A stretch of DNA of 64,000 bases from an uncultured Candidatus Peribacteria bacterium. Lineage in GTDB: Bacteria; Patescibacteriota; Gracilibacteria; Peribacterales; Peribacteraceae. Position numbers and translations under genes: made by a program. Shown here piece by piece: positions 1 through 64,000 of this stretch (the stretch's first letter is position 1; each line of letters starts with the position of its first letter). The stretch spans positions 16,820 through 80,819 of the forward strand of contig CAZWIA010000001.1 of the NCBI GenBank assembly GCA_964633955.1, written 5' to 3'. Under the pieces are notes generated by a model. That model did no database searches. It was not told the origin of the DNA and saw only the letters and a list, made by a program, of their open reading frames with translations.

Positions 1-339
1 GAGCGGACGGAGTTCCTGCACCACTTCACCAACATGGAGACGGTGTCCCAGCTCATGCAGAACGCGGAGACCGGCAACTTGCAGGTGTTCCTGTACCCCA
101 CGTTCCTGCACGCCAAGATCCTGCTGGTGGACAGGAAGCGCGCGTTCATTGGTTCGGCCAACCTCATGACCTCGTCCATTGACGAGATGGGGGAGGTGAA
201 CGTGCTCATCACCCGGCCCTCCCGCGCGGTGGCGCGGCTCCGGGAGGTGCTCAGGGCGGACATCATGCGGAGCCGGCCGCTCTTAAGCCCTTCCAAATTC
301 CGGTGGTTCATCCGGTGGCTGGCATGGCTGAAACTGTGA
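1..339 (+). CDS. Phospholipase D / cardiolipin synthase-like protein, C-terminal fragment (5' end outside window)
   Basis: Frame 1 is open from nt 1. HKD motif HAKILLVDRKRAFIGSANL is present. Confidence 0.75.
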   Translation, partial: ERTEFLHHFTNMETVSQLMQNAETGNLQVFLYPTFLHAKILLVDRKRAFIGSANLMTSSIDEMGEVNVLITRPSRAVARLREVLRADIMRSRPLLSPSKFRWFIRWLAWLKL

Positions 340-396
340 GGAGCGATGAGCTGATCTGGCAGGTACAGCCCTCACCCCGGCTCGCTTCGCTCACCA

Positions 397-419
397 CCCC
401 TCTCCCCCGGGGAGAGGGG
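397..419 (+). terminator. GC hairpin after the PLD-like gene (cccctctccc / gggagagggg)
   Basis: 10-bp inverted repeat 58 nt after the stop. There is no clear T-tract. Confidence 0.3.
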
Positions 420-535
420 TTGGGGGAGAGGGCGGCGAGTGATTCCTGTTACCGGTGTGGATGATCCAATGCTGTGGGTGATGCATCTCGGCTGGAAAGT
501 TCAGCCTGGGTTGAGAATTCTGAGAGCAATGCTCC

Positions 536-564
536 TGTCCAAAGGGTACAAATCCTGCTATAAT
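536..564 (+). promoter_or_regulatory. Candidate promoter TGTCCA-17-TGcTATAAT
   Basis: Extended -10 (tgc tataat, 556-564) lies 12 nt upstream of the ATG at 576, in an AT-rich patch. Confidence 0.4.
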
Positions 565-575
565 GTAAGGATTCT

Positions 576-2021
576 ATGCAGCGGACGGCTGTCTCCATCG
601 GCGCGGGCACGCTCGCGGCCATCGCGGTCATTGCGGGGGCGGCGTGGGGCGGGGCGGGTCGCGCAAGCGGCGCCAGCGAGTGCGTGGGCAAGCCCTACGG
701 CTATCCCGGCTGTCCATCCATTCAGACCGCTGCCAGTTCCTCCAGCAAGCCGCCGCGGTGCGGAGACGGCAACATCCAGCTGGCGGAAGGGGAGGAGTGC
801 GACATGGCCAACTTCAACGGCCAGCGGGAGTGCAGCCGCACCTGCAAGCTGCTCTTCTGCGGGGACGGCATCGTCTCCCCGCAGCTCCGGGAGGAGTGCG
901 AGCCGGCTGTGCAGGACGTGTACGTGGAGGAGAACGGCTTGCTGGGTGTTGAGCGGCAGTTTATGGCACCCGTGTGCGGCCGGTACTGCAAGCCGCCGGT
1001 GCTGAACAACAAGGCAGAGGTCATCTCCGGCTGCACGTTCGCCTTTGGCCCCGTGTGCGCCGCGTCCCCGGGATCTTCCGTGGCCGTGGTGGTGCCGCAG
1101 GTGTCATCCGTGGCATCCACTCCGTCCTCGCAGGCGGCGCAGGCGGGGTCTGTCAGTTCGATCGGCCAGAGCGTGTCCGCTCTCCCGGCAAGCTCCGTTT
1201 CCTCCGCTTCCACTATCGCCCCGGCTTGCGGCAATGGGTCGCTCGAGGGTGGTGAGGAGTGCGACGACGGTAACCGCGCGGACGGGGACACCTGCACTGC
1301 AACGTGCCGGCATGCTCGTTGCGGGGACGGCGTCCGCCAGGCCGGGGAAGAGTGCGATGACGGCAACCGCCAGGACGCCGACGCTTGCACCAATTCCTGC
1401 CGCACGCCGCTCTGCGGCGACCTGGTGGTGCAGGGGAGTGAGGAGTGCGATGACGGCAACCGGGTGAACGAGGACTACTGCGGGAACGCCTGCCGCCTGG
1501 CGCGCTGCGGGGACGGCGTCCGCCAGCTGGATGAGGAGTGCGATGACGGGAATGCTACGGGCGATGACGGCTGCTCGGCCCGCTGCCGCCTGCCGGTGTG
1601 CGGCAACGGCCTCTTGGAAGCCGGGGAGCAGTGTGATGCCGGCGCCTATAACCACGATGATGCCGCCGGGGCTTGCCGGACGAGCTGCCGCCTGCCCGTC
1701 TGCGGAGACGGCGTCACGGATCCCGGTGAGGAGTGCGACGGCGGAGCGCAGTGCACCCCGGCCTGCCAGTCCGTGACGCTGGGCGCCACTATGCCCCCCT
1801 CATCCGATCCCGGTGAGATCGTCACGCCGCCCTCGGTAGCAGCGCAAAACGGATCCATGGCGGTGCTCCTGGGCATCGGAGCGGCCAGTGCGGTTGTGGC
1901 GGGTATCCTGGGATACCTGATGCGCGGAGAGATCGCCCAGCTTTTTGGCCTGCGCCGGACCAGGAAGGACATTGATGACATTCCGCTGGATGAGATTGAG
2001 ATGCCGTGGCAGAAATTATGA
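576..2021 (+). CDS. Membrane-anchored cysteine-rich repeat protein (CGDG...GEECDDGN...C...C repeats, Myxococcus-type cysteine-rich repeat)
   Basis: About 8 repeats of CG(D/N)G-x5-7-(G/E)EECDDGN-x5-7-C-x3-C. It has an N-terminal hydrophobic segment, a Ser-rich linker and a C-terminal TM (MAVLLGIGAASAVVAGILGYL). Confidence 0.8.
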   Translation: MQRTAVSIGAGTLAAIAVIAGAAWGGAGRASGASECVGKPYGYPGCPSIQTAASSSSKPPRCGDGNIQLAEGEECDMANFNGQRECSRTCKLLFCGDGIVSPQLREECEPAVQDVYVEENGLLGVERQFMAPVCGRYCKPPVLNNKAEVISGCTFAFGPVCAASPGSSVAVVVPQVSSVASTPSSQAAQAGSVSSIGQSVSALPASSVSSASTIAPACGNGSLEGGEECDDGNRADGDTCTATCRHARCGDGVRQAGEECDDGNRQDADACTNSCRTPLCGDLVVQGSEECDDGNRVNEDYCGNACRLARCGDGVRQLDEECDDGNATGDDGCSARCRLPVCGNGLLEAGEQCDAGAYNHDDAAGACRTSCRLPVCGDGVTDPGEECDGGAQCTPACQSVTLGATMPPSSDPGEIVTPPSVAAQNGSMAVLLGIGAASAVVAGILGYLMRGEIAQLFGLRRTRKDIDDIPLDEIEMPWQKL

Positions 2022-2100
2022 AGTTACGAGTCACGAGTTACGAGTTACGGGTTGCGTAGCGCTCAACGTGTAACCTGTAACTTCAAACTCGTAACTCGTA
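2022..2100. repeat. Imperfect palindrome built from GTTACGAG words between convergent genes (likely bidirectional terminator)
   Basis: Left arm agttacgagtcacgagttacgagttacggg pairs with right arm aacctgtaacttcaaactcgtaactcgtaa. Confidence 0.5.
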
Positions 2101-2104
2101 ATGG

Positions 2105-2881
2105 TCAGACCGTCACCCGCACGTACGCGGTCACGTTCACGCCGCCCAGGTACTGGCTCACGGTCTTCCCGGAATCCTTCACGAACGGCTGGGTCATGAG
2201 GGCGCTCTCCTCCCGGAACTTGCGCTCCTTGCCCTGCATGATCTTCTCTTGGATCTCCGCGGGCTTTGGGTCTCCCTTCATCTGCTCCAGCCAGATCTCC
2301 CGCTCCGCAGATACCGCTTCCGCCGGCACGTCCTCCGGCTTCACGTACGCGGGACTCATGGCGGCCGCGTGCATGGCAACGTCCTTGGCGGTTTCCTCCT
2401 TGCCCGTGCCGTCCAGCCCCACCAGCACGCCGATCTTCCGGTTGCTGTGGACGTACGTGCCCACGGACGGCGCCTGGATCTCCCGCACTTCCCCCAAGGA
2501 GATATTCTCTCCCAGCTTCTGGACGGCCTCCGGGATCAGGGTATCGATCGTCCCCTTGGCGCCGGCCTCTCCGTGTTCCAATACCGTCTCCGCCAGCTTC
2601 TGGCCAAATGCCTGGAAGTCATCCGACCGGGAGACGAAGTCCGTCTCGCACCGGATGAGGACCAATGCCGCCTTGCCCGTTCCGGCTGCGGCAAAGATGG
2701 CGCCTTCCCGCTGTTCGCGGTCGGCCTTCTTCACGGCACCCGCAATGCCCTTCTTGCGCAGGATCTCAATGGCTTTCTCCTGGTCGCCCTGCGCTTCCTC
2801 CAGGGCCTGCTTCACGGCCGTGATGGAAACGCCCGTGCGGGCGCGGAGAGCGGCAACGTCGGCGGCGGAAATGGTGGACAT
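2105..2881 (-). CDS. tsf: Elongation factor Ts
   Basis: N-terminal UBA-like MSTISAADVAALRARTGVSITAVKQALEEAQGDQEKAIEILRKKG. It lies downstream of rpsB, the classic operon order. Confidence 0.95.
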   Translation of the reverse strand: MSTISAADVAALRARTGVSITAVKQALEEAQGDQEKAIEILRKKGIAGAVKKADREQREGAIFAAAGTGKAALVLIRCETDFVSRSDDFQAFGQKLAETVLEHGEAGAKGTIDTLIPEAVQKLGENISLGEVREIQAPSVGTYVHSNRKIGVLVGLDGTGKEETAKDVAMHAAAMSPAYVKPEDVPAEAVSAEREIWLEQMKGDPKPAEIQEKIMQGKERKFREESALMTQPFVKDSGKTVSQYLGGVNVTAYVRVTV

Positions 2882-2974
2882 GGGTGGGGAGTGGTAAGTA
2901 ATAAGTGATAAGTGGTCAGTGGTCAGTGGTAAGCGCGGCCATCTGGCCGCAAGTCGTGGTCAGAGCGATCCGAC

Positions 2975-3709
2975 CTAGGCGTTGACGAGCTCGTCATCCT
3001 CCGCTTCCTCTTCCTCGTCACCGGTCGCCTGCTTGGCCTTGCCGCCCAGCTCCTGCTGGACGGTGGTGAGGAGGAGGGTGATGGACTGCACGGCATCGTC
3101 ATTGGCCGGGATGAACGCCGTGAAGAGATCCGGATCCGCGTTGGAATCGCACACGCCGTAGACGGGGATCTTCAGTTTGGCCGCCTCCATGAGCGCCACG
3201 TTGTCCCGCACGGCGTCCAGGATGAACACCGCGTCCGGCAGCCCTTTCATGCGGGAGACGCCGGCCAGCGCCGCATCCAGCTTGGTGAGCTTCTTGCGCA
3301 GCTCCGTCTGCTCCTTCTTGGTGTACTTCTCCACCTCCCCGGTCTGGAACGAGCGCTGCAGGTCCAAGTAGTACTGCAGGCGGCGCTTGATGGTGGACCA
3401 GTTGGTGAGGAGCCCCGGGATCCACTTCTTGGTCACCATGGGCTGGTTGAGGCTTGCGGCCACGGACTCAATGAGCGGGATGCTCTGCTGCTTGGTGGAG
3501 ACGAACAGGATGGTCTTGCCTTCCGTCTGGAGCTTCTTGAGCGCGGCAATGGCTTCCTCCAGCCGCTTGCGCGTCTCTGAGAGGTCAAAGATGTGGATGC
3601 CCCTGCGGACGCCGTAGAGGTACGGCGCCATCTTGGGGTTCCACTTCTCCTTGCGGTGGCCAAAGTGCACGGCGTGGGCCAGGAGATCTTTTTCCGAGGG
3701 GATAGGCAT
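2975..3709 (-). CDS. rpsB: 30S ribosomal protein S2
   Basis: LLAHAVHFGHRKEKWNPKMAPYLYGVRRGIHIFDL is the S2 signature region. It has an acidic C-terminal tail. Confidence 0.95.
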   Translation of the reverse strand: MPIPSEKDLLAHAVHFGHRKEKWNPKMAPYLYGVRRGIHIFDLSETRKRLEEAIAALKKLQTEGKTILFVSTKQQSIPLIESVAASLNQPMVTKKWIPGLLTNWSTIKRRLQYYLDLQRSFQTGEVEKYTKKEQTELRKKLTKLDAALAGVSRMKGLPDAVFILDAVRDNVALMEAAKLKIPVYGVCDSNADPDLFTAFIPANDDAVQSITLLLTTVQQELGGKAKQATGDEEEEAEDDELVNA

Positions 3710-4068
3710 AACGACGGAATAATGAAGTAAGAAGGAGGAATTATGCGATCGGGACGCCCCATGATTCCTGATTCATGACTCATGATTCAGCTTGCCCATT
3801 AGGGCAGCGAACACGGCCGATGCTCAGACATCCTTGGAGCAGCCATCCAGCGTCATCTCGCTCTAGTGCGGAGGATCCCTGTCATCCCGAGTAGGCCTGC
3901 AGGGCCGTATCGAGGGAGAGGGCAGGACCGCAGCGATCAGCTGGACGGGACGCGGGGATTCTAGCAGGGAAAAGGGGTCTGACAAGGGGTTTTGACTTCC
4001 CGGCCGGGCCGGGGAACAATGCCGGGTCTGTCGTGTCCGTTCATTCCTCTGTTGGATTGGAGGGCAGC

Positions 4069-4389
4069 ATGTTCTATGCCGTGGTGCGCACTGGTGGTCT
4101 GGAGATTCAGGAGGGACCGGAAGCGCCGGATGATGCCATCGCCTTCTTTGACCTGGAACCGGAGGAGGCAGCGGCGCTGCGGGCGGACCTTGGCCGGGGT
4201 TCCGCCAGCCTGGTCTGCCGCCGTGCGGCCCAGGTCTGGGAGAGCGGCGTGCCGGAGGATGAGGCGGAGGACCAGGCGATGTTCAGGGGGCTCTCCGAGG
4301 AGCTCACCGGCGTGCTCGTCGTCGTAGTGGACGAGATCGACATCGCGCGGGCTGAGAGGATCGAGTCCGACCTTGCCGGCCTCGCCTGA
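4069..4389 (+). CDS. Hypothetical small acidic protein
   Basis: ORF 4033..4389 with an internal Met at 4069. It is followed by the hairpin gcccgcccc/ggggcgggc. No recognisable motif. Confidence 0.4.
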   Translation: MFYAVVRTGGLEIQEGPEAPDDAIAFFDLEPEEAAALRADLGRGSASLVCRRAAQVWESGVPEDEAEDQAMFRGLSEELTGVLVVVVDEIDIARAERIESDLAGLA

Positions 4390-4418
4390 CAGACCGCCCG
4401 CCCCTCACCGGGGCGGGC

Positions 4419-5258
4419 TCATTTGCGTGTCATTTTGCGCTGCATGAAGAGCGCTTCCTCCTCCGGCGACCGAAAAGCGTCTAGCACGTAAAAATCCCTC
4501 TGGTGGACCTGCCGGCGGATGCCTTCCCGGAACGCGGGCTGCAGCACGGGGCCGTTCATATCCAGGAGGCATTCGAGCTGTTCGGACGGCGTCCGGTTAT
4601 CGAACAGGACATGGAACTCGGCATGGGTGGAGGCGATCCAAGGATAGATATTGAGTGAGCGTTCCGATCCCCTCCGGCTGCGCGGCACCAGATGGTGCTT
4701 GCTCTTCTGGCGCAGCGGTTCAGGGTCGTGCGGGGTGGAGTGTTCCAGGAACCTATCTGAGAGAACCAGGTCCACAATGGCTCGCCGGTTGTCCTGTATC
4801 AGGAGGTCAAAGAGCTGGTTGCATCCCGACCGATTGGGGTGGGGGACGGTATGATCGATCACGGACGCAACGTATGGTTTGGTATGTTCCAGGATGTCCC
4901 TGATCTCATCCTGAATGCCGGACTGGATGACGGAGGCATTGAGATCCAAGAGCCAGGCGAGTTGCTCCGGCGGAGTCCTGTTCCGGAACACGGTATGGAA
5001 CGCCTCGTGGACTGAGACATTCATCTTCATCTGGTTCACCTTATGGCTGGTCCCGCCCCTGCTGCGCGGGATGAGGTAGTGCGTGCTCTTCTGGCCCAGG
5101 TGGATAGGATGGCGCACCGGCAGGGACTCCAGGAACTGGCGTGAGGAGAGGATCGCGACAATCTGCCTCCGCCAGCCTTTCTGCAGCAGGGCTTGAATGA
5201 CATCCGCTCGTTCTTGGGGTGTAGCTTGAATGACCTCGCTGATCTGTTCAGTGGTCAT
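4419..5258 (-). CDS. Protein with two tandem HNH-like modules
   Basis: An internal duplication carries H(Y/H)L(I/V)PRSR(G/R)G...H(E/A)(A/E)FH(T/V)(V/L)F(R/D)NRTP(P/S)EQL twice. Confidence 0.6.
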   Translation of the reverse strand: MTTEQISEVIQATPQERADVIQALLQKGWRRQIVAILSSRQFLESLPVRHPIHLGQKSTHYLIPRSRGGTSHKVNQMKMNVSVHEAFHTVFRNRTPPEQLAWLLDLNASVIQSGIQDEIRDILEHTKPYVASVIDHTVPHPNRSGCNQLFDLLIQDNRRAIVDLVLSDRFLEHSTPHDPEPLRQKSKHHLVPRSRRGSERSLNIYPWIASTHAEFHVLFDNRTPSEQLECLLDMNGPVLQPAFREGIRRQVHQRDFYVLDAFRSPEEEALFMQRKMTRK

Positions 5259-5360
5259 GAGCGGACGGTGAATGGTGAACTGGCCTGAGCCTGCTCCTCG
5301 CTCCTCCTGTCCGCCAGCAAGTCCGCTAGACGGGCGGGGGAAGTGGTCTGTTCCGGAGGC

Positions 5361-6773
5361 TCATGGGTGCTCACTCATGAGACGGCTTGTCAGTTCGCCA
5401 ACCGGCACCCGTTCCTGCTCCAGCGTGTCGCGGTCCCTGATGGTGACGGTGTCCCGCTCGCCCTGAGCGGCGTCTTCTCCCAGGGTGCCAAAATCCACCG
5501 TGACGCACTTGGGCGTGCCCACTTCATCCTGGCGGCGGTACCGCTTGCCAATGGATCCTGTGACATCCACGTCCAAGCGCAGGTCCGTCTTGGCGCTGAG
5601 TACGTCATAGATCTCCTGCGCCTTGGCGATCAGGTTCTCCTTCTTGCTGAGCGGCAGGATGGCTGCCTGCACCGGTGCGATCCTGGGATGCAGGTGCAGG
5701 ACCGTGCGGATGTCGCCTTCGCCCATGGCCTGCTCTTCGTACGCTTCCAGGAGCGTCATGAGCGTCAGGCGGGTGAGGCCGAACGTCGGTTCAATGACGT
5801 GCGGGACCAGCTTCTCCGCCGTGTCCGGGTCCGTGTACTGCAGGTCCTCGCCGGACTGTTCAATGTGATTCTTGAGATCAAAGTCCGTGCGGTAGGCCAG
5901 GCCAAAGAGCTCCTTCCAGCCGAACGGGGTATGGTACTCCACGTCCGCCGTACGTTTGGAGTAGTGGGACAGCTCCTCCTTGTCGTGCTCGCGGACGCGC
6001 AGCCGCTCCTCGGAAAACCCCATCTCCTTGAGCCACCGCTTCTGCTCGGCCAGCCAGTACTGAAATGTCTTCTCCCACTCCTGCTCGCGGATGAAGTACT
6101 CGAACTCCATGAGATCAAACTCCAGCGTGCGGAAGGTGAAGTTACCCGGCGTGATCTCATTGCGGAACACCTTGCCCACGCAGGCGATCCCGAACGGGAG
6201 CCGCTTGCGAGAAGTGTTGAGGACATTCTTGAAGTTCACGAACATCGCCTGCGCCAGCTCGCCGCGGAGGTACACGTCCTGGTTCTTGGCGTCGCCCTCC
6301 ACCGCGCCCAGCTGCGTGCGGAAGAGGAGGTTGAACTTCCTGGCGTCCGTGAACTGGTTGCGCGTGCCGCAGTGTGGACAGGGGATGTTCAGCTCCGCGA
6401 TGATCTGGGTCAGCTCCTGAGTGGATTTCCCTTCCACCTTCACGGCGGAGTCAAAGTTCTCAATCAGGTGGTCCGCGCGGTGGCGCGCCTTGCACTGCTT
6501 GCAGTCCACCATCGCGTCATTGAAATTGGCCACGTGGCCGCTGGATTCCCACACGCGCGGGTTCATCAGGATAGCCGGGTCGATCCCCACCATGTCCTGG
6601 CGCTTCTCAACAAAGCGCTCCCACCACCAGTCCCGGATGGCGTTCTTGAGCGTGGTGCCGTAGGGACCGTAGTCCCAGGAGTTGGCCAGTCCTCCGTAAA
6701 TCTCGGATCCGGGAAACACGAAGCCGCGACGCTTGGCGAGGGAGACGACCTGATCTAAAGAGGAGGCAGGCAT
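5361..6773 (-). CDS. glyQS: Glycine--tRNA ligase (alpha2 dimer type)
   Basis: LAKRRGFVFPGSEIYGGLANSWDYGPYG; FRNEITPGNFTFRTLEFDLMEFEYF. Confidence 0.95.
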   Translation of the reverse strand: MPASSLDQVVSLAKRRGFVFPGSEIYGGLANSWDYGPYGTTLKNAIRDWWWERFVEKRQDMVGIDPAILMNPRVWESSGHVANFNDAMVDCKQCKARHRADHLIENFDSAVKVEGKSTQELTQIIAELNIPCPHCGTRNQFTDARKFNLLFRTQLGAVEGDAKNQDVYLRGELAQAMFVNFKNVLNTSRKRLPFGIACVGKVFRNEITPGNFTFRTLEFDLMEFEYFIREQEWEKTFQYWLAEQKRWLKEMGFSEERLRVREHDKEELSHYSKRTADVEYHTPFGWKELFGLAYRTDFDLKNHIEQSGEDLQYTDPDTAEKLVPHVIEPTFGLTRLTLMTLLEAYEEQAMGEGDIRTVLHLHPRIAPVQAAILPLSKKENLIAKAQEIYDVLSAKTDLRLDVDVTGSIGKRYRRQDEVGTPKCVTVDFGTLGEDAAQGERDTVTIRDRDTLEQERVPVGELTSRLMSEHP

Positions 6774-6781
6774 GGGAGAGG

Positions 6782-6868
6782 AGTGGTCAGCGGGTAGGGG
6801 TCAGTGGTCAGAACGAGAAGGGGAGGTCAGTGGTGAGACTGGCCACTGATCACTGACCTCTGACCACT
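6782..6868. repeat. Imperfect palindrome of GGTCAGTGG words in a divergent intergenic region
   Basis: agtggtcag...ggtcagtggtcag...gaggtcagtggtgagactggcc pairs with ggccactgatcactgacctctgaccact. Confidence 0.5.
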
Positions 6869-6922
6869 CGCCATCATCTAGAAACGCGGGAGAAACCGCT
6901 ACTTTTCGTACTACAGAAAATA

Positions 6923-6931
6923 TGCTACAAT
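6923..6931 (+). promoter_or_regulatory. Extended -10 element TGcTACAAT; implies a leaderless or near-leaderless mRNA
   Basis: The -10 ends 7 nt before the ATG at 6939, in an AT-rich patch. Confidence 0.4.
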
Positions 6932-6938
6932 ATATGGA

Positions 6939-8294
6939 ATGTCCTTCCTCTCCGCCCTGCCGCCCATTGCTCCTGGAAAGACGCTCATCGTCCTGCTGGC
7001 GATCGCGCTCGTGATGGGGCTGGACGTGGTGAGCCGGCTCCGTCACCGCCACTATCACTACGCCTTTGGCGTGATCGTGGGTACGGGGCTCTCAGCCGGG
7101 CTCCTGCAGTTTGCCTCCCTTCTCCTCTCCGGCGCCGGGACGCCGTACGTCATGGGCATCGGCGTGCTGCTGCTGTTCTTGCTGTGGCGGCTGCTCTTTG
7201 GCGCGTGGGAGACGCACGTGAAGGCCGCGGTCCTGGGATCGTTCATCCTGTGGGTAGGGCTCAGGATCCTCTGGAAGGAGGGCGACCACGAGCGCACGGC
7301 CCACCTCCTGGCGTTCCTGGTGGCGGTGATTCCGGCTTTGCTCTGGTCGCTCCTGTTCCTCAAGTACCACCGTGAGCGGCTGTCCACCGTGATGGTGATG
7401 TTCTTTGGCGGGATCGTCTCCACGGCGCCCATCCTCTTCTATGACGCGCTCCTCAAGCGCGGGGTGGAGATGCAGCTCTTCTTCCTGAGGATCGTGCCGG
7501 AGAACTTCAACGACACCGTGGGGCAGTTCATCCGGGAGGCGTTCCCGCCCCTCACGGAGGTGCAGGGCATCTCCCTCTCCCTGCTCTTCACATTCCTGCT
7601 GGTGGCGTTCTTAGAGGAGTGCTGCAAGTTCTGGGTGCTGAAATCCACGGGCAAGTACCTGTACTCATCCATTGATGACGTGATCCAGATGGGCGTACTG
7701 GTGGCGATCGGCTTTGCCTTTGCGGAAAATATCCTCAATGAAGGCTACTTCCTGGGCTTTGTCCGGGACTACCTCACGGAGGGCCGCACGGACTGGGCGT
7801 CCTTTGTGGGCAACGTGGCTGGCCGGTCGGTGCTCACCAGCATGGTGCACATCCTCTCCACCGGCGTCATGGGCTACTTCCTGGGACTGGCGGTCTTTGC
7901 CGGACCGTACCTTCAGGAGCAGCGCCCATCCGGACCTCTGCGCTGGCTTTTGAGCGTGCTCATGCGGGCCTTTGGCCGGCCGCAGAAGGACATCTTCCGT
8001 TCGCTCATGCTGATTAGCGGCTTGAGCGTTGCCACTGCGCTCCACGCGCTCAGTAACTTCATGGTGTCCCTGCCGGACTCCCTGCCGGGCAATCCCCGGA
8101 CGCTGGGAGACATCTTCCAGGCCCCGCCGGGATCACCGCTGCACTGGGTGGCGCTGCTGCTCTTCCCGTCCCTCCTCTATGTGGGCGGCGGCTTCTGGCT
8201 GCTCAGCTTCCTCTTCACGCGGGCGGAGAACATGCGGGAGCGGGGCCGCGTTTTCACCACGGACACGTTTGTCTCCCGGGGGGTACTGGAGTAG
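6939..8294 (+). CDS. PrsW-family intramembrane protease-like protein
   Basis: Polytopic membrane protein with FLEECCKFW (EExxK), GFAFAENIL and ALHALSNF (HxxxN) motifs. Confidence 0.75.
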   Translation: MSFLSALPPIAPGKTLIVLLAIALVMGLDVVSRLRHRHYHYAFGVIVGTGLSAGLLQFASLLLSGAGTPYVMGIGVLLLFLLWRLLFGAWETHVKAAVLGSFILWVGLRILWKEGDHERTAHLLAFLVAVIPALLWSLLFLKYHRERLSTVMVMFFGGIVSTAPILFYDALLKRGVEMQLFFLRIVPENFNDTVGQFIREAFPPLTEVQGISLSLLFTFLLVAFLEECCKFWVLKSTGKYLYSSIDDVIQMGVLVAIGFAFAENILNEGYFLGFVRDYLTEGRTDWASFVGNVAGRSVLTSMVHILSTGVMGYFLGLAVFAGPYLQEQRPSGPLRWLLSVLMRAFGRPQKDIFRSLMLISGLSVATALHALSNFMVSLPDSLPGNPRTLGDIFQAPPGSPLHWVALLLFPSLLYVGGGFWLLSFLFTRAENMRERGRVFTTDTFVSRGVLE

Positions 8295-8327
8295 CATCTG
8301 GGCCTCCTAGCCCTTCTGCGCCCCGCC

Positions 8328-9974
8328 ATGTCCGCCGCCATCCGTCCATTCCCTGCGCCGCTTTCCCGTGCCGCCTTGTTCCTGATTGGCTGCGCGATCG
8401 TCCTCACGCCCGCGGCGGCCGCGGCGGCAACTCCCCTGGCCGGCGCGCTCACGCGCGAGCGGGCGGTCCTGTCCATTGTCCAGGCACTGGGCATCCCGCC
8501 GTCCGCCAAGACGGACGCCAGCGTCCGGCATTTGCCGCAGGCGCTGCAGCCGTTCTTCACGTCCGCGCTCAACCGCAGCGCGCTGGAAGTCTTTGGGGAG
8601 AAGCTGGAGCCGCAGGCGCCCATCACGCGCGGCCAGGCCGTGCACTTCCTGACGGTACTAGGCAATTACCACCAGAAGGACGCCGCCCTGCCGCCCTACG
8701 CGGACGTGCGCCGCGCGGAGCCCGGCGTGCGGAAGGCTGTAGACATCGCGCTGGAATACGGCTGGCTCCCGGCGCTGCGGAAAGACCGCTTTGGCGTGGA
8801 GGCACCCTTCACGGCCCGGGACCTGCGTACGCTCCTCACGGTCCTGCGCGGGGAGGAGGTGCGGAAGAACGGCAAGACCATTGTGGTGCCGGTGGTGCGC
8901 GTGCGCATCCCGTCCGCATCGGACGCGCCGGAGGCAGAGAAGCTCCTCAAGAACGTCCTGGAGCTGCTAGACAGCCGCTACTACTACGCGGAGAAGTTCG
9001 ACCGGACCGAAGCCCTCTACCGCGCGGCGGAGGCGATCGCGGAGAGCGCGCATGATCCGTACACCGTCTTCTCCAAGCCCAGCCGGGCGGACGTGAACCG
9101 CACCCAACTGGAGGGCACGTTGGAGGGAATTGGCGCGTCCGTGGAGATCAAGAAGGATACCACCGGGGAGGAGGTCCTGACTGTTGTGGCGCCGCTCCCG
9201 GGTTCTCCGGCGCTGGCCGCCGGCCTCCAGCCGGGAGACGAGATCGTGGCCGTGGACGGCGTCTCCGTCCTGGGCATGGCGCTTGAGGACGCGGTGGGGA
9301 AGATCCGCGGCAAGAGCGGCACGCAGGTGACTCTCACGCTCCGCCGCAACGGCGTGGAGTTCCAGAAGACGCTCCAGCGGGCCCGGATCAACCTGCCGGA
9401 GATCGAACGGAAGACGGTTGGCACCGCGCGGGTGGTCCGCCTCATCCAGTTCGGCAAGATCACGCACGAGCAGTTCCGGCAGCAGATGGCGGAAGTGGCC
9501 GCGGAGCAGCCCACCGGCATCGTCTTAGACCTGCGCAACAACCCCGGGGGGTTTTTAGACAGCGCCGAGCGGGTGGTGAGCGCGTTCCTTCCCAAAAACA
9601 GCGTCTTTGCCACCGTGAAGCTGGCGGACGGATCCGGGGAGGCGCAGCGGACGCTCTTGGATCCCGTGGTGCCGGAGTCCATCCCGCTCGTGGTCCTCAT
9701 CAACAATGGCTCGGCGTCGGCGTCGGAGATCGTGGCCGGCGCGCTCCAGGATGCCGGCCGTGCCAGGTTGGTTGGGGAGAAGACCTTTGGCAAGGGTTCC
9801 GTGCAGCAGGTGTATGACGTGGGCGGCGGCGCTACCCTCAAGGTGACGGTGGCCAAGTGGTTCACGCCCAAGGACCGGGCCATTGACGGCCAGGGGATTG
9901 AGCCGGACGTGCGCGTTCCCGGCTCCGCCGACCGGGACGACCAGCTGCTTAGGGCGCTGGATTTGCTGCGTTAA
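8328..9974 (+). CDS. S41 carboxy-terminal processing peptidase with PDZ domain
   Basis: Signal-like N-terminus; PDZ LPGSPALAAGLQPGDEIVAVDG; DLRNNPGGFLDSA; LINNGSASASEIVAGALQD; GEKTFGKGSVQ. Confidence 0.9.
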   Translation: MSAAIRPFPAPLSRAALFLIGCAIVLTPAAAAAATPLAGALTRERAVLSIVQALGIPPSAKTDASVRHLPQALQPFFTSALNRSALEVFGEKLEPQAPITRGQAVHFLTVLGNYHQKDAALPPYADVRRAEPGVRKAVDIALEYGWLPALRKDRFGVEAPFTARDLRTLLTVLRGEEVRKNGKTIVVPVVRVRIPSASDAPEAEKLLKNVLELLDSRYYYAEKFDRTEALYRAAEAIAESAHDPYTVFSKPSRADVNRTQLEGTLEGIGASVEIKKDTTGEEVLTVVAPLPGSPALAAGLQPGDEIVAVDGVSVLGMALEDAVGKIRGKSGTQVTLTLRRNGVEFQKTLQRARINLPEIERKTVGTARVVRLIQFGKITHEQFRQQMAEVAAEQPTGIVLDLRNNPGGFLDSAERVVSAFLPKNSVFATVKLADGSGEAQRTLLDPVVPESIPLVVLINNGSASASEIVAGALQDAGRARLVGEKTFGKGSVQQVYDVGGGATLKVTVAKWFTPKDRAIDGQGIEPDVRVPGSADRDDQLLRALDLLR

Positions 9975-10112
9975 GGCTGAAACGGAATAAACGGTAAAAA
10001 GGGAATAAACGGTGAAAAGGGTCAAAAGGGAAAACAGCAATCCCTTCTTGCCCCTTCATCCCTTTTCACCCTTTTGGCCCTTTCGTCCCTTTTCACCCTT
10101 ATTGCCTTTCCG
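9975..10112. repeat. Long imperfect palindrome of AAACGGTRAAAAGGG words between convergent genes
   Basis: aaacggtgaaaagggtcaaaagggaaaa pairs with cccttttcacccttttggccctttcg. Confidence 0.5.
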
Positions 10113-10328
10113 TCACATGTTCGAATAAAACTGCCGCTTCCGGTTCTTCTGGCGGTACTCCTCCCGCTTCAGGGCGCGCAGGCGCTCCAGGCGCCGGGTG
10201 AGGGGCTTCTTGTAGTGGCCGCGCTCACGGAGCAGCTTGATGAGGCCGGTCTTCTGGACCTGCTTCTTGAACCGCTGCTGGAGGCGGTCATTGCTCTCGT
10301 CCTTTCCTTTCACGGCGTAGATGGCCAT
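10113..10328 (-). CDS. rpsU: 30S ribosomal protein S21
   Basis: From the internal Met: MAIYAVKGKDESNDRLQQRFKKQVQKTGLIKLLRERGHYKKPLTRRLERLRALKREE. The upstream part of the listed 109-aa ORF looks non-coding. Confidence 0.85.
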   Translation of the reverse strand: MAIYAVKGKDESNDRLQQRFKKQVQKTGLIKLLRERGHYKKPLTRRLERLRALKREEYRQKNRKRQFYSNM

Positions 10329-10588
10329 AAGCGGGGAGAGAGTAGGGGAAGGGCTCTCCCCGGCGCAAGGCATTCCTTGGTGAAACGGCGGGAGAGATAT
10401 TGACATATTCCAGTAAATAGTTTTATTATACATATAGGTCATTCAGACCACCGTTAAGGTCTAGGCTGAGACAAGCGCTCTGTGTCCGTTGCGGGGATGT
10501 AGAGCGCTTGTCTCACCAGGAACCAGACAAGCCCGAACCGGCGGTTCCGGTCGTAGAGTGCCCCGCCAAGCGGGGGGAGGAGATTGCG

Positions 10589-11302
10589 ATGATGAAGAAT
10601 TTTCTGAAACTCTCCAAGAAGACGGTGGACGCCGGCGAGCGGAAGCTCGCCAAGTACATCACGGCGGACCGGTACTTGGCCATGCTGGCGGCGGACGACG
10701 CTGCCATGCAGCGGCTCGCTGCCGCGTGGCCGGAGGCGCCGGTCACCGCCACCAAGGGCACCGCCCTGATGTACGACGCCATCAGCGTCTGCCGGCTCCT
10801 GGGCCTTCCTACCATGGATGCCGGTCCGCCGCCCGCCGCCCGGCGGGACGAGATCATGCTGTACTACCCCGGCTTGTCCCTCCCACAGCTGCGGGATAAC
10901 AAGGCCGTCCGCAGCCGGAATCTCATGCTAATCCAGAACTGGTACGAGCGGCACGCCTGGGGGCGGGAGGGCTTGGAGCTGGGCTACTATGGCGTCCGGC
11001 TGCCTATCCCAGGCTCCAGCAGCCGCGACACCGCGGAGCAGGCGCAGCTCCTGCGCGATGAAGAGCGGGCCCTGCCGGTGTGCATTGGAGCGACGCTGCT
11101 GCTGGTCCACGCGTTGGCCACCTGGCAGGACGGCACGTTCCAGGATCTCCTCCGGAACGATTGGGTCCGATGCCTAGAACAGACGTCCCCTGGCGTCCGT
11201 GCCGGTCTGACGTTCGGCTCGGAGGGTCTGTACGTGGACGTCTACTGGAGTGGCTACCGCGGCTCCAGCCTCTGGGGCGGCTCTGCCCGGAAGGCTTCCT
11301 GA
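10589..11302 (+). CDS. DGR variable (target) protein; C-terminal 38 codons are the VR
   Basis: ATG at 10589 is preceded by ggaggag (the listed ORF starts at TTG 10508). No signal peptide. The C-terminus ...GLYVDVYWSGYRGSSLWGGSARKAS overlaps the VR. Confidence 0.8.
   Translation: MMKNFLKLSKKTVDAGERKLAKYITADRYLAMLAADDAAMQRLAAAWPEAPVTATKGTALMYDAISVCRLLGLPTMDAGPPPAARRDEIMLYYPGLSLPQLRDNKAVRSRNLMLIQNWYERHAWGREGLELGYYGVRLPIPGSSSRDTAEQAQLLRDEERALPVCIGATLLLVHALATWQDGTFQDLLRNDWVRCLEQTSPGVRAGLTFGSEGLYVDVYWSGYRGSSLWGGSARKAS
11176..11290 (+). repeat. DGR variable repeat (VR)
   Basis: 115 bp, with 100/115 identical to TR. All 15 differences fall at TR adenines. Confidence 0.9.
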
Positions 11303-11353
11303 CCTTGATGTTCGGACCCTTGAATTCTTTGAATTCTCGGGCTTGATCTTTGA

Positions 11354-11390
11354 CCGCTTCGTGACCCTCGTCACGGGGCGGTTTTCTTTG
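11354..11390 (+). terminator. Hairpin plus T-tract downstream of VR (terminator and/or DGR target-recognition hairpin)
   Basis: ccgcttcgtgac-cctc-gtcacggggcgg (12-bp stem with 2 G:U pairs, 4-nt loop), followed by ttttctttg. Confidence 0.6.
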
Positions 11391-11649
11391 TGAACGTCTG
11401 GCACTATGCTCATCACGCATTCTGCTCATGTAGCGGCAATCACGGTTTCCGCTCGCCGGATGCTGCTCTCTCCACACTCATCGGAATCCGCGGATCCACG
11501 GAGATGCGGAGCGTATGACGGAGAAGCATCAAGGAGAAGGAAGTCCGTGCCCATTCCTGGCGGAGGTGCTGCAAGGCTACTCCCGCAAACAATTCAGCGG
11601 AAAGATCCGTATGGTTCAATCCGCAGTGATCCCGGACGGGAACAGGCGC

Positions 11650-11764
11650 AGAACAGACGTCCCCTGACAACCGTGCCGATCTGACGTTCAACTCGGAGGG
11701 TCTGAACGTGAACGACAACTGGAGTGACAACCGCAACTCCAACCTCTGGGGCGGCTCTGCCCGG
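11650..11764 (+). repeat. DGR template repeat (TR)
   Basis: Read in the VR frame it has 8 AAC codons (..DNRADLTFNSEGLNVNDNWSDNRNSNLWGGSAR). The 3' 20 nt (tctggggcggctctgcccgg, TR 11745-11764 / VR 11271-11290) are identical to VR. Confidence 0.9.
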
Positions 11765-11774
11765 CACTTCCTTC

Positions 11775-12122
11775 TCATTCTTTCACTGACTTCATCCACC
11801 CTCCAAGCATCCGTCCAATCTCATCGATGCTCTGCTGCAACTGTACGGATTTCCGCAGATCGATCGCTCTGGTGTCCTTGGACAGCCGCAGGAGGAGACG
11901 CAGCAGGTTAAGCCTGGCGCTGACCCGCTCCAGGTGCGGCATCTTCTGGCTTCTTAGGAGTTGGCTCGCGAGCAGGATGCCTTCAAGGATATCGAGAATC
12001 AGATTCTCCACTTTCTGCCAGAGCGTGTACCGGTCGGCCTTGGGGATGAGGCCACGCAGGCCGTGGACCGTCTTGTACAGCTCATATGCCTTCTGGAGAA
12101 TGGGGATATCAGGTGTCTTCAT
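11775..12122 (-). CDS. avd: Avd-like (accessory variability determinant / four-helix-bundle) protein, 115 aa
   Basis: Small, basic and helical. C-terminal SIDEIGRMLGGWMKSVKE and LNLLRLLLRL resemble what I recall of bAvd. It sits between TR and RT but on the opposite strand. Confidence 0.65.
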   Translation of the reverse strand: MKTPDIPILQKAYELYKTVHGLRGLIPKADRYTLWQKVENLILDILEGILLASQLLRSQKMPHLERVSARLNLLRLLLRLSKDTRAIDLRKSVQLQQSIDEIGRMLGGWMKSVKE

Positions 12123-13031
12123 ATGAAAGTGCATGAGGATATCTTCAGCCGGATCATCTCGCCAGAGAACCTTTTCAGCGCTTGGGAGGAGTTTCGCAAA
12201 GGCAAGCAGGCACGGAAGGACGTTCGGCTGTTCGAATGGCAGCTGGAGCCGAATCTGTTTGCGCTCCATCACGAGTTGCGGACCGGAACATACCGTCATG
12301 GTCCGTACAGCGCCTTCACGATCCACGATCCCAAGCGGCGGCGCATCCACAAAGCGGCGGTCAGAGACCGGATCCTGCACCATGCCGTCTTCTCCGTAAT
12401 CAATCCCATCTGGGAGCCGGCGTTCATTGCGCACTCATTCTCTTGCCGGAAGGGCAAGGGGACGCACCGCGGTGTGGACGCGCTGGAGCGGATGCTCCGT
12501 CGGGTAAGCCGCAACTATACGCGGCCCTGCTTTGCGCTGAAGTGTGATGTTCACCAGTTCTTCGCGTCTGTGGACCACGGGATTCTCCTGAAGATTCTGG
12601 GGCGCCGCATCAAGGACCCGAACGTCCTGAGCCTGCTCACGGAGATTATCGGTAGCTTTTCCAGCACATCGATAGGGAAGGGCGTACCTATCGGCAATCT
12701 CACGTCACAACTGTTCGCGAACGTCTATCTCCATGAGTTCGACCAGTTCATCAAGCACCATCTGCGCGTGTGCCACTATGTCCGCTACACGGATGACTTT
12801 GTGGTCGCAAGTGAGGATGAAACCTGGCTTGCATCGTTGATTCCGCTCATCCGGTCGTTTCTCCAAGAGACACTCCGGCTGGACTTGCACCCCCATAAGA
12901 TAGGTATCCGCAAGGAGCGGCAGGGCATCGATTTCCTGGGATACGTCCTGCTCCCGCGCCATCGCGTCCTGCGCACCCGCACAAAGCGCCGCATGGTAAA
13001 AAAATTGAGAGAGAGAGAGAGAGCGTGGTGA
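12123..13031 (+). CDS. DGR reverse transcriptase (C-terminus displaced into another frame, 13033-13152)
   Basis: Motifs PIGNLTSQLFANVYL and YVRYTDDFVV (YxDD). Probable start is ATG 12123; the listed ORF start at 11961 is antisense to avd. Confidence 0.9.
   Translation: MKVHEDIFSRIISPENLFSAWEEFRKGKQARKDVRLFEWQLEPNLFALHHELRTGTYRHGPYSAFTIHDPKRRRIHKAAVRDRILHHAVFSVINPIWEPAFIAHSFSCRKGKGTHRGVDALERMLRRVSRNYTRPCFALKCDVHQFFASVDHGILLKILGRRIKDPNVLSLLTEIIGSFSSTSIGKGVPIGNLTSQLFANVYLHEFDQFIKHHLRVCHYVRYTDDFVVASEDETWLASLIPLIRSFLQETLRLDLHPHKIGIRKERQGIDFLGYVLLPRHRVLRTRTKRRMVKKLRERERAW
13007..13022 (+). repeat. (GA)8 dinucleotide tract preceded by A7 (12998-13004) at the RT frameshift point
   Basis: Read directly: aaaaaaattgagagagagagagagagc. 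Confidence 0.95.
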
Positions 13032-13228
13032 CGGCTTGTTCAATCAGGCCTTCCAGGCGTACTTGGGTGTCCTCTCACACGCGGACGCCTACCGGCTGAC
13101 GCAGGATCTCCGGAACCAGTATGGGTTTTTGGCGCTTCAGGACAAGGAATAGTACGGGCATCCGGTCTGTCTGCCTTCAGGCAGGACTTCCGTTCCTGCC
13201 CATTGATCCGGTCCGCATCCCCCAGTAG

Positions 13229-15283
<2,055 letters not shown>

Positions 15284-15327
15284 GTCCAGGATGAGCTATC
15301 TGTGAAGGGTGGTGAGCCTGCCGAACC

Positions 15328-15363
15328 ACGCACGCTAAGGCAGTCACAAATCTAGATATTTGA
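15328..15363 (+). pseudogene. Relic second copy of the last 11 codons plus stop of gyrB
   Basis: It translates to [11 protein letters not shown], identical to the gyrB end (15248-15283), with 25/36 nt identity and only synonymous changes. Confidence 0.6.
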
Positions 15364-15425
15364 GACGTGAGACATGTGACTTGAGAAGAAGCGTCACTCA
15401 TATCTCACGTCTCAAGTCACATGTC
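15362..15425. terminator. Interleaved inverted repeats between convergent gyrB and the glycosyltransferase
   Basis: gacatgtgacttgag (15371-85) pairs with ctcaagtcacatgtc (15411-25). gagacgtgaga (15362-72) pairs with tctcacgtctc (15403-13). Confidence 0.5.
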
Positions 15426-15433
15426 TTTAATGC

Positions 15434-16147
15434 TCACTCCACCCGCGGGAGCTCCACCATCTTCCGCTTGAAGAAGCGGACCTCGCAGTAGGAGCGGATG
15501 TACTCAAACCAGCCGCGGAAGAACCCCCGGCGGAATCGTCGGCCGGAAATGAGGACCGCCGGGCGCGGCAGGTGCCGGATACGGCCGATCTGCGCGATCC
15601 GCTCGCCCAGATCCACATCCTCCATGGCGTCCAGCAGGGGATCGAACCCGCCGGCCGCTTCATACGCGTCCCGGCGGACGGCAAAGCTGCCGCCCGAGAT
15701 GCTCCAGTGGCCGTGGAGGAAGCGGTACAGCCACAGCATGACCGGGAGGCACTGGTTGTGCGTGATGTTGGTGAGCCGGCGGCAGTCATGGATGCGCATG
15801 CCGTGCGTGACGGCCGCCGTCTCCGGCTCGGCCGCAAAGACGCGCAGCGTCCTGTTAATCCACTCCGGATCCACGACAGTTTCCGCGTCCATGCCAAAGA
15901 GCACGGTCCCCTTGGCCTCTTGGCAGCCTCGGGCGCGCGCCCGTCCGCGGCCCCGCCGGTGCTCCCGGGTGACGCGGATGGCCAGGCGGTCTTTGAAGGA
16001 CTCGGCTACTTCGGCAGTATCGTCCGTTGAACCGTTATCCACCACGATGACCTCGAACGGTTCTGAAATGGTCTGGCGCGTGAGCGCCTCAAGGCAGCGA
16101 CCGATGTTCGCCGCCTCGTTCAATGCGGGGATGATCACAGAGACCAT
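15434..16147 (-). CDS. Family 2 glycosyltransferase
   Basis: MVSVIIPALNEAANIGRCLEALTRQTISEPFEVIVVDNGSTDDT. Start placed at the internal Met; the ORF extends to 16261. Confidence 0.85.
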   Translation of the reverse strand: MVSVIIPALNEAANIGRCLEALTRQTISEPFEVIVVDNGSTDDTAEVAESFKDRLAIRVTREHRRGRGRARARGCQEAKGTVLFGMDAETVVDPEWINRTLRVFAAEPETAAVTHGMRIHDCRRLTNITHNQCLPVMLWLYRFLHGHWSISGGSFAVRRDAYEAAGGFDPLLDAMEDVDLGERIAQIGRIRHLPRPAVLISGRRFRRGFFRGWFEYIRSYCEVRFFKRKMVELPRVE

Positions 16148-16295
16148 GGCGTGCGGGAGTATACTCCTGTGACGGCCGGGCGGCTGTATTATTTCGCTAT
16201 AAAAAGGCGCAGAAGTCCATAGTTGGTCGTCTGTGGTCTGTAGGTCGCATCTATCCTTCAATCAGAATGAAGGTCTACAAACTACTCACTACAAA

Positions 16296-16407
16296 CTAGA
16301 ACCGGTTTGATAAACCGTAGCAGGGGTTCGGTTACCCCTGCGGACCCGCGCGGGTAACCGAACCCGCGCTACGATTCATGGAGGTTGAGGGTTTGTGAGA
16401 CCGGTTC
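16296..16407. repeat. MITE/REP-like palindromic element, copy A (112 bp)
   Basis: Near-identical to 22840-22953. Terminal inverted repeats are gaaccggt...accggttc; the inner stem is gggttcggttaccc/gggtaaccgaaccc. Confidence 0.8.
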
Positions 16408-16421
16408 TACCAACTCGTCCG

Positions 16422-17777
16422 TCAGTCCGCATCTACCGCCTCGTCCATCCGGTCGCGCAGCGCGTAGGTGTCTAGGTTCTCCTTTCCAAGCAGCTGGATG
16501 ATCTGCTTAATGGCTTGGTCAAAGGGGATCTGCTGCTGCTTCCCCGCCTGCATGTCCCGCAGAATGATGGTGTTCTCCTTCACCTCCAGCTTTCCCAGGA
16601 GCAGGGTGTAGCGCGCTGCAAATTTGTCCGCCAGGCGCATCTGACTCTTGAGGCTGGCCTCACCCAGTGCGCCGAGCGTATGCACGCCCAGCTCCCGCAG
16701 GTCCGCCACCAGCTTCAGGCACTTCTGCTTGGCCTCCGGTCCCAGCTGCGCCACAAACACGTCCACCTGGTCCTTATTGGGCACCTGCACGCCCGCCTCC
16801 TTCATGTGCCAGATGATCCGTTCCATCCCGCCCGCAAACCCCACGCCGGGCGTGGGCTTGCCGCCCAGGATCTCCATGAGGCCGTCATACCGGCCGCCGC
16901 CGCCAACGGCGTTCTGCGCGCCAGTGCTCTGGTCCCAGAACTCAAAGACCGTCTGGTTGTAGTAATCCAGCCCGCGCACCAGGCTTGGGTTATCCGTCCA
17001 GCTCACGCCCAGCTCGGTCAGGTATTCCTTCAGCGTCTCGTGGTACTGCGCGCTCTCCGGGCTCACAAACTGGCTCAGGGACGGGGCGCCCTTGAGGAGG
17101 ATCTGCGTGTCTTCCTGCTTGGAATCCAGGAGCCGCAGCGGGTTATGCGCCAGGCGCGACCGGTCCTCCTCCGGCAGCTGGCGCTCCTTGCCGGCAAAGA
17201 AGTCCTTCAGCGCCTCCACAAAGGCCGACCTGTGCTGCGCGTCCCCAATGTTATTGAGCTGCAGCGTCAGGCGGTTCAGGATCTTCAGATCCTTCAGGAT
17301 CCGCGTGACCGCGTAGATGAGCTGCGCGTCCAGGCTGGGATCCTTCAGGCCGATTACCTCCAGATCAAACTGGTGGAACTGCCGGTAGCGGCCCTTCTGG
17401 GGGCGGTCGTACCGGAAGCAGGGGCCGATGGCGTAGAGCTCCACCGGCTGCGGGAGCTGCTGCATGCCGTGCTCCAGGTACGCGCGGCAGATGCCCGCCG
17501 TGAATTCCGGTCGCAGCGCGAACTCCTTCATGACCGCGTCCTCCCCGGCGGAGCTGTGCTGCCCCCGCACCGTGAAGAGCTCCTTCTCCACAATATCCGT
17601 GTGCACGCCTATCCCGCGCTCAAAGACCGCCGGGTGCTCGAACATGGGCGGATCGATCCGCTTGTAGCCCGCTTGGCGGGCGCGATGGCGCACGGCCTTC
17701 TTGATGTACGTGTGGTACATCTGCTCCTCCGGGAGGACGTCGTGCGTGCCTTTGGGGGTGCGGATCAGCTCGGCCAT
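16422..17777 (-). CDS. hisS: Histidine--tRNA ligase
   Basis: MAELIRTPKGTHDVLPEE; CFRYDRPQKGRYRQFHQFDLEVIG; GGGRYDGL. Confidence 0.95.
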   Translation of the reverse strand: MAELIRTPKGTHDVLPEEQMYHTYIKKAVRHRARQAGYKRIDPPMFEHPAVFERGIGVHTDIVEKELFTVRGQHSSAGEDAVMKEFALRPEFTAGICRAYLEHGMQQLPQPVELYAIGPCFRYDRPQKGRYRQFHQFDLEVIGLKDPSLDAQLIYAVTRILKDLKILNRLTLQLNNIGDAQHRSAFVEALKDFFAGKERQLPEEDRSRLAHNPLRLLDSKQEDTQILLKGAPSLSQFVSPESAQYHETLKEYLTELGVSWTDNPSLVRGLDYYNQTVFEFWDQSTGAQNAVGGGGRYDGLMEILGGKPTPGVGFAGGMERIIWHMKEAGVQVPNKDQVDVFVAQLGPEAKQKCLKLVADLRELGVHTLGALGEASLKSQMRLADKFAARYTLLLGKLEVKENTIILRDMQAGKQQQIPFDQAIKQIIQLLGKENLDTYALRDRMDEAVDAD

Positions 17778-17990
17778 GGCAAAACGGCTTGGGAACCGGA
17801 AAAAGTACAACGGCTAGCATACCACGGTCTCCCGATCGGCCAAGGGGTTTCCAGACCTGGATTTGCCGTCTGGACAGGCAGTCGCCCATCTTGGCAAAGC
17901 TCCGTTGCGGCGGAAATGAGGAAATTATGCACTCCAGTGCCTGTTCTTCGCTCATTGCATTCTGGGCAAGCCCCGTCTGCTTCAGCTGAC

Positions 17991-18115
17991 TGGGGCGAGC
18001 GACGGGAGTCGAACCCGCGACCCTCTGGACCACAACCAGATGCGGCTGCGCCGCAGAGAGTCTTTCTTCTTGCACCTCGCGTCAACGCTCGGTGGCCCAC
18101 TGAGCTCCGCTCGCC
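17991..18115 (-). tRNA. tRNA-His-like gene with a 48-nt insertion between D arm and anticodon arm (pseudogene or regulatory mimic?)
   Basis: The 3' 53 nt are identical to tRNA-His (anticodon arm, T arm, acceptor, CCA). The 5' end GGCGAGCGgAGCUCAGUGG matches except for U8G. Confidence 0.45.
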
Positions 18116-18154
18116 AAAGGAAGGACTGTCTGTGTGAGGAGATGAATCGTACGA

Positions 18155-18231
18155 TGGGGCGAGCGACGGGAGTCGAACCCGCGACCCTCTGGACCACAAC
18201 CAGATGCTCTAACCACTGAGCTACGCTCGCC
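18155..18231 (-). tRNA. tRNA-His (GUG), with encoded G-1 and CCA
   Basis: Manual cloverleaf: GGCGAGCG UA GCUC AGUGGUUA GAGC A UCUGG UUGUGGU CCAGA GGGUC GCGGG UUCGACU CCCGU CGCUCGC C CCA. Confidence 0.92.
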
Positions 18232-18324
18232 ATGAGAAGATTCAGCCAAATGAACGAAACCCTCAGTCCTGCTCAGCCAAGGGCCTGCGCATTGTAGGGG
18301 AAACTGCGCGTGAGACAACACCGC

Positions 18325-18624
18325 TCATGCCGCTTTGAACCCGGCATGGACTTCCAGCCGGTGGACACGGTCGTCCAGCAGGCTGATCTTGTCCTTGTGC
18401 GTGCCGATCATGTCATGCCGGAGGTCTTCCATGGCGGCCAGCATCCTGTTCTCTGAGGCTTGGATCTTCTCATCCATGGCCGCAAGCAGCCGATTCTCCG
18501 TATCCTGCATGACCGTCATGATGGTCTGCAGGAAGTGCTGCAGATCTGCTTTGGTGGCCGGTGTATCAGAGTCCGCCTGGGGAGTCATGGGTGACCAGTA
18601 TAGCCCGGACGTCCGGTGGGGCAA
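18325..18624 (-). CDS. Hypothetical small coiled-coil protein
   Basis: Heptad-like repeats (ENRLLAAMDEKIQASENRMLAAMEDL). Its start abuts the stop of the upstream 804-aa gene. Confidence 0.5.
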   Translation of the reverse strand: MPHRTSGLYWSPMTPQADSDTPATKADLQHFLQTIMTVMQDTENRLLAAMDEKIQASENRMLAAMEDLRHDMIGTHKDKISLLDDRVHRLEVHAGFKAA

Positions 18625-21039
18625 CTACTCTCCCGCGAGCGGCGGCAATGGGGTGTCACTCTGTGGTACTACACTGTCCGCTCGGATGACAAACGTGACA
18701 TTAGAGTCTGGATTGGCAGCCGGAGCGGGGCTGGGCTGAGCCGGCGGCGCGCTCGGCGCCGGCGTCACGATGGTCGGCTGGGAGATGGGGATCACGGGGG
18801 TGCTCGTGGGCGTTGCTGCCGGAGTGGGTACCGGCGTAGGACCGGGATGAGGAGTGACGGGTTTGGGCGCGCGGGGTGTTACTGCGGGCGTTTGGGCGAC
18901 CGGTGCCGTCTGAGGTGGCGGAGCGGTTGGCGCCGGCCCGGGAAGGGTGGGGGCAGTGGGCACGCTTGGGACGGCTACCGTGACGTTGACCGTGGGCGCG
19001 GAAGGAGCGCCAGCGGCCTCCTCACGCAGGCGCTTATTTTCCCGGTAGCGCTGGCGCTTCTTGCGCTTCCGTTCGCGTTCACGCTCGGCTTGCTGGTCGG
19101 CATAGGAGGGATTCTTGCCGGCAGGGGCCGGAGGGGTGGTAGGCGCGGGAGCGGCGGAAGCAGGAGGTGTGGGAGGTACGGAAGGTATAGAAAGTATAGA
19201 AGGTACGGGAGGTGGAGGAGGTGCCGGAGAAGGGATCGGCGGAGTGGCCGGTGCCGGTGCTGGTGGGACAGGAGTTGGCGTGGGCGGTGGGACAGGTGGC
19301 CGTGGGGGCTGCGGAGGAGGTACGGGGGCCGGGGGAGGAGCGGCGGACGGAGCGCTCGGTTGCGGTGCTGGTTTGGGCGGGGCGGCCGGCGGCGGCGTGG
19401 GGACCGGAGACGGGCTGGGCGGAGGCGCCACGGGTTTAGGCGGTTGCGGCGTGGGTGCGGCCGGCGGAGGCGGGGCTGGCTTCACGGGCGGCTTGGGAGG
19501 CTGGGGCGCTGGCGCTTCCTTTTTGGGCTCGGGTTGAGGTGCCGGCTTCTCTAGCGGTTGGCTGCCTAGGCCCTTCTTCAACCAGTCGGGTGCGGCGCGC
19601 TGGTCGATCGCCGGTTGCGGTTCCTCCACGGAGGCGGGCTTGGGGGTTGCTTCCGCCACCGTGGCGCCCGCAGGCCCGCGCTCCGGCGCGGACGTGCGCA
19701 GCGTGAGCGGCGGCGGGATATCAATGACGCTGCTTGCGGACGGAGATTCCGGCGGTGTGTCCTTGGATTCCACGATCTTGGCTTCCATACGCTCCAGCCG
19801 CTCGGCGAGCGTGCCGCCTCCCCGGCGCCGCAGAAGGCGTGAGACCGCGTACACCAGGGCGCCCAAGAGCGCGGCCGTGAGTATCGCGCCGCCGATCAGG
19901 CGCATCCAGCGCCAGATCCGGCTTCCAATGCCTGGCCCAGCGGTCTTAGCAGGAGGATCGTCCGTGCCCCCCACCACCACTGCGCCGGAGCCTTCCGGCG
20001 GGCCCGCATCTGAAATGGTCAGCTGCCGCTCACCGGTGGCGATGATGCGTCCCGTGGAGAGGAGCCGTGCCTGAACGCGCACGGCGTAGATGCCCGGCGC
20101 CGCGTAGCGGTGCACCGGCGCCATCTGCAGGCTCTGGCTGCCGTCCCCAAACGTCCACTCCAGGATGCTCGGCGCGGGAGAAGGCGGCAGGCCGGTCGCG
20201 CTAAAGCGGATGCTGCCGTCCGGCTGCACGTCCGCCTGGATGAGGAGGGACGTGCCGGGCTCGTCGCCTGCGGCCTGATCAGTCACCGGAACCGTGCGTG
20301 TGCGCTGCGCTCCGGCCAGGTCCGTCACCGTGAAGCTCAGAGTATGCGGCCCGGGCGGCAGGAAGAGCCGCAGCGGGTGCAGGTCCGTCCGCGCCAGTGT
20401 CGCGGCGGTGAGGAAGTCGTTCAGAGGATTGCCGTCGGCGTTGTCATCCCGTTCGGCGCTGCCGTCCACGTCAAAGGACTGGATCACCGCGCGGTTAGGC
20501 GTAACGGTGACGAGCCGGCTGCCGTGCAGGGTGATGGCGGATCCCTGGATGGGGGGGTCTGTGGAGAGGGGATCGGTAAGCAGCGGAGCGGGACCGATCC
20601 CGATGAGCGCGCCCGTGCTGGATGCGGACGGCGCGGGCTGGTCGGTAATGACCACGCGGAAGACGGCGCGGTCCTGGAGAGCCGCCGCGGTGTCCGTCTG
20701 CTCCAGGAAGAGCAGGAACGTGCCGGGCGTGATGCTGCGGAGCGGGAAGCTCTGCCCGCGGCGCGCTTCCAGGAACTGGCCGTCACGGGTGAGGACCCAG
20801 GAGGCGGTGCTGGCGGGGCTGAGCGGAACGGCCAGGATCTCCAGCACCGCGCCGGCGGGCAGGGTGAGGGATTCCTGTGCGGGAGCGGCGGTGTCCGGGA
20901 GCGCTACCGGCGCCGGCGCCAGGGCCCGCGGATCGGCCGGCGGAGATGCGCCCGGCGCCTGCGCGCCTGCCGTGCCAAGGCCGCCTGTAAGCAGCAGGGC
21001 GACCAGAAGGCCGGTGACGAACGAGACGGGCTGGCGCAT
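18625..21039 (-). CDS. Surface protein: signal peptide, PKD-like domain, single TM, about 400-aa proline-rich tail
   Basis: MRQPVSFVTGLLVALLLTGGLGTAGAQA; PKD motif LEWTFGDGSQSLQMAPVHRYAAPGIYAVRVQARL; TM LIGGAILTAALLGALVYAV; PPxP low complexity with an ERERERKRKKRQRYRENKRLRE patch. Confidence 0.75.
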   Translation of the reverse strand: MRQPVSFVTGLLVALLLTGGLGTAGAQAPGASPPADPRALAPAPVALPDTAAPAQESLTLPAGAVLEILAVPLSPASTASWVLTRDGQFLEARRGQSFPLRSITPGTFLLFLEQTDTAAALQDRAVFRVVITDQPAPSASSTGALIGIGPAPLLTDPLSTDPPIQGSAITLHGSRLVTVTPNRAVIQSFDVDGSAERDDNADGNPLNDFLTAATLARTDLHPLRLFLPPGPHTLSFTVTDLAGAQRTRTVPVTDQAAGDEPGTSLLIQADVQPDGSIRFSATGLPPSPAPSILEWTFGDGSQSLQMAPVHRYAAPGIYAVRVQARLLSTGRIIATGERQLTISDAGPPEGSGAVVVGGTDDPPAKTAGPGIGSRIWRWMRLIGGAILTAALLGALVYAVSRLLRRRGGGTLAERLERMEAKIVESKDTPPESPSASSVIDIPPPLTLRTSAPERGPAGATVAEATPKPASVEEPQPAIDQRAAPDWLKKGLGSQPLEKPAPQPEPKKEAPAPQPPKPPVKPAPPPPAAPTPQPPKPVAPPPSPSPVPTPPPAAPPKPAPQPSAPSAAPPPAPVPPPQPPRPPVPPPTPTPVPPAPAPATPPIPSPAPPPPPVPSILSIPSVPPTPPASAAPAPTTPPAPAGKNPSYADQQAERERERKRKKRQRYRENKRLREEAAGAPSAPTVNVTVAVPSVPTAPTLPGPAPTAPPPQTAPVAQTPAVTPRAPKPVTPHPGPTPVPTPAATPTSTPVIPISQPTIVTPAPSAPPAQPSPAPAANPDSNVTFVIRADSVVPQSDTPLPPLAGE

Positions 21040-21041
21040 GC

Positions 21042-21422
21042 TTAGAAGATATCCTGGAACGTACCCTGCACGGTCATGACAATGACCCGGGAGAAGAGGA
21101 TGAGCAGCAGGCCGATCGCGGTGTAGAGCACAATGCGCTTGGCACGGTCGCGGGACTCCTCAGATCCCATGCCCACGATGAGCATGATGCCCGCCACGAT
21201 GATCACCACCACGGCCGCGAGCCCCACGTAATCCAGGATGGCCCCGATGATATCCACGATGCGGTCCCGCGGGCTCCCGCCGGGCGCGATGCCCACCTGC
21301 CCCTGGGCGGCTTCCAGTCCCTCCTGCAGGCCGTCACGCGGGCCGTTGAACACCTGGGCGGCAGCGCGGGGCGCGTCCGCGATCAGTGTCAGCCAGGCGG
21401 CGAAGCTGCTCATGAGGGTCAT
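21042..21422 (-). CDS. TrbC/VirB2-like small two-TM protein (T4SS pilin candidate)
   Basis: Signal-like N-terminus, two TM helices separated by SEESRDRAKR; IGLLLILFSRVIV shared with the neighbouring paralog. Start at the internal Met 21422. Confidence 0.55.
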   Translation of the reverse strand: MTLMSSFAAWLTLIADAPRAAAQVFNGPRDGLQEGLEAAQGQVGIAPGGSPRDRIVDIIGAILDYVGLAAVVVIIVAGIMLIVGMGSEESRDRAKRIVLYTAIGLLLILFSRVIVMTVQGTFQDIF

Positions 21423-21478
21423 GACATTAAAATTATACCACAAATGAAACTCTAAGTCATGGTCCAATCCAGCCCGGT

Positions 21479-21784
21479 TCAGGTCAGCGTACGCAGGACC
21501 AAGCTCACGATCACACGGGAGAAGAGGATGAGCAGCAGGCCGATCAAGGCGTTCCGTACCACCCGCACGGCGCGGTCCCGCCGTTCCTGCTCCCCGCCGC
21601 TCGTGATGAGCAGCAGCCCGGCCCACAGGAGCGCGCCTACGGCGATCAGGCCCACCAGATCCAGGAGTGCTGCCAGGATCTGCGTAACCACGGCCTGAGG
21701 ACTGCCGGTGAAGACGCCCCTCAGATAGAGCCGAGCCGCCTCAAGGCCTGCGTCCAGGCCGCCGCCGCTGACGAGGGATTCCAT
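21479..21784 (-). CDS. TrbC/VirB2-like small two-TM protein, paralog
   Basis: Same architecture: GGEQERRDRAVR loop and IGLLLILFSRVIV. Confidence 0.55.
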   Translation of the reverse strand: MESLVSGGGLDAGLEAARLYLRGVFTGSPQAVVTQILAALLDLVGLIAVGALLWAGLLLITSGGEQERRDRAVRVVRNALIGLLLILFSRVIVSLVLRTLT

Positions 21785-22125
21785 TCGGGAAGGAGAAGGG
21801 CGGCTCCCATGCTACCATCCATCCCTTCATCGCACAGCTGATGCATCCCCGTCTCACCCGTCTCCGCCGTCAGGTCCACGCGCCCGCGCTCCTCATCCGT
21901 CACCCGCTCAGCATCGGGTACCTCTTGGAGCATCCGCCCATCCACGGCTGGCTGCTTGTCACGCGCGGTTCATGCCGCCTCTTCACGCACGTGCCGTTCC
22001 TTCCAGCGGCCAACCGTCTGGCGCGCCGTGGCATCAGCCTTCACCCCACAGCTGACTTGCCAGTTCACCTGCGGTCCTTGAAGCGCGTGACGGTTGAAAA
22101 AGACAATCTGTATTATATAGATTTT

Positions 22126-22833
22126 ATGTATTTGAAGACGAAAATGAAGAACACAACAATGATCCTCAAGTCGGGGATGGTCACGGAGCTTCGGCGAGTG
22201 AAAGACCCGGCGGAGCTGGCAACCATCCGCCGTGCCGATCGCATGACGGCAGGATTGATGCGCCGGGCGCGGCAGGTGCTGCGACCGGGGATCACGGAAG
22301 CGTGGCTGGCGCGGCAGCTTCACCGCTGGGCGCTGGAAGCCGGCGCGGATGGTTTGGCCTTCGACCCCATCGTGGGCTTTGGGCCCCATACCGCCCATCC
22401 CCATCACGTTCCGGGCGGGCGGCGGCTGAAGGCCAATGACCACGTGCAGCTAGACCTGGGCGTGAGGCTGAACGGCTACTGCAGCGACCGCAGCGAAATC
22501 CTCTTCATGGGGCGTCCAAAACCGGAAGTGCGGCGGGCGTACCGAGCGGTGAAGCGCGCGGCCGCCGCCGTGATCGCGCACGCGCGGACAGGCGCAAGGA
22601 TCCGGTCGCTTGACCGGCTTGCCAGGCAGGTGCTGCGCGACCAAGGTGTGCCGGATGACTTCCCCCACGCCCTCGGTCACGGGGTAGGACTGGAAGTACA
22701 TGAAGCGCCCACCCTCTCCGCACGCGGGGTGAACCGGGCGCTCAAGCGGGGCGAGGTGCTGGCCATTGAGCCGGCAGTCTACAGAGCCGGGGAGTACGGA
22801 GTCCGGTGGGAGCGCCTGGTGATCGTCCCGTAG
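22126..22833 (+). CDS. M24-family metallopeptidase (Xaa-Pro peptidase-like catalytic domain only)
   Basis: FDPIVGFGPHTAHPHH; DLGVRLNGYCSD; HALGHGVGLEVHE; LAIEPAVY. Start at ATG 22126 inside the longer listed ORF. Confidence 0.85.
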   Translation: MYLKTKMKNTTMILKSGMVTELRRVKDPAELATIRRADRMTAGLMRRARQVLRPGITEAWLARQLHRWALEAGADGLAFDPIVGFGPHTAHPHHVPGGRRLKANDHVQLDLGVRLNGYCSDRSEILFMGRPKPEVRRAYRAVKRAAAAVIAHARTGARIRSLDRLARQVLRDQGVPDDFPHALGHGVGLEVHEAPTLSARGVNRALKRGEVLAIEPAVYRAGEYGVRWERLVIVP

Positions 22834-22839
22834 TACTAA

Positions 22840-22953
22840 CTAGAACCGGTCTCTCATAAACCGTAGCAGGGGTTCGGTTACCCCTGCGGACCCGCGCGGG
22901 TAACCGAACCCGCGCTACGATTCATGGAGGTTGAGGGTTTGTGAGACCGGTTC
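22840..22953. repeat. MITE/REP-like palindromic element, copy B (114 bp)
   Basis: See copy A. It differs only near the left end (ctctcataaacc versus tttgataaacc). Confidence 0.8.
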
Positions 22954-23083
22954 AAGAGAAAAGTAGGTATATTAATAATGACTGCTATAGTAAGCCAAAT
23001 AGAGAGATCAAATCCTGTATTCTCATGATGGAAAATCCACTACGGTTGTGGTACAATGGACGGTCAACTCACACCCACACCGC

Positions 23084-24448
23084 ATGCGGCACTCCCTCTC
23101 TCTGGCGATCCTGATTCTGGCTGCGTGTCTGGGCACGCTGGTACCCTCTCCCGGTGCCTCCGCCGCGGGCGCGGAGCGGGAGTTCGTGGTAACGGCATAC
23201 TATTCCCCCCTCCCCAACCAGTGCTGCTACGTGAAGGGGAGCTATGAGGCGGATAGGATCCTGAATGGCAACGGCACCCACGGCGCGAGCGGCCGGCCGG
23301 TCTACCCGGGCATGATCGCCGCGCCGGCCTCCTATGCCTTTGGCACGCGTGTTGAACTACCGGAACTGGGGATGGTGGGAACGGTAGCCGACCGCGGAGG
23401 CGCCATTGTGGAGAAGGAGGGTTACGACCGGCTGGACATCTGGATGGGGGAAGGCGAGGAGGGTCTGGCGCGTGCGCTCGCCTTTGGCGTGCGGCGGGTG
23501 AAGGGCCGGGTCCATGCGCCTGGTTCCGCTCAGCCGGCTGAACGGGTGTCCCTGGCGGCGTACGCATCCCCCTTTGCCAGGCTGGCCGCGTTCGCCGTGC
23601 CGGGCGAACGTGTTCTTCTGACGCTGAAGGTCCGCCAGAGGGAACGGAGCCCCGCCGTGCGTCTGCTCCAAGAGCGCCTGGCTGCACTGGGGTACTTCCG
23701 CCATGCGCTCACGGGTCTCTACGGCGATGTCACCGCAGGCGCGCTCGGCCGGTTCCAGCAGGACTACGGTCTCACGGAACCGGCAGACCAACTGTCCGAA
23801 CGGACCGCGGCCTACCTGGAGGCAGCGTCCGAGCGCGTAGCAGCCCGCGACGCGTTGATCACGGAAGTTGATCAAACAAGTGGCCATCAAGATGTCCTGA
23901 GTGCAAAGAGGACCTTGAGATTCCTGGGGTACTACCGGGGCCGGACAACCGGCGTGTACGATGACGCGCTGGCGGCTGCCATCCTCCGCTTCCAGCAGGA
24001 TCACCGTCTGGTGGGCGGTCCAGGACTGCCGGGTGCCGGGCGCATCGGTCCTGTCACCAAGCGGACGGTGCTGCAGGCGTGGGAGCGTCGCATTGTGGCG
24101 TCACGCGCGGAACGGCTACTGCTTCTCCTCCGGGTGGAGCGGAAGCTTGCGGAGAGCGGCCGGCGCGTGGAGGCGTTTGCGGGGCGGGGGGAGCGCGGGG
24201 AGCACGTTCGAGTCCTGCAGCGTTTCCTGGCGGCCCGGAAGTACCTGCCGTCCCAGAGCGTCACCGGCTGGTTTGGCTCACAGACGCTCCGCGCAGTACT
24301 GGCCTACCAGCTGGAGCGGAAAATCATTCCCTCTGCCGCGGATCCGGCGGCTGGTTTTGTGGGACCGGCCACGCTGGCTGCCATGCAGCGTGAGCAGCGG
24401 CAGGATGCTTACCGCATCGTCCGGTCGGCAGGATGGGAAGCGCTCTGA
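23084..24448 (+). CDS. Secreted cell-wall protein: 3D domain plus three peptidoglycan-binding repeats
   Basis: Signal peptide MRHSLSLAILILAACLG; 3D-like VVTAYYSP...GTRVELPELGMVGTVADRGGAI...DIWMG; repeated LQxxLaxxGY...G.yg..t..Al..FQqd.gL. Confidence 0.75.
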   Translation: MRHSLSLAILILAACLGTLVPSPGASAAGAEREFVVTAYYSPLPNQCCYVKGSYEADRILNGNGTHGASGRPVYPGMIAAPASYAFGTRVELPELGMVGTVADRGGAIVEKEGYDRLDIWMGEGEEGLARALAFGVRRVKGRVHAPGSAQPAERVSLAAYASPFARLAAFAVPGERVLLTLKVRQRERSPAVRLLQERLAALGYFRHALTGLYGDVTAGALGRFQQDYGLTEPADQLSERTAAYLEAASERVAARDALITEVDQTSGHQDVLSAKRTLRFLGYYRGRTTGVYDDALAAAILRFQQDHRLVGGPGLPGAGRIGPVTKRTVLQAWERRIVASRAERLLLLLRVERKLAESGRRVEAFAGRGERGEHVRVLQRFLAARKYLPSQSVTGWFGSQTLRAVLAYQLERKIIPSAADPAAGFVGPATLAAMQREQRQDAYRIVRSAGWEAL

Positions 24449-24610
24449 GAAGGCTGGGGTGGAATGGCACTCTGCATGCGGCTCAATCAGCCCTTCTTCA
24501 TAGGCTGACGCCAAGAGGCATTCCGGATGGGCGGCGGGCTTGTTTGACCCGCAAGAGAATCCCTTTAGTGGTCAATTGACCTTCCAGCCGCTCTGGGCGA
24601 CGGTAGGTCT

Positions 24611-25750
24611 ATGCAGTGGCGCTTGCTCTTCTTGGTGGTTGCCTGCGGGCTCACGGCTGTGTCCGCCGCCGATGCTGCGGAGGAGCCCGTTTCCCGCCGT
24701 GATGCCTATGTGCGCATCTGGCAAACCGTCGAACGGCCTGCGCAGGAAACGCGCGAACGGCCGTTTTCTGATGTCCTGCCTGGCTCGCCGGGATTTTTGG
24801 AGATCACGTTTGGCAAGCGGCGAGGCATGATAGATGACGCGGCGGCGTTCCGGCCGGACGATCCGCTGGACCTGGAAACGGCGCTGTTGTGGCTCTTCCG
24901 AACACGGAACGTGATTGAGCATGACCGCATCACCGTAGAGAACTTCCCGCTGCTCCTTGGGCGCTATCCGGTGCTGGAGCATCTGGATCTGGGGGGCAAG
25001 GCGTATGCCGACCGGCTCCTCACGGCATCCGAGCTGCAGGGGCTCATAGACCGGCTGAAGGCGCTCATGGACGCCGAGGTCCACCTGGTCACCTACTACG
25101 CGGATGCGTTCCACGGCAAGGGCACGGCCTACGGAGAGACCTTTGACATGCATGCGCTGACGGCGGCGCACCGGTCATTCCCGTACAACACGCTTCTGCG
25201 GGTGACCAACGTGGCCAACGGCAAGAGTGTCGTTGTGCGCGTGAACGATACCGGTCCCTGGGTGCAGCCCGGTCACCGCTACTATGACCGGTTGGACCTG
25301 GACCTGAGCATGGCGTCATTCCGGTTGATCAGCGATACCGGACGCGGCGTGGAGGAGGCGAGGATCGAGCGGCTCGGCGATGTCGCGCTGGCGGATCCGG
25401 TTTTGCGGGGCACCCTTGAGGCGCAGGAGAGCGCGGAAGCCCGGTTCTGCCGGACCGGGGAGACGCACGCGGTCACCCGGCTCCATCGCGGTGCAGCGCT
25501 CTCATCCGGCGTGCCGCAGTGGCGGCGGACGGGGGAAGCGCTGGAGCTTGCGTCAGCACAGCCATTCTCTGTAGAGGAGCTGCGGCATCCGGCCGGGTAC
25601 CGGGAGGCGATCGGCCAGCGTGTGGTACCCGGGGAGATGTTCCGCCGTGTGCTTGAGCAGACGGGAGGATATCGCCTGGTCTTGTCTACGGAGGATGGGC
25701 GACGCCGCGCCTACGGCGTCCGCGTTACGGATTGCAGCAACATTCCATGA
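24611..25750 (+). CDS. rlpA: RlpA-like double-psi beta-barrel lytic transglycosylase-like protein
   Basis: YYADAFHGKGTAYGETFDMHALTAAHRSFPYNTLLRVTNVANGKSVVVRVNDTGPW. Confidence 0.8.
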   Translation: MQWRLLFLVVACGLTAVSAADAAEEPVSRRDAYVRIWQTVERPAQETRERPFSDVLPGSPGFLEITFGKRRGMIDDAAAFRPDDPLDLETALLWLFRTRNVIEHDRITVENFPLLLGRYPVLEHLDLGGKAYADRLLTASELQGLIDRLKALMDAEVHLVTYYADAFHGKGTAYGETFDMHALTAAHRSFPYNTLLRVTNVANGKSVVVRVNDTGPWVQPGHRYYDRLDLDLSMASFRLISDTGRGVEEARIERLGDVALADPVLRGTLEAQESAEARFCRTGETHAVTRLHRGAALSSGVPQWRRTGEALELASAQPFSVEELRHPAGYREAIGQRVVPGEMFRRVLEQTGGYRLVLSTEDGRRRAYGVRVTDCSNIP

Positions 25751-27603
25751 AGATACTGCACGGTCAGATTGCGGCGCGCCGAGGGTTCACGCTGATAGAA
25801 CTCCTCATCGTTATGGGCATTGTAGGGTCCCTGTCCGCCGTGGTAATCCTGGCCGTGAATCCGGCCGGGATGCTGGGCCAATCCCAGGATGCCAAGCGCA
25901 ACTCCTCTGCCAACCAGATTCAGAAAGCCATGCAGCAGTACCTGATCGAGCAGGGGCGGTATCCGGATGAAGCCAATATCCCCACGTCCGAGGCCAGCGC
26001 CAAACCCATCTGCGCGGATGACTACATCGGAGCGTCCTGCATCAGCATGGCTCCCGCCCTGATTCCCACGTACATCGCATCTCTGCCGGAAGACCAGTAT
26101 GAGAAGTGCTCCGCGTTCTCCGGCTTCAAGGTGTACCTGAAGAACGGCCGGGCGCAGGTCCTGGCCAGCCACGTGGGGCTGAGGCCGGAGCAGATCTCCA
26201 TGGATGCCACATGCCCGTCCGCCGTGCCGGCGGACATCACCGCGTCCGTGGCCAACGGTGGTGCCGTGACCCTCAACGGCACGCAGAACGTGGCGGCCAC
26301 GCCCGTCACGGTCACCATCTCCAACGGCGGAACCGTGGCGCTCACGCTCAGCAGCATCACGGTCACACGGACGTCCGGCAACTTCAGTACGGCCTTTGAC
26401 GGCGGGGCGTTTGAAGGGCAGCCGTCCCTCACGGTGCCGGGCGGCGGCACCAAGAACCTCACCCTCACGCTGGACACAGGCTCGGTAGGAGCGGTGGCCG
26501 GCCAAGTGAGCTTTGCTACGAGCGACTTAGACACGCCCAGCTTCAGCTTCACTGTGAACGGCACCGTGAACCCGCCGGCAACGCCGGACATCGCGCTCTT
26601 TGACGGCGCCACTAGCGCCGGCACCCCCATCACGGACGGACAGGCTGGCGCGATCGACTTTGGCAGCACCACGCAGGGCACGCCGGTGGACCGCACGTTC
26701 ACCATCAGGAACGAGGGGACCGCTCCCATCTCCCTCACTCTGCCCCTGACGGTCAGCGGGGACTTCTCCATCTTCACCCAGCCGAGCAGCAGCACGGTGA
26801 ATGTGAACCAGGAGCTAACCTTTGTGGTGCGCCTGGCGGCTACCAGCGTTGGGTCTCCCGCCGGTACAGTCACCGTCACCAGCGATGATCCGGATGCGGA
26901 GGGCACGTTCACCTTCCCCGTCTCCGGCACCGTGACATCTGGCATCCCGGCCGGGTTGGTTGCCTGGTGGAAGCTGGATGAGACGGTGGCCGGATCCGCT
27001 CTGGCGGACTCTACCGGTAACGGTCATGCCGGCACTCCTGCTGGCGCCACAGCTCCCGGCACCTCGGTCCCGCCGCCCCTCACCACCAGCGTGCGATCCC
27101 TGTATTTCACCGGAGGGAGCGCCAGTACGCCGGATGCCAATGACCTGGATGGCTCTGCCACCATGAGTTTCAGCTTCTGGGTGTACCCCACCACGCTGGA
27201 TGGCAATCCTCGAGGTATCCTCTCCAAGCGGGTGGCCCCGGGGAGTAATCCGTCCTACAGCTTCTTCTTTTATACCGGGAACCGCCTCTATCTGGATCTG
27301 GATAATGCGAACGACCGCACATCCTCCAACACTGTCTTCAGCGCCAATCAGTGGTACCACGTGGCCGTGACGTACGACGGTTCTCAGCTCGCCGCTCAGC
27401 GCGCGAAGCTCTACGTGAACGGCGTGCTGGACAAGACCTTCACGGAGACATCCGCTTCCATTCCCAACTACGCGAGCAGCCTCTGGCTCGGCATCCTGAA
27501 CACCGGTGCCAGCCACACCTATGCCGGGCGCCTGGATGACGTCCGGATCTACAGCCGCACGCTCACGGCCCAGGAAGTGGCTGCCCTGTACGCCGGTCCC
27601 TAG
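25747..27603 (+). CDS. Prepilin-type (type IV pilin-like) protein with large C-terminal LamG/concanavalin-like domain
   Basis: RRGFTLIELLIVMGIVGSL N-terminal methylation motif; C-terminal ...MSFSFWVYP...WYHVAVTYDG...KLYVNG...GRLDDVRIYSRTLTAQEV. ATGA overlap with the upstream gene. Confidence 0.8.
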   Translation: MKILHGQIAARRGFTLIELLIVMGIVGSLSAVVILAVNPAGMLGQSQDAKRNSSANQIQKAMQQYLIEQGRYPDEANIPTSEASAKPICADDYIGASCISMAPALIPTYIASLPEDQYEKCSAFSGFKVYLKNGRAQVLASHVGLRPEQISMDATCPSAVPADITASVANGGAVTLNGTQNVAATPVTVTISNGGTVALTLSSITVTRTSGNFSTAFDGGAFEGQPSLTVPGGGTKNLTLTLDTGSVGAVAGQVSFATSDLDTPSFSFTVNGTVNPPATPDIALFDGATSAGTPITDGQAGAIDFGSTTQGTPVDRTFTIRNEGTAPISLTLPLTVSGDFSIFTQPSSSTVNVNQELTFVVRLAATSVGSPAGTVTVTSDDPDAEGTFTFPVSGTVTSGIPAGLVAWWKLDETVAGSALADSTGNGHAGTPAGATAPGTSVPPPLTTSVRSLYFTGGSASTPDANDLDGSATMSFSFWVYPTTLDGNPRGILSKRVAPGSNPSYSFFFYTGNRLYLDLDNANDRTSSNTVFSANQWYHVAVTYDGSQLAAQRAKLYVNGVLDKTFTETSASIPNYASSLWLGILNTGASHTYAGRLDDVRIYSRTLTAQEVAALYAGP

Positions 27604-27677
27604 GCCGCGCGGAGGGGAATTTGCAGCCGGAATTGACGATCATGGCAGCGATCGACCTCCCACGCAGGTCATTTTTC

Positions 27678-27686
27678 TGCTATAAT
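27678..27686 (+). promoter_or_regulatory. Extended -10 TGcTATAAT upstream of the T4CP-like gene
   Basis: tctgctataatc lies 30 nt before the GTG at 27716. Confidence 0.35.
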
Positions 27687-27715
27687 CAGAGGAATATCCT
27701 GTACATTCCGCCCCG

Positions 27716-30337
27716 GTGACGTTCGTCCTGCGTTTCCTCCTGTGGCCGATCTTCTGGGCGATCCTGGCGCTCGGTGCCTGGGTGTTCCAGTGGGATATCT
27801 GGGGCGTCTTCTGGCGGTGGTACAGCCGGGATCCCGGCTGGAACACGTTCTGGACCGTTCTGTGGATCGCAACCGCGTACGTCGTGTGGCGGGAAGTGAG
27901 CAAGCAGGCCCGGTTCTTCTACGCGCTCTGGATGTCCTCGCACCTGGTGCACATGAAGGTGCTGCTGCCGCGATCGGACACCAAGGTGGACCAGGAGAAG
28001 CGGACGGAGAAGGACTTCAAGGAGAAAGTGGCCATCATGGAGCAGCTCTACCGCGCGCTGTGGGAGGTGAAGGACCTCACGTTCTGGCGGCTGCTGCACT
28101 TCTGGATCACGCGTTTCCTCACCATGAGCTTTGAGCTCTATGTGGAGAACGGGGAGCTCACGTTCTACGTCATCACCCAGCCCAATCTGGTTTCCATTGT
28201 GGAGAAGCAGATCACCGCGTTCTACCCGGATGCGGAGGTGCGCGTGCAGCGCGCGCCGGAAATCTGGCAGCGGGGCTACGTGCTCTCCGCCTATCACATG
28301 CAGACCCGCAAGCCGTTCCAGTATCCCATCCGCTTTTACGAGCAGATGCAGGATGATCCGATCAACGACCTGGCCAACGTGCTTTCCAAGCTGGATGTGG
28401 ATGAGACGGCGTGCATCCAGATGGTCATCACGCCCACCTTCACGGACCGCTGGAGCCGGAAGGTCAAGCGCTTCGCCAGCCTGAAATTCAAGGGCAAGGA
28501 GGACCACTGGGTAGGACGGATCCCGCTCCTCTCAGACTTCATCCGCCTCTTCAGCGGGGTGGCTGCAGGAACGGACGGGCAGACCTTTGCGCCCGGGGCC
28601 AGTTCCGGCGACCAGTTTGTCCGCATGATCCAGCCGGAGGAGGAGCTCTACAAACGGATGGGAGAGAAGGCTGGCATGAGCGGTTTTCACGCCACCATCC
28701 GCCTCTTGGCGTCCGCCAAAACCAAACAGCGCGCGCTGGACATCACCAACAACATGCAGGTGGCGTTCAACGTGTTCAAGGACATCTACGGCAACTGGTT
28801 CATCAACCGGCAGTTCATCAGCAACATCCTCCCCATGGCGTGGAACGCGCCGGTGATGCACTGGCTCTGGCGCCACCGCATCAACGGGTACCTGAGCAGG
28901 CGGCCGCTCCTGGTGGAGCGGGAGCTTGCCGGGCTCTACCACTTCCCGGATAGCCGCTACAACAAGATCCCCATCATCCAGTGGATCAGCTACCGCATCC
29001 TGCCGCCGCCGCCAAACAGCCCGCGGGAGGGGATCCTCCTGGGTCTCAACGAGTACCGGGCGCTGAAGACGGAGATCAGATTCCTACCCGGAGACCGGAC
29101 CCGCCATGAGTACATCATCGGTAAATCCGGCTCGGGTAAATCCGCGCTCCTCTCCTTCCAGGCGCGGCAGGACGTGGCCGCAGGCGAGGGCCTCTGCGTA
29201 GTGGATCCGCACGGGGATTTGATTGAGGACATTCTGGCCCACATCCCCAAGGACCGGGCCAAGGACGTGGTCGTCTTTGATCCGGCGGATGCCGACCGGC
29301 CCATGGGGCTCAACCTGCTGGAGGCTCAAACGGATGAGGAGAAAGACCGTGCGTCGCTGGATGCCATGGAGATCTTCATCAAGCTCTTTGGCAATGAGAT
29401 CTTTGGCCCGCGCATTCAGCACTACTTCCGGAACGGTTGCCTCACGCTCATGGATGACGAGGAGGAGGGAGCCACGCTGATTGATGTCCCTCGCCTCTTT
29501 GTGGATGACGAGTTCCAGCGCTACAAGGTATCAAAGTGCAAGAACGCGGTGGTGCGGAGCTTCTGGGAGCATGAGATCGCCAAGACCGGCGCACGGGAGA
29601 AGGAGGAGATGATCCCGTACTTCTCCGCCAAGTTCGGTCCCTTTGTGACCAATACCACCATGCGCAACATCATTGGCCAGCCCAAGAGCGCCTTCAACAT
29701 CCGCCAGGTGATGGATGAGGGGAAGATCCTGCTGGTGAACCTGTCCAAGGGGAAGATAGGCGATATCAACGCGCAGCTTTTGGGGCTCATCTTTGTGAAC
29801 AAGGTGAACATGGCCGCGCTCTCCCGCGCGGACGTGCCGCAGCGCCAGCGCCGCCGTTTCTACCTGTACGTGGACGAGTTCCAGAACTTTGTCACGGACG
29901 CCTTTGCCACCATCCTCAGCGAGGCCCGCAAGTACGAGTTGGGGCTCATCATGGCGCACCAGTACATCGGCCAGCTGGTGGGCAAGACGGAGGAGTACGG
30001 CCAGGCTTCCACCAAAATGCGGGATGCGGTCTTTGGCAACGTGGGGACCATCCTCAGCTTCAAGATCGGCGCGGAGGACGCGGAGTACATGGTCAAGGAA
30101 TTCGCGCCGGTGCTGAGCGAGCAGGACGTGATCGGCATTCCCAACTTCCACTGCTACGCCAAGCTGAACATCAACAACACCACGTCCCGGCCGTTCAGCA
30201 TGAAGACCATCTACGATGAATCCGACCGGAACGAGAAGCTGGCGGCCCTGATCAAGGAGTACAGCCGCATGAAGTACGGACGGAAGCGGGTGTTCGTGGA
30301 CCAAGAAATAGAAGATAGAATTGGGATTATCAAGTAG
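27716..30337 (+). CDS. VirD4/TraD/TrwB-like type IV coupling protein-like membrane ATPase
   Basis: N-terminal TM helices; Walker A IIGKSGSGKSAL; Walker B RFYLYVDEFQNF; LIMAHQYIGQL. Confidence 0.7.
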   Translation: MTFVLRFLLWPIFWAILALGAWVFQWDIWGVFWRWYSRDPGWNTFWTVLWIATAYVVWREVSKQARFFYALWMSSHLVHMKVLLPRSDTKVDQEKRTEKDFKEKVAIMEQLYRALWEVKDLTFWRLLHFWITRFLTMSFELYVENGELTFYVITQPNLVSIVEKQITAFYPDAEVRVQRAPEIWQRGYVLSAYHMQTRKPFQYPIRFYEQMQDDPINDLANVLSKLDVDETACIQMVITPTFTDRWSRKVKRFASLKFKGKEDHWVGRIPLLSDFIRLFSGVAAGTDGQTFAPGASSGDQFVRMIQPEEELYKRMGEKAGMSGFHATIRLLASAKTKQRALDITNNMQVAFNVFKDIYGNWFINRQFISNILPMAWNAPVMHWLWRHRINGYLSRRPLLVERELAGLYHFPDSRYNKIPIIQWISYRILPPPPNSPREGILLGLNEYRALKTEIRFLPGDRTRHEYIIGKSGSGKSALLSFQARQDVAAGEGLCVVDPHGDLIEDILAHIPKDRAKDVVVFDPADADRPMGLNLLEAQTDEEKDRASLDAMEIFIKLFGNEIFGPRIQHYFRNGCLTLMDDEEEGATLIDVPRLFVDDEFQRYKVSKCKNAVVRSFWEHEIAKTGAREKEEMIPYFSAKFGPFVTNTTMRNIIGQPKSAFNIRQVMDEGKILLVNLSKGKIGDINAQLLGLIFVNKVNMAALSRADVPQRQRRRFYLYVDEFQNFVTDAFATILSEARKYELGLIMAHQYIGQLVGKTEEYGQASTKMRDAVFGNVGTILSFKIGAEDAEYMVKEFAPVLSEQDVIGIPNFHCYAKLNINNTTSRPFSMKTIYDESDRNEKLAALIKEYSRMKYGRKRVFVDQEIEDRIGIIK

Positions 30338-30478
30338 GCGGCAATAGGATGAGTGCGAGCGTTCTCTCTTGCCGTGGAACGCTATTTGTCCCATGTGCAC
30401 GACCAAAACCCGCAGCGGACAGTTAGGACTCGCTGCGATCCCATGGAATGCCGGTGAAACGGGTTCCAGAATGCGCTC

Positions 30479-30988
30479 ATGCCTCAGAAGCACCTCTCCC
30501 AAGAGGGAACGTTCCACGTCACCACCAACGCCAAGGGCCGCATGCCGTGGTGTACATTGCCGGGCGTGCCGGAGATCCTGATCGATAACCTGTGCATGAC
30601 GCGGTCGGTCCACCGGGCGGAGCTGTTTGCGTTCTGCGTGTTGCCGGACCACGTGCACATGGTGATCCGGCCGGGGGAGAGAGGATTGAGCCGGTTCGTG
30701 CAATCGTTCAAATCCCATGCCATGGTGGAGATTCGTTCCCTGTTTACAAACGTGAATCCCGTAGCAGCGAGCCATGGCTCGCTGCTACGATTACGTGTGA
30801 GGGATATCTTGTGGCAAAAGGGCTATCATGACGAACACATCCAGGATGATGACCAGCTCCACGCCGCCTTGGCGTACGTGCGGGCTAACGCCTGCCGGCA
30901 CGGCCTTTCTGAGACGCCGGAGGACTGGCCGTGGACCTCGCTGCACTTTGGCGATCGGCTGGATGTCTGGAGCCCGTGGTTCGACTGA
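30479..30988 (+). CDS. REP-associated tyrosine transposase (RAYT) / IS200-like Y1 HUH transposase
   Basis: HUH motif LPDHVHMVI; LWQKGYHDEHI; catalytic-Tyr motif LAYVRANACRHGL. Confidence 0.8.
   Translation: MPQKHLSQEGTFHVTTNAKGRMPWCTLPGVPEILIDNLCMTRSVHRAELFAFCVLPDHVHMVIRPGERGLSRFVQSFKSHAMVEIRSLFTNVNPVAASHGSLLRLRVRDILWQKGYHDEHIQDDDQLHAALAYVRANACRHGLSETPEDWPWTSLHFGDRLDVWSPWFD
30760..30789. repeat. 30-nt perfect palindrome with GTAG/CTAC feet inside the RAYT gene
   Basis: cgtagcagcgagccatggctcgctgctacg, read directly. Confidence 0.85.
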
Positions 30989-31420
30989 ATCGGCGTGAGC
31001 CCTTGAGTAGCCGGGCGTTCGTGCCATCCGCGGAGCGATCGAATTGGACTGTAGAATGCAAAATTCCCAATATCAATGCTATACGATGAGATAACGCAGT
31101 TCTGCGAAACCGGATTTCTGTTGACGCGGGCGAGCCCAGGCCTTTTAATGCGCGCGCTTTTGTTTCTCTTTTTCCCGCTCCAGAGAGATGGTGAACACCG
31201 CGCCCGATCACCGGGCAGAACAGGAAAACGCAGATCCTACGCTCATCGGCCGCCGGGCTAACGGTACTTCCTTGCAGAGAGTTCATAGAAAACAGACCGA
31301 GATTACGATGAACTTCAGAAGGCAGCTCGGCCTTTTGGTTGATGAGCCAGGAGAGGATGAAGTCGAGCGGCAGGATGAGGCGGCGTAGCCCTGCGGGGAA
31401 GCAGCCAGCCAGAATCAATA

Positions 31421-31449
31421 CAGCAGAGGCCCAAGAGGGCCTCTGCTGA
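31421..31449 (-). terminator. Hairpin downstream of the 31470-32621 gene
   Basis: cagcagaggccc-aaga-gggcctctgctg, about 20 nt after the minus-strand stop. Confidence 0.5.
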
Positions 31450-31469
31450 TGTGACTTGCCACAGGAAGA

Positions 31470-32621
31470 CTATGGGACGACCTGAATCCAGGTGCTACTG
31501 CGATTGTTCTCACGGTTGATTTCTGGATCATCTGTGTGGAGTTCAAACATGAAGTAGTTTCCACCGAAGAACGTACCTGCCACTAACGGCACTTCTATAT
31601 CCCACATACCAGGCGGCAGGCGGCCGATGCGACACTCCAACTCACCTCTCTCCGTTGCACCGCACTCCGCACTCAAATTATTCATGACGGCGGAGGACAG
31701 GCTGGGCCATACGCGTTCGTGATCAATCGTTGGGCCGTCAATGCCGAACCTCATGCGGACGGATTGTGCAGATGCTGTTCCCCGGTTGCCAAAACGCACG
31801 CGCACGTTGAAGTGTTGTCCGGGTCGTACGGAGGTAGGTGGGGCTATCTGAGTAAAGAGATCGATAGAGTGTGATGCGGCGCTGCTGGCACGGCTGGAAA
31901 CGGAAGAGCTCATCCGGCTGGAGAGACTGGAGCTGCTTCCGGTGCGCGGCTCGCACACGCCGGTGCAGACATCAGGACAGCCTGCTCCAGGCGGGCAGGC
32001 GGGCCGACAATCGCCACGCTCCGTGGAGCAGCGCTGGTCAGGCCTGCATTCAAGAGATGACCTGCACGCGGCAGCCGCGTCAGCGCACCTAAACTGCCCC
32101 CCCGTGCTGGCCTGGTTGCTGTCTGCCAACCGGGGGTCCGGCGTGATGATGGAGAATGCCCAGGCGGTGAAGTGGAACTGGCGGGTGCAGAAGGGGGGCA
32201 GCATGGTGTCTCCGCCCGCTGGAAAATCCTTCACACCGATCATGAGGGTCATGCTCCGCTCTGCCGCGATGAGCGGGATGCGGCAGGTGGCGGTGGTGCG
32301 GCCGATGCACCCCCGGGAACTCTCCGGATCCAGCTGTGTATGGTCAGGAAGCTCCGCAAAGACGTGCGTCAGCTGCGCGGCGGCCGGGCCGCTATTGGTC
32401 ACCGTGACGCGGAAGAGCTGGACGCCTGGGCGCGTTTGGCTCGGTCCGGCATAGTCAACGCTCACATTCAAGTTCGCCTCACGGGCTGCGCCCCGTCCGG
32501 GATCCACCAGCTGCCCGCGGAAGCGGCTGAAGGAGAAGGCGGAAGAGGGTTCCGGCAAGGTAGCCGTAACCGCAAGCAGCCCCGCGGTGACCGCGGCAGC
32601 TAAGAGGGGGATGGTCCTCAT
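31470..32621 (-). CDS. Secreted hypothetical protein (two beta-rich repeat regions flanking a Cys-rich linker and Ser-rich stretch)
   Basis: Signal peptide MRTIPLLAAAVTAGLLAVTA; FRVTVTNSGPAAAQ-type motif; CRSSLECRPDQRCSTERGDCRPACPPGAGCPDVCTGVCEP. Confidence 0.6.
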   Translation of the reverse strand: MRTIPLLAAAVTAGLLAVTATLPEPSSAFSFSRFRGQLVDPGRGAAREANLNVSVDYAGPSQTRPGVQLFRVTVTNSGPAAAQLTHVFAELPDHTQLDPESSRGCIGRTTATCRIPLIAAERSMTLMIGVKDFPAGGDTMLPPFCTRQFHFTAWAFSIITPDPRLADSNQASTGGQFRCADAAAACRSSLECRPDQRCSTERGDCRPACPPGAGCPDVCTGVCEPRTGSSSSLSSRMSSSVSSRASSAASHSIDLFTQIAPPTSVRPGQHFNVRVRFGNRGTASAQSVRMRFGIDGPTIDHERVWPSLSSAVMNNLSAECGATERGELECRIGRLPPGMWDIEVPLVAGTFFGGNYFMFELHTDDPEINRENNRSSTWIQVVP

Positions 32622-32773
32622 GAGGGGAAAGGGGAAGGGGACGGACGCCAGCATCCCGCAGGCGCTTCCATGGTGAAAGCGGATTCCCTTGCGTATGTAG
32701 ACTGTTCGGCTGGGCGATCGTACTGCTTTCACGGCTTGCCATCCGTCCGCCTCCTCCGTACCCTGCGGGCACT

Positions 32774-33070
32774 ATGGTGTCTTTCTCTCAAGCCCGCGAC
32801 CTCTACCGCCTGCAGCGGGATGCCAAGCGCATCAAGAAGGAGCTCCGCAACACGCACGTGGAGGCGGAAGCGCAGGGCGTGAAGGTGGTGGTGTCCGGGG
32901 AGCAGGAGATCGTGGAGATCACCATTGCGCCGGAGGTGCCGCGGGAGCGGATCCCGGAGCTCCTGAAAGACGCCCTCAACCGCGCCATGAAGAAGGCGCA
33001 ACTGGTCTCCGCGGAGCGCATGAAGGGCATCATGGGGCAGATGGGGCTGGAGATGCCGGGCGGGGAGTGA
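32774..33070 (+). CDS. ybaB: YbaB/EbfC-family nucleoid-associated protein
   Basis: Size, and VEAEAQGVKVVVSGEQEIVEITIAPEV...LKDALNRAMKKAQ. Confidence 0.85.
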   Translation: MVSFSQARDLYRLQRDAKRIKKELRNTHVEAEAQGVKVVVSGEQEIVEITIAPEVPRERIPELLKDALNRAMKKAQLVSAERMKGIMGQMGLEMPGGE

Positions 33071-33120
33071 TGCGGATTGATAGCCTTTTCATGGCAACGT
33101 GGCATCAGTAGCATGCGCAC

Positions 33121-34134
33121 ATGCGGAAGCTCCTGCCGCTCCTGGCTATCATCCTCATCGTCTGGCTCAGCCGGGGGGTGGCCTACCGTCAAGGCCTTGA
33201 GCCCAGGGATCCGGAGACTAGCGGCCGCATCACGGTCACGGTTCCGGAGGGCGCGTCCCTGGCGGCCATCGCCGGCCAGCTCCGGGAGGCCGGTATCATC
33301 CGCTCCGCGTGGGCGTTTGAGCGCTACGCCAACCGGCAGGGCCTGGCGCAGAGCCTGCAAGCGGGCACCTTTACGCTCAGTCCGTCCATGACGGCCGCGG
33401 ACGTGGTGCGCGTGCTCCGGACCGGTGGCGGGGAGCAGGTGACGCTCACCATCCCGGAGGGCTTCACGGTGGAGGACATCGACCGGCTGCTGACAGGCAA
33501 GGGGCTCATCACGCGCGGGGAATTCACCGCGTGTGCGCGCACGTGCGCGTTTGACCATTCATTCCTGCCTCCCCTCAGTCTCCAGATGGCCGCGCGCGGC
33601 GGCCGGCTGGAGGGATACCTCTACCCGGATACGTATTTCGTGAATCCGGCGGAGTTCACCCCGCAGTCGTTCGCTGACCGGCTGCTCAAGACGTTCCAGA
33701 CCAAGGTGGTGGACGCGCTGCAGAAACAGCTCACGGCTGCGGACCATCCCCTTCACGCCGTAGTGACCGTGGCGTCCCTGGTGGAAGAAGAGACGCGCAC
33801 GGCGGAGGAGCGGCCGGTGGTGGCCGGTATCCTCTGGAAGCGGCTCAGTGAGGGGATGCGGCTGGATGTGGACGCCGCGCTCCGCTATGCGATCGGGAAG
33901 TCCACAGACGCCATCACGCGCGCGGACTTAGAGGTGGATTCTCCGTATAACCTGCGGCGCGTCCGGGGCCTCCCGCCGGGGCCCATTGCCAGTCCGGGCC
34001 TTGCGAGCATCCGCGCGGCGCTGGCGCCTCAGCCGAGCCCGTACTACTACTACCTCCATGGCTCGGATGGCCGGATCCGGTACGCCCGGACCAACGAGGA
34101 GCACAACCAGAACCGCGCGCGGTACCTGCCGTGA
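33121..34134 (+). CDS. mltG: Endolytic murein transglycosylase MltG (YceG-like)
   Basis: LEGYLYPDTYFV; ASLVEEETRTAEERPVVAGILWKRL; SPYNLRRVRGLPPGPIASPG. Confidence 0.9.
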   Translation: MRKLLPLLAIILIVWLSRGVAYRQGLEPRDPETSGRITVTVPEGASLAAIAGQLREAGIIRSAWAFERYANRQGLAQSLQAGTFTLSPSMTAADVVRVLRTGGGEQVTLTIPEGFTVEDIDRLLTGKGLITRGEFTACARTCAFDHSFLPPLSLQMAARGGRLEGYLYPDTYFVNPAEFTPQSFADRLLKTFQTKVVDALQKQLTAADHPLHAVVTVASLVEEETRTAEERPVVAGILWKRLSEGMRLDVDAALRYAIGKSTDAITRADLEVDSPYNLRRVRGLPPGPIASPGLASIRAALAPQPSPYYYYLHGSDGRIRYARTNEEHNQNRARYLP

Positions 34135-34312
34135 GGCGGTGTACGCCATTGCGCAGCATCACATGCGACACCAGAAGTAGGAGGAGCATCATTCGGTTGC
34201 AACCTCCGAACAATGTCCAATCTCCATCGTGGGTCTCAATGTTCGCACTCCTGGTTGTTTCCAGTGCGGGGAATGGGGGGGATTGGATACTGGTTTGGCC
34301 GTTGATGTTTGG

Positions 34313-35596
34313 TCATTCCGCCTCAGGCGGGTTGGGCTTCGTCAATTCATCCTGTGCAATGCGACGGAAGACGTACTCCCGCTTGGTGGGGTTCACCAGT
34401 GTCAGCTCGTAGCCTGTCTGTCGGAGGAGGAAGGTTTGTAGATGATGCAGTGCGGTGGAGAGAGTGTGGTGCGAGCATTGCAGTTCCCCTAGCATTGCCG
34501 TGCGCGTAGTAGTGCAGCTTTCAGCGGATCCCAGGTGCGCGAGCAGCCAGCAGAGCGCTGCAATGTCAGCCTGATTGCCGCGAATTTTCTTGATCTTAGG
34601 GTGGTACCAATGCCGGAAGATCAGCCGCTCTAGCTCCGCCCGCGCGGTTGGCGGCGGCGACCAGGTAGTGGCTGCCTGCATCTTGCGCCAGATCTTTAGC
34701 CTGCAATCCTCCTCCATTGTGAGCGCGGACGGAGGCAGGGCGGCCTGAAGAGCTCCAGTGCTCCCACTGCTGACTGGTGCCCGCCGCGAGATCCACACTG
34801 TCATCGGTTGATCCTGCTTCTTCCGGGAAAGTCCAACGGTCAGTCCGCAGCGAGAGACGTACTGTTTGATGGACCGGACTTTCCGCAGGAGCTGCTCGTA
34901 GTCTTGCCCAACAACCCGGCAGATCTCCGCTGCTTCCACCTCTGCCCGATCGCCGTCACCCAGCCGGTGCACCAGCCAGCCCAGGGTGACAGCTTCCCCA
35001 GGGCCGCCGCAGAGGAAGGGCAAAGTGCGGCGCAAGTGCTTCTCCCGGCGGATTTGTTCAAATACGTCCAGAACGCGCGCATCAGTAGTCATCCCCTGGA
35101 TGGTCTCCGTGTCCGTGATGTGAATCTCTGCACATGCGCGATGCAAGTAGCCTGCGGGATCGGTGGGTATGGTGTCCGTAGGCGCTGGCTCGTCAGGCGC
35201 TTCCTGTGCCGGGAGTTCCAGGTGTGAGACGAGTTCTTGGTGCGCTTCCGGGCTGAGCCGCTGGGCCAGCTGCTCTAGGATGGCCTGTTCCATGCTCAGA
35301 TGAGTCTGCTGCAGGAGAAATGCTATCCGTTTAGGTGCATTGGTGTCAGGTTCTTCCGCTGCCTGCGCGATCCGCAGGACGGTACGCAGCTGACGTTCCA
35401 GTTCCTGCCGTGATTCCCTGCGCGTCAGGATGCCGCTGATCTGCCGGCTAGCCGCCTGAAACGCGAATTCCCCTAGCGCTTCATAGAACTTCCGGCGGTG
35501 GTGCTGGTCAAAGCGTTCCATGTCCGCTTGCGGGCTTGGCGCGCTGCGATCCCAGTAGGATGCCCAGCGATCAGGAAGAGGACCGTTTTCTCGCAT
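34313..35596 (-). CDS. Hypothetical protein with two wHTH-like repeats (AT-richer island)
   Basis: C-terminal 427 aa of the listed 709-aa ORF, from Met MRENGPL. The upstream part is antisense to a recognisable plus-strand gene. Confidence 0.55.
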   Translation of the reverse strand: MRENGPLPDRWASYWDRSAPSPQADMERFDQHHRRKFYEALGEFAFQAASRQISGILTRRESRQELERQLRTVLRIAQAAEEPDTNAPKRIAFLLQQTHLSMEQAILEQLAQRLSPEAHQELVSHLELPAQEAPDEPAPTDTIPTDPAGYLHRACAEIHITDTETIQGMTTDARVLDVFEQIRREKHLRRTLPFLCGGPGEAVTLGWLVHRLGDGDRAEVEAAEICRVVGQDYEQLLRKVRSIKQYVSRCGLTVGLSRKKQDQPMTVWISRRAPVSSGSTGALQAALPPSALTMEEDCRLKIWRKMQAATTWSPPPTARAELERLIFRHWYHPKIKKIRGNQADIAALCWLLAHLGSAESCTTTRTAMLGELQCSHHTLSTALHHLQTFLLRQTGYELTLVNPTKREYVFRRIAQDELTKPNPPEAE

Positions 35597-35628
35597 GTCC
35601 TGACTGTAGCCATAAACAATGAAATCTG

Positions 35629-35634
35629 CTATAG
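35629..35634 (+). promoter_or_regulatory. -10 element in CTGCTATAGT upstream of the LOG-like gene
   Basis: The extended -10 lies about 26 nt before the ATG at 35660. Confidence 0.35.
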
Positions 35635-35659
35635 TAGTTTGATATTCTGTACTCCCGGA

Positions 35660-36268
35660 ATGCCGCACCGTCACCGAATCAAGATCGGCGTCATGGGGTC
35701 CGCCAGCGGACCGCAGATTGATGATCCGCACGCCAAGGCCATGGCCCGGCAGCTGGGGGAGGAGATAGGGCGCCGCGGGTACATCTTCATCAACGGCGCG
35801 TGCCCGGGCCTGCCGCATGAGGCCATGCTGGGTGCCAAATCCAGAAACGGCTTCACCATTGGCATTTCTCCGGCCTTCTCCGAGTATGAGCACGTCAACG
35901 AGTATCTCTCCCCCCACGGGCACGACATGATCATCTACACCGGCATGGGCTTCATGGAGCGGGACATCATCAACATCCGGTCGGCGGACGCGGTGGTCAT
36001 CATCGGCGGCGGCATTGGCACGCTCAATGAGTTCACCATTGCCTATGATGAAGGCCGGCCGATCGGCGTGGTGACCGGCACCGGCGGGATCAGTGATTCG
36101 ATCCAACACGTGGTGGTGGAGCTCTGTGAGCGGGAGATGCCGAGGAACCTGGTCATGGACAGCGATCCGGCGAAGCTGCTGGACAAGCTGGAAGTGGTGG
36201 TGCAGGCGTTCCCGCTGCCCGTCCGCGAGGATGGGAGAGTGCGGGACGACCGGCGGGGGAGGGGATAG
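35660..36268 (+). CDS. LOG / TIGR00725-family (SLOG-fold) protein
   Basis: IGVMGSASG; GGGIGTLNEF (PGGxGTxxE-like); start at the internal ATG 35660. Confidence 0.8.
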   Translation: MPHRHRIKIGVMGSASGPQIDDPHAKAMARQLGEEIGRRGYIFINGACPGLPHEAMLGAKSRNGFTIGISPAFSEYEHVNEYLSPHGHDMIIYTGMGFMERDIINIRSADAVVIIGGGIGTLNEFTIAYDEGRPIGVVTGTGGISDSIQHVVVELCEREMPRNLVMDSDPAKLLDKLEVVVQAFPLPVREDGRVRDDRRGRG

Positions 36269-36275
36269 GCGGACG

Positions 36276-36340
36276 GTAGGGAGGGCAGGAAAGGCAGAGA
36301 GGGCAGAGAAGGTCTGTTCATACTGCCCTCCCTGCCCTAC
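36276..36340. repeat. Palindrome of GGGCAG words between convergent genes
   Basis: gtagggagggcagg pairs with ctgccctccctgccctac. Confidence 0.45.
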
Positions 36341-36384
36341 ACACCATGTGCAGCGTATCAATGTCCGCGCGGTTACGGAGTCCT

Positions 36385-37737
36385 TCAGCTTCTCTGCCCT
36401 CCCTTGGAGATCCACCGCACCGGCGTCCCGGCAAAGTCCCACGTCTCCCGGAGGCGGTTCTCCAGGAATCGCAGCTGCGTCACCTGCACCTCCTTGGGAT
36501 TCTTCACGAACAGGACGAACGTGGGCGGGACCGCATCCGCCTGCGTGATGTGTTTGGCGCGGCCCACCGGCCCGAGCGGCTTGCCTTCCGTCGTGTCCTG
36601 GAACCAGCGCTGGAGCTCGCTTGCCGGCAGGCGGCGCAGGCGGTTCCGCTGGATCATCTGGATCACATCGAACAGCTTGAGGAGCCCCTCGCGCGTTTCC
36701 GCGGAGACGGGAATTACGGGCGCCCAGCGACAGAAGGGGAAAGCATTCTGCAGTTCGGCGAGCCGCTCGGCTTTCTCCTCTTTGGTGACTAAGTCTGTCT
36801 TATTGAGCAGGATCACAATCCCCGTCCCCCGATCGGCAGCCAGGCCGGCTATGCGCTTATCCTGGCGGCTCACGGGCTCGGTCGCATCCAGCACCAGCAC
36901 GCACACGTCCGCCTGCTCCACGGCCTGGATGGACCGCAGCATGGCGTAGCTGTCTATGCCCGCCTCCGTCCGCGCCTGCCGCTTGAGCCCCGCCGTATCC
37001 ACAAAGATGAATTCCCGATCCTGGGAGCGGATCACGGTATCCGTGGCATCCCGCGTGGTGCCCGCTACGGGGGAGACCAGCCGGGGAGACTCCCTCCGCT
37101 GCGCGTCGCTCATGAGCGCGTTCACAAGCGAGCTCTTGCCCACGTTGGGCTTGCCCACCACGGCTACCCGCGGGGTGTCCCAATCGGCGGAACTCCGCTG
37201 TTCCTTGGAGAAGTGCAGGCGCTTCAGCTGCGTGATGATCTGGCGCTGCAGCGCTTCCGTTCCCAGGTTGTTGAGCGCGCTCACCGGCACAATCTCCTCC
37301 CCAATCCCCAGTTGCCAGTACTCCGGCAGGATCTCATCCAGCGTGTCGTGGTTGTCCGTCTTGGTCACCACCACGATCACGGGGACATGGTGCCGCTTCT
37401 TTGACCGCAGGAGTGCCACTACCTGGTAGTCGCTGGCCGTGAGCTCCTCCCGGCTGTTGACGGTGAAGAGGATCAGATCGGCCGATTCCAGCGCCAGCAC
37501 GGACTGCGCGTGGACGTTGTCCTCAAAATCCGTGTCCTCCGTGCCGCCGCCCATGCCGCCGGTATCCACCAAGAGGTAGTCCAGCTCGTCCGTTTCCACT
37601 CTGCCCGCCACGTGGTCTCGGGTGGTGCCGGGAGTATCGGAAATAATGGCCTGACGCCGCCCCACGAGCCGGTTGAAGAGGGTGGATTTGCCCGTATTGG
37701 GCCGGCCGATGATGGCGACGGTGGGGAGGCGGGCCAT
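36385..37737 (-). CDS. der: Ribosome-associated GTPase Der (EngA), two G domains plus KH-like domain
   Basis: VAIIGRPNTGKSTLFN and VAVVGKPNVGKSSLVN; DTGG/DTAG; NKTD. Confidence 0.95.
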   Translation of the reverse strand: MARLPTVAIIGRPNTGKSTLFNRLVGRRQAIISDTPGTTRDHVAGRVETDELDYLLVDTGGMGGGTEDTDFEDNVHAQSVLALESADLILFTVNSREELTASDYQVVALLRSKKRHHVPVIVVVTKTDNHDTLDEILPEYWQLGIGEEIVPVSALNNLGTEALQRQIITQLKRLHFSKEQRSSADWDTPRVAVVGKPNVGKSSLVNALMSDAQRRESPRLVSPVAGTTRDATDTVIRSQDREFIFVDTAGLKRQARTEAGIDSYAMLRSIQAVEQADVCVLVLDATEPVSRQDKRIAGLAADRGTGIVILLNKTDLVTKEEKAERLAELQNAFPFCRWAPVIPVSAETREGLLKLFDVIQMIQRNRLRRLPASELQRWFQDTTEGKPLGPVGRAKHITQADAVPPTFVLFVKNPKEVQVTQLRFLENRLRETWDFAGTPVRWISKGGQRS

Positions 37738-37875
37738 ACGGGTTGCGTGAGCAGGATCACCCGATTTTTGCATGGAAACGCCAATGAAGCCAGCTCTGTA
37801 CAGATGTCATGAATCATGTTCTTGACAATAGCGGCGCGAGGGGTAAACCGGAGGTGTTCTTTCCCCATCCTTTTC

Positions 37876-38088
37876 ATGGAGCCCCTGAAGCGCAATGAAG
37901 CCAATTGGCATGAGCTCGTAGTCGTAGAGATCGAGCGTGTGGCAGCAGCAGAGGAACGGTTGGGCAAGCCGCTCCCAGCATGTGAAGCTGGCCGCATGGC
38001 CTACGTCACTCCACAAGTGGCTGAGGAGATTTACAATGTACTCGGTGGCAGTACGAATGTTGAGACTGAGGGGATGAGTGCCGCTTGA
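37876..38088 (+). CDS. Hypothetical 70-aa protein
   Basis: The ORF is followed 22 nt later by a strong terminator. No motif recognised. Confidence 0.4.
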   Translation: MEPLKRNEANWHELVVVEIERVAAAEERLGKPLPACEAGRMAYVTPQVAEEIYNVLGGSTNVETEGMSAA

Positions 38089-38110
38089 GCCACGGAATCG
38101 CCTGGATCAG

Positions 38111-38143
38111 ACGCCCCGCCCCTCCAGGCGGGGCGTTTTCTGT
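38111..38143 (+). terminator. Rho-independent terminator
   Basis: acgccccgcc-cctcca-ggcggggcgt followed by tttctgtg. Confidence 0.65.
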
Positions 38144-38170
38144 GCCGGACACATGCTCTACACTGCGGCT

Positions 38171-41100
38171 ATGGACAAGCCCTACAGCCCCCGGGAGATA
38201 GAGCCCAAGTGGCAGCGGAAGTGGGAGGAAGCCGGCGTCTTCCGCGTTGACCTGGAAAAGGCGAAGGATCCCTTTTACCTGCTGGTCATGTTCCCGTACC
38301 CCAGCGGCGCGCAGCTCCATGTGGGGCACTGGTTCCAGTACTCGCTGCCAGACAGCTACGGCCGCTTCCTGAAGATGCGCGGCAGAGAGGTATTTCACCC
38401 TATGGGATTTGACGCCTTTGGCCTGCCGGCGGAGAACTACGCCATCAAGACCGGCGTGCCGCCCGCGGTGAGCACAGCGCAGAACGTGGAGAAGATGATC
38501 GACCAGTACAGGAAGATGGGCGTGATGTACCCGTGGGAGTACCTGCTCAATACCAGCGAGCCCCAGTACTACCGCTGGACGCAGTGGCTGTTTCTGCAGA
38601 TGTACGGCGCGGGCCTGGCCTACAAGAAGCTGGGCAACGTGAACTGGTGTCCTAAGGACCAGACAGTCCTAGCCAACGAGCAGGTGCTAGACGGCGCGTG
38701 CGAGCGGTGCGGCACCCAGGTGGTCCAGAAGGCGCTCTCCCAGTGGTACTGGCGGATCACCGCGTATGCCGAGCAGCTGCTGAACGACATGGACGGCCTG
38801 GACTGGCCGGAGCGTACGCGCCTCATGCAGAAGAACTGGATTGGAAAGAGCGAGGGGGCGGAGGTGGTGTTTGAAGTTTGTCCAGGGTTTGTTGGTAGGC
38901 AGGGAATGGATATCGCATGGACAGGGTTAACTGAGGCAGGCATGCGAACAGTGCATCTCATTTTTTCACCCCAGCATCGTAACCGTCTGTTTGAAGAGCT
39001 GTCTGAGGCGACCGAATTACTGAGAATTCTGAAGAGCGTAGCAGAGGGGCATGGCATAGCGTTGCATGAAATTGCTGTCATGCCGGAGCATGTGCATTTG
39101 CTCGTGAGTTTCGATGCCAAGCGGCATCTGGAGAAAGATATTGTGAAAAAATTGAAAGGCTCCAGTGCGCGTGAATTTCTCCGCCGCCGTCGCACTCCGG
39201 GATTTGTTCCGAGTGGCCAACATTTGGGTGGTACCCAACGTTTGGTTAACCAACATTTGGGTAGTTTGGTTAGCCCCCGAATTAATTCGGGGGCTAACCA
39301 AACGGGCATGGCTAACCATAACCAAACGGACCTGGCCGCAGCAGATGCGGCGGAGAATCTGGGTCCCTGGGATGACATAGTTAGCCCCCGAATTAATTCG
39401 GGGGCTAACCAAACGGGCATGGCTAACCATAACCAAACGGACCTGGCCGCAGCAGATGCGGCGGAGAATCTGGGTCCCTGGGATGACATAGAACATCTCT
39501 GGGGGGAGAAAAAGCACTTCAAGGAAATTGAGAACGATGCCCAATTCCAAGCAACCCTGAACTACATCCGCAGTAACCCCAAGGAAGCCGGCCTGGATCC
39601 TGCCGGCCGCACCCTCTCAGAGCTGCCGGAGACCGTCACCGTCTTCACCACCCGGCCGGACACGCTCTTTGGGGCCACGTACCTGGTGCTGGCACCGGAG
39701 CACCCGCTGGTGGATGCCATCACCACGCCTGACCGCGCGGACGCCGTGAACGCGTACAAGGCGGAGACCAAGAAGAAGACGGAGCTCATGCGCCAGGAGA
39801 GCCGGGAGAAGACGGGGGAGTTCACCGGCGCGTACGCGATCAATCCCGCAAACGGAGAGCAGATCCCCGTGTGGATTGCGGACTACGTGCTCATGAACTA
39901 CGGCACCGGCGCCATCATGGCCGTCCCGGCGCATGATGAGCGGGATTTTGATTTTTCAATCAAGTATAACATAGAACGCAGGTGTGTGATCGATCCGGAT
40001 CTATCATCAACAGACGCAACGTTCGACGTAATCTATCGCGGAGGTGGATCTATCGCATTTGATGTAAACGAGACGGGAAGTTCAGTGATTCCGAAGGCAG
40101 CGGAGCTGAAGGCAGCAATTGTAGATGCAAGATTGGGATGGAAAGGTGAAGGAACACTGATCAATTCGGATTTTCTCAATGGTCTTGATGTGAGTGCGGC
40201 CAAGCAGGCCATGACCGACTGGCTGGAGCAGGAGGGCAAGGGGAGGAAGGTGGTGAACTACCGCCTCCGTGACTGGCTCGTCAGCCGCCAGCGGTACTGG
40301 GGCGCGCCCATTCCCATCGTCTACGATCCGGACGGCAACCCGCATCCGGTTCCTGAAGAGCACCTGCCGTGGCTGCTGCCCACGGATGTGGAGTTCCTGC
40401 CCACGGGCGAATCCCCGCTCCGGCAATCTAGGGAGTTCCTGGAACGGACGGAGCGGATCTTTGGCACAGGCTGGACGCCGGAGTATGACACCATGGATAC
40501 GTTCGTATGTTCCAGCTTCTACTATCTCCGGTTCCTGATGAGTGGTCAGGGATCAGTGGTCAGTGGTCAGAATCATGAGGAAAAAAAACTCACCACTCAC
40601 CACTCACCACTGACCACTTCTCCGGGCGATCAATTCGTCAACCTGGAACTTGAGAAGAAGTTCCTCCCCGTAGATCTCTACATTGGCGGGCCGGAGCATG
40701 CCACCATGCACCTCATCTACGCGCGGTTTGTCATGAAGGCACTCCGAGACCTGGGGCACGTCACTCATGCGGAGCCGTTTCAGCGGCTGGTCCACCAGGG
40801 GCTCATCACCAACCAGGGCGCCAAGATGAGCAAGAGCAAAGGAAACGTGGTGAGTCCGGATGACTACGTGGCGCGGTACGGATCGGACGTGTTCCGCATG
40901 TTCCTCATGTTCATGGGGCCGTTCACGGACGGCGGAGACTGGTCGGATACGGGCATCCGCGGGATCGACCGGTTCACGCAGCGCGCGTGGAAGCTGCTCA
41001 CGGAGAAGGTGATGGACGATGAAGAGGCGCCGCAGGTGCGGCAGGCGCTCCATGCCGCCATCAAGCGGGTCACGGAGAGCATTGACCGCCTGCAGTTCAA

Positions 41101-41521
41101 CACGGCGGTGAGCGCCCTCATGGAGTTCCTGAACGCGGCGGAGGCTCATGGTTCGGTCTCCCGGGAGACCGCGCAGATCTTTGTGCGCATGCTCACGCCG
41201 CTCGCGCCGCACCTGGCGGAGGAGCTGTGGGAGAGGCTGGGGGAGCCGGCCTCCGCAGAAGCTACGGCCAGTAAAAAAGAGTTTGCCATCCAGCAGCCCT
41301 GGCCGGCGTATGATCCGGCGCTCCTGGTCGCGGACACGCTGACCATTGCCGTGCAGGTGAACGGGAGGCTGCGCGGGAGCGTGGAGGTCTCCGCGCAGGC
41401 CGGCAAGGAAGAGATCCTGGCCGCTGCCAAAGCGGAGCCAAACGTGCAGAAGCACCTGCAGGGCGCCGCCATCAAGAAGGAAATCTACGTGCCGGGGAAG
41501 CTGGTGAACGTGGTGCTCTGA
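38171..41521 (+). CDS. leuS: Leucine--tRNA ligase carrying large in-frame insertions
   Basis: PYPSGAQLHVGHW (HIGH-like); NWIGKSEGAEVVF; VFTTRPDTLFGATYLVLAPEHPL; YRLRDWLVSRQRYWGAPIP; KMSKSKGN. Confidence 0.95.
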   Translation: MDKPYSPREIEPKWQRKWEEAGVFRVDLEKAKDPFYLLVMFPYPSGAQLHVGHWFQYSLPDSYGRFLKMRGREVFHPMGFDAFGLPAENYAIKTGVPPAVSTAQNVEKMIDQYRKMGVMYPWEYLLNTSEPQYYRWTQWLFLQMYGAGLAYKKLGNVNWCPKDQTVLANEQVLDGACERCGTQVVQKALSQWYWRITAYAEQLLNDMDGLDWPERTRLMQKNWIGKSEGAEVVFEVCPGFVGRQGMDIAWTGLTEAGMRTVHLIFSPQHRNRLFEELSEATELLRILKSVAEGHGIALHEIAVMPEHVHLLVSFDAKRHLEKDIVKKLKGSSAREFLRRRRTPGFVPSGQHLGGTQRLVNQHLGSLVSPRINSGANQTGMANHNQTDLAAADAAENLGPWDDIVSPRINSGANQTGMANHNQTDLAAADAAENLGPWDDIEHLWGEKKHFKEIENDAQFQATLNYIRSNPKEAGLDPAGRTLSELPETVTVFTTRPDTLFGATYLVLAPEHPLVDAITTPDRADAVNAYKAETKKKTELMRQESREKTGEFTGAYAINPANGEQIPVWIADYVLMNYGTGAIMAVPAHDERDFDFSIKYNIERRCVIDPDLSSTDATFDVIYRGGGSIAFDVNETGSSVIPKAAELKAAIVDARLGWKGEGTLINSDFLNGLDVSAAKQAMTDWLEQEGKGRKVVNYRLRDWLVSRQRYWGAPIPIVYDPDGNPHPVPEEHLPWLLPTDVEFLPTGESPLRQSREFLERTERIFGTGWTPEYDTMDTFVCSSFYYLRFLMSGQGSVVSGQNHEEKKLTTHHSPLTTSPGDQFVNLELEKKFLPVDLYIGGPEHATMHLIYARFVMKALRDLGHVTHAEPFQRLVHQGLITNQGAKMSKSKGNVVSPDDYVARYGSDVFRMFLMFMGPFTDGGDWSDTGIRGIDRFTQRAWKLLTEKVMDDEEAPQVRQALHAAIKRVTESIDRLQFNTAVSALMEFLNAAEAHGSVSRETAQIFVRMLTPLAPHLAEELWERLGEPASAEATASKKEFAIQQPWPAYDPALLVADTLTIAVQVNGRLRGSVEVSAQAGKEEILAAAKAEPNVQKHLQGAAIKKEIYVPGKLVNVVL
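38879..39628 (+). mobile_element. In-frame roughly 250-codon insertion in leuS encoding a RAYT/IS200-like Y1 transposase module
   Basis: It lies between the conserved LeuRS motifs GAEVVFEV and ETVTVFTTRPDT. HUH MPEHVHLLV; HLWGEKKHF; LNYIRSNPKEAGL. Visibly lower GC than the flanks. Confidence 0.7.
39269..39490 (+). repeat. Perfect tandem duplication, 2 x 111 bp (37 codons), each starting with a REP-like palindrome
   Basis: Unit gttagcccccgaattaattcgggggctaaccaaacggg...gatgacata repeats at 39269 and 39380. The protein repeat is VSPRINSGANQTGMANHNQTDLAAADAAENLGPWDDI. Confidence 0.95.
40541..40618 (+). repeat. GGTCAGTGG-word palindrome inserted in frame in leuS (26 codons)
   Basis: agtggtcagggatcagtggtcagtggtcag pairs with ctcaccactcaccactcaccactgaccact. 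It encodes SGQGSVVSGQNHEEKKLTTHHSPLTT. Confidence 0.7.
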
Positions 41522-42177
41522 TCAGCAACTGTCGTCCTGCACGCCAGGAGCGCCTTGGTCCCTTCCACCCGCATGATGTGCCACACCTGCCAGCGATTCT
41601 CTTCTAATAGGTTGGCCAGGCCGGCCAGATCCAGTGCCGTGTGCCGGTCTAGGAAGGCGGGATCTTCCAGCTGACGGTGGTAGGCTTTGGCCTCCCGCTG
41701 CAGGAGCGCGCAGACCGCTGCTCGGTCGTGCTGCTTGAGGATGTACTCCAGCACCAGGAGGTGCGCTTGCGGATGGCTGGCGCTCAGGGCGGAGAGGATG
41801 ACGCTGCGCTCTTGAGGCTCCAGGCAGCAGAGGACAAAAGAGAGGGTTACTACATCGTAGGGCGCTGGTGCGCGCATCAGCTCCCTCTGCGTAATGATCC
41901 GCACGTTGCGGTCGGACTTGGCGGGCGGGTGGATCTGGGCGTGGGGATCGTAGAGGTCCAGCTGGTCTTCCGGCAGCTTGTGCTGCTCCAAAAAGAGCCG
42001 GGCCAGTCCCTTGCGACCGGTACCGTAGTCCAGGAGCCGCAACGGTCCATGGAGTTTCTCCTGCCGTATCTGGCGCAGGAGGATGCCGTACTCCGCGTCC
42101 AGCTGGTCTATCCAATCCTCCGGGGAGTGAAACGAGCTCTGGTCCGGCTGGTGCGAGCTGTCCGTTGCGCCTGGCAT
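41485..42177 (-). CDS. Class I SAM-dependent methyltransferase
   Basis: Motif I LRLLDYGTGRKGLA. Its 3' end overlaps the leuS 3' end by 37 nt (convergent). Confidence 0.7.
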   Translation of the reverse strand: MPGATDSSHQPDQSSFHSPEDWIDQLDAEYGILLRQIRQEKLHGPLRLLDYGTGRKGLARLFLEQHKLPEDQLDLYDPHAQIHPPAKSDRNVRIITQRELMRAPAPYDVVTLSFVLCCLEPQERSVILSALSASHPQAHLLVLEYILKQHDRAAVCALLQREAKAYHRQLEDPAFLDRHTALDLAGLANLLEENRWQVWHIMRVEGTKALLACRTTVADQSTTFTSFPGT

Positions 42178-42199
42178 AGGTGTCACTATAGTGCCATTG

Positions 42200-43672
42200 A
42201 TGACGGCTTCCCATCCCTTTGACCGCTATGCCGCTTGGATGGACCTGGGGCTCCTCAGGGAGTACTCCGCCCGGCCGCTTAGGAAGTGCGTGCGGGTGAA
42301 TACGCTGAAAGGATCGACCGATGCCTTCCGCGCCTGGGCGGCGGAGCGAGAGTGGAAGCTCACGCCGGTGCCGTGGGCGCCGGAGGGGCTCTGGATCGAT
42401 CGTCCTGTGGCAAGCCCAGAACAGGCTCCGTTGGATGGACCAAAACGCGAAGCTCTAGGCCGCGATCTCCTCCACCTGCTGGGCCACTTCTACATGCAGG
42501 AGGCGGCGTCCATGCTGCCCCCGGCGCTCTTGGATCCGCAGCCTGGGGAGATGGTTTTGGACATGAGCGCCGCACCGGGAAGCAAGACCACGCAGATGGC
42601 GGCCATGATGCGCAATACGGGAGTCATTGTGGCCAATGATGTCCAGGAGAAGCGCCTCTGGACGCTGAAGGCCGCCCAGCACCGGGCGGGCGCGCTGAAC
42701 GTAGTGGTGACCAAGAAGGTGGGGCAGTGGTTTGGCCGCCACATGACGGAGCGCTTTGACCGCGTGCTGTGCGACGCGCCATGCACGGCGCAGGGGACGT
42801 GCCGGAAGGATACGGACGCGCTCCGGTACTGTTCGCCGGATAATATCGCCAAGATGGCGCGGCTCCAGAAGGAGCTCTTGGAAGCCGCCGTCCACGCGGC
42901 CAAGGTGGGCGGGCGCATCGTCTACTCCACCTGCACACTCACGCCGGAGGAGAATGAGGGAGTCATTGCATGGGCGCTGGAGAGGTTCGAAGGAAAGGTG
43001 GAGGCGGTAGATCCGCGATCGAATGTGGAATATCGAATGTCGAATATCGATAGGGCTATTGAAGATTCCCAAGTTGTCCAGAAGTCCCTCGATATTCGCC
43101 ATTCGATATTCGATATTCCAGCCGTCCGGCTGTGGCCGCAGACGTACGACACGGAGGGCTTCTTCTGCGCGGTGTTGCGGAAGACCGCTCGCACCCGCGA
43201 TCCCATGCTGCTGGACGCCGTGCCGTCCCAGGAGCTGCCGCTGGCTCCTAAGCATCAGAAGGAGATCCTGCAGGGGATCGAGCACGCGTTCGGCGCGTCT
43301 CTTGTCCATGAGGGCGAGCGACTGATGCAGCGCGGCGATGTCCTCCTGCTCGCTACGGAATCGGCGGTCCAGTTCCCGCTGCCGGTGCAGGACTACGCGC
43401 TGGGCATCCCGTTTGCCAAGCGGCTCAAAGACGGCCGCATCCGGCTGGACCATGAAGCGGTGACGCTCCGCGGCCAAGAGGCGACCAGGTCCGTGATCAA
43501 TCTCTCCGAGTCCGACCTGGCGCAGCTCCTAGACGGCAGGGACATCACGTGCGATCCCGCGCTGCGCGGCGACATGATCCTGCGCTACCGCGGGATCCCG
43601 GTCGGCCTGGGCCTGGCCAAAGAGGGGAGCCTGAAAAATAACCTGCCGCGCTGGGTGGTGCAGCGGGCGTGA
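42200..43672 (+). CDS. NOL1/NOP2/Sun-family rRNA (cytosine-C5) methyltransferase (RsmF/RsmB-like)
   Basis: YMQEAASMLPP; DMSAAPGSKTTQ; FDRVLCDAPCTAQGTCRKD; IVYSTCTLTPEENEGVI. Confidence 0.85.
   Translation: MTASHPFDRYAAWMDLGLLREYSARPLRKCVRVNTLKGSTDAFRAWAAEREWKLTPVPWAPEGLWIDRPVASPEQAPLDGPKREALGRDLLHLLGHFYMQEAASMLPPALLDPQPGEMVLDMSAAPGSKTTQMAAMMRNTGVIVANDVQEKRLWTLKAAQHRAGALNVVVTKKVGQWFGRHMTERFDRVLCDAPCTAQGTCRKDTDALRYCSPDNIAKMARLQKELLEAAVHAAKVGGRIVYSTCTLTPEENEGVIAWALERFEGKVEAVDPRSNVEYRMSNIDRAIEDSQVVQKSLDIRHSIFDIPAVRLWPQTYDTEGFFCAVLRKTARTRDPMLLDAVPSQELPLAPKHQKEILQGIEHAFGASLVHEGERLMQRGDVLLLATESAVQFPLPVQDYALGIPFAKRLKDGRIRLDHEAVTLRGQEATRSVINLSESDLAQLLDGRDITCDPALRGDMILRYRGIPVGLGLAKEGSLKNNLPRWVVQRA
43026..43120 (+). 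repeat. AT-rich GAATATCGA-word palindrome embedded in the methyltransferase CDS
   Basis: tggaatatcgaatgtcgaatatcga pairs with tcgatattcgccattcgatattcgatattcca. It encodes VEYRMSNIDRAIEDSQVVQKSLDIRHSIFDIP. Confidence 0.7.
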
Positions 43673-43708
43673 GGCAGGGGAGTGAGCAATGAGCAACTCT
43701 TAGCGATT

Positions 43709-43736
43709 TTGCATATTATTAATTATATTGTATAAT
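43709..43736 (+). promoter_or_regulatory. Promoter TTGCAT-16-TGTATAAT
   Basis: AT-rich island about 45 nt upstream of the GGQ-protein start. Confidence 0.5.
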
Positions 43737-43779
43737 ATACATACAATACAGCTACATCCCAAACGCTTTGCCCGTTGCT

Positions 43780-44085
43780 ATGACCTTCCCTCCAGACCTC
43801 TCCCAGGAGCTGATCGCCAAGGCCAAGGCCCTGCACATGGATCCCCGGCACATTGAGGAGCATCACATCAGGGGCTCCGGCCACGGCGGACAGAAGATCA
43901 ATAAGACCTCATCCTGCGTGCAGCTGGTGTATCACACGCTGGGAATGGAGGTTCGCTGCCAGGACCATCGCGAGCAGAGCAAGAACCGCCTGAGTGCCTG
44001 GCAGAGGCTGATTGATAAAGTGGAGGAGTGGCGGAAGGACGTGGAGCACGCGCTGGCGGAGCGCGAGTATCACATGGGGCACTGA
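43780..44085 (+). CDS. Small RF-1-domain (GGQ) protein, ArfB/peptidyl-tRNA hydrolase-like
   Basis: IRGSGHGGQKINKTSSCVQLVYHTLGMEVRCQDHREQSKNR. Confidence 0.8.
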   Translation: MTFPPDLSQELIAKAKALHMDPRHIEEHHIRGSGHGGQKINKTSSCVQLVYHTLGMEVRCQDHREQSKNRLSAWQRLIDKVEEWRKDVEHALAEREYHMGH

Positions 44086-44120
44086 GGAATCGGAACAAAA
44101 GGACTTCCGTTGTTTGGTTA

Positions 44121-44160
44121 GTTTGGTTAGCCCCCGATGTACATCGGGGGCTAACCAAAC
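44121..44160. repeat. REP-like 40-nt perfect palindrome, same family as those in leuS
   Basis: gtttggttagcccccgatgtacatcgggggctaaccaaac. It shares gtttggttagcccccga / tcgggggctaaccaaac with 39264-39303. Confidence 0.85.
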
Positions 44161-44242
44161 GTGCTCGGGCGTATCCCTTGCTTAAAGTTCACCCGCAGTT
44201 CTGTAACGACACGCGCTCCGTCCGGTGTATACTCCCACCCCC

Positions 44243-45979
44243 ATGGATAGCGTGCAGGAGATCAAGTCGCGGCTGCCGATCGAGCAACTGGTAGGCCAGT
44301 ACTGCCAGCTCACCAAGAAGGGCCGCGGCTACGTGTGCCTGTGTCCGTTCCACAATGACGCGCACCCCAGCTTCCTGGTCTCCCCGGACAAGGGGATCGC
44401 CTACTGCTTTGCGTGCAACACGGGCGGGGACATCTTCAGCTTCTACCAGAAGATTGAGGGCGTGGACTTCCCGCAGGCGCTCCGGGAGCTGGCGGAGAAG
44501 GCGGGTGTGCAGCTTCCGGAGCGCGAGCACCGGTCGGGTCCCAGGAAGGGGGAGAAGGACCGCGCGCGGGAGTGCCTGCAGGCGGCGGCAGCGTTCTACC
44601 GGGAACAGCTGGGGAAATCCGAGCTCGCGCGCCAGTACCTTGAGCGCCGGAAGGTGCCACAGGAGCAGATCGACCAGTTCATGCTGGGCTACGCGCCGGA
44701 TTCATTCACGCAGACCTACGAGCACCTGCTCAAGCAGGGGTTCAGCCGCACGGAGATCGTGGCGGCGGGGCTGGGCGGCCAGAAGGAACTGGAGGGCAAG
44801 ATCTACGACCGGTTCCGGAACCGCCTCATGTTCGCCATCACGGACGGACAGGGACAGCTGGCGGGCTTTGGCGGGAGAACGCTGGGCCAGGATGACGCCA
44901 AGTACATCAACTCTCCGGAGGGCATCCTCTACAATAAATCCCAGATCCTCTTTGGCCACTTCCAGGCGCGGGACGCGATCAGGGAGAGCGGCGCGGTCAT
45001 TCTGGTGGAGGGGTACTTTGACGTGCTGGCCTGCCATCGGGCGGGTGTGAAGAACGTGGTGGCGGTCAGCGGCACGGCGCTCACGGAGCAGCACGCGCGG
45101 CTCTTGCGGCGCACGTGCAAGACGGTGACGCTGTGCCTAGACCAAGACCGCGCGGGCCGGGCTGCCGCCGATCGGGCCTTCACCATCCTCTCTCCGCAGG
45201 ATCTGCTCGTGTGCGGAGCGGTGCTGCCGGGCAAGGATCCGGCGGAGATCGCGGAGCAGGATACGGAGCGGCTCAAAGCTATCCTCACCCAGGAGCATCT
45301 GCCGTACATCGATCTCCTCCTGTCCGAGCTGCGGACGCAGGATCTCCTCTCCGCACCCGTGAAGGCCGCGGCCATTGAGCGGCTCATTCCGCTCCTCCAG
45401 TCCATCGGTCGGCCGGCCCTCCAGGAGGCGGCTGTGCACAAGGCCGGCAATATCCTGAACGCGGACATGCAGGCGGAGCTCAAGCACGCGGCAGTGGGCG
45501 GGCACGGGCCGCGCCCGGCGTGGCACGCGGCCCGGCCGGCCATGAAGGGGGATGCCTATACGCGAACGGAGGTGACCTTAGGGATCTTCCTCCTCTACCC
45601 CGCTCAGTGGCCCCTGCTCACGGAGCTGATCCGCCCGGATGATCCGTTTGGATCCGCGCTCTATGATGCCATGTGCGCGGTGTGCGCGGTGCCGGAGCGC
45701 GAACGGCCCCCGCTTGATCTCCCTCAGGAGATGAGGGACAAGGTGGCCATCTTGCAGCTCTACTGCGAGGAGCACGGCTTTGGGGACTGGTCCGAGGCCA
45801 ACGCCATCCGGGAGATCCGCAAGAACTGCCTCATGGCCAACCGGGAGTTCCTGGACCGCAAGAAGCGGGACGTGCTGCGGCGGCTGCGGGAGGCCCAGGC
45901 GGCGGGGCAGGCGGAAGCGGAACAGCGGCTGGCGGAGGAATACGGTGAGGTGCTGGGCATGATGCGGCGGGTGGGCTAG
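44243..45979 (+). CDS. dnaG: DNA primase
   Basis: Zinc finger CLCPFHNDAHPSFLVSPDKGIAYCFACNTGGD; TOPRIM ILVEGYFDVL...LCLDQDRAG. Confidence 0.93.
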   Translation: MDSVQEIKSRLPIEQLVGQYCQLTKKGRGYVCLCPFHNDAHPSFLVSPDKGIAYCFACNTGGDIFSFYQKIEGVDFPQALRELAEKAGVQLPEREHRSGPRKGEKDRARECLQAAAAFYREQLGKSELARQYLERRKVPQEQIDQFMLGYAPDSFTQTYEHLLKQGFSRTEIVAAGLGGQKELEGKIYDRFRNRLMFAITDGQGQLAGFGGRTLGQDDAKYINSPEGILYNKSQILFGHFQARDAIRESGAVILVEGYFDVLACHRAGVKNVVAVSGTALTEQHARLLRRTCKTVTLCLDQDRAGRAAADRAFTILSPQDLLVCGAVLPGKDPAEIAEQDTERLKAILTQEHLPYIDLLLSELRTQDLLSAPVKAAAIERLIPLLQSIGRPALQEAAVHKAGNILNADMQAELKHAAVGGHGPRPAWHAARPAMKGDAYTRTEVTLGIFLLYPAQWPLLTELIRPDDPFGSALYDAMCAVCAVPERERPPLDLPQEMRDKVAILQLYCEEHGFGDWSEANAIREIRKNCLMANREFLDRKKRDVLRRLREAQAAGQAEAEQRLAEEYGEVLGMMRRVG

Positions 45980-45981
45980 CA

Positions 45982-46046
45982 GGTTACGAGTTTGGAGTTA
46001 CAAGTTATGCCGCCCAACTCGTAACTCGATACTTGTAACTCGTACC
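45982..46046. repeat. GTTACGAG-word palindrome after dnaG
   Basis: ggttacgagtttggagttacaagtt pairs with aactcgtaactcgatacttgtaactcgtacc. Same word family as 2022-2100. Confidence 0.5.
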
Positions 46047-46256
46047 TTCACATGTCTCCATTTGCCAATCCGTCATCCCTTCCAGTAGTATTCCCGCGCA
46101 CATAGAGGCTCCGACCGTTCCCGCGCTGCATGCGCCCATGGCATTACGCAATATAAAGTGTGAAGGTCAAGGATCCCTCAGCGTTTCCCTTTTGTCCTGC
46201 GCGCGGGGCACTGTACCCTAACTCGCGCCCGGGGCTCGCCCGTTTTTCCCCTGCCT

Positions 46257-47768
<1,512 letters not shown>

Positions 47769-48002
47769 GCAGCCGCACAGTTTGTCACCCTGAGGTGGCC
47801 TGCACTGGCTCGCAGCTCAGCGAATGATGAGAGGATTCCCTCTGTCATGATGCGGGCCCTCGAAGGGTGATCTGAGGGGGAACGACCAAACTCGTTTTCC
47901 AACAACGCCGCACCCATGAAAGGGCGCTGCTGCGGGCAATCGTTATTCCCACTACCAGTAGCGGCATGGTGAGCCAGGTCGAACCACGTGGCCGCGGGTG
48001 TG

Positions 48003-48036
48003 AAACGAAAAACCACCCCGGCCCAGGCCGGGGTGG
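48003..48036 (-). terminator. Rho-independent terminator (minus strand)
   Basis: ccaccccggcc / ggccggggtgg stem, followed on the minus strand by tttttcgttt. Confidence 0.6.
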
Positions 48037-48398
48037 GGTGCGGAGGCCGTCAGGCCTTCATGTCGATGCATGTTATCGGAGCAATGTGGATGGCCGTTCC
48101 CAGAACGAGATGGTCAGGTAACTCCTTCTCCACGACGTGCGGCTGGCTTTTGTAACTGAACGAAGGGGCGGGGATGGACATCCGCCGTCTCGCATGCCTG
48201 GTGCCCCCAGAGCTTGGTGGTTGGAAGCCTGAAATGGCCCGAAGCACCGCATGTGACGAGGTGGTTTCTATTCCAGAGCCAATGCTCCCGCTTAAACCGC
48301 GCATGCGCCTCCACGAATGCGATGAGTACGCCGATCACGACCAATAAAGAACACAAAAAGTGTTCAATTTATACCTCTTCATGATGCTGTGTAATGTT

Positions 48399-48467
48399 TG
48401 GAGGGAGGAGGAATCGAACCTCCGCGGTCGGCCTAAGGCCGATGCTCTACCACTGAGCTACCCCTCC
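48399..48467 (-). tRNA. Atypical 69-nt tRNA-like gene; anticodon arm 2 nt short and centred on UUA; no encoded CCA
   Basis: GGAGGGG UA GCUC AGUGGUA GAGC A UCGGCC-UUA-GGCCGA CCGC GGAGG UUCGAUU CCUCC UCCCUCC A. Confidence 0.5.
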
Positions 48468-48611
48468 GGTCTTTCCCCTTCACTCTCTGCCCAGAGAGGA
48501 AGGACTGCCAGCCTATTCCTCTGTCTGGGTGAGTCAAGTCCAATAGACTTCTTATGCAACAAAATCAACAACTAGCAATTCAAGCTCTTGAGCAGCGCCC
48601 GGGCATCGATC

Positions 48612-51602
48612 ATGAACGGCAAGCCCGCTACACTGCCGCACATGACGCAGTTCACGGAGGAATGCGATCGGCTGAACCCGGCGCAGCGTCTGGCCGTGGA
48701 AACGATTGAAGGCCCGGTGATGGTGGTGGCGGGACCGGGTACCGGCAAGACGCAGGTCTTGGGGATGAGGGTGGCCAACATCCTGCAAAAAACCCAGATG
48801 AGACCGGGGAATATCCTGTGTCTTACCTTCAGTACCAGCGGCGCCGCTGCCATGCGCGAGCGGCTCCGGCGGCTCATCGGGCCGGATGCGTACGGCGTGA
48901 AAGTCAGCACCATTCACGGATTCTGCAATGAGATCATCACCATGCACCCGCAGGTCTTTGAGGATTGGTCCGCCCGGCAGCAGATCACGGACCTGGACCG
49001 CTACCGTGAGTTGAATATGATCATTGATCATATGATGCCGCATCTGGAACTTGTGAATCGCAAACATCCGTATTCACGGACAAAGGATATCCTGTGGCGG
49101 ATCAGCCAGCTGAAGAAGGAGGGAAAAGATGACTTCCAGGAACTAAAGCACATTGCCGACCGGCACGCGGCGCTCATGGCGGAGAAGAGCAAGCCGGGAA
49201 CCAGACAGCATGAGCGCAATCTGCTGCAGGCAAAGAAGTTCCAGGAGCTCGTCACGCTCTACGAGCGCTACCAGGAGATGCTGCGGCGCACAGACCGCTA
49301 TGACTACGACGACATGATCCTGCATGTGCTCCGCGCGCTCCGTGAGGAGGAGTGGATGCTGCAGTCCCTGCAGGAGAAGTACCAGTACGTCTTAGTAGAT
49401 GAGTATCAGGATACCAACGGCGCGCAGGCGCAGTTCATTGAGCTGCTCACTACGTATCCCACGCCGGATGCGGCGCCAAACCTCTTTGCAGTGGGAGATG
49501 ACGATCAGGCCATCTACCGTTTCCAAGGAGCTAATCTCACCAACCTGCTGCAGTTCCATGCGCGGTTCCCGGGAGCGCCGGTGATCGCGCTGACCGTGAA
49601 CTACCGTTCCACGCAGGCCATCCTGGATGCCGCAGGCAGTCTCATCGGCCACAATACTGAGCGGCTCGTCGGTCGGATTCCGGGGCTACAGAAGCAGCTT
49701 CTTGCCGGCGCTGATCCGGGCGGTCAGCCTGAGCCAAAGATGGTCTACGCGGCATCTGACACGGTGGAGCCGTGGCTGGTGGCGGACCTGGTCGCAGAAC
49801 GGCTAGAGCGGGGAGTGGATCCCCAGGAGATTGCCGTCCTCACTTGGACCAACGGCGAGGTTCTTTTGCTGTACGAGGTGCTGCGGGCCAGGAACATCCC
49901 CGTGCAGGTGCAGGGCAAAGTGGATCTCTTGAACCACCCGCTCATCAAGCAGGTCCTGTGCGTCCTGAAGGGGGTGGAGTACCCGCAGGATGACAGCCTG
50001 CTGCGCGATGCGATCGCGTGCGAGCGGCTGGGCTGCCATCCGGCCGATTTGGGGAGACTGTATGTCCTGCGGCGGGAGAGCGGCGGATCGCTGATGGATC
50101 TTCTGCTGAAGATTGAGGTGATCGCCCATGCCGGATCTGTGGCCTTCACGGACTTGGCGTCACTCGTCAAGGCCCGCGATTGCATTCTCAACCTGCATCA
50201 CAGGCGAAGGTCCAGGACGGTCGTGAACACCGTGGAGGCGCTCCTGAGAGACTGCGCTTTTCTGGAAGAGGAGAGGGAGGGAATGATAGATCCGCTAGAG
50301 TTCTCCGCCATCCAAGCCTTCTTCAACCATGTGTGCAGCCGGGCGAACGGCAATCCCGTCTACCAGTTTGGGGACCTGGTGAACGAGCTGGCGCTCTATG
50401 AGAGCCCGGAGTACGGGGACCTGCGCCTGCAGTACGCGGTACCGCGGTTGCATGAGAGCGGCGTGCAACTCATGACCGCCCACCAGAGCAAGGGGCGGGA
50501 ATTTCACACGGTGATCATCACGGATTTCCGCGAGGGGCAGTGGGACGGCCGGCGGACGCCGGCGGCGCTGGCGGTGCCGGAAGATCTCCTCTTTGGCTGG
50601 ACCCGCGACCAGAAAGCCTTTGAGCAGGACCAGGACGAGCGGCGGGTGGCCTTTGTGGCCATGACAAGGGCAAAACGGGAACTGCTCTTCACTTGCCCGC
50701 GCCAAACGGTGAGCGGGGACCGTGCCAGGCCCGTATCTCCCAGTGGCTTCTTTGCCCAGGCGGGCACGCTGCCGGAGGAGGAGCGGGAAGTGCGGGATGG
50801 CGATCTTGCCTCGCTCCTGATCGTGCGGCCCGTGCGGGACCTCTCCGCCGAGGAACGCGCGTTCCTCCGTGAGCAGCTGGAGCACTTCAGCCTGTCTCCC
50901 ACGGCGCTCAATCACTTCCTGGAGGATCCGCGGCTCTTCCTGGAGCGTGATCTGCTGCGCGCTCCGCAGCCGCTGCAGCCGGAGTTCCTGTTTGGCTCCG
51001 CCATGCACCGGGCGCTGCAGGCGTGGGGCATGTCCGTCCAGCAGGGGCAGCCCCTGGGGCGGGAGGAGGTGTTCTCCGTCTTTGAGCGGACGGTGATGGA
51101 GACCGGGGTGGCCACCGAGCAGCTCCGGCGGGCGCTGGTGGAGGACGGCCGGGACGTGCTCCCACGCTACTACGATGCATGCTTGGCGGTGTCCCGTCCG
51201 TTCATCGACCGGTTGGAATCCACGCTCACGGCGCAGCTCACGGATCCTGAGCGCCCGGATCTGCCCGGCATCCCGCTCAAGGGCAAAGTGGACCGCGTGG
51301 ACCGGTTGGATGCGGATTCCTCCTTGGCCACCGTGTGGGACTACAAGACCGGCGCCTCCAAGACGGAGAAGGAGATCCGGGAAGGAGACCTCTACCGCCA
51401 GATCACGTTCTACTCCCTGCTGTTTGACGCCGGCAACATGCTGCTCACGCCGCAGTCCTTCATCCTGGAGTTCCTGGGAGGCAAGGCGGAGTCTCCCGTC
51501 TCCCGCGTGTTCCAGATTCCGGAAACCGATCGCCAGGATCTCACCCGGGTGATCCGCGCCGTCTGGACCAAGATCCAAGCGCTGGATTTCACGCCGCTGT
51601 GA
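48612..51602 (+). CDS. UvrD/PcrA-family helicase fused to a C-terminal PD-(D/E)xK (RecB-like) nuclease
   Basis: LNPAQRLAVETIEGPVMVVAGPGTGKT; VLVDEYQDTNGAQ; MTAHQSKGREF; C-terminal GKVDRVDRL...VWDYKTG...LYRQITFYSLL. Confidence 0.85.
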   Translation: MNGKPATLPHMTQFTEECDRLNPAQRLAVETIEGPVMVVAGPGTGKTQVLGMRVANILQKTQMRPGNILCLTFSTSGAAAMRERLRRLIGPDAYGVKVSTIHGFCNEIITMHPQVFEDWSARQQITDLDRYRELNMIIDHMMPHLELVNRKHPYSRTKDILWRISQLKKEGKDDFQELKHIADRHAALMAEKSKPGTRQHERNLLQAKKFQELVTLYERYQEMLRRTDRYDYDDMILHVLRALREEEWMLQSLQEKYQYVLVDEYQDTNGAQAQFIELLTTYPTPDAAPNLFAVGDDDQAIYRFQGANLTNLLQFHARFPGAPVIALTVNYRSTQAILDAAGSLIGHNTERLVGRIPGLQKQLLAGADPGGQPEPKMVYAASDTVEPWLVADLVAERLERGVDPQEIAVLTWTNGEVLLLYEVLRARNIPVQVQGKVDLLNHPLIKQVLCVLKGVEYPQDDSLLRDAIACERLGCHPADLGRLYVLRRESGGSLMDLLLKIEVIAHAGSVAFTDLASLVKARDCILNLHHRRRSRTVVNTVEALLRDCAFLEEEREGMIDPLEFSAIQAFFNHVCSRANGNPVYQFGDLVNELALYESPEYGDLRLQYAVPRLHESGVQLMTAHQSKGREFHTVIITDFREGQWDGRRTPAALAVPEDLLFGWTRDQKAFEQDQDERRVAFVAMTRAKRELLFTCPRQTVSGDRARPVSPSGFFAQAGTLPEEEREVRDGDLASLLIVRPVRDLSAEERAFLREQLEHFSLSPTALNHFLEDPRLFLERDLLRAPQPLQPEFLFGSAMHRALQAWGMSVQQGQPLGREEVFSVFERTVMETGVATEQLRRALVEDGRDVLPRYYDACLAVSRPFIDRLESTLTAQLTDPERPDLPGIPLKGKVDRVDRLDADSSLATVWDYKTGASKTEKEIREGDLYRQITFYSLLFDAGNMLLTPQSFILEFLGGKAESPVSRVFQIPETDRQDLTRVIRAVWTKIQALDFTPL

Positions 51603-51636
51603 GTGATGCGTCCGCAGTTGCACGTCCCCATCCTTC

Positions 51637-53904
51637 CTACACCTCCGCCACCGGCTCGCCGGCTAGCCGGTCGATGTACACTTTGCGCGGCTTGGCGCCC
51701 TCCGCCGGGCCGATCAGGTTCTTCTCTTCCATGATATCTAAGAGCCGCGCTGCCCGGGCGTAGCCCACCTTCAGCTGCCGCTGCAGCAAGGAAGCCGATG
51801 CCTTGCCGGTGGACTGGACCACGCGGACGGCCTCAAAGAAGAGGTCATCCCCGCCGTTGTCATCCGCCTCCAGGTCAATGTATCCCTGGGTCGGTCCGCC
51901 TTCTTCTTCCCCTTCTTCCACCGGACTCAGGCCGATTTGCTCCGTGACCCGGCCGCCGCCGGCAATCTTCACCGCGTTGATCACCCGTTCCACCTCCTTG
52001 CTAGAGGTGAAGATGCCCTGGATGCGGATGGGCTTGGGGGTGGTGGCATCCATGAAGAGCATGTCGCCTTTGCCTAGGAGGTCCTCCGCGCCAATGCCGT
52101 CTAAGATGGTGCGGCTGTCCACGGCGGAAACCACGCGGAAGGCGATGCGCGTGGGGATGTTGGCCTTGATGAGGCCGGTGATCACGTCCACGGACGGCCG
52201 CTGCGTGGCGATGATGAGGTGCATGCCCACCGCCCGGGCCATCTGCGCTATCCGCGCGATCATGGTCTCCGTGTCCCGCCGGAACTGGCGCATCATGAGG
52301 TCCGCCAGCTCGTCCACCACCACCACCACCCGCGGCAGCATGTCCTCCTCCCGGCTCTGCTTCTCGTTGAATTCGTCTATATTGCGGGCGCCCTGCTCGG
52401 AGAAGCGGTGGAGCCGCCGGCCCATCTCCGCCACCGCCCAGCGGAGCGCCTGCAGCGCTTTCTCCGCTTCCGTGATCACGGGCGTGAGGAGGTGCGGGAT
52501 GCCGTCGTAGGGCATGAGCTCCACGCGCTTGGGATCGATCAGGATGAACTTGAGCTCATGCGGGGCGTTCTGGAAGAGGAGGGACGTGAGGAACGTGTTC
52601 ATGCAGACGGACTTCCCGGAACCGGTGGCGCCGGCAATGAGCAAGTGCGGCATCTTGTCCAGCGCCACCACCACCGCTTCCCCGGACACGTCCCGGCCCA
52701 GCGGCAGGGACAGCGGAGAGGAGCTCTGCACAAATTCCGGACTGTCCTGGATCTCCCGGAGGTGCACGGTGGTCCGCTCCCGGTTGGGCATCTCTATGCC
52801 CACCAGGGACTTCCCGGGGATGGGCGCCTCAATGCGCAAGCTCTGCGCGGCCAGGGCCAGGGCCAGGTCGTCTTTCAAACTGCCGATCTTGCTGAGCTTC
52901 ACCCCCTCCGCCGGCTGCAGCGTGAACTGCGTCACGGTGGGGCCGGGGCGGGCGTCCTTCACGGTCACATCTATGCCAAACTCTCCCAGCTTCTCCTCAA
53001 TCAGCTTGGCCTGCTTCTTAAGCTCGTCGTCATCCACGGCTAGCACGGTCTCCGCGTCATCCAGGAGGTCAAAGCTGGGGAACGTCCACTCCTCGTACCG
53101 CGTGTCTTTCATCTCCAGAACGTCCTGGACCTTGCGCTTCACCGCCGTCTTGTCCTTGTCTTTCCCCACCTTGGCCCGGGCGAACGTGGGCCGCACGATG
53201 TTCAGCGCCGGCGCGTCCTGCTCCTCTTCCACCAGATCCTCTTCCTCATCCTCCGTCTCGTCTTCCTCCTCATCCTCCGCCATGCTCACGGCCGCGCCGC
53301 GCCGTCTGGCCGGCCGCTCCTGCGAATGGGGAGAGAGGAATGCGCGCAAGGACGCCGCCATGCCGGCCACATCCGGTTCAAACGATACGAAGAGTCCGAT
53401 CAAAAACGCGCAGCTAAGCACGGCAAATCCCGCCGGCACGGACAGCCAGGCAACAAACGGCAGGCTGATGATCCAGCCCACGGCGCCCGCCAGTTCGTCC
53501 ATCCGGTCGCCGATCTCCCGGATGGGCGCGGGGCTTCCCAGGACGCCGTAGAGGTGCATGAGCCCCAGGAAAGAGAGGCCCAGGAGCGTGAGGCCCACGG
53601 TCCGGTTGCGGATGAAGCGCCGATCCGGCGCCAGGATGGACACCAGCCCGGAGGCCAGGAAGTACAACGGCAGAATCAGGCTGTAGGCGCCAAAGAGCGC
53701 CGTGAGGACGCCGCGGACCCGGTCGCCCATGACTCCCGCCTGGCGCTGCAGGGCCAAAAGCAGTACCGCCGCCAGGCAGAGTTGCAGGACGCCCATGATG
53801 GCCGATCGCGTGCTGGATTTGAGATCCAGCGGCGGCGTGATCACCGCCTTCTTCCGCTTCTTGGGCATGGTCCCAAGTGTACTAGAGCGGCGGTAGAGAG
53901 CCAA
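51637..53904 (-). CDS. ftsK: DNA translocase FtsK/SpoIIIE
   Basis: N-terminal TM helices; HLLIAGATGSGKSVCMN; VVVVDELADLMM; C-terminal gamma wHTH SASLLQRQLKVGYARAARLLD. Confidence 0.93.
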   Translation of the reverse strand: MALYRRSSTLGTMPKKRKKAVITPPLDLKSSTRSAIMGVLQLCLAAVLLLALQRQAGVMGDRVRGVLTALFGAYSLILPLYFLASGLVSILAPDRRFIRNRTVGLTLLGLSFLGLMHLYGVLGSPAPIREIGDRMDELAGAVGWIISLPFVAWLSVPAGFAVLSCAFLIGLFVSFEPDVAGMAASLRAFLSPHSQERPARRRGAAVSMAEDEEEDETEDEEEDLVEEEQDAPALNIVRPTFARAKVGKDKDKTAVKRKVQDVLEMKDTRYEEWTFPSFDLLDDAETVLAVDDDELKKQAKLIEEKLGEFGIDVTVKDARPGPTVTQFTLQPAEGVKLSKIGSLKDDLALALAAQSLRIEAPIPGKSLVGIEMPNRERTTVHLREIQDSPEFVQSSSPLSLPLGRDVSGEAVVVALDKMPHLLIAGATGSGKSVCMNTFLTSLLFQNAPHELKFILIDPKRVELMPYDGIPHLLTPVITEAEKALQALRWAVAEMGRRLHRFSEQGARNIDEFNEKQSREEDMLPRVVVVVDELADLMMRQFRRDTETMIARIAQMARAVGMHLIIATQRPSVDVITGLIKANIPTRIAFRVVSAVDSRTILDGIGAEDLLGKGDMLFMDATTPKPIRIQGIFTSSKEVERVINAVKIAGGGRVTEQIGLSPVEEGEEEGGPTQGYIDLEADDNGGDDLFFEAVRVVQSTGKASASLLQRQLKVGYARAARLLDIMEEKNLIGPAEGAKPRKVYIDRLAGEPVAEV

Positions 53905-54007
53905 TCGTTATCGGGTGGCGGGGAGGGAAAACTCCGGATGTGGAAAGAAGAAATCCGACATGAGGGATGAAGCGATCATGTTGCCGCTCTGTTTGCCGGT
54001 CTGTTCA

Positions 54008-54089
54008 CCGGGGGTTTAACCCGCGCAGCGGAAATCTCGGGAGCTTGCTCCCGAGTGCACGCTTCAAGGCTCTCGATTTAAACCCCCGG
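54008..54089. repeat. Nested long hairpin upstream of ftsK
   Basis: Outer stem ccgggggtttaa / ttaaacccccgg; inner stem ctcgggagc / gctcccgag (54036-54055). Confidence 0.5.
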
Positions 54090-54110
54090 TTAACCGATCT
54101 TGGCGCCCAG

Positions 54111-54644
54111 TCAGGCGTACTTCCACTCCTCGCCTTCATCATCGTCGTCATCCACGTTCAACCTGAAATCCTTGGCAGTATTCCGGAAGCGCTGGACGTG
54201 TTGCACGATCAGGCTCCGTTGGCGACGCAGGAGAAGGAGCTGGCACAGCTGCGCCTGCAGCTGTCCGTTGCCGTTCTCCAGACAGCGGGAAACGACCGGC
54301 AAGCGGGCGGCCATGCGGCGGCAGGCGAGCCGCTGGCAGAGCTGCAGGAATTCCTGCGTATCGCGTTTGCGCGCTTCTTTACACCAGTTGATGAGTCCTT
54401 CCAGCACGCGGTCCCAGGAAAAGTATCCATGTTGATCGGACTCCACCTTGAGTGCACAGAGCCGTCCGTGAAGGTCTTCCGCCAGCCGCGCGTCGTCACA
54501 AGCTTGCCAGCTGTAGGCAAACGCACCATCTGGCTCTTCCCGCACCTCGAGCGTGAACTTTTTCATCAAGGCATGCAGCTCCTCCAGGAGCTCGCGAATG
54601 CGACCATTGAGTTCTGCGCGGATGACGGGTCGGTCCTCTTCCAT
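54111..54644 (-). CDS. Hypothetical 177-aa protein with acidic C-terminus
   Basis: Coherent ORF antisense to the spurious N-terminal extension of ORF 53967-55529. No motif recognised. Confidence 0.5.
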   Translation of the reverse strand: MEEDRPVIRAELNGRIRELLEELHALMKKFTLEVREEPDGAFAYSWQACDDARLAEDLHGRLCALKVESDQHGYFSWDRVLEGLINWCKEARKRDTQEFLQLCQRLACRRMAARLPVVSRCLENGNGQLQAQLCQLLLLRRQRSLIVQHVQRFRNTAKDFRLNVDDDDDEGEEWKYA

Positions 54645-54653
54645 GACAGGGTG

Positions 54654-55529
54654 ATGATGGTACGCTCCCGGCGTCCACTTTCAACGTCTAGTCTGACCAT
54701 CCTCCTCCTGGGCTCCACCGGCTACCTGGGAAGCCACGTGAAGGCGCGGTTTCCGGACGCGCTCACGCCCCGGGTGGACATCACCGATCGCGCAGCGGTG
54801 GCGGCAGCGCTTGAGTCACTGAAGCCGGACGTCGTCATCAACTGCGCGGGCAAGACGGGCCGGCCCAACGTGGACTGGTGCGAGGATCATAAGTTCGAAA
54901 CTCTGTCAGTGAACGTGACAGGTGCGTTGGTCCTGCTGCAGGAGTGCGCAGCCCGTCACATCCGGCTGGTCCACTACGGTTCAGGGTGCATCTACGCCGG
55001 GGACAATCAAGGAAGGGGATGGAAAGAGGACGATCCGCCCAACTTCTACGGGAGCTTTTACTCCAGAACCAAGGCCTGGAGCGACCAGATGCTCCGCGAG
55101 TTCCCGGATGACGTGCTGAACCTGCGCCTGCGCATGCCGTTTGACGGGTCGGATCATCCGCGGAACCTCATCATGAAATTGTCTCAGTACCGGCGCGTGC
55201 TGGATGAGCCCAATTCCATCACGTCCATTCCGGAGTTAATCAATGTGACGGCGGAGCTGCTTGCGCGTGGCATCACCGGCACCTTCAACGTGGTGAACCC
55301 GGGGCCCATCAGCCCCTACCGGATCATGGAGCTCTATAAGGAGGTGGTGGATCCTGGTCATATGTTTGAACGGCTCACGGCCGATACCTTAGGAGAGGTT
55401 GCCAAGGCGCCGCGCAGTAACTGCATCCTCAATGGCCAGAAGCTTGCGTCGCTCGGCATCCGCCTGACGCCGGCGGAGGCGGCGGTGCGGGGGGCGCTCC
55501 TGGAAATTCGGTCGCGGAAGATCAGTTGA
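54654..55529 (+). CDS. NAD(P)-dependent sugar epimerase/reductase (RmlD-like)
   Basis: ILLLGSTGYLGSHV Rossmann motif; VINCAGKTGRPNVDWCE; YSRTKAWSDQ (YxxxK). Confidence 0.8.
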   Translation: MMVRSRRPLSTSSLTILLLGSTGYLGSHVKARFPDALTPRVDITDRAAVAAALESLKPDVVINCAGKTGRPNVDWCEDHKFETLSVNVTGALVLLQECAARHIRLVHYGSGCIYAGDNQGRGWKEDDPPNFYGSFYSRTKAWSDQMLREFPDDVLNLRLRMPFDGSDHPRNLIMKLSQYRRVLDEPNSITSIPELINVTAELLARGITGTFNVVNPGPISPYRIMELYKEVVDPGHMFERLTADTLGEVAKAPRSNCILNGQKLASLGIRLTPAEAAVRGALLEIRSRKIS

Positions 55530-55572
55530 TAATCGCTGCTATTTGGCAAATATATGTATTATATACGATAAT

Positions 55573-55600
55573 TTGACATATATTTTTAAGTACATATAAT
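55573..55600 (+). promoter_or_regulatory. Consensus sigma-70 promoter TTGACA-16-TATAAT in an AT-rich island
   Basis: Read directly: ttgacatatatttttaagtacatataat. Confidence 0.6.
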
Positions 55601-55774
55601 GCGACCAATAAGAGTCCGTGACTCTGCCAAGCTCCTTCACAGCGTTGAGTGCAAACAGGGTGTGTGGCAATCTCCGCACCGAGGGCTCACAGAGCTCTGG
55701 TTGCGGAGATTCACATTATACCTACCCTAACCGGGCGGCCTCATGGTGGTCGAGATCTCTGAAAGGAGAAAACC

Positions 55775-56077
55775 ATGACGGGGACCTTCGTATACCAGAA
55801 CAACTATGACAGGGCCGACCTGTCGGCCCAACTCGTTAACCTGGAGCTCGAGTCCCACGACCCGGACTAGCTCCAAAGGCTCTTGGAGAGCCATGAGTGG
55901 TGCACCCCAAGGGTCTTGTCGAAAGACAAGATCCGAATCTACATTGGTCGCCAGAGCGACCCGATCGCCGTCTTAGAGGGAATGGCAGCGTACGTCGTCG
56001 AACCCGGGAACGACGACCACGCTGGCCGCCTGGAGGTCAAGACCTCCAGGTTGCTGATTGTCAGCAGAAGGAAATAG
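55775..56077 (+). other. One reading frame of 31 + 68 codons interrupted by a single in-frame TAG (55868-55870)
   Basis: A strong SD (gaaaggagaaaacc) precedes the ATG at 55775. The listed ORF 55883-56077 is in the same frame. Confidence 0.35.
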
Positions 56078-56120
56078 GGCGGGCCTTGGCCCGCTCAACG
56101 CACTCAACCAGAAGGAGCCA

Positions 56121-56155
56121 AGACCCCGGCCGCACGGCCGGGGTCTTTCATTGTG
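56121..56155 (+). terminator. Rho-independent terminator
   Basis: agaccccggcc-gcac-ggccggggtct followed by ttcattgtgccattttt. Confidence 0.7.
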
Positions 56156-56239
56156 CCATTTTTCCTTCAGCTGTGCGGGTAGTCGTATTACACTCCGTTC
56201 ATGGGAACGCGCAGCAGACTCGGGACCAGGAATACGGTG

Positions 56240-56518
56240 ATGAAGCTCGCTGAGGTGCGTCCGGTCGTGCGCCGCATTGCGCGGGCGTATGGTATTCGCA
56301 ATGTTCGCATTTTCGGCTCGTTCGCTCGTGGCGAGCAGGGCAAGAGAAGTGATATTGATCTGCTCATAGATCTGCCGGATGGAATGAGCCTGCTGGATCT
56401 TTCAGGCTTGAAGCTGGATCTAGAGGATGCGCTCAAGCGGAAAGTTGACGTTGTGCCGTCGCGTTCCATTAAGCCCGCGCTGCGGGATCGCATCCTGGCT
56501 GAAGCCCGTACCTTATGA
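56240..56518 (+). CDS. mntA: MNT-type nucleotidyltransferase antitoxin
   Basis: RIFGSFARGEQGKRSDIDLLID (GS-x10-DxD). Confidence 0.85.
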   Translation: MKLAEVRPVVRRIARAYGIRNVRIFGSFARGEQGKRSDIDLLIDLPDGMSLLDLSGLKLDLEDALKRKVDVVPSRSIKPALRDRILAEARTL

Positions 56519-56865
56519 CCAAGGCAAAGCGCGATCCCCGGGTATACCTGACAGACATTCTTTCGGCGATCAACCGGATTCAAGAATACACGGCCGATGG
56601 CAAGGACGCGTTCTTTGAAGATGAGAAGACGCAGGACGCTGTTATCCGTCAGCTCTCTATTATTGGTGAAGCTGCGGCGAAGTTGCCACCTGCCATCAGG
56701 GCGGCTGATAATGACATTCCTTGGAAGGAAATCATTGGCATGCGCAATATCATCATCCATGACTACGCGGAGACGGATATATCAACAGTCTGGGTGGTAG
56801 TGGAACGGGATTTGCCTCATCTCCAAATGGCGGTGAACGCGTTGCTTGAACGGGAGGCAGCCTGA
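56515..56865 (+). CDS. hepT: HepT (DUF86/HEPN) toxin
   Basis: GMRNIIIHDY (Rx4HxY HEPN motif). ATGA overlap with mntA. Confidence 0.85.
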   Translation: MTKAKRDPRVYLTDILSAINRIQEYTADGKDAFFEDEKTQDAVIRQLSIIGEAAAKLPPAIRAADNDIPWKEIIGMRNIIIHDYAETDISTVWVVVERDLPHLQMAVNALLEREAA

Positions 56866-56966
56866 ATGTGCAGCAGTACGTCATAGGTGATTGAGTCATT
56901 GCCGGGCGCACTGTTCCTCTTCGTGCTCCAGCCACGTCCTAGTCAAACAGTCGCATATGTTTTCTA

Positions 56967-56995
56967 TTGCACTAATGCTTCCTGAAGCGTATAAT
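56967..56995 (+). promoter_or_regulatory. Promoter TTGCAC-17-TATAAT upstream of marR
   Basis: Read directly. It lies 31 nt upstream of the ATG at 57026. Confidence 0.5.
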
Positions 56996-57025
56996 TAGAT
57001 CATCTAACTATTTGGGACAGTAACA

Positions 57026-57469
57026 ATGATGAAGAACGTCATCGATCGCATCACGGAACTGATGGTGGAGTTCCCGCGCCTGATGCACCGGCGGATGGCT
57101 AAGGAATGCCGTGAGGAATCTAAGGTGAACATCCTCCAGATCCACGCGCTGGTGTTCCTGCGGGAGAACCAAGGCGCCACCATGTCGGCATTGGCAAGGG
57201 TCCTGCAGGTGTCGTCACCTTCCGCCACGTCCTTCGTAAACAGGTTGGTGAAGATGGGCTGGATAACGCGCGTCTCGGATCCGCAGAACCGCAAGCTGGT
57301 CCGCCTGCAGGTGACGCCGGTGGGTGAGAAGGCCCTGGCGGATAAGCTCCACGCGCGGAACCGGGTGATCGCCGGCATCCTGGTGGCCCTGGATGAGACG
57401 GAACGTCTGGAGTTCGAACGATTGCTCAAGAAAATTCTGACATCCGCTCGCGATAGCGTTACCATCTGA
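57026..57469 (+). CDS. MarR-family transcriptional regulator
   Basis: wHTH LQIHALVFLRENQGATMSALARVLQVSSPSATSFVNRLVKMGWITRVSDPQNRKLVRLQVTPVGE. Confidence 0.85.
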   Translation: MMKNVIDRITELMVEFPRLMHRRMAKECREESKVNILQIHALVFLRENQGATMSALARVLQVSSPSATSFVNRLVKMGWITRVSDPQNRKLVRLQVTPVGEKALADKLHARNRVIAGILVALDETERLEFERLLKKILTSARDSVTI

Positions 57470-57486
57470 CCCTTTCTCTCACCCGC

Positions 57487-59244
57487 ATGCCCCTCCTCCA
57501 GCGCATCAAAGGCATCCCCTCGGTCCTGTGGCGCCACAAGTGGAAGACGCTTATAGCGCTCCTTGTGGGTGTTCCGGTGGCGTACGGCGCAGTGACGCTG
57601 TCCCGGCCCAAGCCGCCGGAGTACGTGACGGCGCAGGCGGAACGCGGGGACCTGGTGCAGACGGTGGAAGCCGTGGGCACGGTCTCATCCGATCGGGATC
57701 TGGAGCTCCAGTTCAAGAGTTCCGGCATTGTGGCCCAGGTACTGGTGAAGCAGGGCGACCAGGTGCGCCCCGGCCAGCGGCTGGCGGTGCTCCGCGCGGG
57801 GAGCATGGCGGCCGGGGTGGCGTCCGCCGCGGCCCAGGTGCGGGAGGCGGAGGCGCAGTTGCGCCTGCTCAGGGAGGGCAGCCGACCGGAGGACATTGCC
57901 GTCTCAGAGGCCAACGTCCAGAACAAGCGGGCGCTCCTGGCCGCCGCGCAGACCAGCCTCTCGGTCGCGGAGCAGGCCATTGACACGGCGGAGGAGAACC
58001 TGGACGCCCTCCGAACGGAGGCTAGGACCAAGCTCTCCGGCCAGGTGACCCTGGCGCTTGCAACCGTCAATGAGAAGCTCGCCCGCGTGGAGCAGGCGCT
58101 CCAGGCGATTGATGACGTCTTTGCCAACAACGACGTGCAGGACGCCATCATCAAGGACAAGCCCGGCGAGTACGACTCCCTGGAGAAGCAGCGGGAGGCC
58201 GCCCGCGCCGCTATCCAGGAGATCCGCGCCCTGCGTGTCCCGGCTGATTATGAAGGCGCGCTCCAGGCGCTCCTGAAGATCCGGGCGGGCGTGGTGCAGT
58301 CCGCCAACGTCCTGGATACCGCCTACCGCACCGTGGCCGCCCTGGAGCTCACCAGCTACCTCACCGCCTCCGGCCGGGAGACCTATAAGTCCACCCTGGC
58401 CAGTGAGAAGAACGCGGTCCTTGCCGCGCTCAGCGCGCTGGATTCCGCGGTCACGTCCCTGCAGGACGCATCCGCCGCCTATGACACCAAGATCGCGGCG
58501 CAGGAGGCGGCCATTGTCACGGCGCAGGGGCAGCGGGACAAGGCTGTGGCGGACATCCGCACGTACCAGGCATCCCTGGGGATTGATGAAGCGCAGCTGG
58601 CCCTCAAGCGCGCCGGCAGCCGCCAGGCGGAGATTGACGCCGCGGACGCGCGCGTGCGCCAGGCCAGAGCCGCGCTCGCCCGCGCCAGCGCGGATCTCTC
58701 AGATACCGTCATCACCGCGCCCGTGGCGGGCCAGGTCACCAAGGTGAACGTGAAGCCGGGGGAACTGGCGCCGATCGGCCCCGCCATCACGCTCTTGGGA
58801 CAGAGCCCGCTCCGGGTAGAGATGTTCGTGTCGGAGATCGATGTGCCCAAGGTGAAGCTCAGCCAGAGCGGATCCATTGAACTGGACGCGTTCCGCGACC
58901 AGCCGTTTAGCCTGCGCGTGAGTGAGATAGAGACCGCGCCCACGGATGTCTCCGGGGTAGCCAAGTACAAGGTGACCTTGGACTTCAACGCGCTGGAAGA
59001 GGGCGTGAAGATCGGCATGACGGGAGACGCGGAGATCCAGACCGGCCGCCGGGACGATGTGATCAGCGTCCCGCTCCGCGCGGTTCTGCAGGACGGCGAG
59101 GGTAACCGCATCGTCCGTGTCCTGGAGAACAGCCGCGCCGTGGACCGGCCGGTCACGACCGGCATGGAGGGCGCGGGCGGCAACATCGAGATCGTGTCGG
59201 GGCTGAAGGAAGGGGAGACGGTCATTGTCCTGATTAAGAAGTAG
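57487..59244 (+). CDS. HlyD/MacA-type periplasmic adaptor (membrane fusion protein) with long coiled coil
   Basis: N-terminal TM; lipoyl-like SSGIVAQVLVKQGDQVRPGQRLAVL and ITAPVAGQVTKVNVKPGE; long Ala-rich coiled coil. Confidence 0.85.
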   Translation: MPLLQRIKGIPSVLWRHKWKTLIALLVGVPVAYGAVTLSRPKPPEYVTAQAERGDLVQTVEAVGTVSSDRDLELQFKSSGIVAQVLVKQGDQVRPGQRLAVLRAGSMAAGVASAAAQVREAEAQLRLLREGSRPEDIAVSEANVQNKRALLAAAQTSLSVAEQAIDTAEENLDALRTEARTKLSGQVTLALATVNEKLARVEQALQAIDDVFANNDVQDAIIKDKPGEYDSLEKQREAARAAIQEIRALRVPADYEGALQALLKIRAGVVQSANVLDTAYRTVAALELTSYLTASGRETYKSTLASEKNAVLAALSALDSAVTSLQDASAAYDTKIAAQEAAIVTAQGQRDKAVADIRTYQASLGIDEAQLALKRAGSRQAEIDAADARVRQARAALARASADLSDTVITAPVAGQVTKVNVKPGELAPIGPAITLLGQSPLRVEMFVSEIDVPKVKLSQSGSIELDAFRDQPFSLRVSEIETAPTDVSGVAKYKVTLDFNALEEGVKIGMTGDAEIQTGRRDDVISVPLRAVLQDGEGNRIVRVLENSRAVDRPVTTGMEGAGGNIEIVSGLKEGETVIVLIKK

Positions 59245-59391
59245 GCGTTCGTCGATGATGCGACTGGGGTACAATGGCCAAATCCCAAGCACCAAATCCC
59301 AAATAAGTTCCAAACCAAAAACTAAAAACCATAAACCAAAAACTTCCGAATCCCCTCTCGACCAATCCCCTACTCGCATTCACTCGAATTG

Positions 59392-60129
59392 ATGTCGCAA
59401 TCCCCCGCTCCGCTCATCCAGACCCGCAAGCTCTGCAAGGCCTACGTGAACGACGACGTGGAGACGCCGGTGCTGTTCGACATTGACCTCACCATCCAGA
59501 AAGGCGAGTTTGTGGCGATCATGGGGCCGTCCGGTTCCGGCAAATCCACGCTGATGCACATTCTGGGATTCCTGGACAGCCACACGGGCGGCCAGTACCT
59601 GTTCCAGGGGCGGGAGTCCCAGGAGATGGACGACGATGCGCTGGCGCGTATCCGGGCCACACGCGTGAGCTTTGTGTTCCAGGCGTTCAACCTGCTGCCG
59701 CGCACCACGGTCCTGCAGAACGTGCTCCTGCCGCTTCTCTACCACCCCGCCATCCGGGAATCCGAGCGGCTGCCCCGGGCGCTCCGCGCGATCGAGCAGG
59801 TGGGTCTCACGCCGCGCAAGGACTACCTCTCAAGCCAGCTCTCCGGCGGACAGAAGCAGCGGGTGGCCATCGCGCGGGCGCTGGTGACGGATCCGGAAGT
59901 CATCTTCGCGGATGAGCCGACCGGGAACCTGGACTCCGCTTCCGGCGTTGCCGTCATGCAGGCGCTGCAGGACCTCAACGAGCGCGGGCACACCATCATC
60001 CTGGTCACGCATGAACTCACCACCGCCCAGCACGCCAAGCGGATCCTCCGCATCCGGGATGGACGGATCGTGGAGGATACGAACAGCTTCGCGCGGATCG
60101 TGGCAGGAGAGCGTGATGTGCTGAAATAG
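59392..60129 (+). CDS. ABC transporter ATP-binding protein (MacB/LolD type)
   Basis: [10 protein letters not shown]; [15 protein letters not shown]; [11 protein letters not shown]. Confidence 0.92.
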
Positions 60130-60132
60130 CTC

Positions 60133-60238
60133 GTTAGCTTTTTAGCTGCTTAGCTTCACTCGAACTCCTTCTCCCATGTATCCATCTCCTAACACCTCTG
60201 AAAGCTCATCAGCTAACAAACTAAAAAGCTAAGAAGCT
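60133..60238. repeat. TTAGCT-word palindrome between ABC genes
   Basis: gttagctttttagctgcttagctt pairs with agctaacaaactaaaaagctaagaagct. Confidence 0.45.
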
Positions 60239-60267
60239 CACAAGCTCGTCATTCATCCATCCTCAAC

Positions 60268-61488
60268 GTGCTGCTCTCCGATCTGGCATCATCGGCCCTC
60301 CGCGGCGTCACCGCCAACATCGGCCGGTCGCTCTTGACCATGCTGGGGATCATCATCGGCGTGGGATCCGTGGTGCTCATGAGTTCGATCGGCGCCAGCA
60401 TGGAAGGCGTGATCCTGGGCCAGATCAGCAGTCTTGGCGCGCGCAGCATGGTGATCTTCCCGGGTACCGAGGAGGGGAACCCGCTTGCCACCGGCTTTGA
60501 TAGCCTGGTCCTGGAAGACGTGGAGGCGCTGCGGCAGCTGGGCACCATTGAGAGCGTTGCCCCCATGATCCTGGTGCCGGGAGTGGCCACCTACGGCAGC
60601 CAGAAGGCCAGTCCCCAGACGTTTGGCGTGACGGCGGAATTCTTCCAGAACCAGGACATCACCGCGGAGCGCGGGCGGCTGCTGGACGCGTCTGATGACG
60701 AGGGTGCGCGGTCCGTGGCGCTCCTGGGGCCGGATACGGCGGAGAAGCTCTTTGGCCAGGCGGACCCCATTGGCCAGCGCATCAAGGTGGGCGACCATCA
60801 CTACACGGTGGTGGGTATCGCCAAGGCCCTGGGGTCCCAGTTCTTCCAGAACGCGGATGACCGCGTCTACGTCCCCTTCTCCGTGGCCCGCCAGGTGACC
60901 GGGCAGCGGTACGTGAACCAGGTGACCATGCTTGCCACCGGCGGGTTTGAGGAGGCGTTCTGGGACGTGCGGTCCCTCCTCCGCCAGCGTCATAGGATCA
61001 AGAACCCGGAGGACGATCAGAAGAAGGATGACTTCATCGTGCACTCGTCTGAGGAAGCCAGCGCCATCCTGGGCGGCGTGTCCCTGGGCCTCACGCTCTT
61101 CATCACCACCATCGCCGCCATCTCGCTCATCGTGGGCGGCATTGGCATCATGAACATCATGCTGGTGACGGTGAGCGAGCGGACGCAGGAGATCGGCCTG
61201 CGGAAGGCGCTTGGTGCGCGGAAGCGGGACATCCTCCGGCAGTTCCTGCTGGAGGCGGTGCTGCTCACCGTCATCGGCGGATGCATCGGCATGACGGGCG
61301 GCATCATGCTCGCCTACGCGGTGGCGCTGGTGGTCACGCGCCTGCTCTCCACCTACGCGTTCGCCGTGGCGCCGCTGTCCATCGTAGCCTCCTTCCTCAT
61401 GGCGGCTGTCACCGGCATCGTGTTCGGATTATCCCCCGCCCGCCGGGCGGCGGCTCTCTCTCCCATGGAAGCGTTACGGTACGAATGA
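60268..61488 (+). CDS. MacB/FtsX-type ABC permease
   Basis: N-terminal TM, large periplasmic domain; C-terminal FtsX motif GGIGIMNIMLVTVSERTQEIGLRKALGA. Confidence 0.9.
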   Translation: MLLSDLASSALRGVTANIGRSLLTMLGIIIGVGSVVLMSSIGASMEGVILGQISSLGARSMVIFPGTEEGNPLATGFDSLVLEDVEALRQLGTIESVAPMILVPGVATYGSQKASPQTFGVTAEFFQNQDITAERGRLLDASDDEGARSVALLGPDTAEKLFGQADPIGQRIKVGDHHYTVVGIAKALGSQFFQNADDRVYVPFSVARQVTGQRYVNQVTMLATGGFEEAFWDVRSLLRQRHRIKNPEDDQKKDDFIVHSSEEASAILGGVSLGLTLFITTIAAISLIVGGIGIMNIMLVTVSERTQEIGLRKALGARKRDILRQFLLEAVLLTVIGGCIGMTGGIMLAYAVALVVTRLLSTYAFAVAPLSIVASFLMAAVTGIVFGLSPARRAAALSPMEALRYE

Positions 61489-61548
61489 TGATCCGGTAGA
61501 GGCGCCCTGTCAGGGCGCCTCTACCGGCATCCCCAATTGCATCATCCC

Positions 61549-62763
61549 ATGCGCATCTCAGACCTCACATCCACGGCCGTATCGGGAATCACCGTCAACA
61601 GGAGCCGGTCGCTCCTGACCATGCTGGGGATCATCATCGGCGTGGCATCCGTGGTGCTCATGGTCAGCATGGGCCGCAGCTTCCAGAACTATGTGCTGAA
61701 CCTGATCGCCGGCATTGGCACCAACACGGTGGACGTGTTCCCCACGGGCTTTGAGAAGTTTGGCGGGAACTTGGATTCCCTCACGCTGGAGGATTACGAG
61801 GCCGTCCGCCGGCTCCCCACCGTGGAGCGGGCCGTGCCCATCATCCTGGTGGGCAAACCTGTGCAGTACGGCCGGGAGAGCGTCTCCCCCATGGTCATGG
61901 GCACCCGCGCGGACATCTTCCGGAACTACGGCTTGGAACTCTCCCGCGGTCGCCTCTTGGACGACCGGGACGATGAGGGCGCCAAATCCGTGGCCGTCTT
62001 AGGCGCGCAGACGGCGGAGGACCTGTTTGGCAACCGCGACCCGCTGGGGGAGAACATCAAGGTGGGCGGGCAGACGTTCACGGTTGTGGGCGTGCTGCGG
62101 AGCCAGGGTTCGCTGCTCACGCAGGACTTAGACAGGCCCGTGTTCATCCCCTTCCGCGCGGCGCGCGCGCTGACCGGACAGAAACACCTCTCGTTCATGA
62201 ACATGAAGGCGGTGGGGGATCCCGCTGTCGCGATCGATGACATCACGGCCCTCCTCCGGGAGCGCCACCGGATTGAGAACCCGGCGGACGATCCCGATCA
62301 GGATGACTTCCGCGCCCGCAGCGGCGAGCAGATCTCCCAGATCGTAGGCACCGTCACACTGGGTCTCACGGTCTTTTTGGGCCTTGTGGCCGCCATCTCC
62401 CTGCTCGTTGGCGGCATTGGCATCATGAACATCATGCTGGTGTCCGTGACGGAACGCACCCGGGAGATCGGCCTGCGCAAGGCCGTGGGCGCGCGCCGGC
62501 GGGATATCCTCCTGCAGTTCCTGCTGGAGGCGGTCTCCCTCACGTTCTCCGGCGGGATCATCGGGCTGGTGCTCGGCATCAGCGCGGGCTGGTTCCTCTC
62601 CCGCATCGCGGACCGCGTGCTGGGCGGCTTTGCCTTCAGTCTCTCCATCCCCGGCGTCCTCCTGGCCGTGGGGATGGCGGTGGGCGTGGGCCTCCTCTTT
62701 GGCATCTATCCGGCCAAGCGGGCCGCAGAATTATCTCCCATGGAGGCGCTGAGGTATGAATAG
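61549..62763 (+). CDS. MacB/FtsX-type ABC permease, paralog
   Basis: GGIGIMNIMLVSVTERTREIGLRKAVGA. Same architecture as the upstream gene. Confidence 0.9.
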   Translation: MRISDLTSTAVSGITVNRSRSLLTMLGIIIGVASVVLMVSMGRSFQNYVLNLIAGIGTNTVDVFPTGFEKFGGNLDSLTLEDYEAVRRLPTVERAVPIILVGKPVQYGRESVSPMVMGTRADIFRNYGLELSRGRLLDDRDDEGAKSVAVLGAQTAEDLFGNRDPLGENIKVGGQTFTVVGVLRSQGSLLTQDLDRPVFIPFRAARALTGQKHLSFMNMKAVGDPAVAIDDITALLRERHRIENPADDPDQDDFRARSGEQISQIVGTVTLGLTVFLGLVAAISLLVGGIGIMNIMLVSVTERTREIGLRKAVGARRRDILLQFLLEAVSLTFSGGIIGLVLGISAGWFLSRIADRVLGGFAFSLSIPGVLLAVGMAVGVGLLFGIYPAKRAAELSPMEALRYE

Positions 62764-62824
62764 CAAAAAGCCGATCAGTCCGGTGAGGAACTGATCGGCG
62801 GGGTTCGCTCCTGTGGCTAGAGGG

Positions 62825-63169
62825 TCACGGGGAGACGCAGGACGGACGTGATGGGATGTGCACAGTCATGTGATTGTTGATCACGCAGACGACTGCGCGG
62901 TAGGTGACGGTCTTCCCTCTGGCGCGATGCAGCAGCAGGAAGAGCCACCAGAAGTGGCCGAGCAGGAGACTTACCGTCCGGCTCTGTGCCACTCGATCGT
63001 TTCCAGCCCGTAGCGTGCGGGTGAGATACGTCTGGCTGTTCCAGAAGTTGAGACAGAGTTCCTTCTGTCGCACGGGGACACGGATGTAGCACTCGGCGGC
63101 TTCGCCATCGTGCAGGCCCAGCTCTCTGAGCTGGCCCATGAGATGAGGTTTGCCCTCAACGCGAGCCAT
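62825..63169 (-). CDS. Hypothetical protein (AT-richer island)
   Basis: Only ORF-level evidence; start at the internal Met of the listed ORF. Confidence 0.3.
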   Translation of the reverse strand: MARVEGKPHLMGQLRELGLHDGEAAECYIRVPVRQKELCLNFWNSQTYLTRTLRAGNDRVAQSRTVSLLLGHFWWLFLLLHRARGKTVTYRAVVCVINNHMTVHIPSRPSCVSP

Positions 63170-63362
63170 CGTGCTGCTTCTCCCGCGCCAGGACGGCGCA
63201 CTCAAGACAAGAAGTGGGTTCAAAGGAGCGAACCGTCCCACGCTACGGCATTTCAGCCTGGATGCAAGGGTGATCCATGGCTTCTCTGAAAACGCTGTTT
63301 GATCGATCAAACGGTGGCAGCACAAAGAATCCCCCGTCCTGCAGGACAGGACGGGGGTGGGC

Positions 63363-63995
63363 TCAGGACACGGGCCTGAGGCCGGTGGGCTGGTCCTTCA
63401 GGAAGGCCAGGAGCTCGTGGAGCTCGGCCAGGATGCCGTTCGTCTGGGCCAGCCGCTTCCGGTCGAACTCCGGATCGTCGTTCTCAAGCATGGTCTGCTC
63501 CGGCGGGTGGATGTACGGGACATCCACGGACACCACGCGCAGCCCCTGCGCCAGGGCGCGGACCACCGGGAAGAAGAGCGCCGCAGAGTAGCCGATCGGA
63601 CGGATGACCTGCTGCCACTCCGTACCGGGGGGATCCGCGGAAAACTCCCACCGCTGCATGAAGGGCGGGTACGCGCGCCGGTTGAACAAGCGGGGACCAA
63701 AGAACATGTCCAGGTTGAACTTGTCGGTCCAGTAGCCGGCCTTGCGGAGCGCCGCGCAGAACGCGGCGTTGGAAGCCAGCTCGGAGCCGGCCTGGAACGG
63801 CGGCAGGGACTTGATCCCCGCCTTGCAGCGGGCCGGGATGACCACGTCCGCCTTGCCTTCCAGGATGGGACGGGCGGCCATCTCCACGCAGCCGTCCCTG
63901 ACCATGGAGACCTTCTCCGCCTCTAGGCGGGCAAAGACCTCCACCTCCCGGTTATCGTGCAGCAGGCGGTAGCCTTGCTGCCGCCCGTTGCTCAT
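63363..63995 (-). CDS. Hypothetical protein (may extend beyond the window end)
   Basis: Coherent 210-aa ORF. No motif I can name with confidence. Confidence 0.45.
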   Translation of the reverse strand: MSNGRQQGYRLLHDNREVEVFARLEAEKVSMVRDGCVEMAARPILEGKADVVIPARCKAGIKSLPPFQAGSELASNAAFCAALRKAGYWTDKFNLDMFFGPRLFNRRAYPPFMQRWEFSADPPGTEWQQVIRPIGYSAALFFPVVRALAQGLRVVSVDVPYIHPPEQTMLENDDPEFDRKRLAQTNGILAELHELLAFLKDQPTGLRPVS

Positions 63996-64000
63996 CCCCT

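Follow-up and report, generated by a model that had tools for sequence, protein, structure and literature searches.

The window analysed here is a 64-kb stretch of the genome of an uncultured Candidatus Peribacteria bacterium. It encodes a leucyl-tRNA synthetase (LeuRS; leuS, 38171..41521, forward strand, 1116 aa, ATG at 38171, stop counted in the coordinates), whose product displays Pfam matches to tRNA-synt_1, the editing domain and Anticodon_1, and aligns to the T. thermophilus LeuRS 1h3n with an E-value of 3e-202. Six residues of the latter enzyme (237-242), where the CP1 editing domain begins, are replaced by an in-frame insert of 252 aa (38879..39634, forward strand) bordered by ...GKSEGAEVVFEV before and TVFTTRPDTLFGA... 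after. The original prediction had recognized an insert in leuS, and this insert is real, but its nature was missed: it is a Y1_Tnp domain of the HUH type, IS200/RAYT-like (Pfam PF01797, E 2e-13, 51-54 bits for a cut-off of 23), and the palindrome described below sits inside it.

The nearest solved relatives of this domain are the TnpA proteins of ISDra2 and ISHp608, and a profile of its core matches ISDra2 TnpA (2xm3) with an E-value of 1.5e-12. Queried with the 252-aa insert, a word-indexed protein search yielded no match, an exhaustive HMMER search being required, and a single-sequence AlphaFold model was uninformative (pLDDT 45.6). The Y1 core is made of two parts, both on the forward strand: an N-terminal one (MRTVHLIF...KGSSAREFL, 38942..39181), with the HUH motif HVH at 39089-39097, and a C-terminal one (EHLWGEKKHF...LNYIRSNP...GRTLSEL, 39491..39625), with the catalytic Tyr codon at 39563-39565. 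Between them, in the loop separating the KGSSAREF helix from the HLW strand, lies a lineage-specific sub-insert of 99 aa (39194..39490, forward strand), which carries all the leuS repeats reported here and is missing from the 12 other leuS-embedded orthologs aligned (12/12). The NCBIfam IS200/IS605 model scores 51 bits against the interrupted insert of the window, below its cut-off of 55, versus 61.9 bits, above this cut-off, against the uninterrupted ortholog L097. Split in this way, the Y1 domain of the window may be inactive.

The possibility that the insert is an intein, a group I or II intron or an IStron was considered and rejected, as it has no splice motifs and no intron fold and is conserved as a protein; the intein end motif (a C-terminal His-Asn followed by Cys, Ser or Thr) is absent at its end, and Rfam returned at most chance matches to the insert (E up to 1). 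Likewise, a candidate precise-excision form, a 'joint' skipping 38841-39638 in the wastewater metagenome X2, was discarded: the match of this 576-nt contig (3.7x) is confined to 34 nt, with divergent sequence to either side, so that the contig belongs to the leuS of another organism.

The same arrangement was retrieved in relatives. Loci were searched by alignment of the Y1 domain, for which a 12-sequence version was too diverse and a 4-sequence version worked. A leuS-embedded Y1 domain occupies the same site in at least 13 further Peribacteria/Peregrinibacteria contigs (same-site inserts being found in L001/L084, L002, L081-L083, L085-L088, L097, L149, L200 and L236-L238, with L097, L149 and L200 as three extra copies gained through palindrome scans), and every contig found via the Y1 core has this core inside leuS at that one site. 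The HUH motif and the catalytic Tyr (Y(I/L)xxN) are invariant across 13 aligned orthologs, in which the Y1 core has a mean pairwise identity of 56%, versus 61% for the LeuRS body. The two sets of pairwise identities are weakly correlated (r = 0.21), so that strict co-descent of Y1 and LeuRS is not proven. Judging from sequence comparison, the leuS-embedded Y1 arrangement is conserved across the group; the 64-kb window itself has one leuS-type Y1 copy. Literature searches on LeuRS with IS200, on palindromes in Peribacteria and on RAYTs in CPR bacteria returned nothing relevant, and revealed no description of the arrangement.

Within the sub-insert lies a 40-nt perfect palindrome, GTTTGGTTAGCCCCCGAATTAATTCGGGGGCTAACCAAAC (39264..39303, 20 + 20), of which positions 39269-39298 form a 30-nt core, GTTAGCCCCCGAATTAATTCGGGGGCTAAC, found family-wide. 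A sister palindrome, GTTTGGTTAGCCCCCGATGTACATCGGGGGCTAACCAAAC (44121..44160), also perfect and with the centre TGTACA, occupies an intergenic position 36 nt past the stop codon of an RF-1/GGQ-domain gene and 64 nt ahead of dnaG, and was seen in sequencing runs X1, X2 and X3. Both had been predicted from the letters alone, together with an exact 111-bp repeat, and the sequence read-out and repeat finders agree on all three. As DNA hairpins, the 40-nt and 30-nt palindromes have predicted free energies of -22.5 kcal/mol (z = -8.0) and -15.6 kcal/mol (z = -5.7), respectively. The leuS and intergenic loci are homologous over 52 nt (39256-39307 versus 44113-44164, 88%), and their centres differ by two double changes that are compensated in pairs, so that neither palindrome loses its symmetry. 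Allowing for three mismatches at most, GGTTAGCCCCCGA-N6-TCGGGGGCTAACC occurs three times in the window for 0.00 occurrences expected (100 shuffles). The palindromes form a real family, as first proposed.

Directly 5' of the leuS palindrome, degenerate repeats extend over 39217..39263. They include a 15-bp period repeated 2.7 times (39217-39260) and an 84% palindrome (39232-39263, centre GTTAAC) that resembles the outer arms GTTTGGTTA/TAACCAAAC minus the GC core, and which could be a decayed copy of the palindrome. The sequence VSPRINSGANQTGMANHNQ also belongs to the leuS hairpin region.

Among relatives, all 10 orthologs scanned at the DNA level have a perfect palindrome of 28-38 nt placed 50-110 nt ahead of the Y1 core, and palindromes of the same design occupy this position in L097, L236 and L238, which were met later; in five of the ten, the long hairpin is accompanied by a second, small hairpin just upstream of the core. 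By comparison, 9-14 kb of sequence at four Peribacteria/Peregrinibacteria loci devoid of the insert held no palindrome with a stem of at least 11. No hairpin was detected upstream of the Y1 core in the window, whose lineage has lost the upstream copy and bears instead a palindrome-containing segment of approximately 300 nt within the Y1-domain loop. These comparisons show that an ancestor of a Peribacteria/Peregrinibacteria clade gained a Y1 module and its preceding hairpin in the variable loop with which the editing domain of LeuRS begins, and that the predicted module has been retained at this site with HUH and Tyr intact, conserved almost like LeuRS itself.

Each species displays its own version of one design: a perfect palindrome of 28-40 nt with G-T/G-T-A-G/A-C at its outside, a GC-rich run and an AT-rich centre, the outer motif reading GTTAGC, GTTAAC, GGTAGC or GGTAAC across species. 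Stems are shared between leuS copies and copies scattered elsewhere in the same genomes (L136 = L086, L178 = L083, L117/L159/L161 = L200). A 30-nt core identical to that of the window precedes the Y1 core in L097 and L236, and also recurs at L099, in L106 (twice) and in L093. Related genomes hold at least 2-6 copies each, mostly intergenic and often directly 3' of stop codons (as at 44121 in the window, and in L176 and L106). One L106 copy lies in frame within yebC, where the 30-nt core encodes 10 residues (VSPRINSGAN) that E. coli YebC lacks. In the organism studied here, reads place the family at approximately 3-4 loci, two of them in the 64 kb and one or two more elsewhere. The copy number is thereby well short of tens to hundreds. 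An extra copy in reads (flanks ...GATCCATGGA / TTGGATGAAGG...) was considered as the ortholog of the L106 yebC copy, and set aside as a different locus, its translated flanks being unlike YebC. The palindrome of the window was also looked for by exact matching in GTDB genomes, with 0 matches.

We consider it probable that these palindromes are REP-type hairpins, that is, structures bound on single-stranded DNA by Y1 (HUH) transposase-family enzymes, and that they constitute a Peribacteria-wide family physically tied to the IS200-like Y1 domain fixed in leuS. They would then be the cognate substrates of this embedded domain, which would occasionally move or copy them. Classical REPs occur in tens to hundreds of copies, mainly extragenic, with a GTAG tetranucleotide at one end. 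The earlier 'REP-like' label is apt in the sense of hairpins tied to Y1/HUH transposase-family enzymes; the present family is, however, low-copy, and its window members read GTTAG instead of GTAG.

A second Y1 gene, overlooked in the original prediction, makes the initial picture of the window incomplete and offers another candidate enzyme. This gene (30479..30988, forward strand), 8 kb from leuS, encodes a bona fide REP-associated tyrosine transposase (RAYT; NCBIfam REP_Tyr_transpos, 102 bits for a cut-off of 80), whose AF2 model (pLDDT 91) has E. coli TnpA_REP (4er8) as its top Foldseek match (E 7.5e-9, TM 0.69). It contains an in-frame 30-nt perfect palindrome of its own, CGTAGCAGCGAGCCATGGCTCGCTGCTACG (30760..30789), which carries CGTAGC, occupies a loop homologous to that of the leuS palindrome and coincides with the sole internal low-confidence stretch of the model (residues 91-110). 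An own in-frame palindrome in the homologous loop was found in four of the five homologous RAYT genes examined.

The RAYT of the same genome could be the enzyme acting on leuS-type palindromes. Pushed further, the GTTAGC palindromes would be REPs of this free-standing RAYT, and the adjacency to leuS-Y1 in relatives a historical leftover. The proximity of the gene, the common design of the RAYT palindromes (GTAGC head, GC-rich stem, palindromic centre) and the fact that the leuS-type palindromes of several relatives begin with GGTAGC, and hence carry the GTAG tag, all speak in its favour. However, the RAYT-type elements of the window have in common a head and a tail peculiar to them, CCGTAGCAG...CTACGATT, unlike GTTTGGTTAGCCCCCGA, and the RAYT of L244 is both flanked and interrupted by a distinct hairpin of its own, the internal copy being identical to those on both sides of the gene. 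Moreover, a leuS-type palindrome precedes the Y1 core in all orthologs scanned, with its species-specific stem recurring in the scattered copies. We therefore find this explanation improbable, albeit the best placed of the alternatives.

The frequent position of the palindromes directly 3' of stop codons and the high stability of the hairpins could also indicate RNA or transcriptional signals (terminators, attenuators or mRNA stabilizers) unconnected to any transposase, and REPs are known to act as transcription or mRNA signals such as terminators or stabilizers (PMC3733652). Yet the terminator scan found neither a T-tract nor an intrinsic terminator at 44121, no Rfam family matched, and copies lie within the essential reading frames of leuS and yebC, where a terminator would be harmful. 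The pattern of variation also argues for symmetry of the DNA rather than folding of the RNA. Indeed, over 34 distinct sites the 15-bp core is approximately 100% Watson-Crick paired, 12 of 17 stem pairs vary on both sides (111 cells) and none on one side only, a result equalled in 0 of 500 shuffles, and no one-sided change of the G-U type was seen. A look-up of RNA-seq runs containing the locus listed none. As the co-location with Y1 domains would in addition be left unexplained, we hold such a role to be unlikely.

This strictly Watson-Crick symmetry would suit the view that the palindromes are function-less, tolerated by-products perfected by intrastrand template switching, and the duplication described below a case of ordinary slippage; the recurrence of tandem duplications at palindromes and the hypervariability of the leuS linker and loop point in the same direction. 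Hairpin-templated mutation alone, with no protein, could keep the symmetry perfect. However, the by-product view leaves unexplained the identical 30-nt sequences at several unlinked loci of one genome, the identical core in lineages whose LeuRS are only 58% identical, the constant place beside Y1 domains and the outer motif (GTTAGC/GTTAAC/GGTAGC) common to species. We deem it equally unlikely.

The reading as Y1-linked REP-type hairpins can be compared with known systems. With REP/RAYT systems (REPtrons, REPIN-RAYT), the palindromes share their short, GC-rich make-up, the tie to a Y1/HUH enzyme that is single-copy and inherited vertically, and species-specific stems common to scattered copies, mostly 3' of genes. 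Here, however, they are perfect, loopless, 28-40 nt long and present in very few copies; the hairpin is placed within the coding sequence of the enzyme or immediately ahead of it, rather than flanking a free gene; the tag in the window differs (GTTAG versus GTAG); and the enzyme in question, a domain of LeuRS, resembles IS200/IS605 TnpA more than RAYT in sequence. REP copies lying in frame within genes, tRNA synthetase genes among them, have been described (PMC3733652), and the copies in the leuS Y1 loop, the L106 yebC gene and the RAYT loop are all in frame within intact genes.

IS200 elements possess two left-end hairpins, which the upstream hairpin pair of five of the ten orthologs recalls, and the IS200/IS605 family shares the Y1 HUH domain with its Tyr, ISDra2 and ISHp608 TnpA being the best sequence matches. 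By contrast, no right-end hairpin (stem of at least 8) was found within 200 nt downstream of the Y1 core in 10 orthologs, so that the leuS module is not a working IS200-type element. It is also fixed at a single orthologous position, within an essential gene that is read through in frame, shows no sign of multiple element copies, and has perfect palindromes as hairpins. Rickettsia palindromic elements and other intragenic REPs are likewise in-frame insertions that leave the host gene functional and lengthen surface loops of its product by a peptide segment, but the present units are much smaller (30-40 nt), linked to Y1 and located within the gene of that very enzyme, and a sequence relation would not be expected.

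The leuS palindrome is also the site of a tandem duplication. A first unit of 111 bp, or 37 codons (39269..39379, forward strand), opens with the first nucleotide of the 30-nt core and is followed by a second, 100% identical unit (39380..39490, forward strand), itself beginning with a 30-nt perfect palindrome (39380-39409); Tandem Repeats Finder (TRF) assigns to the repeat a score of 446 and 2.0 copies. Through it, the leuS reading frame gains a second, identical set of 37 codons (VSPRINSGANQTGMANHNQTDLAAADAAENLGPWDDI x2). In raw-data unitigs of two wastewater metagenomes, X1 and X2, a 59-nt unitig (39351-39409) crosses the duplication junction with 0 mismatches, at depths of 9.6 (X1) and 21.4 (X2) for flanks at 15.4 and approximately 24-26, that is, at about single-copy depth. 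An assembly artefact is thus very improbable, even though perfect repeats beside palindromes are error-prone in short-read assembly and the exact 1116-aa protein is a singleton in the protein collection, from one 81-kb NCBI contig, since these junction unitigs come from two independent runs, the depth of the 111-bp unit is raised approximately 1.5-1.7 times in both, and the de Bruijn graph of X2 branches at the expected place, the downstream unitig beginning at 39462.

The repeat is therefore a genuine, very recent tandem duplication, present as two units in X1 and X2, in agreement with the original prediction. The number of units appears to vary between populations, a point that the original prediction had proposed to test: no junction unitig was found in X3 (another study, 17-22x) or X5 (approx. 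6x), where the downstream unitig crosses 39490/39491 with no branch, in keeping with a single unit, an absence read from unitigs, which are better at showing presence than absence. The samples that lack the junction include an aquaculture metagenome with the same organism. In a cluster look-up for a one-unit LeuRS variant, none was found, the two-unit protein clustering alone.

Tandem repeats recur at the family palindromes of relatives, with 3 x 51 bp in L086, 2 x 61 bp (intergenic) in L106 and, in L236, an 8-residue peptide (24 bp) repeated about three times; the RAYT gene of L244 has a 3.2 x 30 bp tandem repeat at its REP hairpins. As perfect tandem repeats have formed independently next to family palindromes in three relatives, and next to the REP hairpins of a RAYT gene, we infer that slippage during replication, or a template switch, at the hairpin would have produced the 111-bp duplication. 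Palindrome-stimulated events of this kind share with the present case perfect tandem duplications, breakpoints within or next to hairpins, microhomologies of 1-3 nt and palindromes kept symmetric; they would cover the duplication, and perhaps the symmetry, but not the spread of identical copies nor the link to Y1. The start of the duplication at the exact 5' foot of the 30-nt core hints at site-specific nicking, a weak lead because the L086 and L106 repeats break at other positions relative to the palindrome.

As to its persistence, leuS being essential, a duplication would survive only if the loop tolerates it and its length is a multiple of three with no stop codon. The suggestion that frame preservation acts as a filter is borne out by the relatives, whose leuS-linker repeats measure 51 and 24 bp versus 61 bp for the intergenic one. 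Our verdict is that the duplication is probably palindrome-provoked, frame-filtered and polymorphic.

A broader proposal, which we advance tentatively, is that Peribacteria Y1/HUH enzymes keep their cognate hairpin in their own reading frame, and that an IS200-like domain, domesticated or entrenched as a module of LeuRS with its catalysis intact, is still processing palindromes and seeding in-frame peptides and hypervariable repeats in host proteins, itself included. If the Y1 domain in LeuRS is indeed still active, a selfish or housekeeping DNA enzyme would have become un-losable through fusion to an enzyme of translation. More generally, if the favoured reading holds, an essential synthetase of a CPR lineage would bear a conserved HUH domain with intact catalytic motifs, pointing either to exaptation or to a mobile element that escaped loss. 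REP-type hairpins located inside the gene of their enzyme family would represent a compact enzyme-substrate linkage, unlike the flanking arrangement of REPtrons. Such hairpins would also be hotspots of in-frame length variation between natural populations, with length variants potentially usable as strain markers and as naturally occurring tests of insertion tolerance in LeuRS and Y1 enzymes.

The 20 + 20-nt perfect palindrome at 39264-39303, inside leuS, was recovered by both sequence read-out and repeat finders, which also returned an exact tandem duplication of 111-bp units (39269-39379 and 39380-39490); translation of leuS (1116 aa) placed the 37 added codons in frame. The further family member announced by the original prediction at 44121-44160 is likewise present, lying between the RF-1/GGQ-domain gene and dnaG and differing from the leuS palindrome solely by two compensated double changes at the centre. 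The shared pattern occurs three times in the window, versus 0.00 expected. Folded as DNA, the 40-nt palindromes give very stable hairpins (about -22.5 kcal/mol, z near -8), and a terminator scan detected no T-tract at the intergenic one.

The duplication is genuine and its copy number appears to differ between populations, a point that the original prediction proposed to test, because a unitig spanning the junction was found in some sequencing runs and not in others. Wastewater metagenomes X1 and X2 (one study) contain the organism, as does X3, an aquaculture metagenome of another study. The junction (39351-39409) is bridged in X1 and X2 by a 59-nt unitig with 0 mismatches and at roughly single-copy depth, the 107-nt unitig of the duplication unit reaches about 1.5-1.7x depth, and the downstream unitig of X2 starts at 39462, the branch point expected of a k=31 graph. 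No junction unitig was found in X3 (17-22x depth) or in a further run, X5 (about 6x), although unitigs are stronger proof of presence than of absence; in both, an unbranched downstream unitig crosses 39490/39491, and depth at the palindrome unitig is about 1x. Within the protein collection, the two-unit LeuRS forms a singleton.

The palindrome lies within a transposase-like domain. Compared with Thermus thermophilus LeuRS, an insert at 38879-39634 puts 252 residues in place of six where the CP1 editing domain begins. It matches Pfam Y1_Tnp (IS200-like) above the gathering cut-off and carries the motifs HLIFSPQHR, MPEHVHLLV (HUH), KGSSAREF and LNYIRSNP (Tyr). Among the nearest genomes, which are Candidatus Peribacteria/Peregrinibacteria (CPR) MAGs, loci L001 and L002 have the same domain at the same leuS position and L003-L006 have leuS without it. 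An exhaustive HMMER search returned LeuRS-embedded copies and free-standing relatives of about 170-240 aa; in the contigs retrieved with a Y1 core, the core lies within leuS at the identical site. Over 13 leuS-embedded orthologs, mean identity is 56% for the Y1 core and 61% for the LeuRS body, and the HUH and Tyr motifs are invariant, which indicates purifying selection on the domain, catalytic residues included. By sequence, the closest solved structures are ISDra2 and ISHp608 TnpA, and the uninterrupted ortholog L097 scores above the NCBIfam IS200/IS605 cut-off and below that for REP-associated tyrosine transposases (RAYTs). A stretch of 99 residues (39194-39490) that separates the KGSSAREF helix from the HLW strand is unique to the window among the orthologs aligned; it holds the palindrome and every repeat that the original prediction noted in leuS.

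Other peculiarities of these synthetases were observed. Relative to L001 and T. thermophilus LeuRS, the editing-domain region contains another window-specific insertion, about 35 residues long (~39995-40140, residues ~610-657, DATFDVIYRGGGSIAFDVNETGSSVIPKAAELKAAIVDARLG), where no repeat or palindrome was noticed. P0016, a more distant 998-aa LeuRS fragment from a low-GC CPR, has a Y1 domain at the same site and, further downstream, a second large insert resembling a hydrolase-type domain. In a Peregrinibacteria MAG (L088:3910-4002), the start of the leuS frame falls within the palindrome, just 24 codons ahead of the Y1 core, reflecting either a leuS split into two ORFs at the hairpin, a frameshift or an assembly error.

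In all ten orthologs whose DNA was scanned, a perfect palindrome of 28-38 nt precedes the Y1 core by 50-110 nt, with the leuS frame kept (e.g. GTTAGCTGCCGATTTAAATCGGCAGCTAAC, GTTAGCCGGCGGTTTAAACCGCCGGCTAAC, CGTTAACCCCCGATTTAAATCGGGGGTTAACG, GGTAGCCGGCGGTTTAAACCGCCGGCTACC); in five of them a second, small hairpin lies about 20 nt ahead of the core. No long palindrome was found at the loci of insert-free relatives. The 30-nt core of the window's palindrome (39269-39298) was retrieved exactly upstream of the Y1 core of L097 in a metagenome scan, even though the two LeuRS are only 58% identical, and at four more sites (L099, L093 and, twice, L106), of which one in L106 is an in-frame 10-residue insertion in yebC. 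It also precedes the Y1 core of L236, in the same reading frame (VSPRINSGAN). Of its three reading frames, one contains stops, and the two that occur in genes are open. Among the matches listed in a degenerate GTDB scan, Y1-bearing Peribacteria genomes contain scattered copies with the same or compensated stems, mostly intergenic and often right after a stop codon. Pairing within the 15-bp core is essentially 100% Watson-Crick when 34 distinct sites are compared; of 17 pairs, 12 change on both sides and none on one side only, which no shuffle matched. The absence of G-U-type states at these sites argues that the constrained property is the symmetry of the DNA and not the folding of an RNA. Taken across genomes, these comparisons show a hairpin family tied to the leuS-embedded Y1 domain, constrained as DNA and present as identical sequence at several unlinked loci; its hairpins can sit in frame within genes. 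The window's organism has only a few members: the one or more copies in leuS, the one at 44121, and one or two further loci in reads. No hairpin lies upstream of the window's own Y1 core, so that the palindrome has effectively moved into the domain's loop.

In three relatives, palindromes of this family have perfect tandem repeats directly beside them, as do the REP hairpins of a RAYT gene. In frame in the leuS linker are 3 x 51 bp (3.0 copies) in L086 (3820-3974) and, in L236, about 3 copies of an 8-residue peptide (24 bp); an intergenic spacer of L106 (1568-1689) holds 2 x 61 bp, not a multiple of three, and the RAYT gene of L244 holds 3.2 x 30 bp at its internal hairpin. The repeats of L086, L236 and L106 are perfect or near-perfect and independent of one another.

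The window also encodes a bona fide RAYT. Reached through a weak tblastn match, ORF 30479-30988 scores 102 bits against the NCBIfam RAYT model (cut-off 80), and its structure model (pLDDT 91) has Escherichia coli TnpA_REP (4er8) as best fold match. Its central loop, homologous to the loop with the leuS palindrome, carries in frame a perfect 30-nt GTAGC-type palindrome (30760-30789, CGTAGCAGCGAGCCATGGCTCGCTGCTACG), and the residues so encoded lie in the sole internal low-confidence stretch of the model. Over 21 aligned RAYT proteins of the clade (the window's and 20 homologs), this loop has between 0 and about 75 residues, with sequences resembling translated palindromes and repeats. At the DNA level, four of five other homologous RAYT genes from Peribacteria/Peregrinibacteria (L240, L242, L244, L246) have a perfect palindrome or hairpin there, that of L244 being identical to the one on both gene flanks. 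The order Mg-chelatase/ComM-like gene, RAYT, pyrF, common to two genomes, suggests vertical descent. The window's RAYT lies outside that context, and the gene directly upstream encodes a type IV secretion coupling-protein-like ATPase (T4SS-DNA_transf/TrwB; 27716-30337).

An intergenic element at least 115 nt long occurs twice (16285-16400 and 22830-22947, 96% identical) and has at its centre a REPIN-like doublet of inverted GTAG-tagged hairpins (CCGTAGCAGGGGTTCGGTTACCCCTGCGG ACC CGCGCGGGTAACCGAACCCGCGCTACG); the two copies are probably the REP family of this RAYT, since their head and tail (CCGTAGCAG...CTACGATT) agree with its internal palindrome. A further intergenic perfect palindrome, at 61493-61527 (CCGGTAGAGGCGCCCTGTCAGGGCGCCTCTACCGG), ends in GTAG...CTAC. 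Hairpins whose arms consist of tandem heptamers (or 9-mers) followed by their reverse complements occupy 2019-2101, 6781-6873, 9981-10109, 40534-40625, 43018-43120, 45985-46044, 59278-59343 and 60134-60246; the heptamer differs from locus to locus (AGTTACG, AGTGGTC, TCGAATG and others), and most loci are intergenic, 40534-40625 being in frame in leuS (peptide SGQGSVVSGQNHEEKKLTTHHSPLTTSPG) and 43018-43120 in an rsmB/F-like gene. Among the matches listed in the degenerate GTDB scan (L113-L232), a near-identical perfect palindrome of the same design as those of Peribacteria, (C)ATAGCCCACGGTTTAAACCGTGGGCTAT(G), occurs in dozens of different Bacteroidota genera, as well as in one MAG each of Methylococcaceae and Prosthecochloris, with six copies in 850 bp of L139, most spaced 62-63 bp.

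Free-standing relatives of the leuS-type domain (P0001-P0008 and L233:2866-3567), from metagenomes and, for L233, a Peribacterales MAG, measure about 170-240 aa and are up to 53% identical to it; for L233 the RAYT model scores higher, yet under its cut-off. In several, the peptides flanking the core on either side bear palindrome traces (GLKPA..., ...GFIPQR), as would be expected of an ancestral hairpin-flanked element; the DNA context considered is that of L233 only.

REPs are cognate to RAYTs, and subterminal hairpins to IS200/IS605 TnpA; by these precedents, the hairpins would be cognate substrates of the leuS-embedded Y1 domain, which may occasionally copy or move them. The 111-bp duplication would have been born of slippage or template switching at the hairpin, and selection on an essential gene would spare only changes that lie in a tolerant loop, bring in no stop and have a length divisible by three. 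That the duplication begins exactly at the 5' foot of the 30-nt core might hint at nicking by the enzyme, a hint given little weight because tandem-repeat breakpoints vary in relatives.

RPEs in Rickettsia are the classic in-frame case. Intragenic in-frame REPs, tRNA synthetase genes included, and RAYTs with flanking REPs (REPtrons) have already been described (PMC3733652). In the literature searched, there is apparently no description of leuS genes that carry, throughout a bacterial class, a fixed in-frame Y1/HUH domain, of a hairpin inside or just before the enzyme's own coding sequence, or of the in-gene hairpin habit of this clade's RAYT genes. Because the palindrome family falls short of REP copy number, with the window copies also reading GTTAG in place of the GTAG tag, and the leuS Y1 module has neither the right end nor the mobility of an IS200 element, the system is a variation on the REP/Y1 theme and a member of neither family. 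The REP-like reading of the original prediction is partly supported, and substantially extended by the transposase-domain context. The 111-bp duplication is an ordinary type of event in an unusual location; the main interest lies in its context, that of a transposase domain within LeuRS and of hairpins within Y1 genes.

What the first reader, a model, noticed from the sequence alone, without database searches (positions are those of the whole stretch)
48399..48467. Non-canonical tRNA-like gene whose shortened anticodon arm is centred on UUA (would pair with the UAA stop codon)
The minus-strand sequence folds as a tRNA. It has a 7-bp acceptor stem (one G:U), a D arm GCUC/GAGC, a T arm GGAGG-UUCGAUU-CCUCC, a 4-nt variable loop and discriminator A. 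It is only 69 nt long because the anticodon arm is 15 nt instead of 17: UCGGCC-UUA-GGCCGA.

Drawn either as a 6-bp stem with a 3-nt loop or as a 4-bp stem with a 7-nt loop (CCUUAGG, with C at position 33), the central triplet is UUA. No standard tRNA has this anticodon. CCA is not encoded, unlike tRNA-His in this window.

It sits in an AT-richer patch (48050-48590) with only doubtful small ORFs and its own minus-strand terminator at 48003-48036. UAA is used as a stop here (the S41 peptidase gene ends in TAA at 9972-9974), so an ochre suppressor would be unexpected. The alternatives are a tRNA pseudogene, a phage or mobile-element-derived suppressor, or a tRNA-like regulatory RNA.
Basis: partly seen in the sequence, partly recalled or inferred. 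Interest (0 to 1): 0.6.

Follow-up and report, generated by a model that had tools for sequence, protein, structure and literature searches.

The report
Non-decoding tRNA look-alike, not a suppressor
This is a real, perfectly tRNA-shaped small gene in an uncultured Peribacteria (CPR) bacterium, but its "anticodon" is only the tip of a closed hairpin; related genomes carry equally tRNA-shaped genes with other unusable tips at the same spot, so it is probably a tRNA mimic and not a tRNA that reads the UAA stop codon.

Summary
Window 48399-48467 (-) is a 69-nt cloverleaf (ARAGORN "tRNA-Stop tta"; Rfam tRNA 62.8 bits). Its anticodon arm is 15 nt and folds as a 6-bp stem with a UUA triloop. No CCA is encoded, although all 44 genuine tRNAs of this genome encode it. 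Assemblies from four independent studies reproduce the sequence without an indel.

The ochre-suppressor reading is not supported:
- TAA ends 19% of long ORFs.
- Read-through lengths after TAA match those after TAG and TGA.
- Two class-I release factors are present.
- The UUA is not conserved in relatives.

I scanned the same spacer (rpoD, then the RNA gene, then a UvrD-type helicase-nuclease transcribed the other way) in about 116 other Peribacteraceae genomes. Six carry a CCA-less tRNA-shaped gene there on the same strand, and a seventh has a weak candidate. Their stems are intact (98.7% of pair cells). Their anticodon arms differ freely: UUCG, GAAA and UUGC tetraloop caps, a 6-nt loop, a 24-nt insert and one 7-nt loop. 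No ordinary tRNA sits at this locus in any genome.

Best reading (0.6): a stand-alone tRNA-derived RNA that does not decode, kept for its tRNA body. Its function is unknown. The main rival (0.25) is a neutral tRNA relic.

The parts
48399..48467 (-). 69-nt tRNA-shaped RNA gene: 7-bp acceptor stem, D arm, closed anticodon arm, 4-nt variable loop, T arm, discriminator A, no encoded CCA
   Evidence: ARAGORN. Rfam RF00005 at 62.8 bits. Cloverleaf minimum-free-energy fold, z = -3.6. Identical in assemblies from four independent studies.
48428..48442 (-). Anticodon arm UCGGCC-UUA-GGCCGA, 15 nt instead of 17. The UUA (48434-48436) is the triloop of a 6-bp stem. In the canonical frame this is a 5-bp stem with the 5-nt loop CUUAG.
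   Evidence: Sequence, fold, Rfam alignment.
48349..48365 (-). Weak terminator-like hairpin GAACAC-UUUUU-GUGUUC followed by a U-rich run, 34 nt after the 3' end of the RNA
   Evidence: Consensus scan. Every counterpart in relatives also has a hairpin within 3-35 nt, followed by a U run in most.
48013..48036 (-). Strong minus-strand intrinsic terminator (10 bp, 9 of them G:C, then a T run). It would end any longer transcript that reads through the weak hairpin.
48468..48587 (.). 120-nt spacer between the 5' end of the RNA gene and the start of the helicase ORF. It holds the leader, and presumably the promoters, of both units, which are transcribed in opposite directions. The consensus scan found no sigma-70-like match.
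47769..48398 (.). 630-nt stretch, lower in G+C, between the RNA gene and the rpoD stop codon. It holds only short ORFs with no Pfam match and is not alignable with the equivalent stretch of congeneric genome G003.
46257..47768 (+). rpoD (503 aa, with a C-terminal Cys4 tail), convergent with the RNA gene; synteny anchor
   Evidence: ORF and translation. rpoD-like ORFs or sequence flank the counterparts in G003, G049 and G060.
48588..51602 (+). UvrD-type helicase fused to a PD-(D/E)XK nuclease (1004 aa), transcribed away from the RNA gene; synteny anchor used for all comparisons
   Evidence: Pfam PF00580, PF13361 and PF12705. Found in nearly every family genome searched.

Best explanation
The element is a stand-alone gene for a tRNA-derived, tRNA-shaped small RNA that does not decode. 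It belongs to a patchily distributed set of such genes that occupy one fixed place in Peribacteraceae genomes: between rpoD and a UvrD-type helicase-nuclease, transcribed away from the helicase.

**Shown**
- The acceptor, D and T arms and the D-loop and T-loop nucleotides that build the tRNA elbow are kept intact.
- The anticodon arm is unconstrained in sequence and length. It is usually closed by a 3- or 4-nt cap.
- CCA is never encoded, although the genuine tRNAs of these genomes that I examined all encode it.

**Inferred**
- The RNA is transcribed from its own promoter and ends at the hairpin that follows it.
- RNase P cuts its 5' end, as for a tRNA, and its 3' end is trimmed. The genome's CCA-adding-type enzyme might extend it.
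- It then acts through its tRNA body (acceptor helix, T arm and elbow) as a mimic, substrate or competitor for tRNA-binding proteins, possibly as part of a longer transcript.
- It cannot present an anticodon, so the UUA is an accident of the hairpin tip.

The partner and the cellular role are unknown.
For: **Real tRNA shape.** Rfam 62.8 bits and a cloverleaf fold.

**Real sequence.** Four independent assemblies agree.

**Same-locus, same-strand counterparts**

| Genome | Relation | Locus | Rfam bits | Anticodon arm |
|---|---|---|---|---|
| G003 | same genus | L053:2764-2836 | 59.9 | 7-bp stem + UUCG |
| G049 | other genus | L037:1311-1381 | 57.2 | 6-bp stem + UUGC; body like tRNA-Gly(GCC) |
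| G132 | other genus | L229:542-609 | 52.9 | 4-bp stem + GAAA |
| G089 | same genus as G132 | L233:679-767 | 53.4 | 24-nt insert |
| G080 | other genus | L231:213-284 | 51.5 | 6-nt loop |
| G060 | other genus | L242:1291-1363 | not scanned with Rfam; 60.5 bits with model R1 | 7-nt loop GUCAAAA on a short-variable-arm body |
| G101 | other genus | L234:253-328 | not detected | weak candidate only |

- None encodes CCA.
- All are followed by a hairpin, with a U run in most.
- No ordinary tRNA lies at this locus in about 116 family genomes.

**Stems are as good as in working tRNAs.** Across the 7 strong members, 98.7% of pair cells form standard pairs, and 18 of 22 pairs change on both sides.

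**Compensatory change after duplication.** G049's copy matches the acceptor stem, D stem and variable loop of tRNA-Gly(GCC). It has compensated changes in the anticodon and T stems.

**Shared ancestry in one genus.** G132 and G089 share their leader, the G3:U70 pair, A73 and a CUC trailer, yet have completely different anticodon arms.

**Not a chance co-location.** Aberrant full-length tRNA look-alikes are rare: this is the only one with all four stems intact in the whole G000 genome (a degraded tRNA-Ile(UAU) copy on contig C14 is listed under things noticed in passing).
Against: - There is no expression evidence. No RNA run holding any of these loci could be found.
- Only 7-8 of about 117 family genomes have the element. 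Two of four congeners (G002, G004) lack it. It is therefore dispensable.
- The members do not resemble one another more than they resemble ordinary tRNAs. They look like derivatives of different isoacceptors, so common descent is unproven. The covariation count would look the same for any set of unrelated tRNAs.
- The scan can only see copies that still look like tRNAs. Decayed copies in other genomes would be missed.
- No conserved acceptor identity or discriminator exists (A, C, U, A, A, C, U), which argues against one shared partner that reads the acceptor end.
- No sigma-70-like promoter was called in G000.
Confidence: 0.6

Rival explanations
1. Neutral relic. A tRNA gene or tRNA duplicate at this spot was inactivated by a 2-nt deletion in the anticodon loop, for example slippage in a run such as CUUUUAG giving CUUAG. 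It simply has not decayed further. It has no function and will be lost, as it has been in most relatives.
For: - Distribution is patchy, and the element is absent from congeners G002 and G004.
- The best local match of the 5' half is tRNA-Lys(UUU), whose loop is CUUUUAA.
- This genome holds other tRNA debris: a partial tRNA-His duplicate at 17991-18092 and a degraded tRNA-Ile(UAU) copy on contig C14.
- No expression data exist.
- Detection is biased towards intact-looking copies.
Against: - In 7 strong members the lesion is almost always a change in the length or shape of the anticodon arm, while 149 of 151 stem pair cells stay paired. Under neutral decay, substitutions that break stems should come first and be far more common than loop indels (inference).
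- Three caps (UUCG, GAAA, UUGC) sit on lengthened or re-cut stems. This looks like selection for a closed helix.
- No close parent tRNA exists in G000: the best is 55 of 69 matches, with all stems different. The copy is therefore not recent, yet it is undamaged.
- Independent relics would not be expected to sit at the same spacer and strand in at least 5 genera.
Confidence: 0.25
2. DNA-level element. The tRNA-like sequence matters as DNA and not as RNA. It might be an attachment site for integrative elements, which would explain the variable DNA between it and rpoD. It might instead be part of the control region shared with the oppositely transcribed helicase gene.
For: - The stretch on the 3' side of the element is variable and unrelated between G000 (630 nt), G003 (about 730 nt) and G049 (about 115 nt). 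G002 has a 175-aa orphan ORF there instead.
- The patch is lower in G+C.
- tRNA genes are classic integration targets (established knowledge; PMC9897764, PMC3399842).
Against: - The 3' half of the RNA has no direct repeat anywhere in the window.
- No integrase or other mobile-element gene lies nearby.
- Compensatory maintenance of RNA stems is not needed for a DNA site.
- A host would have no reason to maintain an attachment site.
Confidence: 0.08
3. Working decoder. The arm opens to a 4-bp stem with the 7-nt loop CCUUAGG and reads UAA as an ochre suppressor, or the short loop causes some other recoding event.
For: - ARAGORN can draw this fold and labels it tRNA-Stop(tta).
- A CCA-adding-type enzyme is encoded, so a CCA end could be made.
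- One counterpart (G060) has a 7-nt loop.
Against: - The loop would have C33 instead of U33. C32:G38 and C33:G37 would pair and close it, and the 6-bp form is both the minimum-free-energy and the centroid fold.
- TAA ends 162 of 855 long ORFs. The open stretch after TAA (at least 100 codons in 19%) is like that after TGA (17%) and TAG (15%).
- Two PCRF release factors are present.
- UUA is not conserved in any counterpart.
- No acceptor identity is recognisable.
- CCA is lacking, unlike in all real tRNAs here.
Confidence: 0.03
4. Consensus error. The true sequence has a normal 7-nt loop, and 2 nt were lost during assembly.
For: None beyond prior plausibility for metagenome-assembled genomes.
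Against: Contigs from four separate studies, two of them at about 20x depth, match the stretch exactly with no inserted or deleted letters. Relatives show other non-canonical arms at the same locus.
Confidence: 0.02

Closest known systems
tRNAOther of Bacillus cereus (pseudo-tRNA; Rogers et al. 2012, PMC3399842)
   Same: A chromosomal, tRNA-derived gene that does not function in translation. [quoted passage not shown] The paper states that inactivated tRNA genes can be recruited to other functions.
   Different: tRNAOther keeps a Trp (CCA) anticodon that it uses on a T-box, and it flanks a genomic island. The Peribacteraceae elements have closed, variable anticodon arms, lie at a core-gene locus with no island signature, and have no experimental data.
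mascRNA and related tRNA-like small RNAs cut from long transcripts (own knowledge; Arabidopsis GUT15 tRNA-like, PMC6152437)
   Same: A cloverleaf-like RNA with tRNA-type acceptor and T arms but a defective, shortened anticodon arm and no encoded CCA. It is recognised by tRNA-processing enzymes and does not decode.
   Different: These are eukaryotic and are excised from the end or an intron of a long non-coding RNA. The element here is a bacterial unit with its own terminator.
Small stable tRNA-like RNAs in phage tRNA clusters
   Same: tRNA-shaped RNAs whose body is conserved while the anticodon arm is short or missing. Their function is unknown.
   Different: Those lie in phage or prophage tRNA arrays and often encode CCA. 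This one is a single chromosomal gene between housekeeping genes, never with CCA.
tmRNA tRNA-like domain and synthetic minihelix-Ala (tmRNA: PMC3985003; minihelix-Ala and G3:U70: PMC9976931)
   Same: An acceptor helix, T arm and elbow without a decoding anticodon. The counterparts in G132 and G089 carry G3:U70 and A73, the acceptor-stem mark read by AlaRS.
   Different: The G000 element has A3:U70, which is not the alanine mark. There is no mRNA-like part, no CCA and no SmpB-type context. A separate normal tmRNA gene exists in this genome.
Non-proteinogenic tRNA-Gly of Staphylococcus, used by FemXAB (own knowledge; PMC4052509 reviews tRNA use by Fem enzymes)
   Same: Extra tRNA species kept out of ribosomal translation and used for another task. 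FemAB-family genes are present in G000 and in all 20 family genomes tested.
   Different: The staphylococcal tRNAs keep a normal anticodon loop and CCA and are charged by GlyRS. Here no charging is shown, the identities differ between members, and FemAB presence does not track presence of the element.

Membership tests
Canonical tRNA (Rfam RF00005) | Cloverleaf with 7-bp acceptor, D, anticodon and T stems, scoring above the family threshold | tested here: met
   62.8 bits against a gathering score of 29. Cloverleaf minimum-free-energy fold.
Canonical tRNA (Rfam RF00005) | Conserved elbow nucleotides (U8, A14, G18-G19, T loop UUCGA with A58) | tested here: met
   UA at positions 8-9, D loop AGUGGUA and T loop UUCGAUU, read. 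The same holds in the six strong counterparts.
Canonical tRNA (Rfam RF00005) | 5-bp anticodon stem with a 7-nt loop, U33 and a 3-nt anticodon | tested here: not met
   The arm is 15 nt. It is either a 5-bp stem with the 5-nt loop CUUAG or a 6-bp stem with the 3-nt loop UUA. A 7-nt loop would need a 4-bp stem and C33.
Canonical tRNA (Rfam RF00005) | 3' CCA, which is genomically encoded in every working tRNA of this genome | tested here: not met
   The discriminator A is followed by AAC. All other intact tRNAs end in CCA.
Ochre (UAA) suppressor tRNA | UUA displayed as an anticodon in an open 7-nt loop | tested here: not met
   The minimum-free-energy and centroid folds close the arm to a triloop.
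Ochre (UAA) suppressor tRNA | The genome tolerates or uses UAA read-through (few TAA stops, in-frame TAA, or loss of a release factor) | tested here: not met
   TAA ends 162 of 855 long ORFs. Continuation after TAA is like that after TAG and TGA. Two PCRF-domain release factors are present.
Ochre (UAA) suppressor tRNA | The anticodon is conserved in orthologues | tested here: not met
   Same-locus counterparts show UUCG, UUGC, GAAA, CUCCAA, GUCAAAA or a 24-nt insert.
Ochre (UAA) suppressor tRNA | Aminoacylation by some synthetase | not testable with these tools
   No recognisable identity set: G1:C72, G2:C71, A3:U70, A73, no anticodon.
tRNA fragment at an integration site (attL/attR type pseudo-tRNA) | A partial tRNA (usually the 3' half) repeated at the far end of an inserted element, with an integrase nearby | tested here: not met
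   The cloverleaf is full length. The 3' 22 nt has no second copy in the 64-kb window even with 3 mismatches. No matching direct repeats. The neighbours are dnaG, rpoD, the helicase and ftsK.
Decaying tRNA pseudogene | Mismatches accumulating in stems and loss of conserved loop nucleotides | tested here: not met
   All 21 canonical pairs are intact in G000. 98.7% of pair cells are intact across 7 members. The test is biased towards intact copies.
Pseudo-tRNA or tRNA-like regulatory RNA (tRNAOther type) | Expressed, stable, and not engaged in translation | not testable with these tools
   No RNA runs were found for this or related loci. Non-decoding is inferred from the structure only.
YrlA (bacterial Y RNA-like, RF02553) | Match to the family model | tested here: not met
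   No hit in the window. The only hit is a sub-threshold 24.9 bits (gathering score 69) across two adjacent elements in G080.
Alanine-accepting minihelix or tmRNA-like acceptor | G3:U70 wobble pair with A73 | tested here: not met
   G000 has A3:U70. The feature is present in the counterparts in G132 and G089.

The most novel reading that the evidence does not exclude
Peribacteraceae keep a dedicated chromosomal slot, next to the rpoD operon and the helicase-nuclease gene, for an anticodon-free tRNA body. This body is repeatedly rebuilt from ordinary tRNAs and then capped with UUCG, GNRA or triloop tips so that the ribosome cannot use it. It would receive CCA after transcription. At least in the G3:U70 lineages it would be charged, and it would serve a job outside decoding. 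One candidate job is donating an amino acid to the FemAB-type peptidoglycan transferases that every genome of the family encodes. Another is acting as a tRNA-shaped decoy or regulator.
Probability: 0.12. Interest if true: 0.75.

Novelty: new variant of a known kind. Interest (0 to 1): 0.5.

Why it matters
Annotation pipelines will label this gene "tRNA-Stop" or "suppressor", which would wrongly suggest stop-codon recoding in a CPR bacterium. The evidence shows that TAA is an ordinary stop here.

The more interesting point is comparative. A 1-Mb streamlined genome keeps a fully tRNA-shaped gene that cannot decode, and relatives keep differently capped versions at the same place. This adds a chromosomal, core-locus example to the still poorly understood class of tRNA mimics that do not decode (tRNAOther, phage tRNA-like RNAs, mascRNA).

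If the RNA is expressed, the set forms a natural series: the tRNA body is under selection while the anticodon arm is free. That could help identify which tRNA-binding proteins read only the acceptor, T arm and elbow in ultra-small bacteria.

Tried and rejected
- **Sequence homologs in relatives.** BLAST of the 69 nt against 40 relatives gave only generic D-arm matches. A covariance model built from G000 and G003, run on 121 family genomes, found nothing closer than ordinary tRNA-Ala(UGC), tRNA-Glu and tRNA-Gly. The G000 version has no close homolog by sequence; only synteny finds the counterparts.
- **Derived from the missing tRNA-Ala(UGC)?** The family's tRNA-Ala(UGC) is highly conserved and unlike this element. 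Rejected.
- **Pattern scans for variants with other loop lengths.** The genome-contig scan returned 0 hits. The metagenome-contig scan returned two chance hits inside coding sequence.
- **Profile-guided locus search for the helicase in genome contigs.** The hits were swamped by generic UvrD motifs from other phyla. The search only served to name the organism group.
- **Integration-site repeats.** None found.
- **Small ORFs beside the element in G000, G002 and G003.** None has a Pfam match, and the G000 and G003 spacers do not align outside the RNA gene.
- **Correlation with FemAB-family genes.** They are present in 20 of 20 family genomes whether or not the element is there, so this is uninformative.
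- **RNase Z.** No hit over the cut-off, only a 40-bit metallo-beta-lactamase-fold match. How the CCA-less 3' end would be matured is open.
- **Expression.** No RNA run was found for G000, G003 or G060. Run X7 is of unknown type and gave only one 250-nt contig.
- **Literature.** I found nothing on such elements in Peribacteria or CPR bacteria.
- **YrlA.** Only a sub-threshold hit in G080.

Full report
**1. What is there**

On the minus strand of window 48399-48467 lies a 69-nt sequence that ARAGORN calls "tRNA-Stop (tta)". The Rfam tRNA model scores it at 62.8 bits against a threshold of 29.

- a 7-bp acceptor stem with one G:U
- normal D and T arms and loops
- a 4-nt variable loop
- discriminator A
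- a 15-nt anticodon arm
- no encoded CCA (AAC follows)

The minimum-free-energy and centroid folds are a cloverleaf whose anticodon arm is a 6-bp stem closed by the triloop UUA: -34.7 kcal/mol, z = -3.6. Rfam aligns it as a 5-bp stem with a 5-nt loop.

**2. It is not a sequencing artefact**

Assembled contigs from four separate public studies cover the element with no difference and no indel. Two of them are at about 20x depth. Contigs can hide rare variants, so raw reads remain desirable.

**3. Organism and setting**

The window belongs to a 1.02-Mb, 63% G+C, 99.8%-complete genome. Related records are titled Candidatus Peribacteraceae or Peribacteria, a CPR/Patescibacteria lineage.

The neighbours are dnaG, rpoD (+), the RNA gene (-), a UvrD-type helicase fused to a PD-(D/E)XK nuclease (+), and ftsK. 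The RNA gene is convergent with rpoD and is transcribed away from the helicase, whose ORF starts 120 nt from its 5' end.

A weak hairpin with a U run follows 34 nt after the 3' end. A strong terminator lies about 360 nt further on.

The whole-genome tRNA set has 44 ordinary tRNAs, all with encoded CCA. Published complete Peribacteria genomes have 46 (PMC4736985). This assembly lacks tRNA-Ala(UGC) and tRNA-Gln(UUG), probably because of gaps.

**4. The suppressor idea fails**

- TAA terminates 162 of 855 long non-overlapping ORFs (19%).
- The in-frame open stretch after a TAA is no longer than after TGA or TAG: it reaches at least 100 codons in 19%, 17% and 15% of cases.
- Two PCRF-domain class-I release factors are encoded. 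By established knowledge both RF1 and RF2 read UAA.
- To display UUA, the arm would have to open two G:C pairs and use C33.
- The triplet is not conserved in any counterpart (section 5).

**5. The comparative result**

Sequence searches found no homolog, so I used synteny. I fetched the helicase start region from about 116 other genomes of the same family and 7 from other families of the class. I scanned these with ARAGORN, Rfam and a covariance model.

No ordinary tRNA lies there in any genome. Six genomes carry a tRNA-shaped gene at the same place and on the same relative strand, and a seventh has a weak candidate.

| Genome | Relation to G000 | Anticodon arm | Other features |
|---|---|---|---|
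| G003 | same genus | 7-bp stem capped by UUCG | 59.9 bits |
| G049 | other genus | 6-bp stem capped by UUGC | acceptor, D stem and variable loop identical to tRNA-Gly(GCC); compensated changes in two other stems |
| G132 | other genus | 4-bp stem capped by GAAA | G3:U70 and A73 |
| G089 | congener of G132 | 5-bp stem carrying a 24-nt insert | shares the leader, G3:U70, A73 and trailer with G132 |
| G080 | other genus | 6-nt loop CUCCAA | |
| G060 | other genus | 7-nt loop GUCAAAA | short-variable-arm body, so not a bacterial tRNA-Leu shape |
| G101 | other genus | 6-nt loop on a 6-bp stem | weak candidate, more degenerate |

- None encodes CCA. Four have CUC after the discriminator.
- Every ordinary tRNA I looked at in these genomes does encode CCA.
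- Each is followed by a hairpin, with a U run in most.
- Across the seven strong members, 149 of 151 stem pair cells are standard pairs, and 18 of 22 pairs show changes on both sides.

**6. Interpretation**

The pattern is an intact tRNA body and elbow, an anticodon arm free to vary in sequence and length and often closed by a very stable cap, no CCA, its own terminator, and a fixed genomic address. It fits a tRNA-derived RNA that does not decode and is kept for its shape.

*Why a string of accidental pseudogenes is less likely.* Under neutral decay, stem-breaking substitutions should far outnumber loop-length changes. Here the reverse is seen in every member. Aberrant full-length look-alikes are rare elsewhere: this is the only one with all four stems intact in G000.

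*Caveats.*
- The covariation count would look the same for any collection of real tRNAs.
- The members do not resemble each other more than they resemble other tRNAs.
- The scan only sees copies that still look like tRNAs.
- The element is absent from most of the family, including two congeners.
- There is no expression evidence.

I therefore put the selected-mimic reading at about 0.6 and a neutral relic at about 0.25.

**7. Mechanism: what is shown and what is inferred**

*Shown:* the structure, the absence of a usable anticodon and of CCA, the synteny and the terminator-like hairpins.

*Inferred:*
- transcription as a small unit
- 5' cleavage by RNase P
- 3' trimming
- possible CCA addition; a PF01743-family nucleotidyltransferase is encoded, but no RNase Z passes the cut-off
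- action through the acceptor helix, T arm and elbow

A role as amino-acid donor for the FemAB-family enzymes is possible, above all for the G3:U70 versions. These enzymes are present in G000 and in all 20 relatives tested. The idea has no specific support: FemAB does not track the element, G000 has A3:U70, and acceptor identities differ between members.

A role as part of a longer regulatory RNA, as proposed for B. cereus tRNAOther (PMC3399842), is also open. In G000, 360 nt separate the element from the strong terminator.

**8. Novelty**

tRNA-derived RNAs that do not decode are a known kind: tRNAOther, the phage T4/T5 tRNA-like RNAs, mascRNA and the tmRNA tRNA-like domain. I found no description of this Peribacteraceae locus or of capped-arm tRNA look-alikes in CPR chromosomes.

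Earlier unchecked notes of this scan report similar anticodon-less tRNA look-alikes in other Patescibacteria. I treat these only as leads.

I rate the finding as a new variant of a known kind. Its interest is moderate and would rise if expression and a partner were shown.

Noticed in passing
window 17991-18092 (-) and 18155-18230 (-): ARAGORN's 102-nt 'tRNA-Arg(gcg)' is not a tRNA. Its last 53 nt are an exact copy of the 3' part of the neighbouring tRNA-His (anticodon arm to CCA), 63 nt downstream of the real gene.
   Followed up: partly
genome contig C14:9266-9339 (-) and C16:21948-22024 (+): The genome has a tRNA-Ile with anticodon UAU next to tRNA-Ile(GAU). A second, degraded copy lacks CCA and has a damaged acceptor end. 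This suggests AUA is read by a UAU tRNA and not by a lysidine-modified CAU tRNA.
   Followed up: no
whole genome G000: No tRNA-Ala(UGC) and no tRNA-Gln(UUG) gene was found in the 54-contig assembly, although relatives have a highly conserved tRNA-Ala(UGC). These are probably assembly gaps.
   Followed up: partly
L231:121-208 (+) (genome G080): Directly upstream of G080's tRNA look-alike lies a second, poorer tRNA-like stretch with a GGUUCGAAUCC T loop, ending in GCCA (model R1: 11 bits, E = 0.17). Together the two give a sub-threshold Rfam YrlA hit (24.9 bits, gathering score 69).
   Followed up: no
L037, L229, L233, L242 (just 3' of the tRNA look-alikes): Four of the eight look-alikes, from three genera, have the trinucleotide CUC immediately after the discriminator, where real tRNAs of these genomes have CCA.
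   Followed up: no
window 47670-47768 (+); also L053:3570-4157 (-): RpoD carries a C-terminal tail with two CxxC pairs (CPHC...CDHC), like a zinc ribbon. The tail is conserved in the congeneric genome G003.
   Followed up: no
G009:C131:1211-2356 (L022): The helicase orthologue of genome G009 shows one in-frame TAA inside the matched region. This may be a pseudogene, a sequencing error or read-through; I did not examine it.
   Followed up: no
G000 contigs C8:20046-21101 and C2:7562-8551: G000 has two FemAB-family genes (aminoacyl-tRNA-dependent peptidoglycan bridge transferases). The family is present in all 20 other Peribacteraceae genomes tested, but in only 2 of 14 control genomes.
   Followed up: partly
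L051:2691-3218 (+) (genome G002): In congener G002 the rpoD-helicase spacer has no RNA gene. It holds a 175-aa ORF without any Pfam match, in the same position and orientation as the tRNA look-alike of G000.
   Followed up: partly
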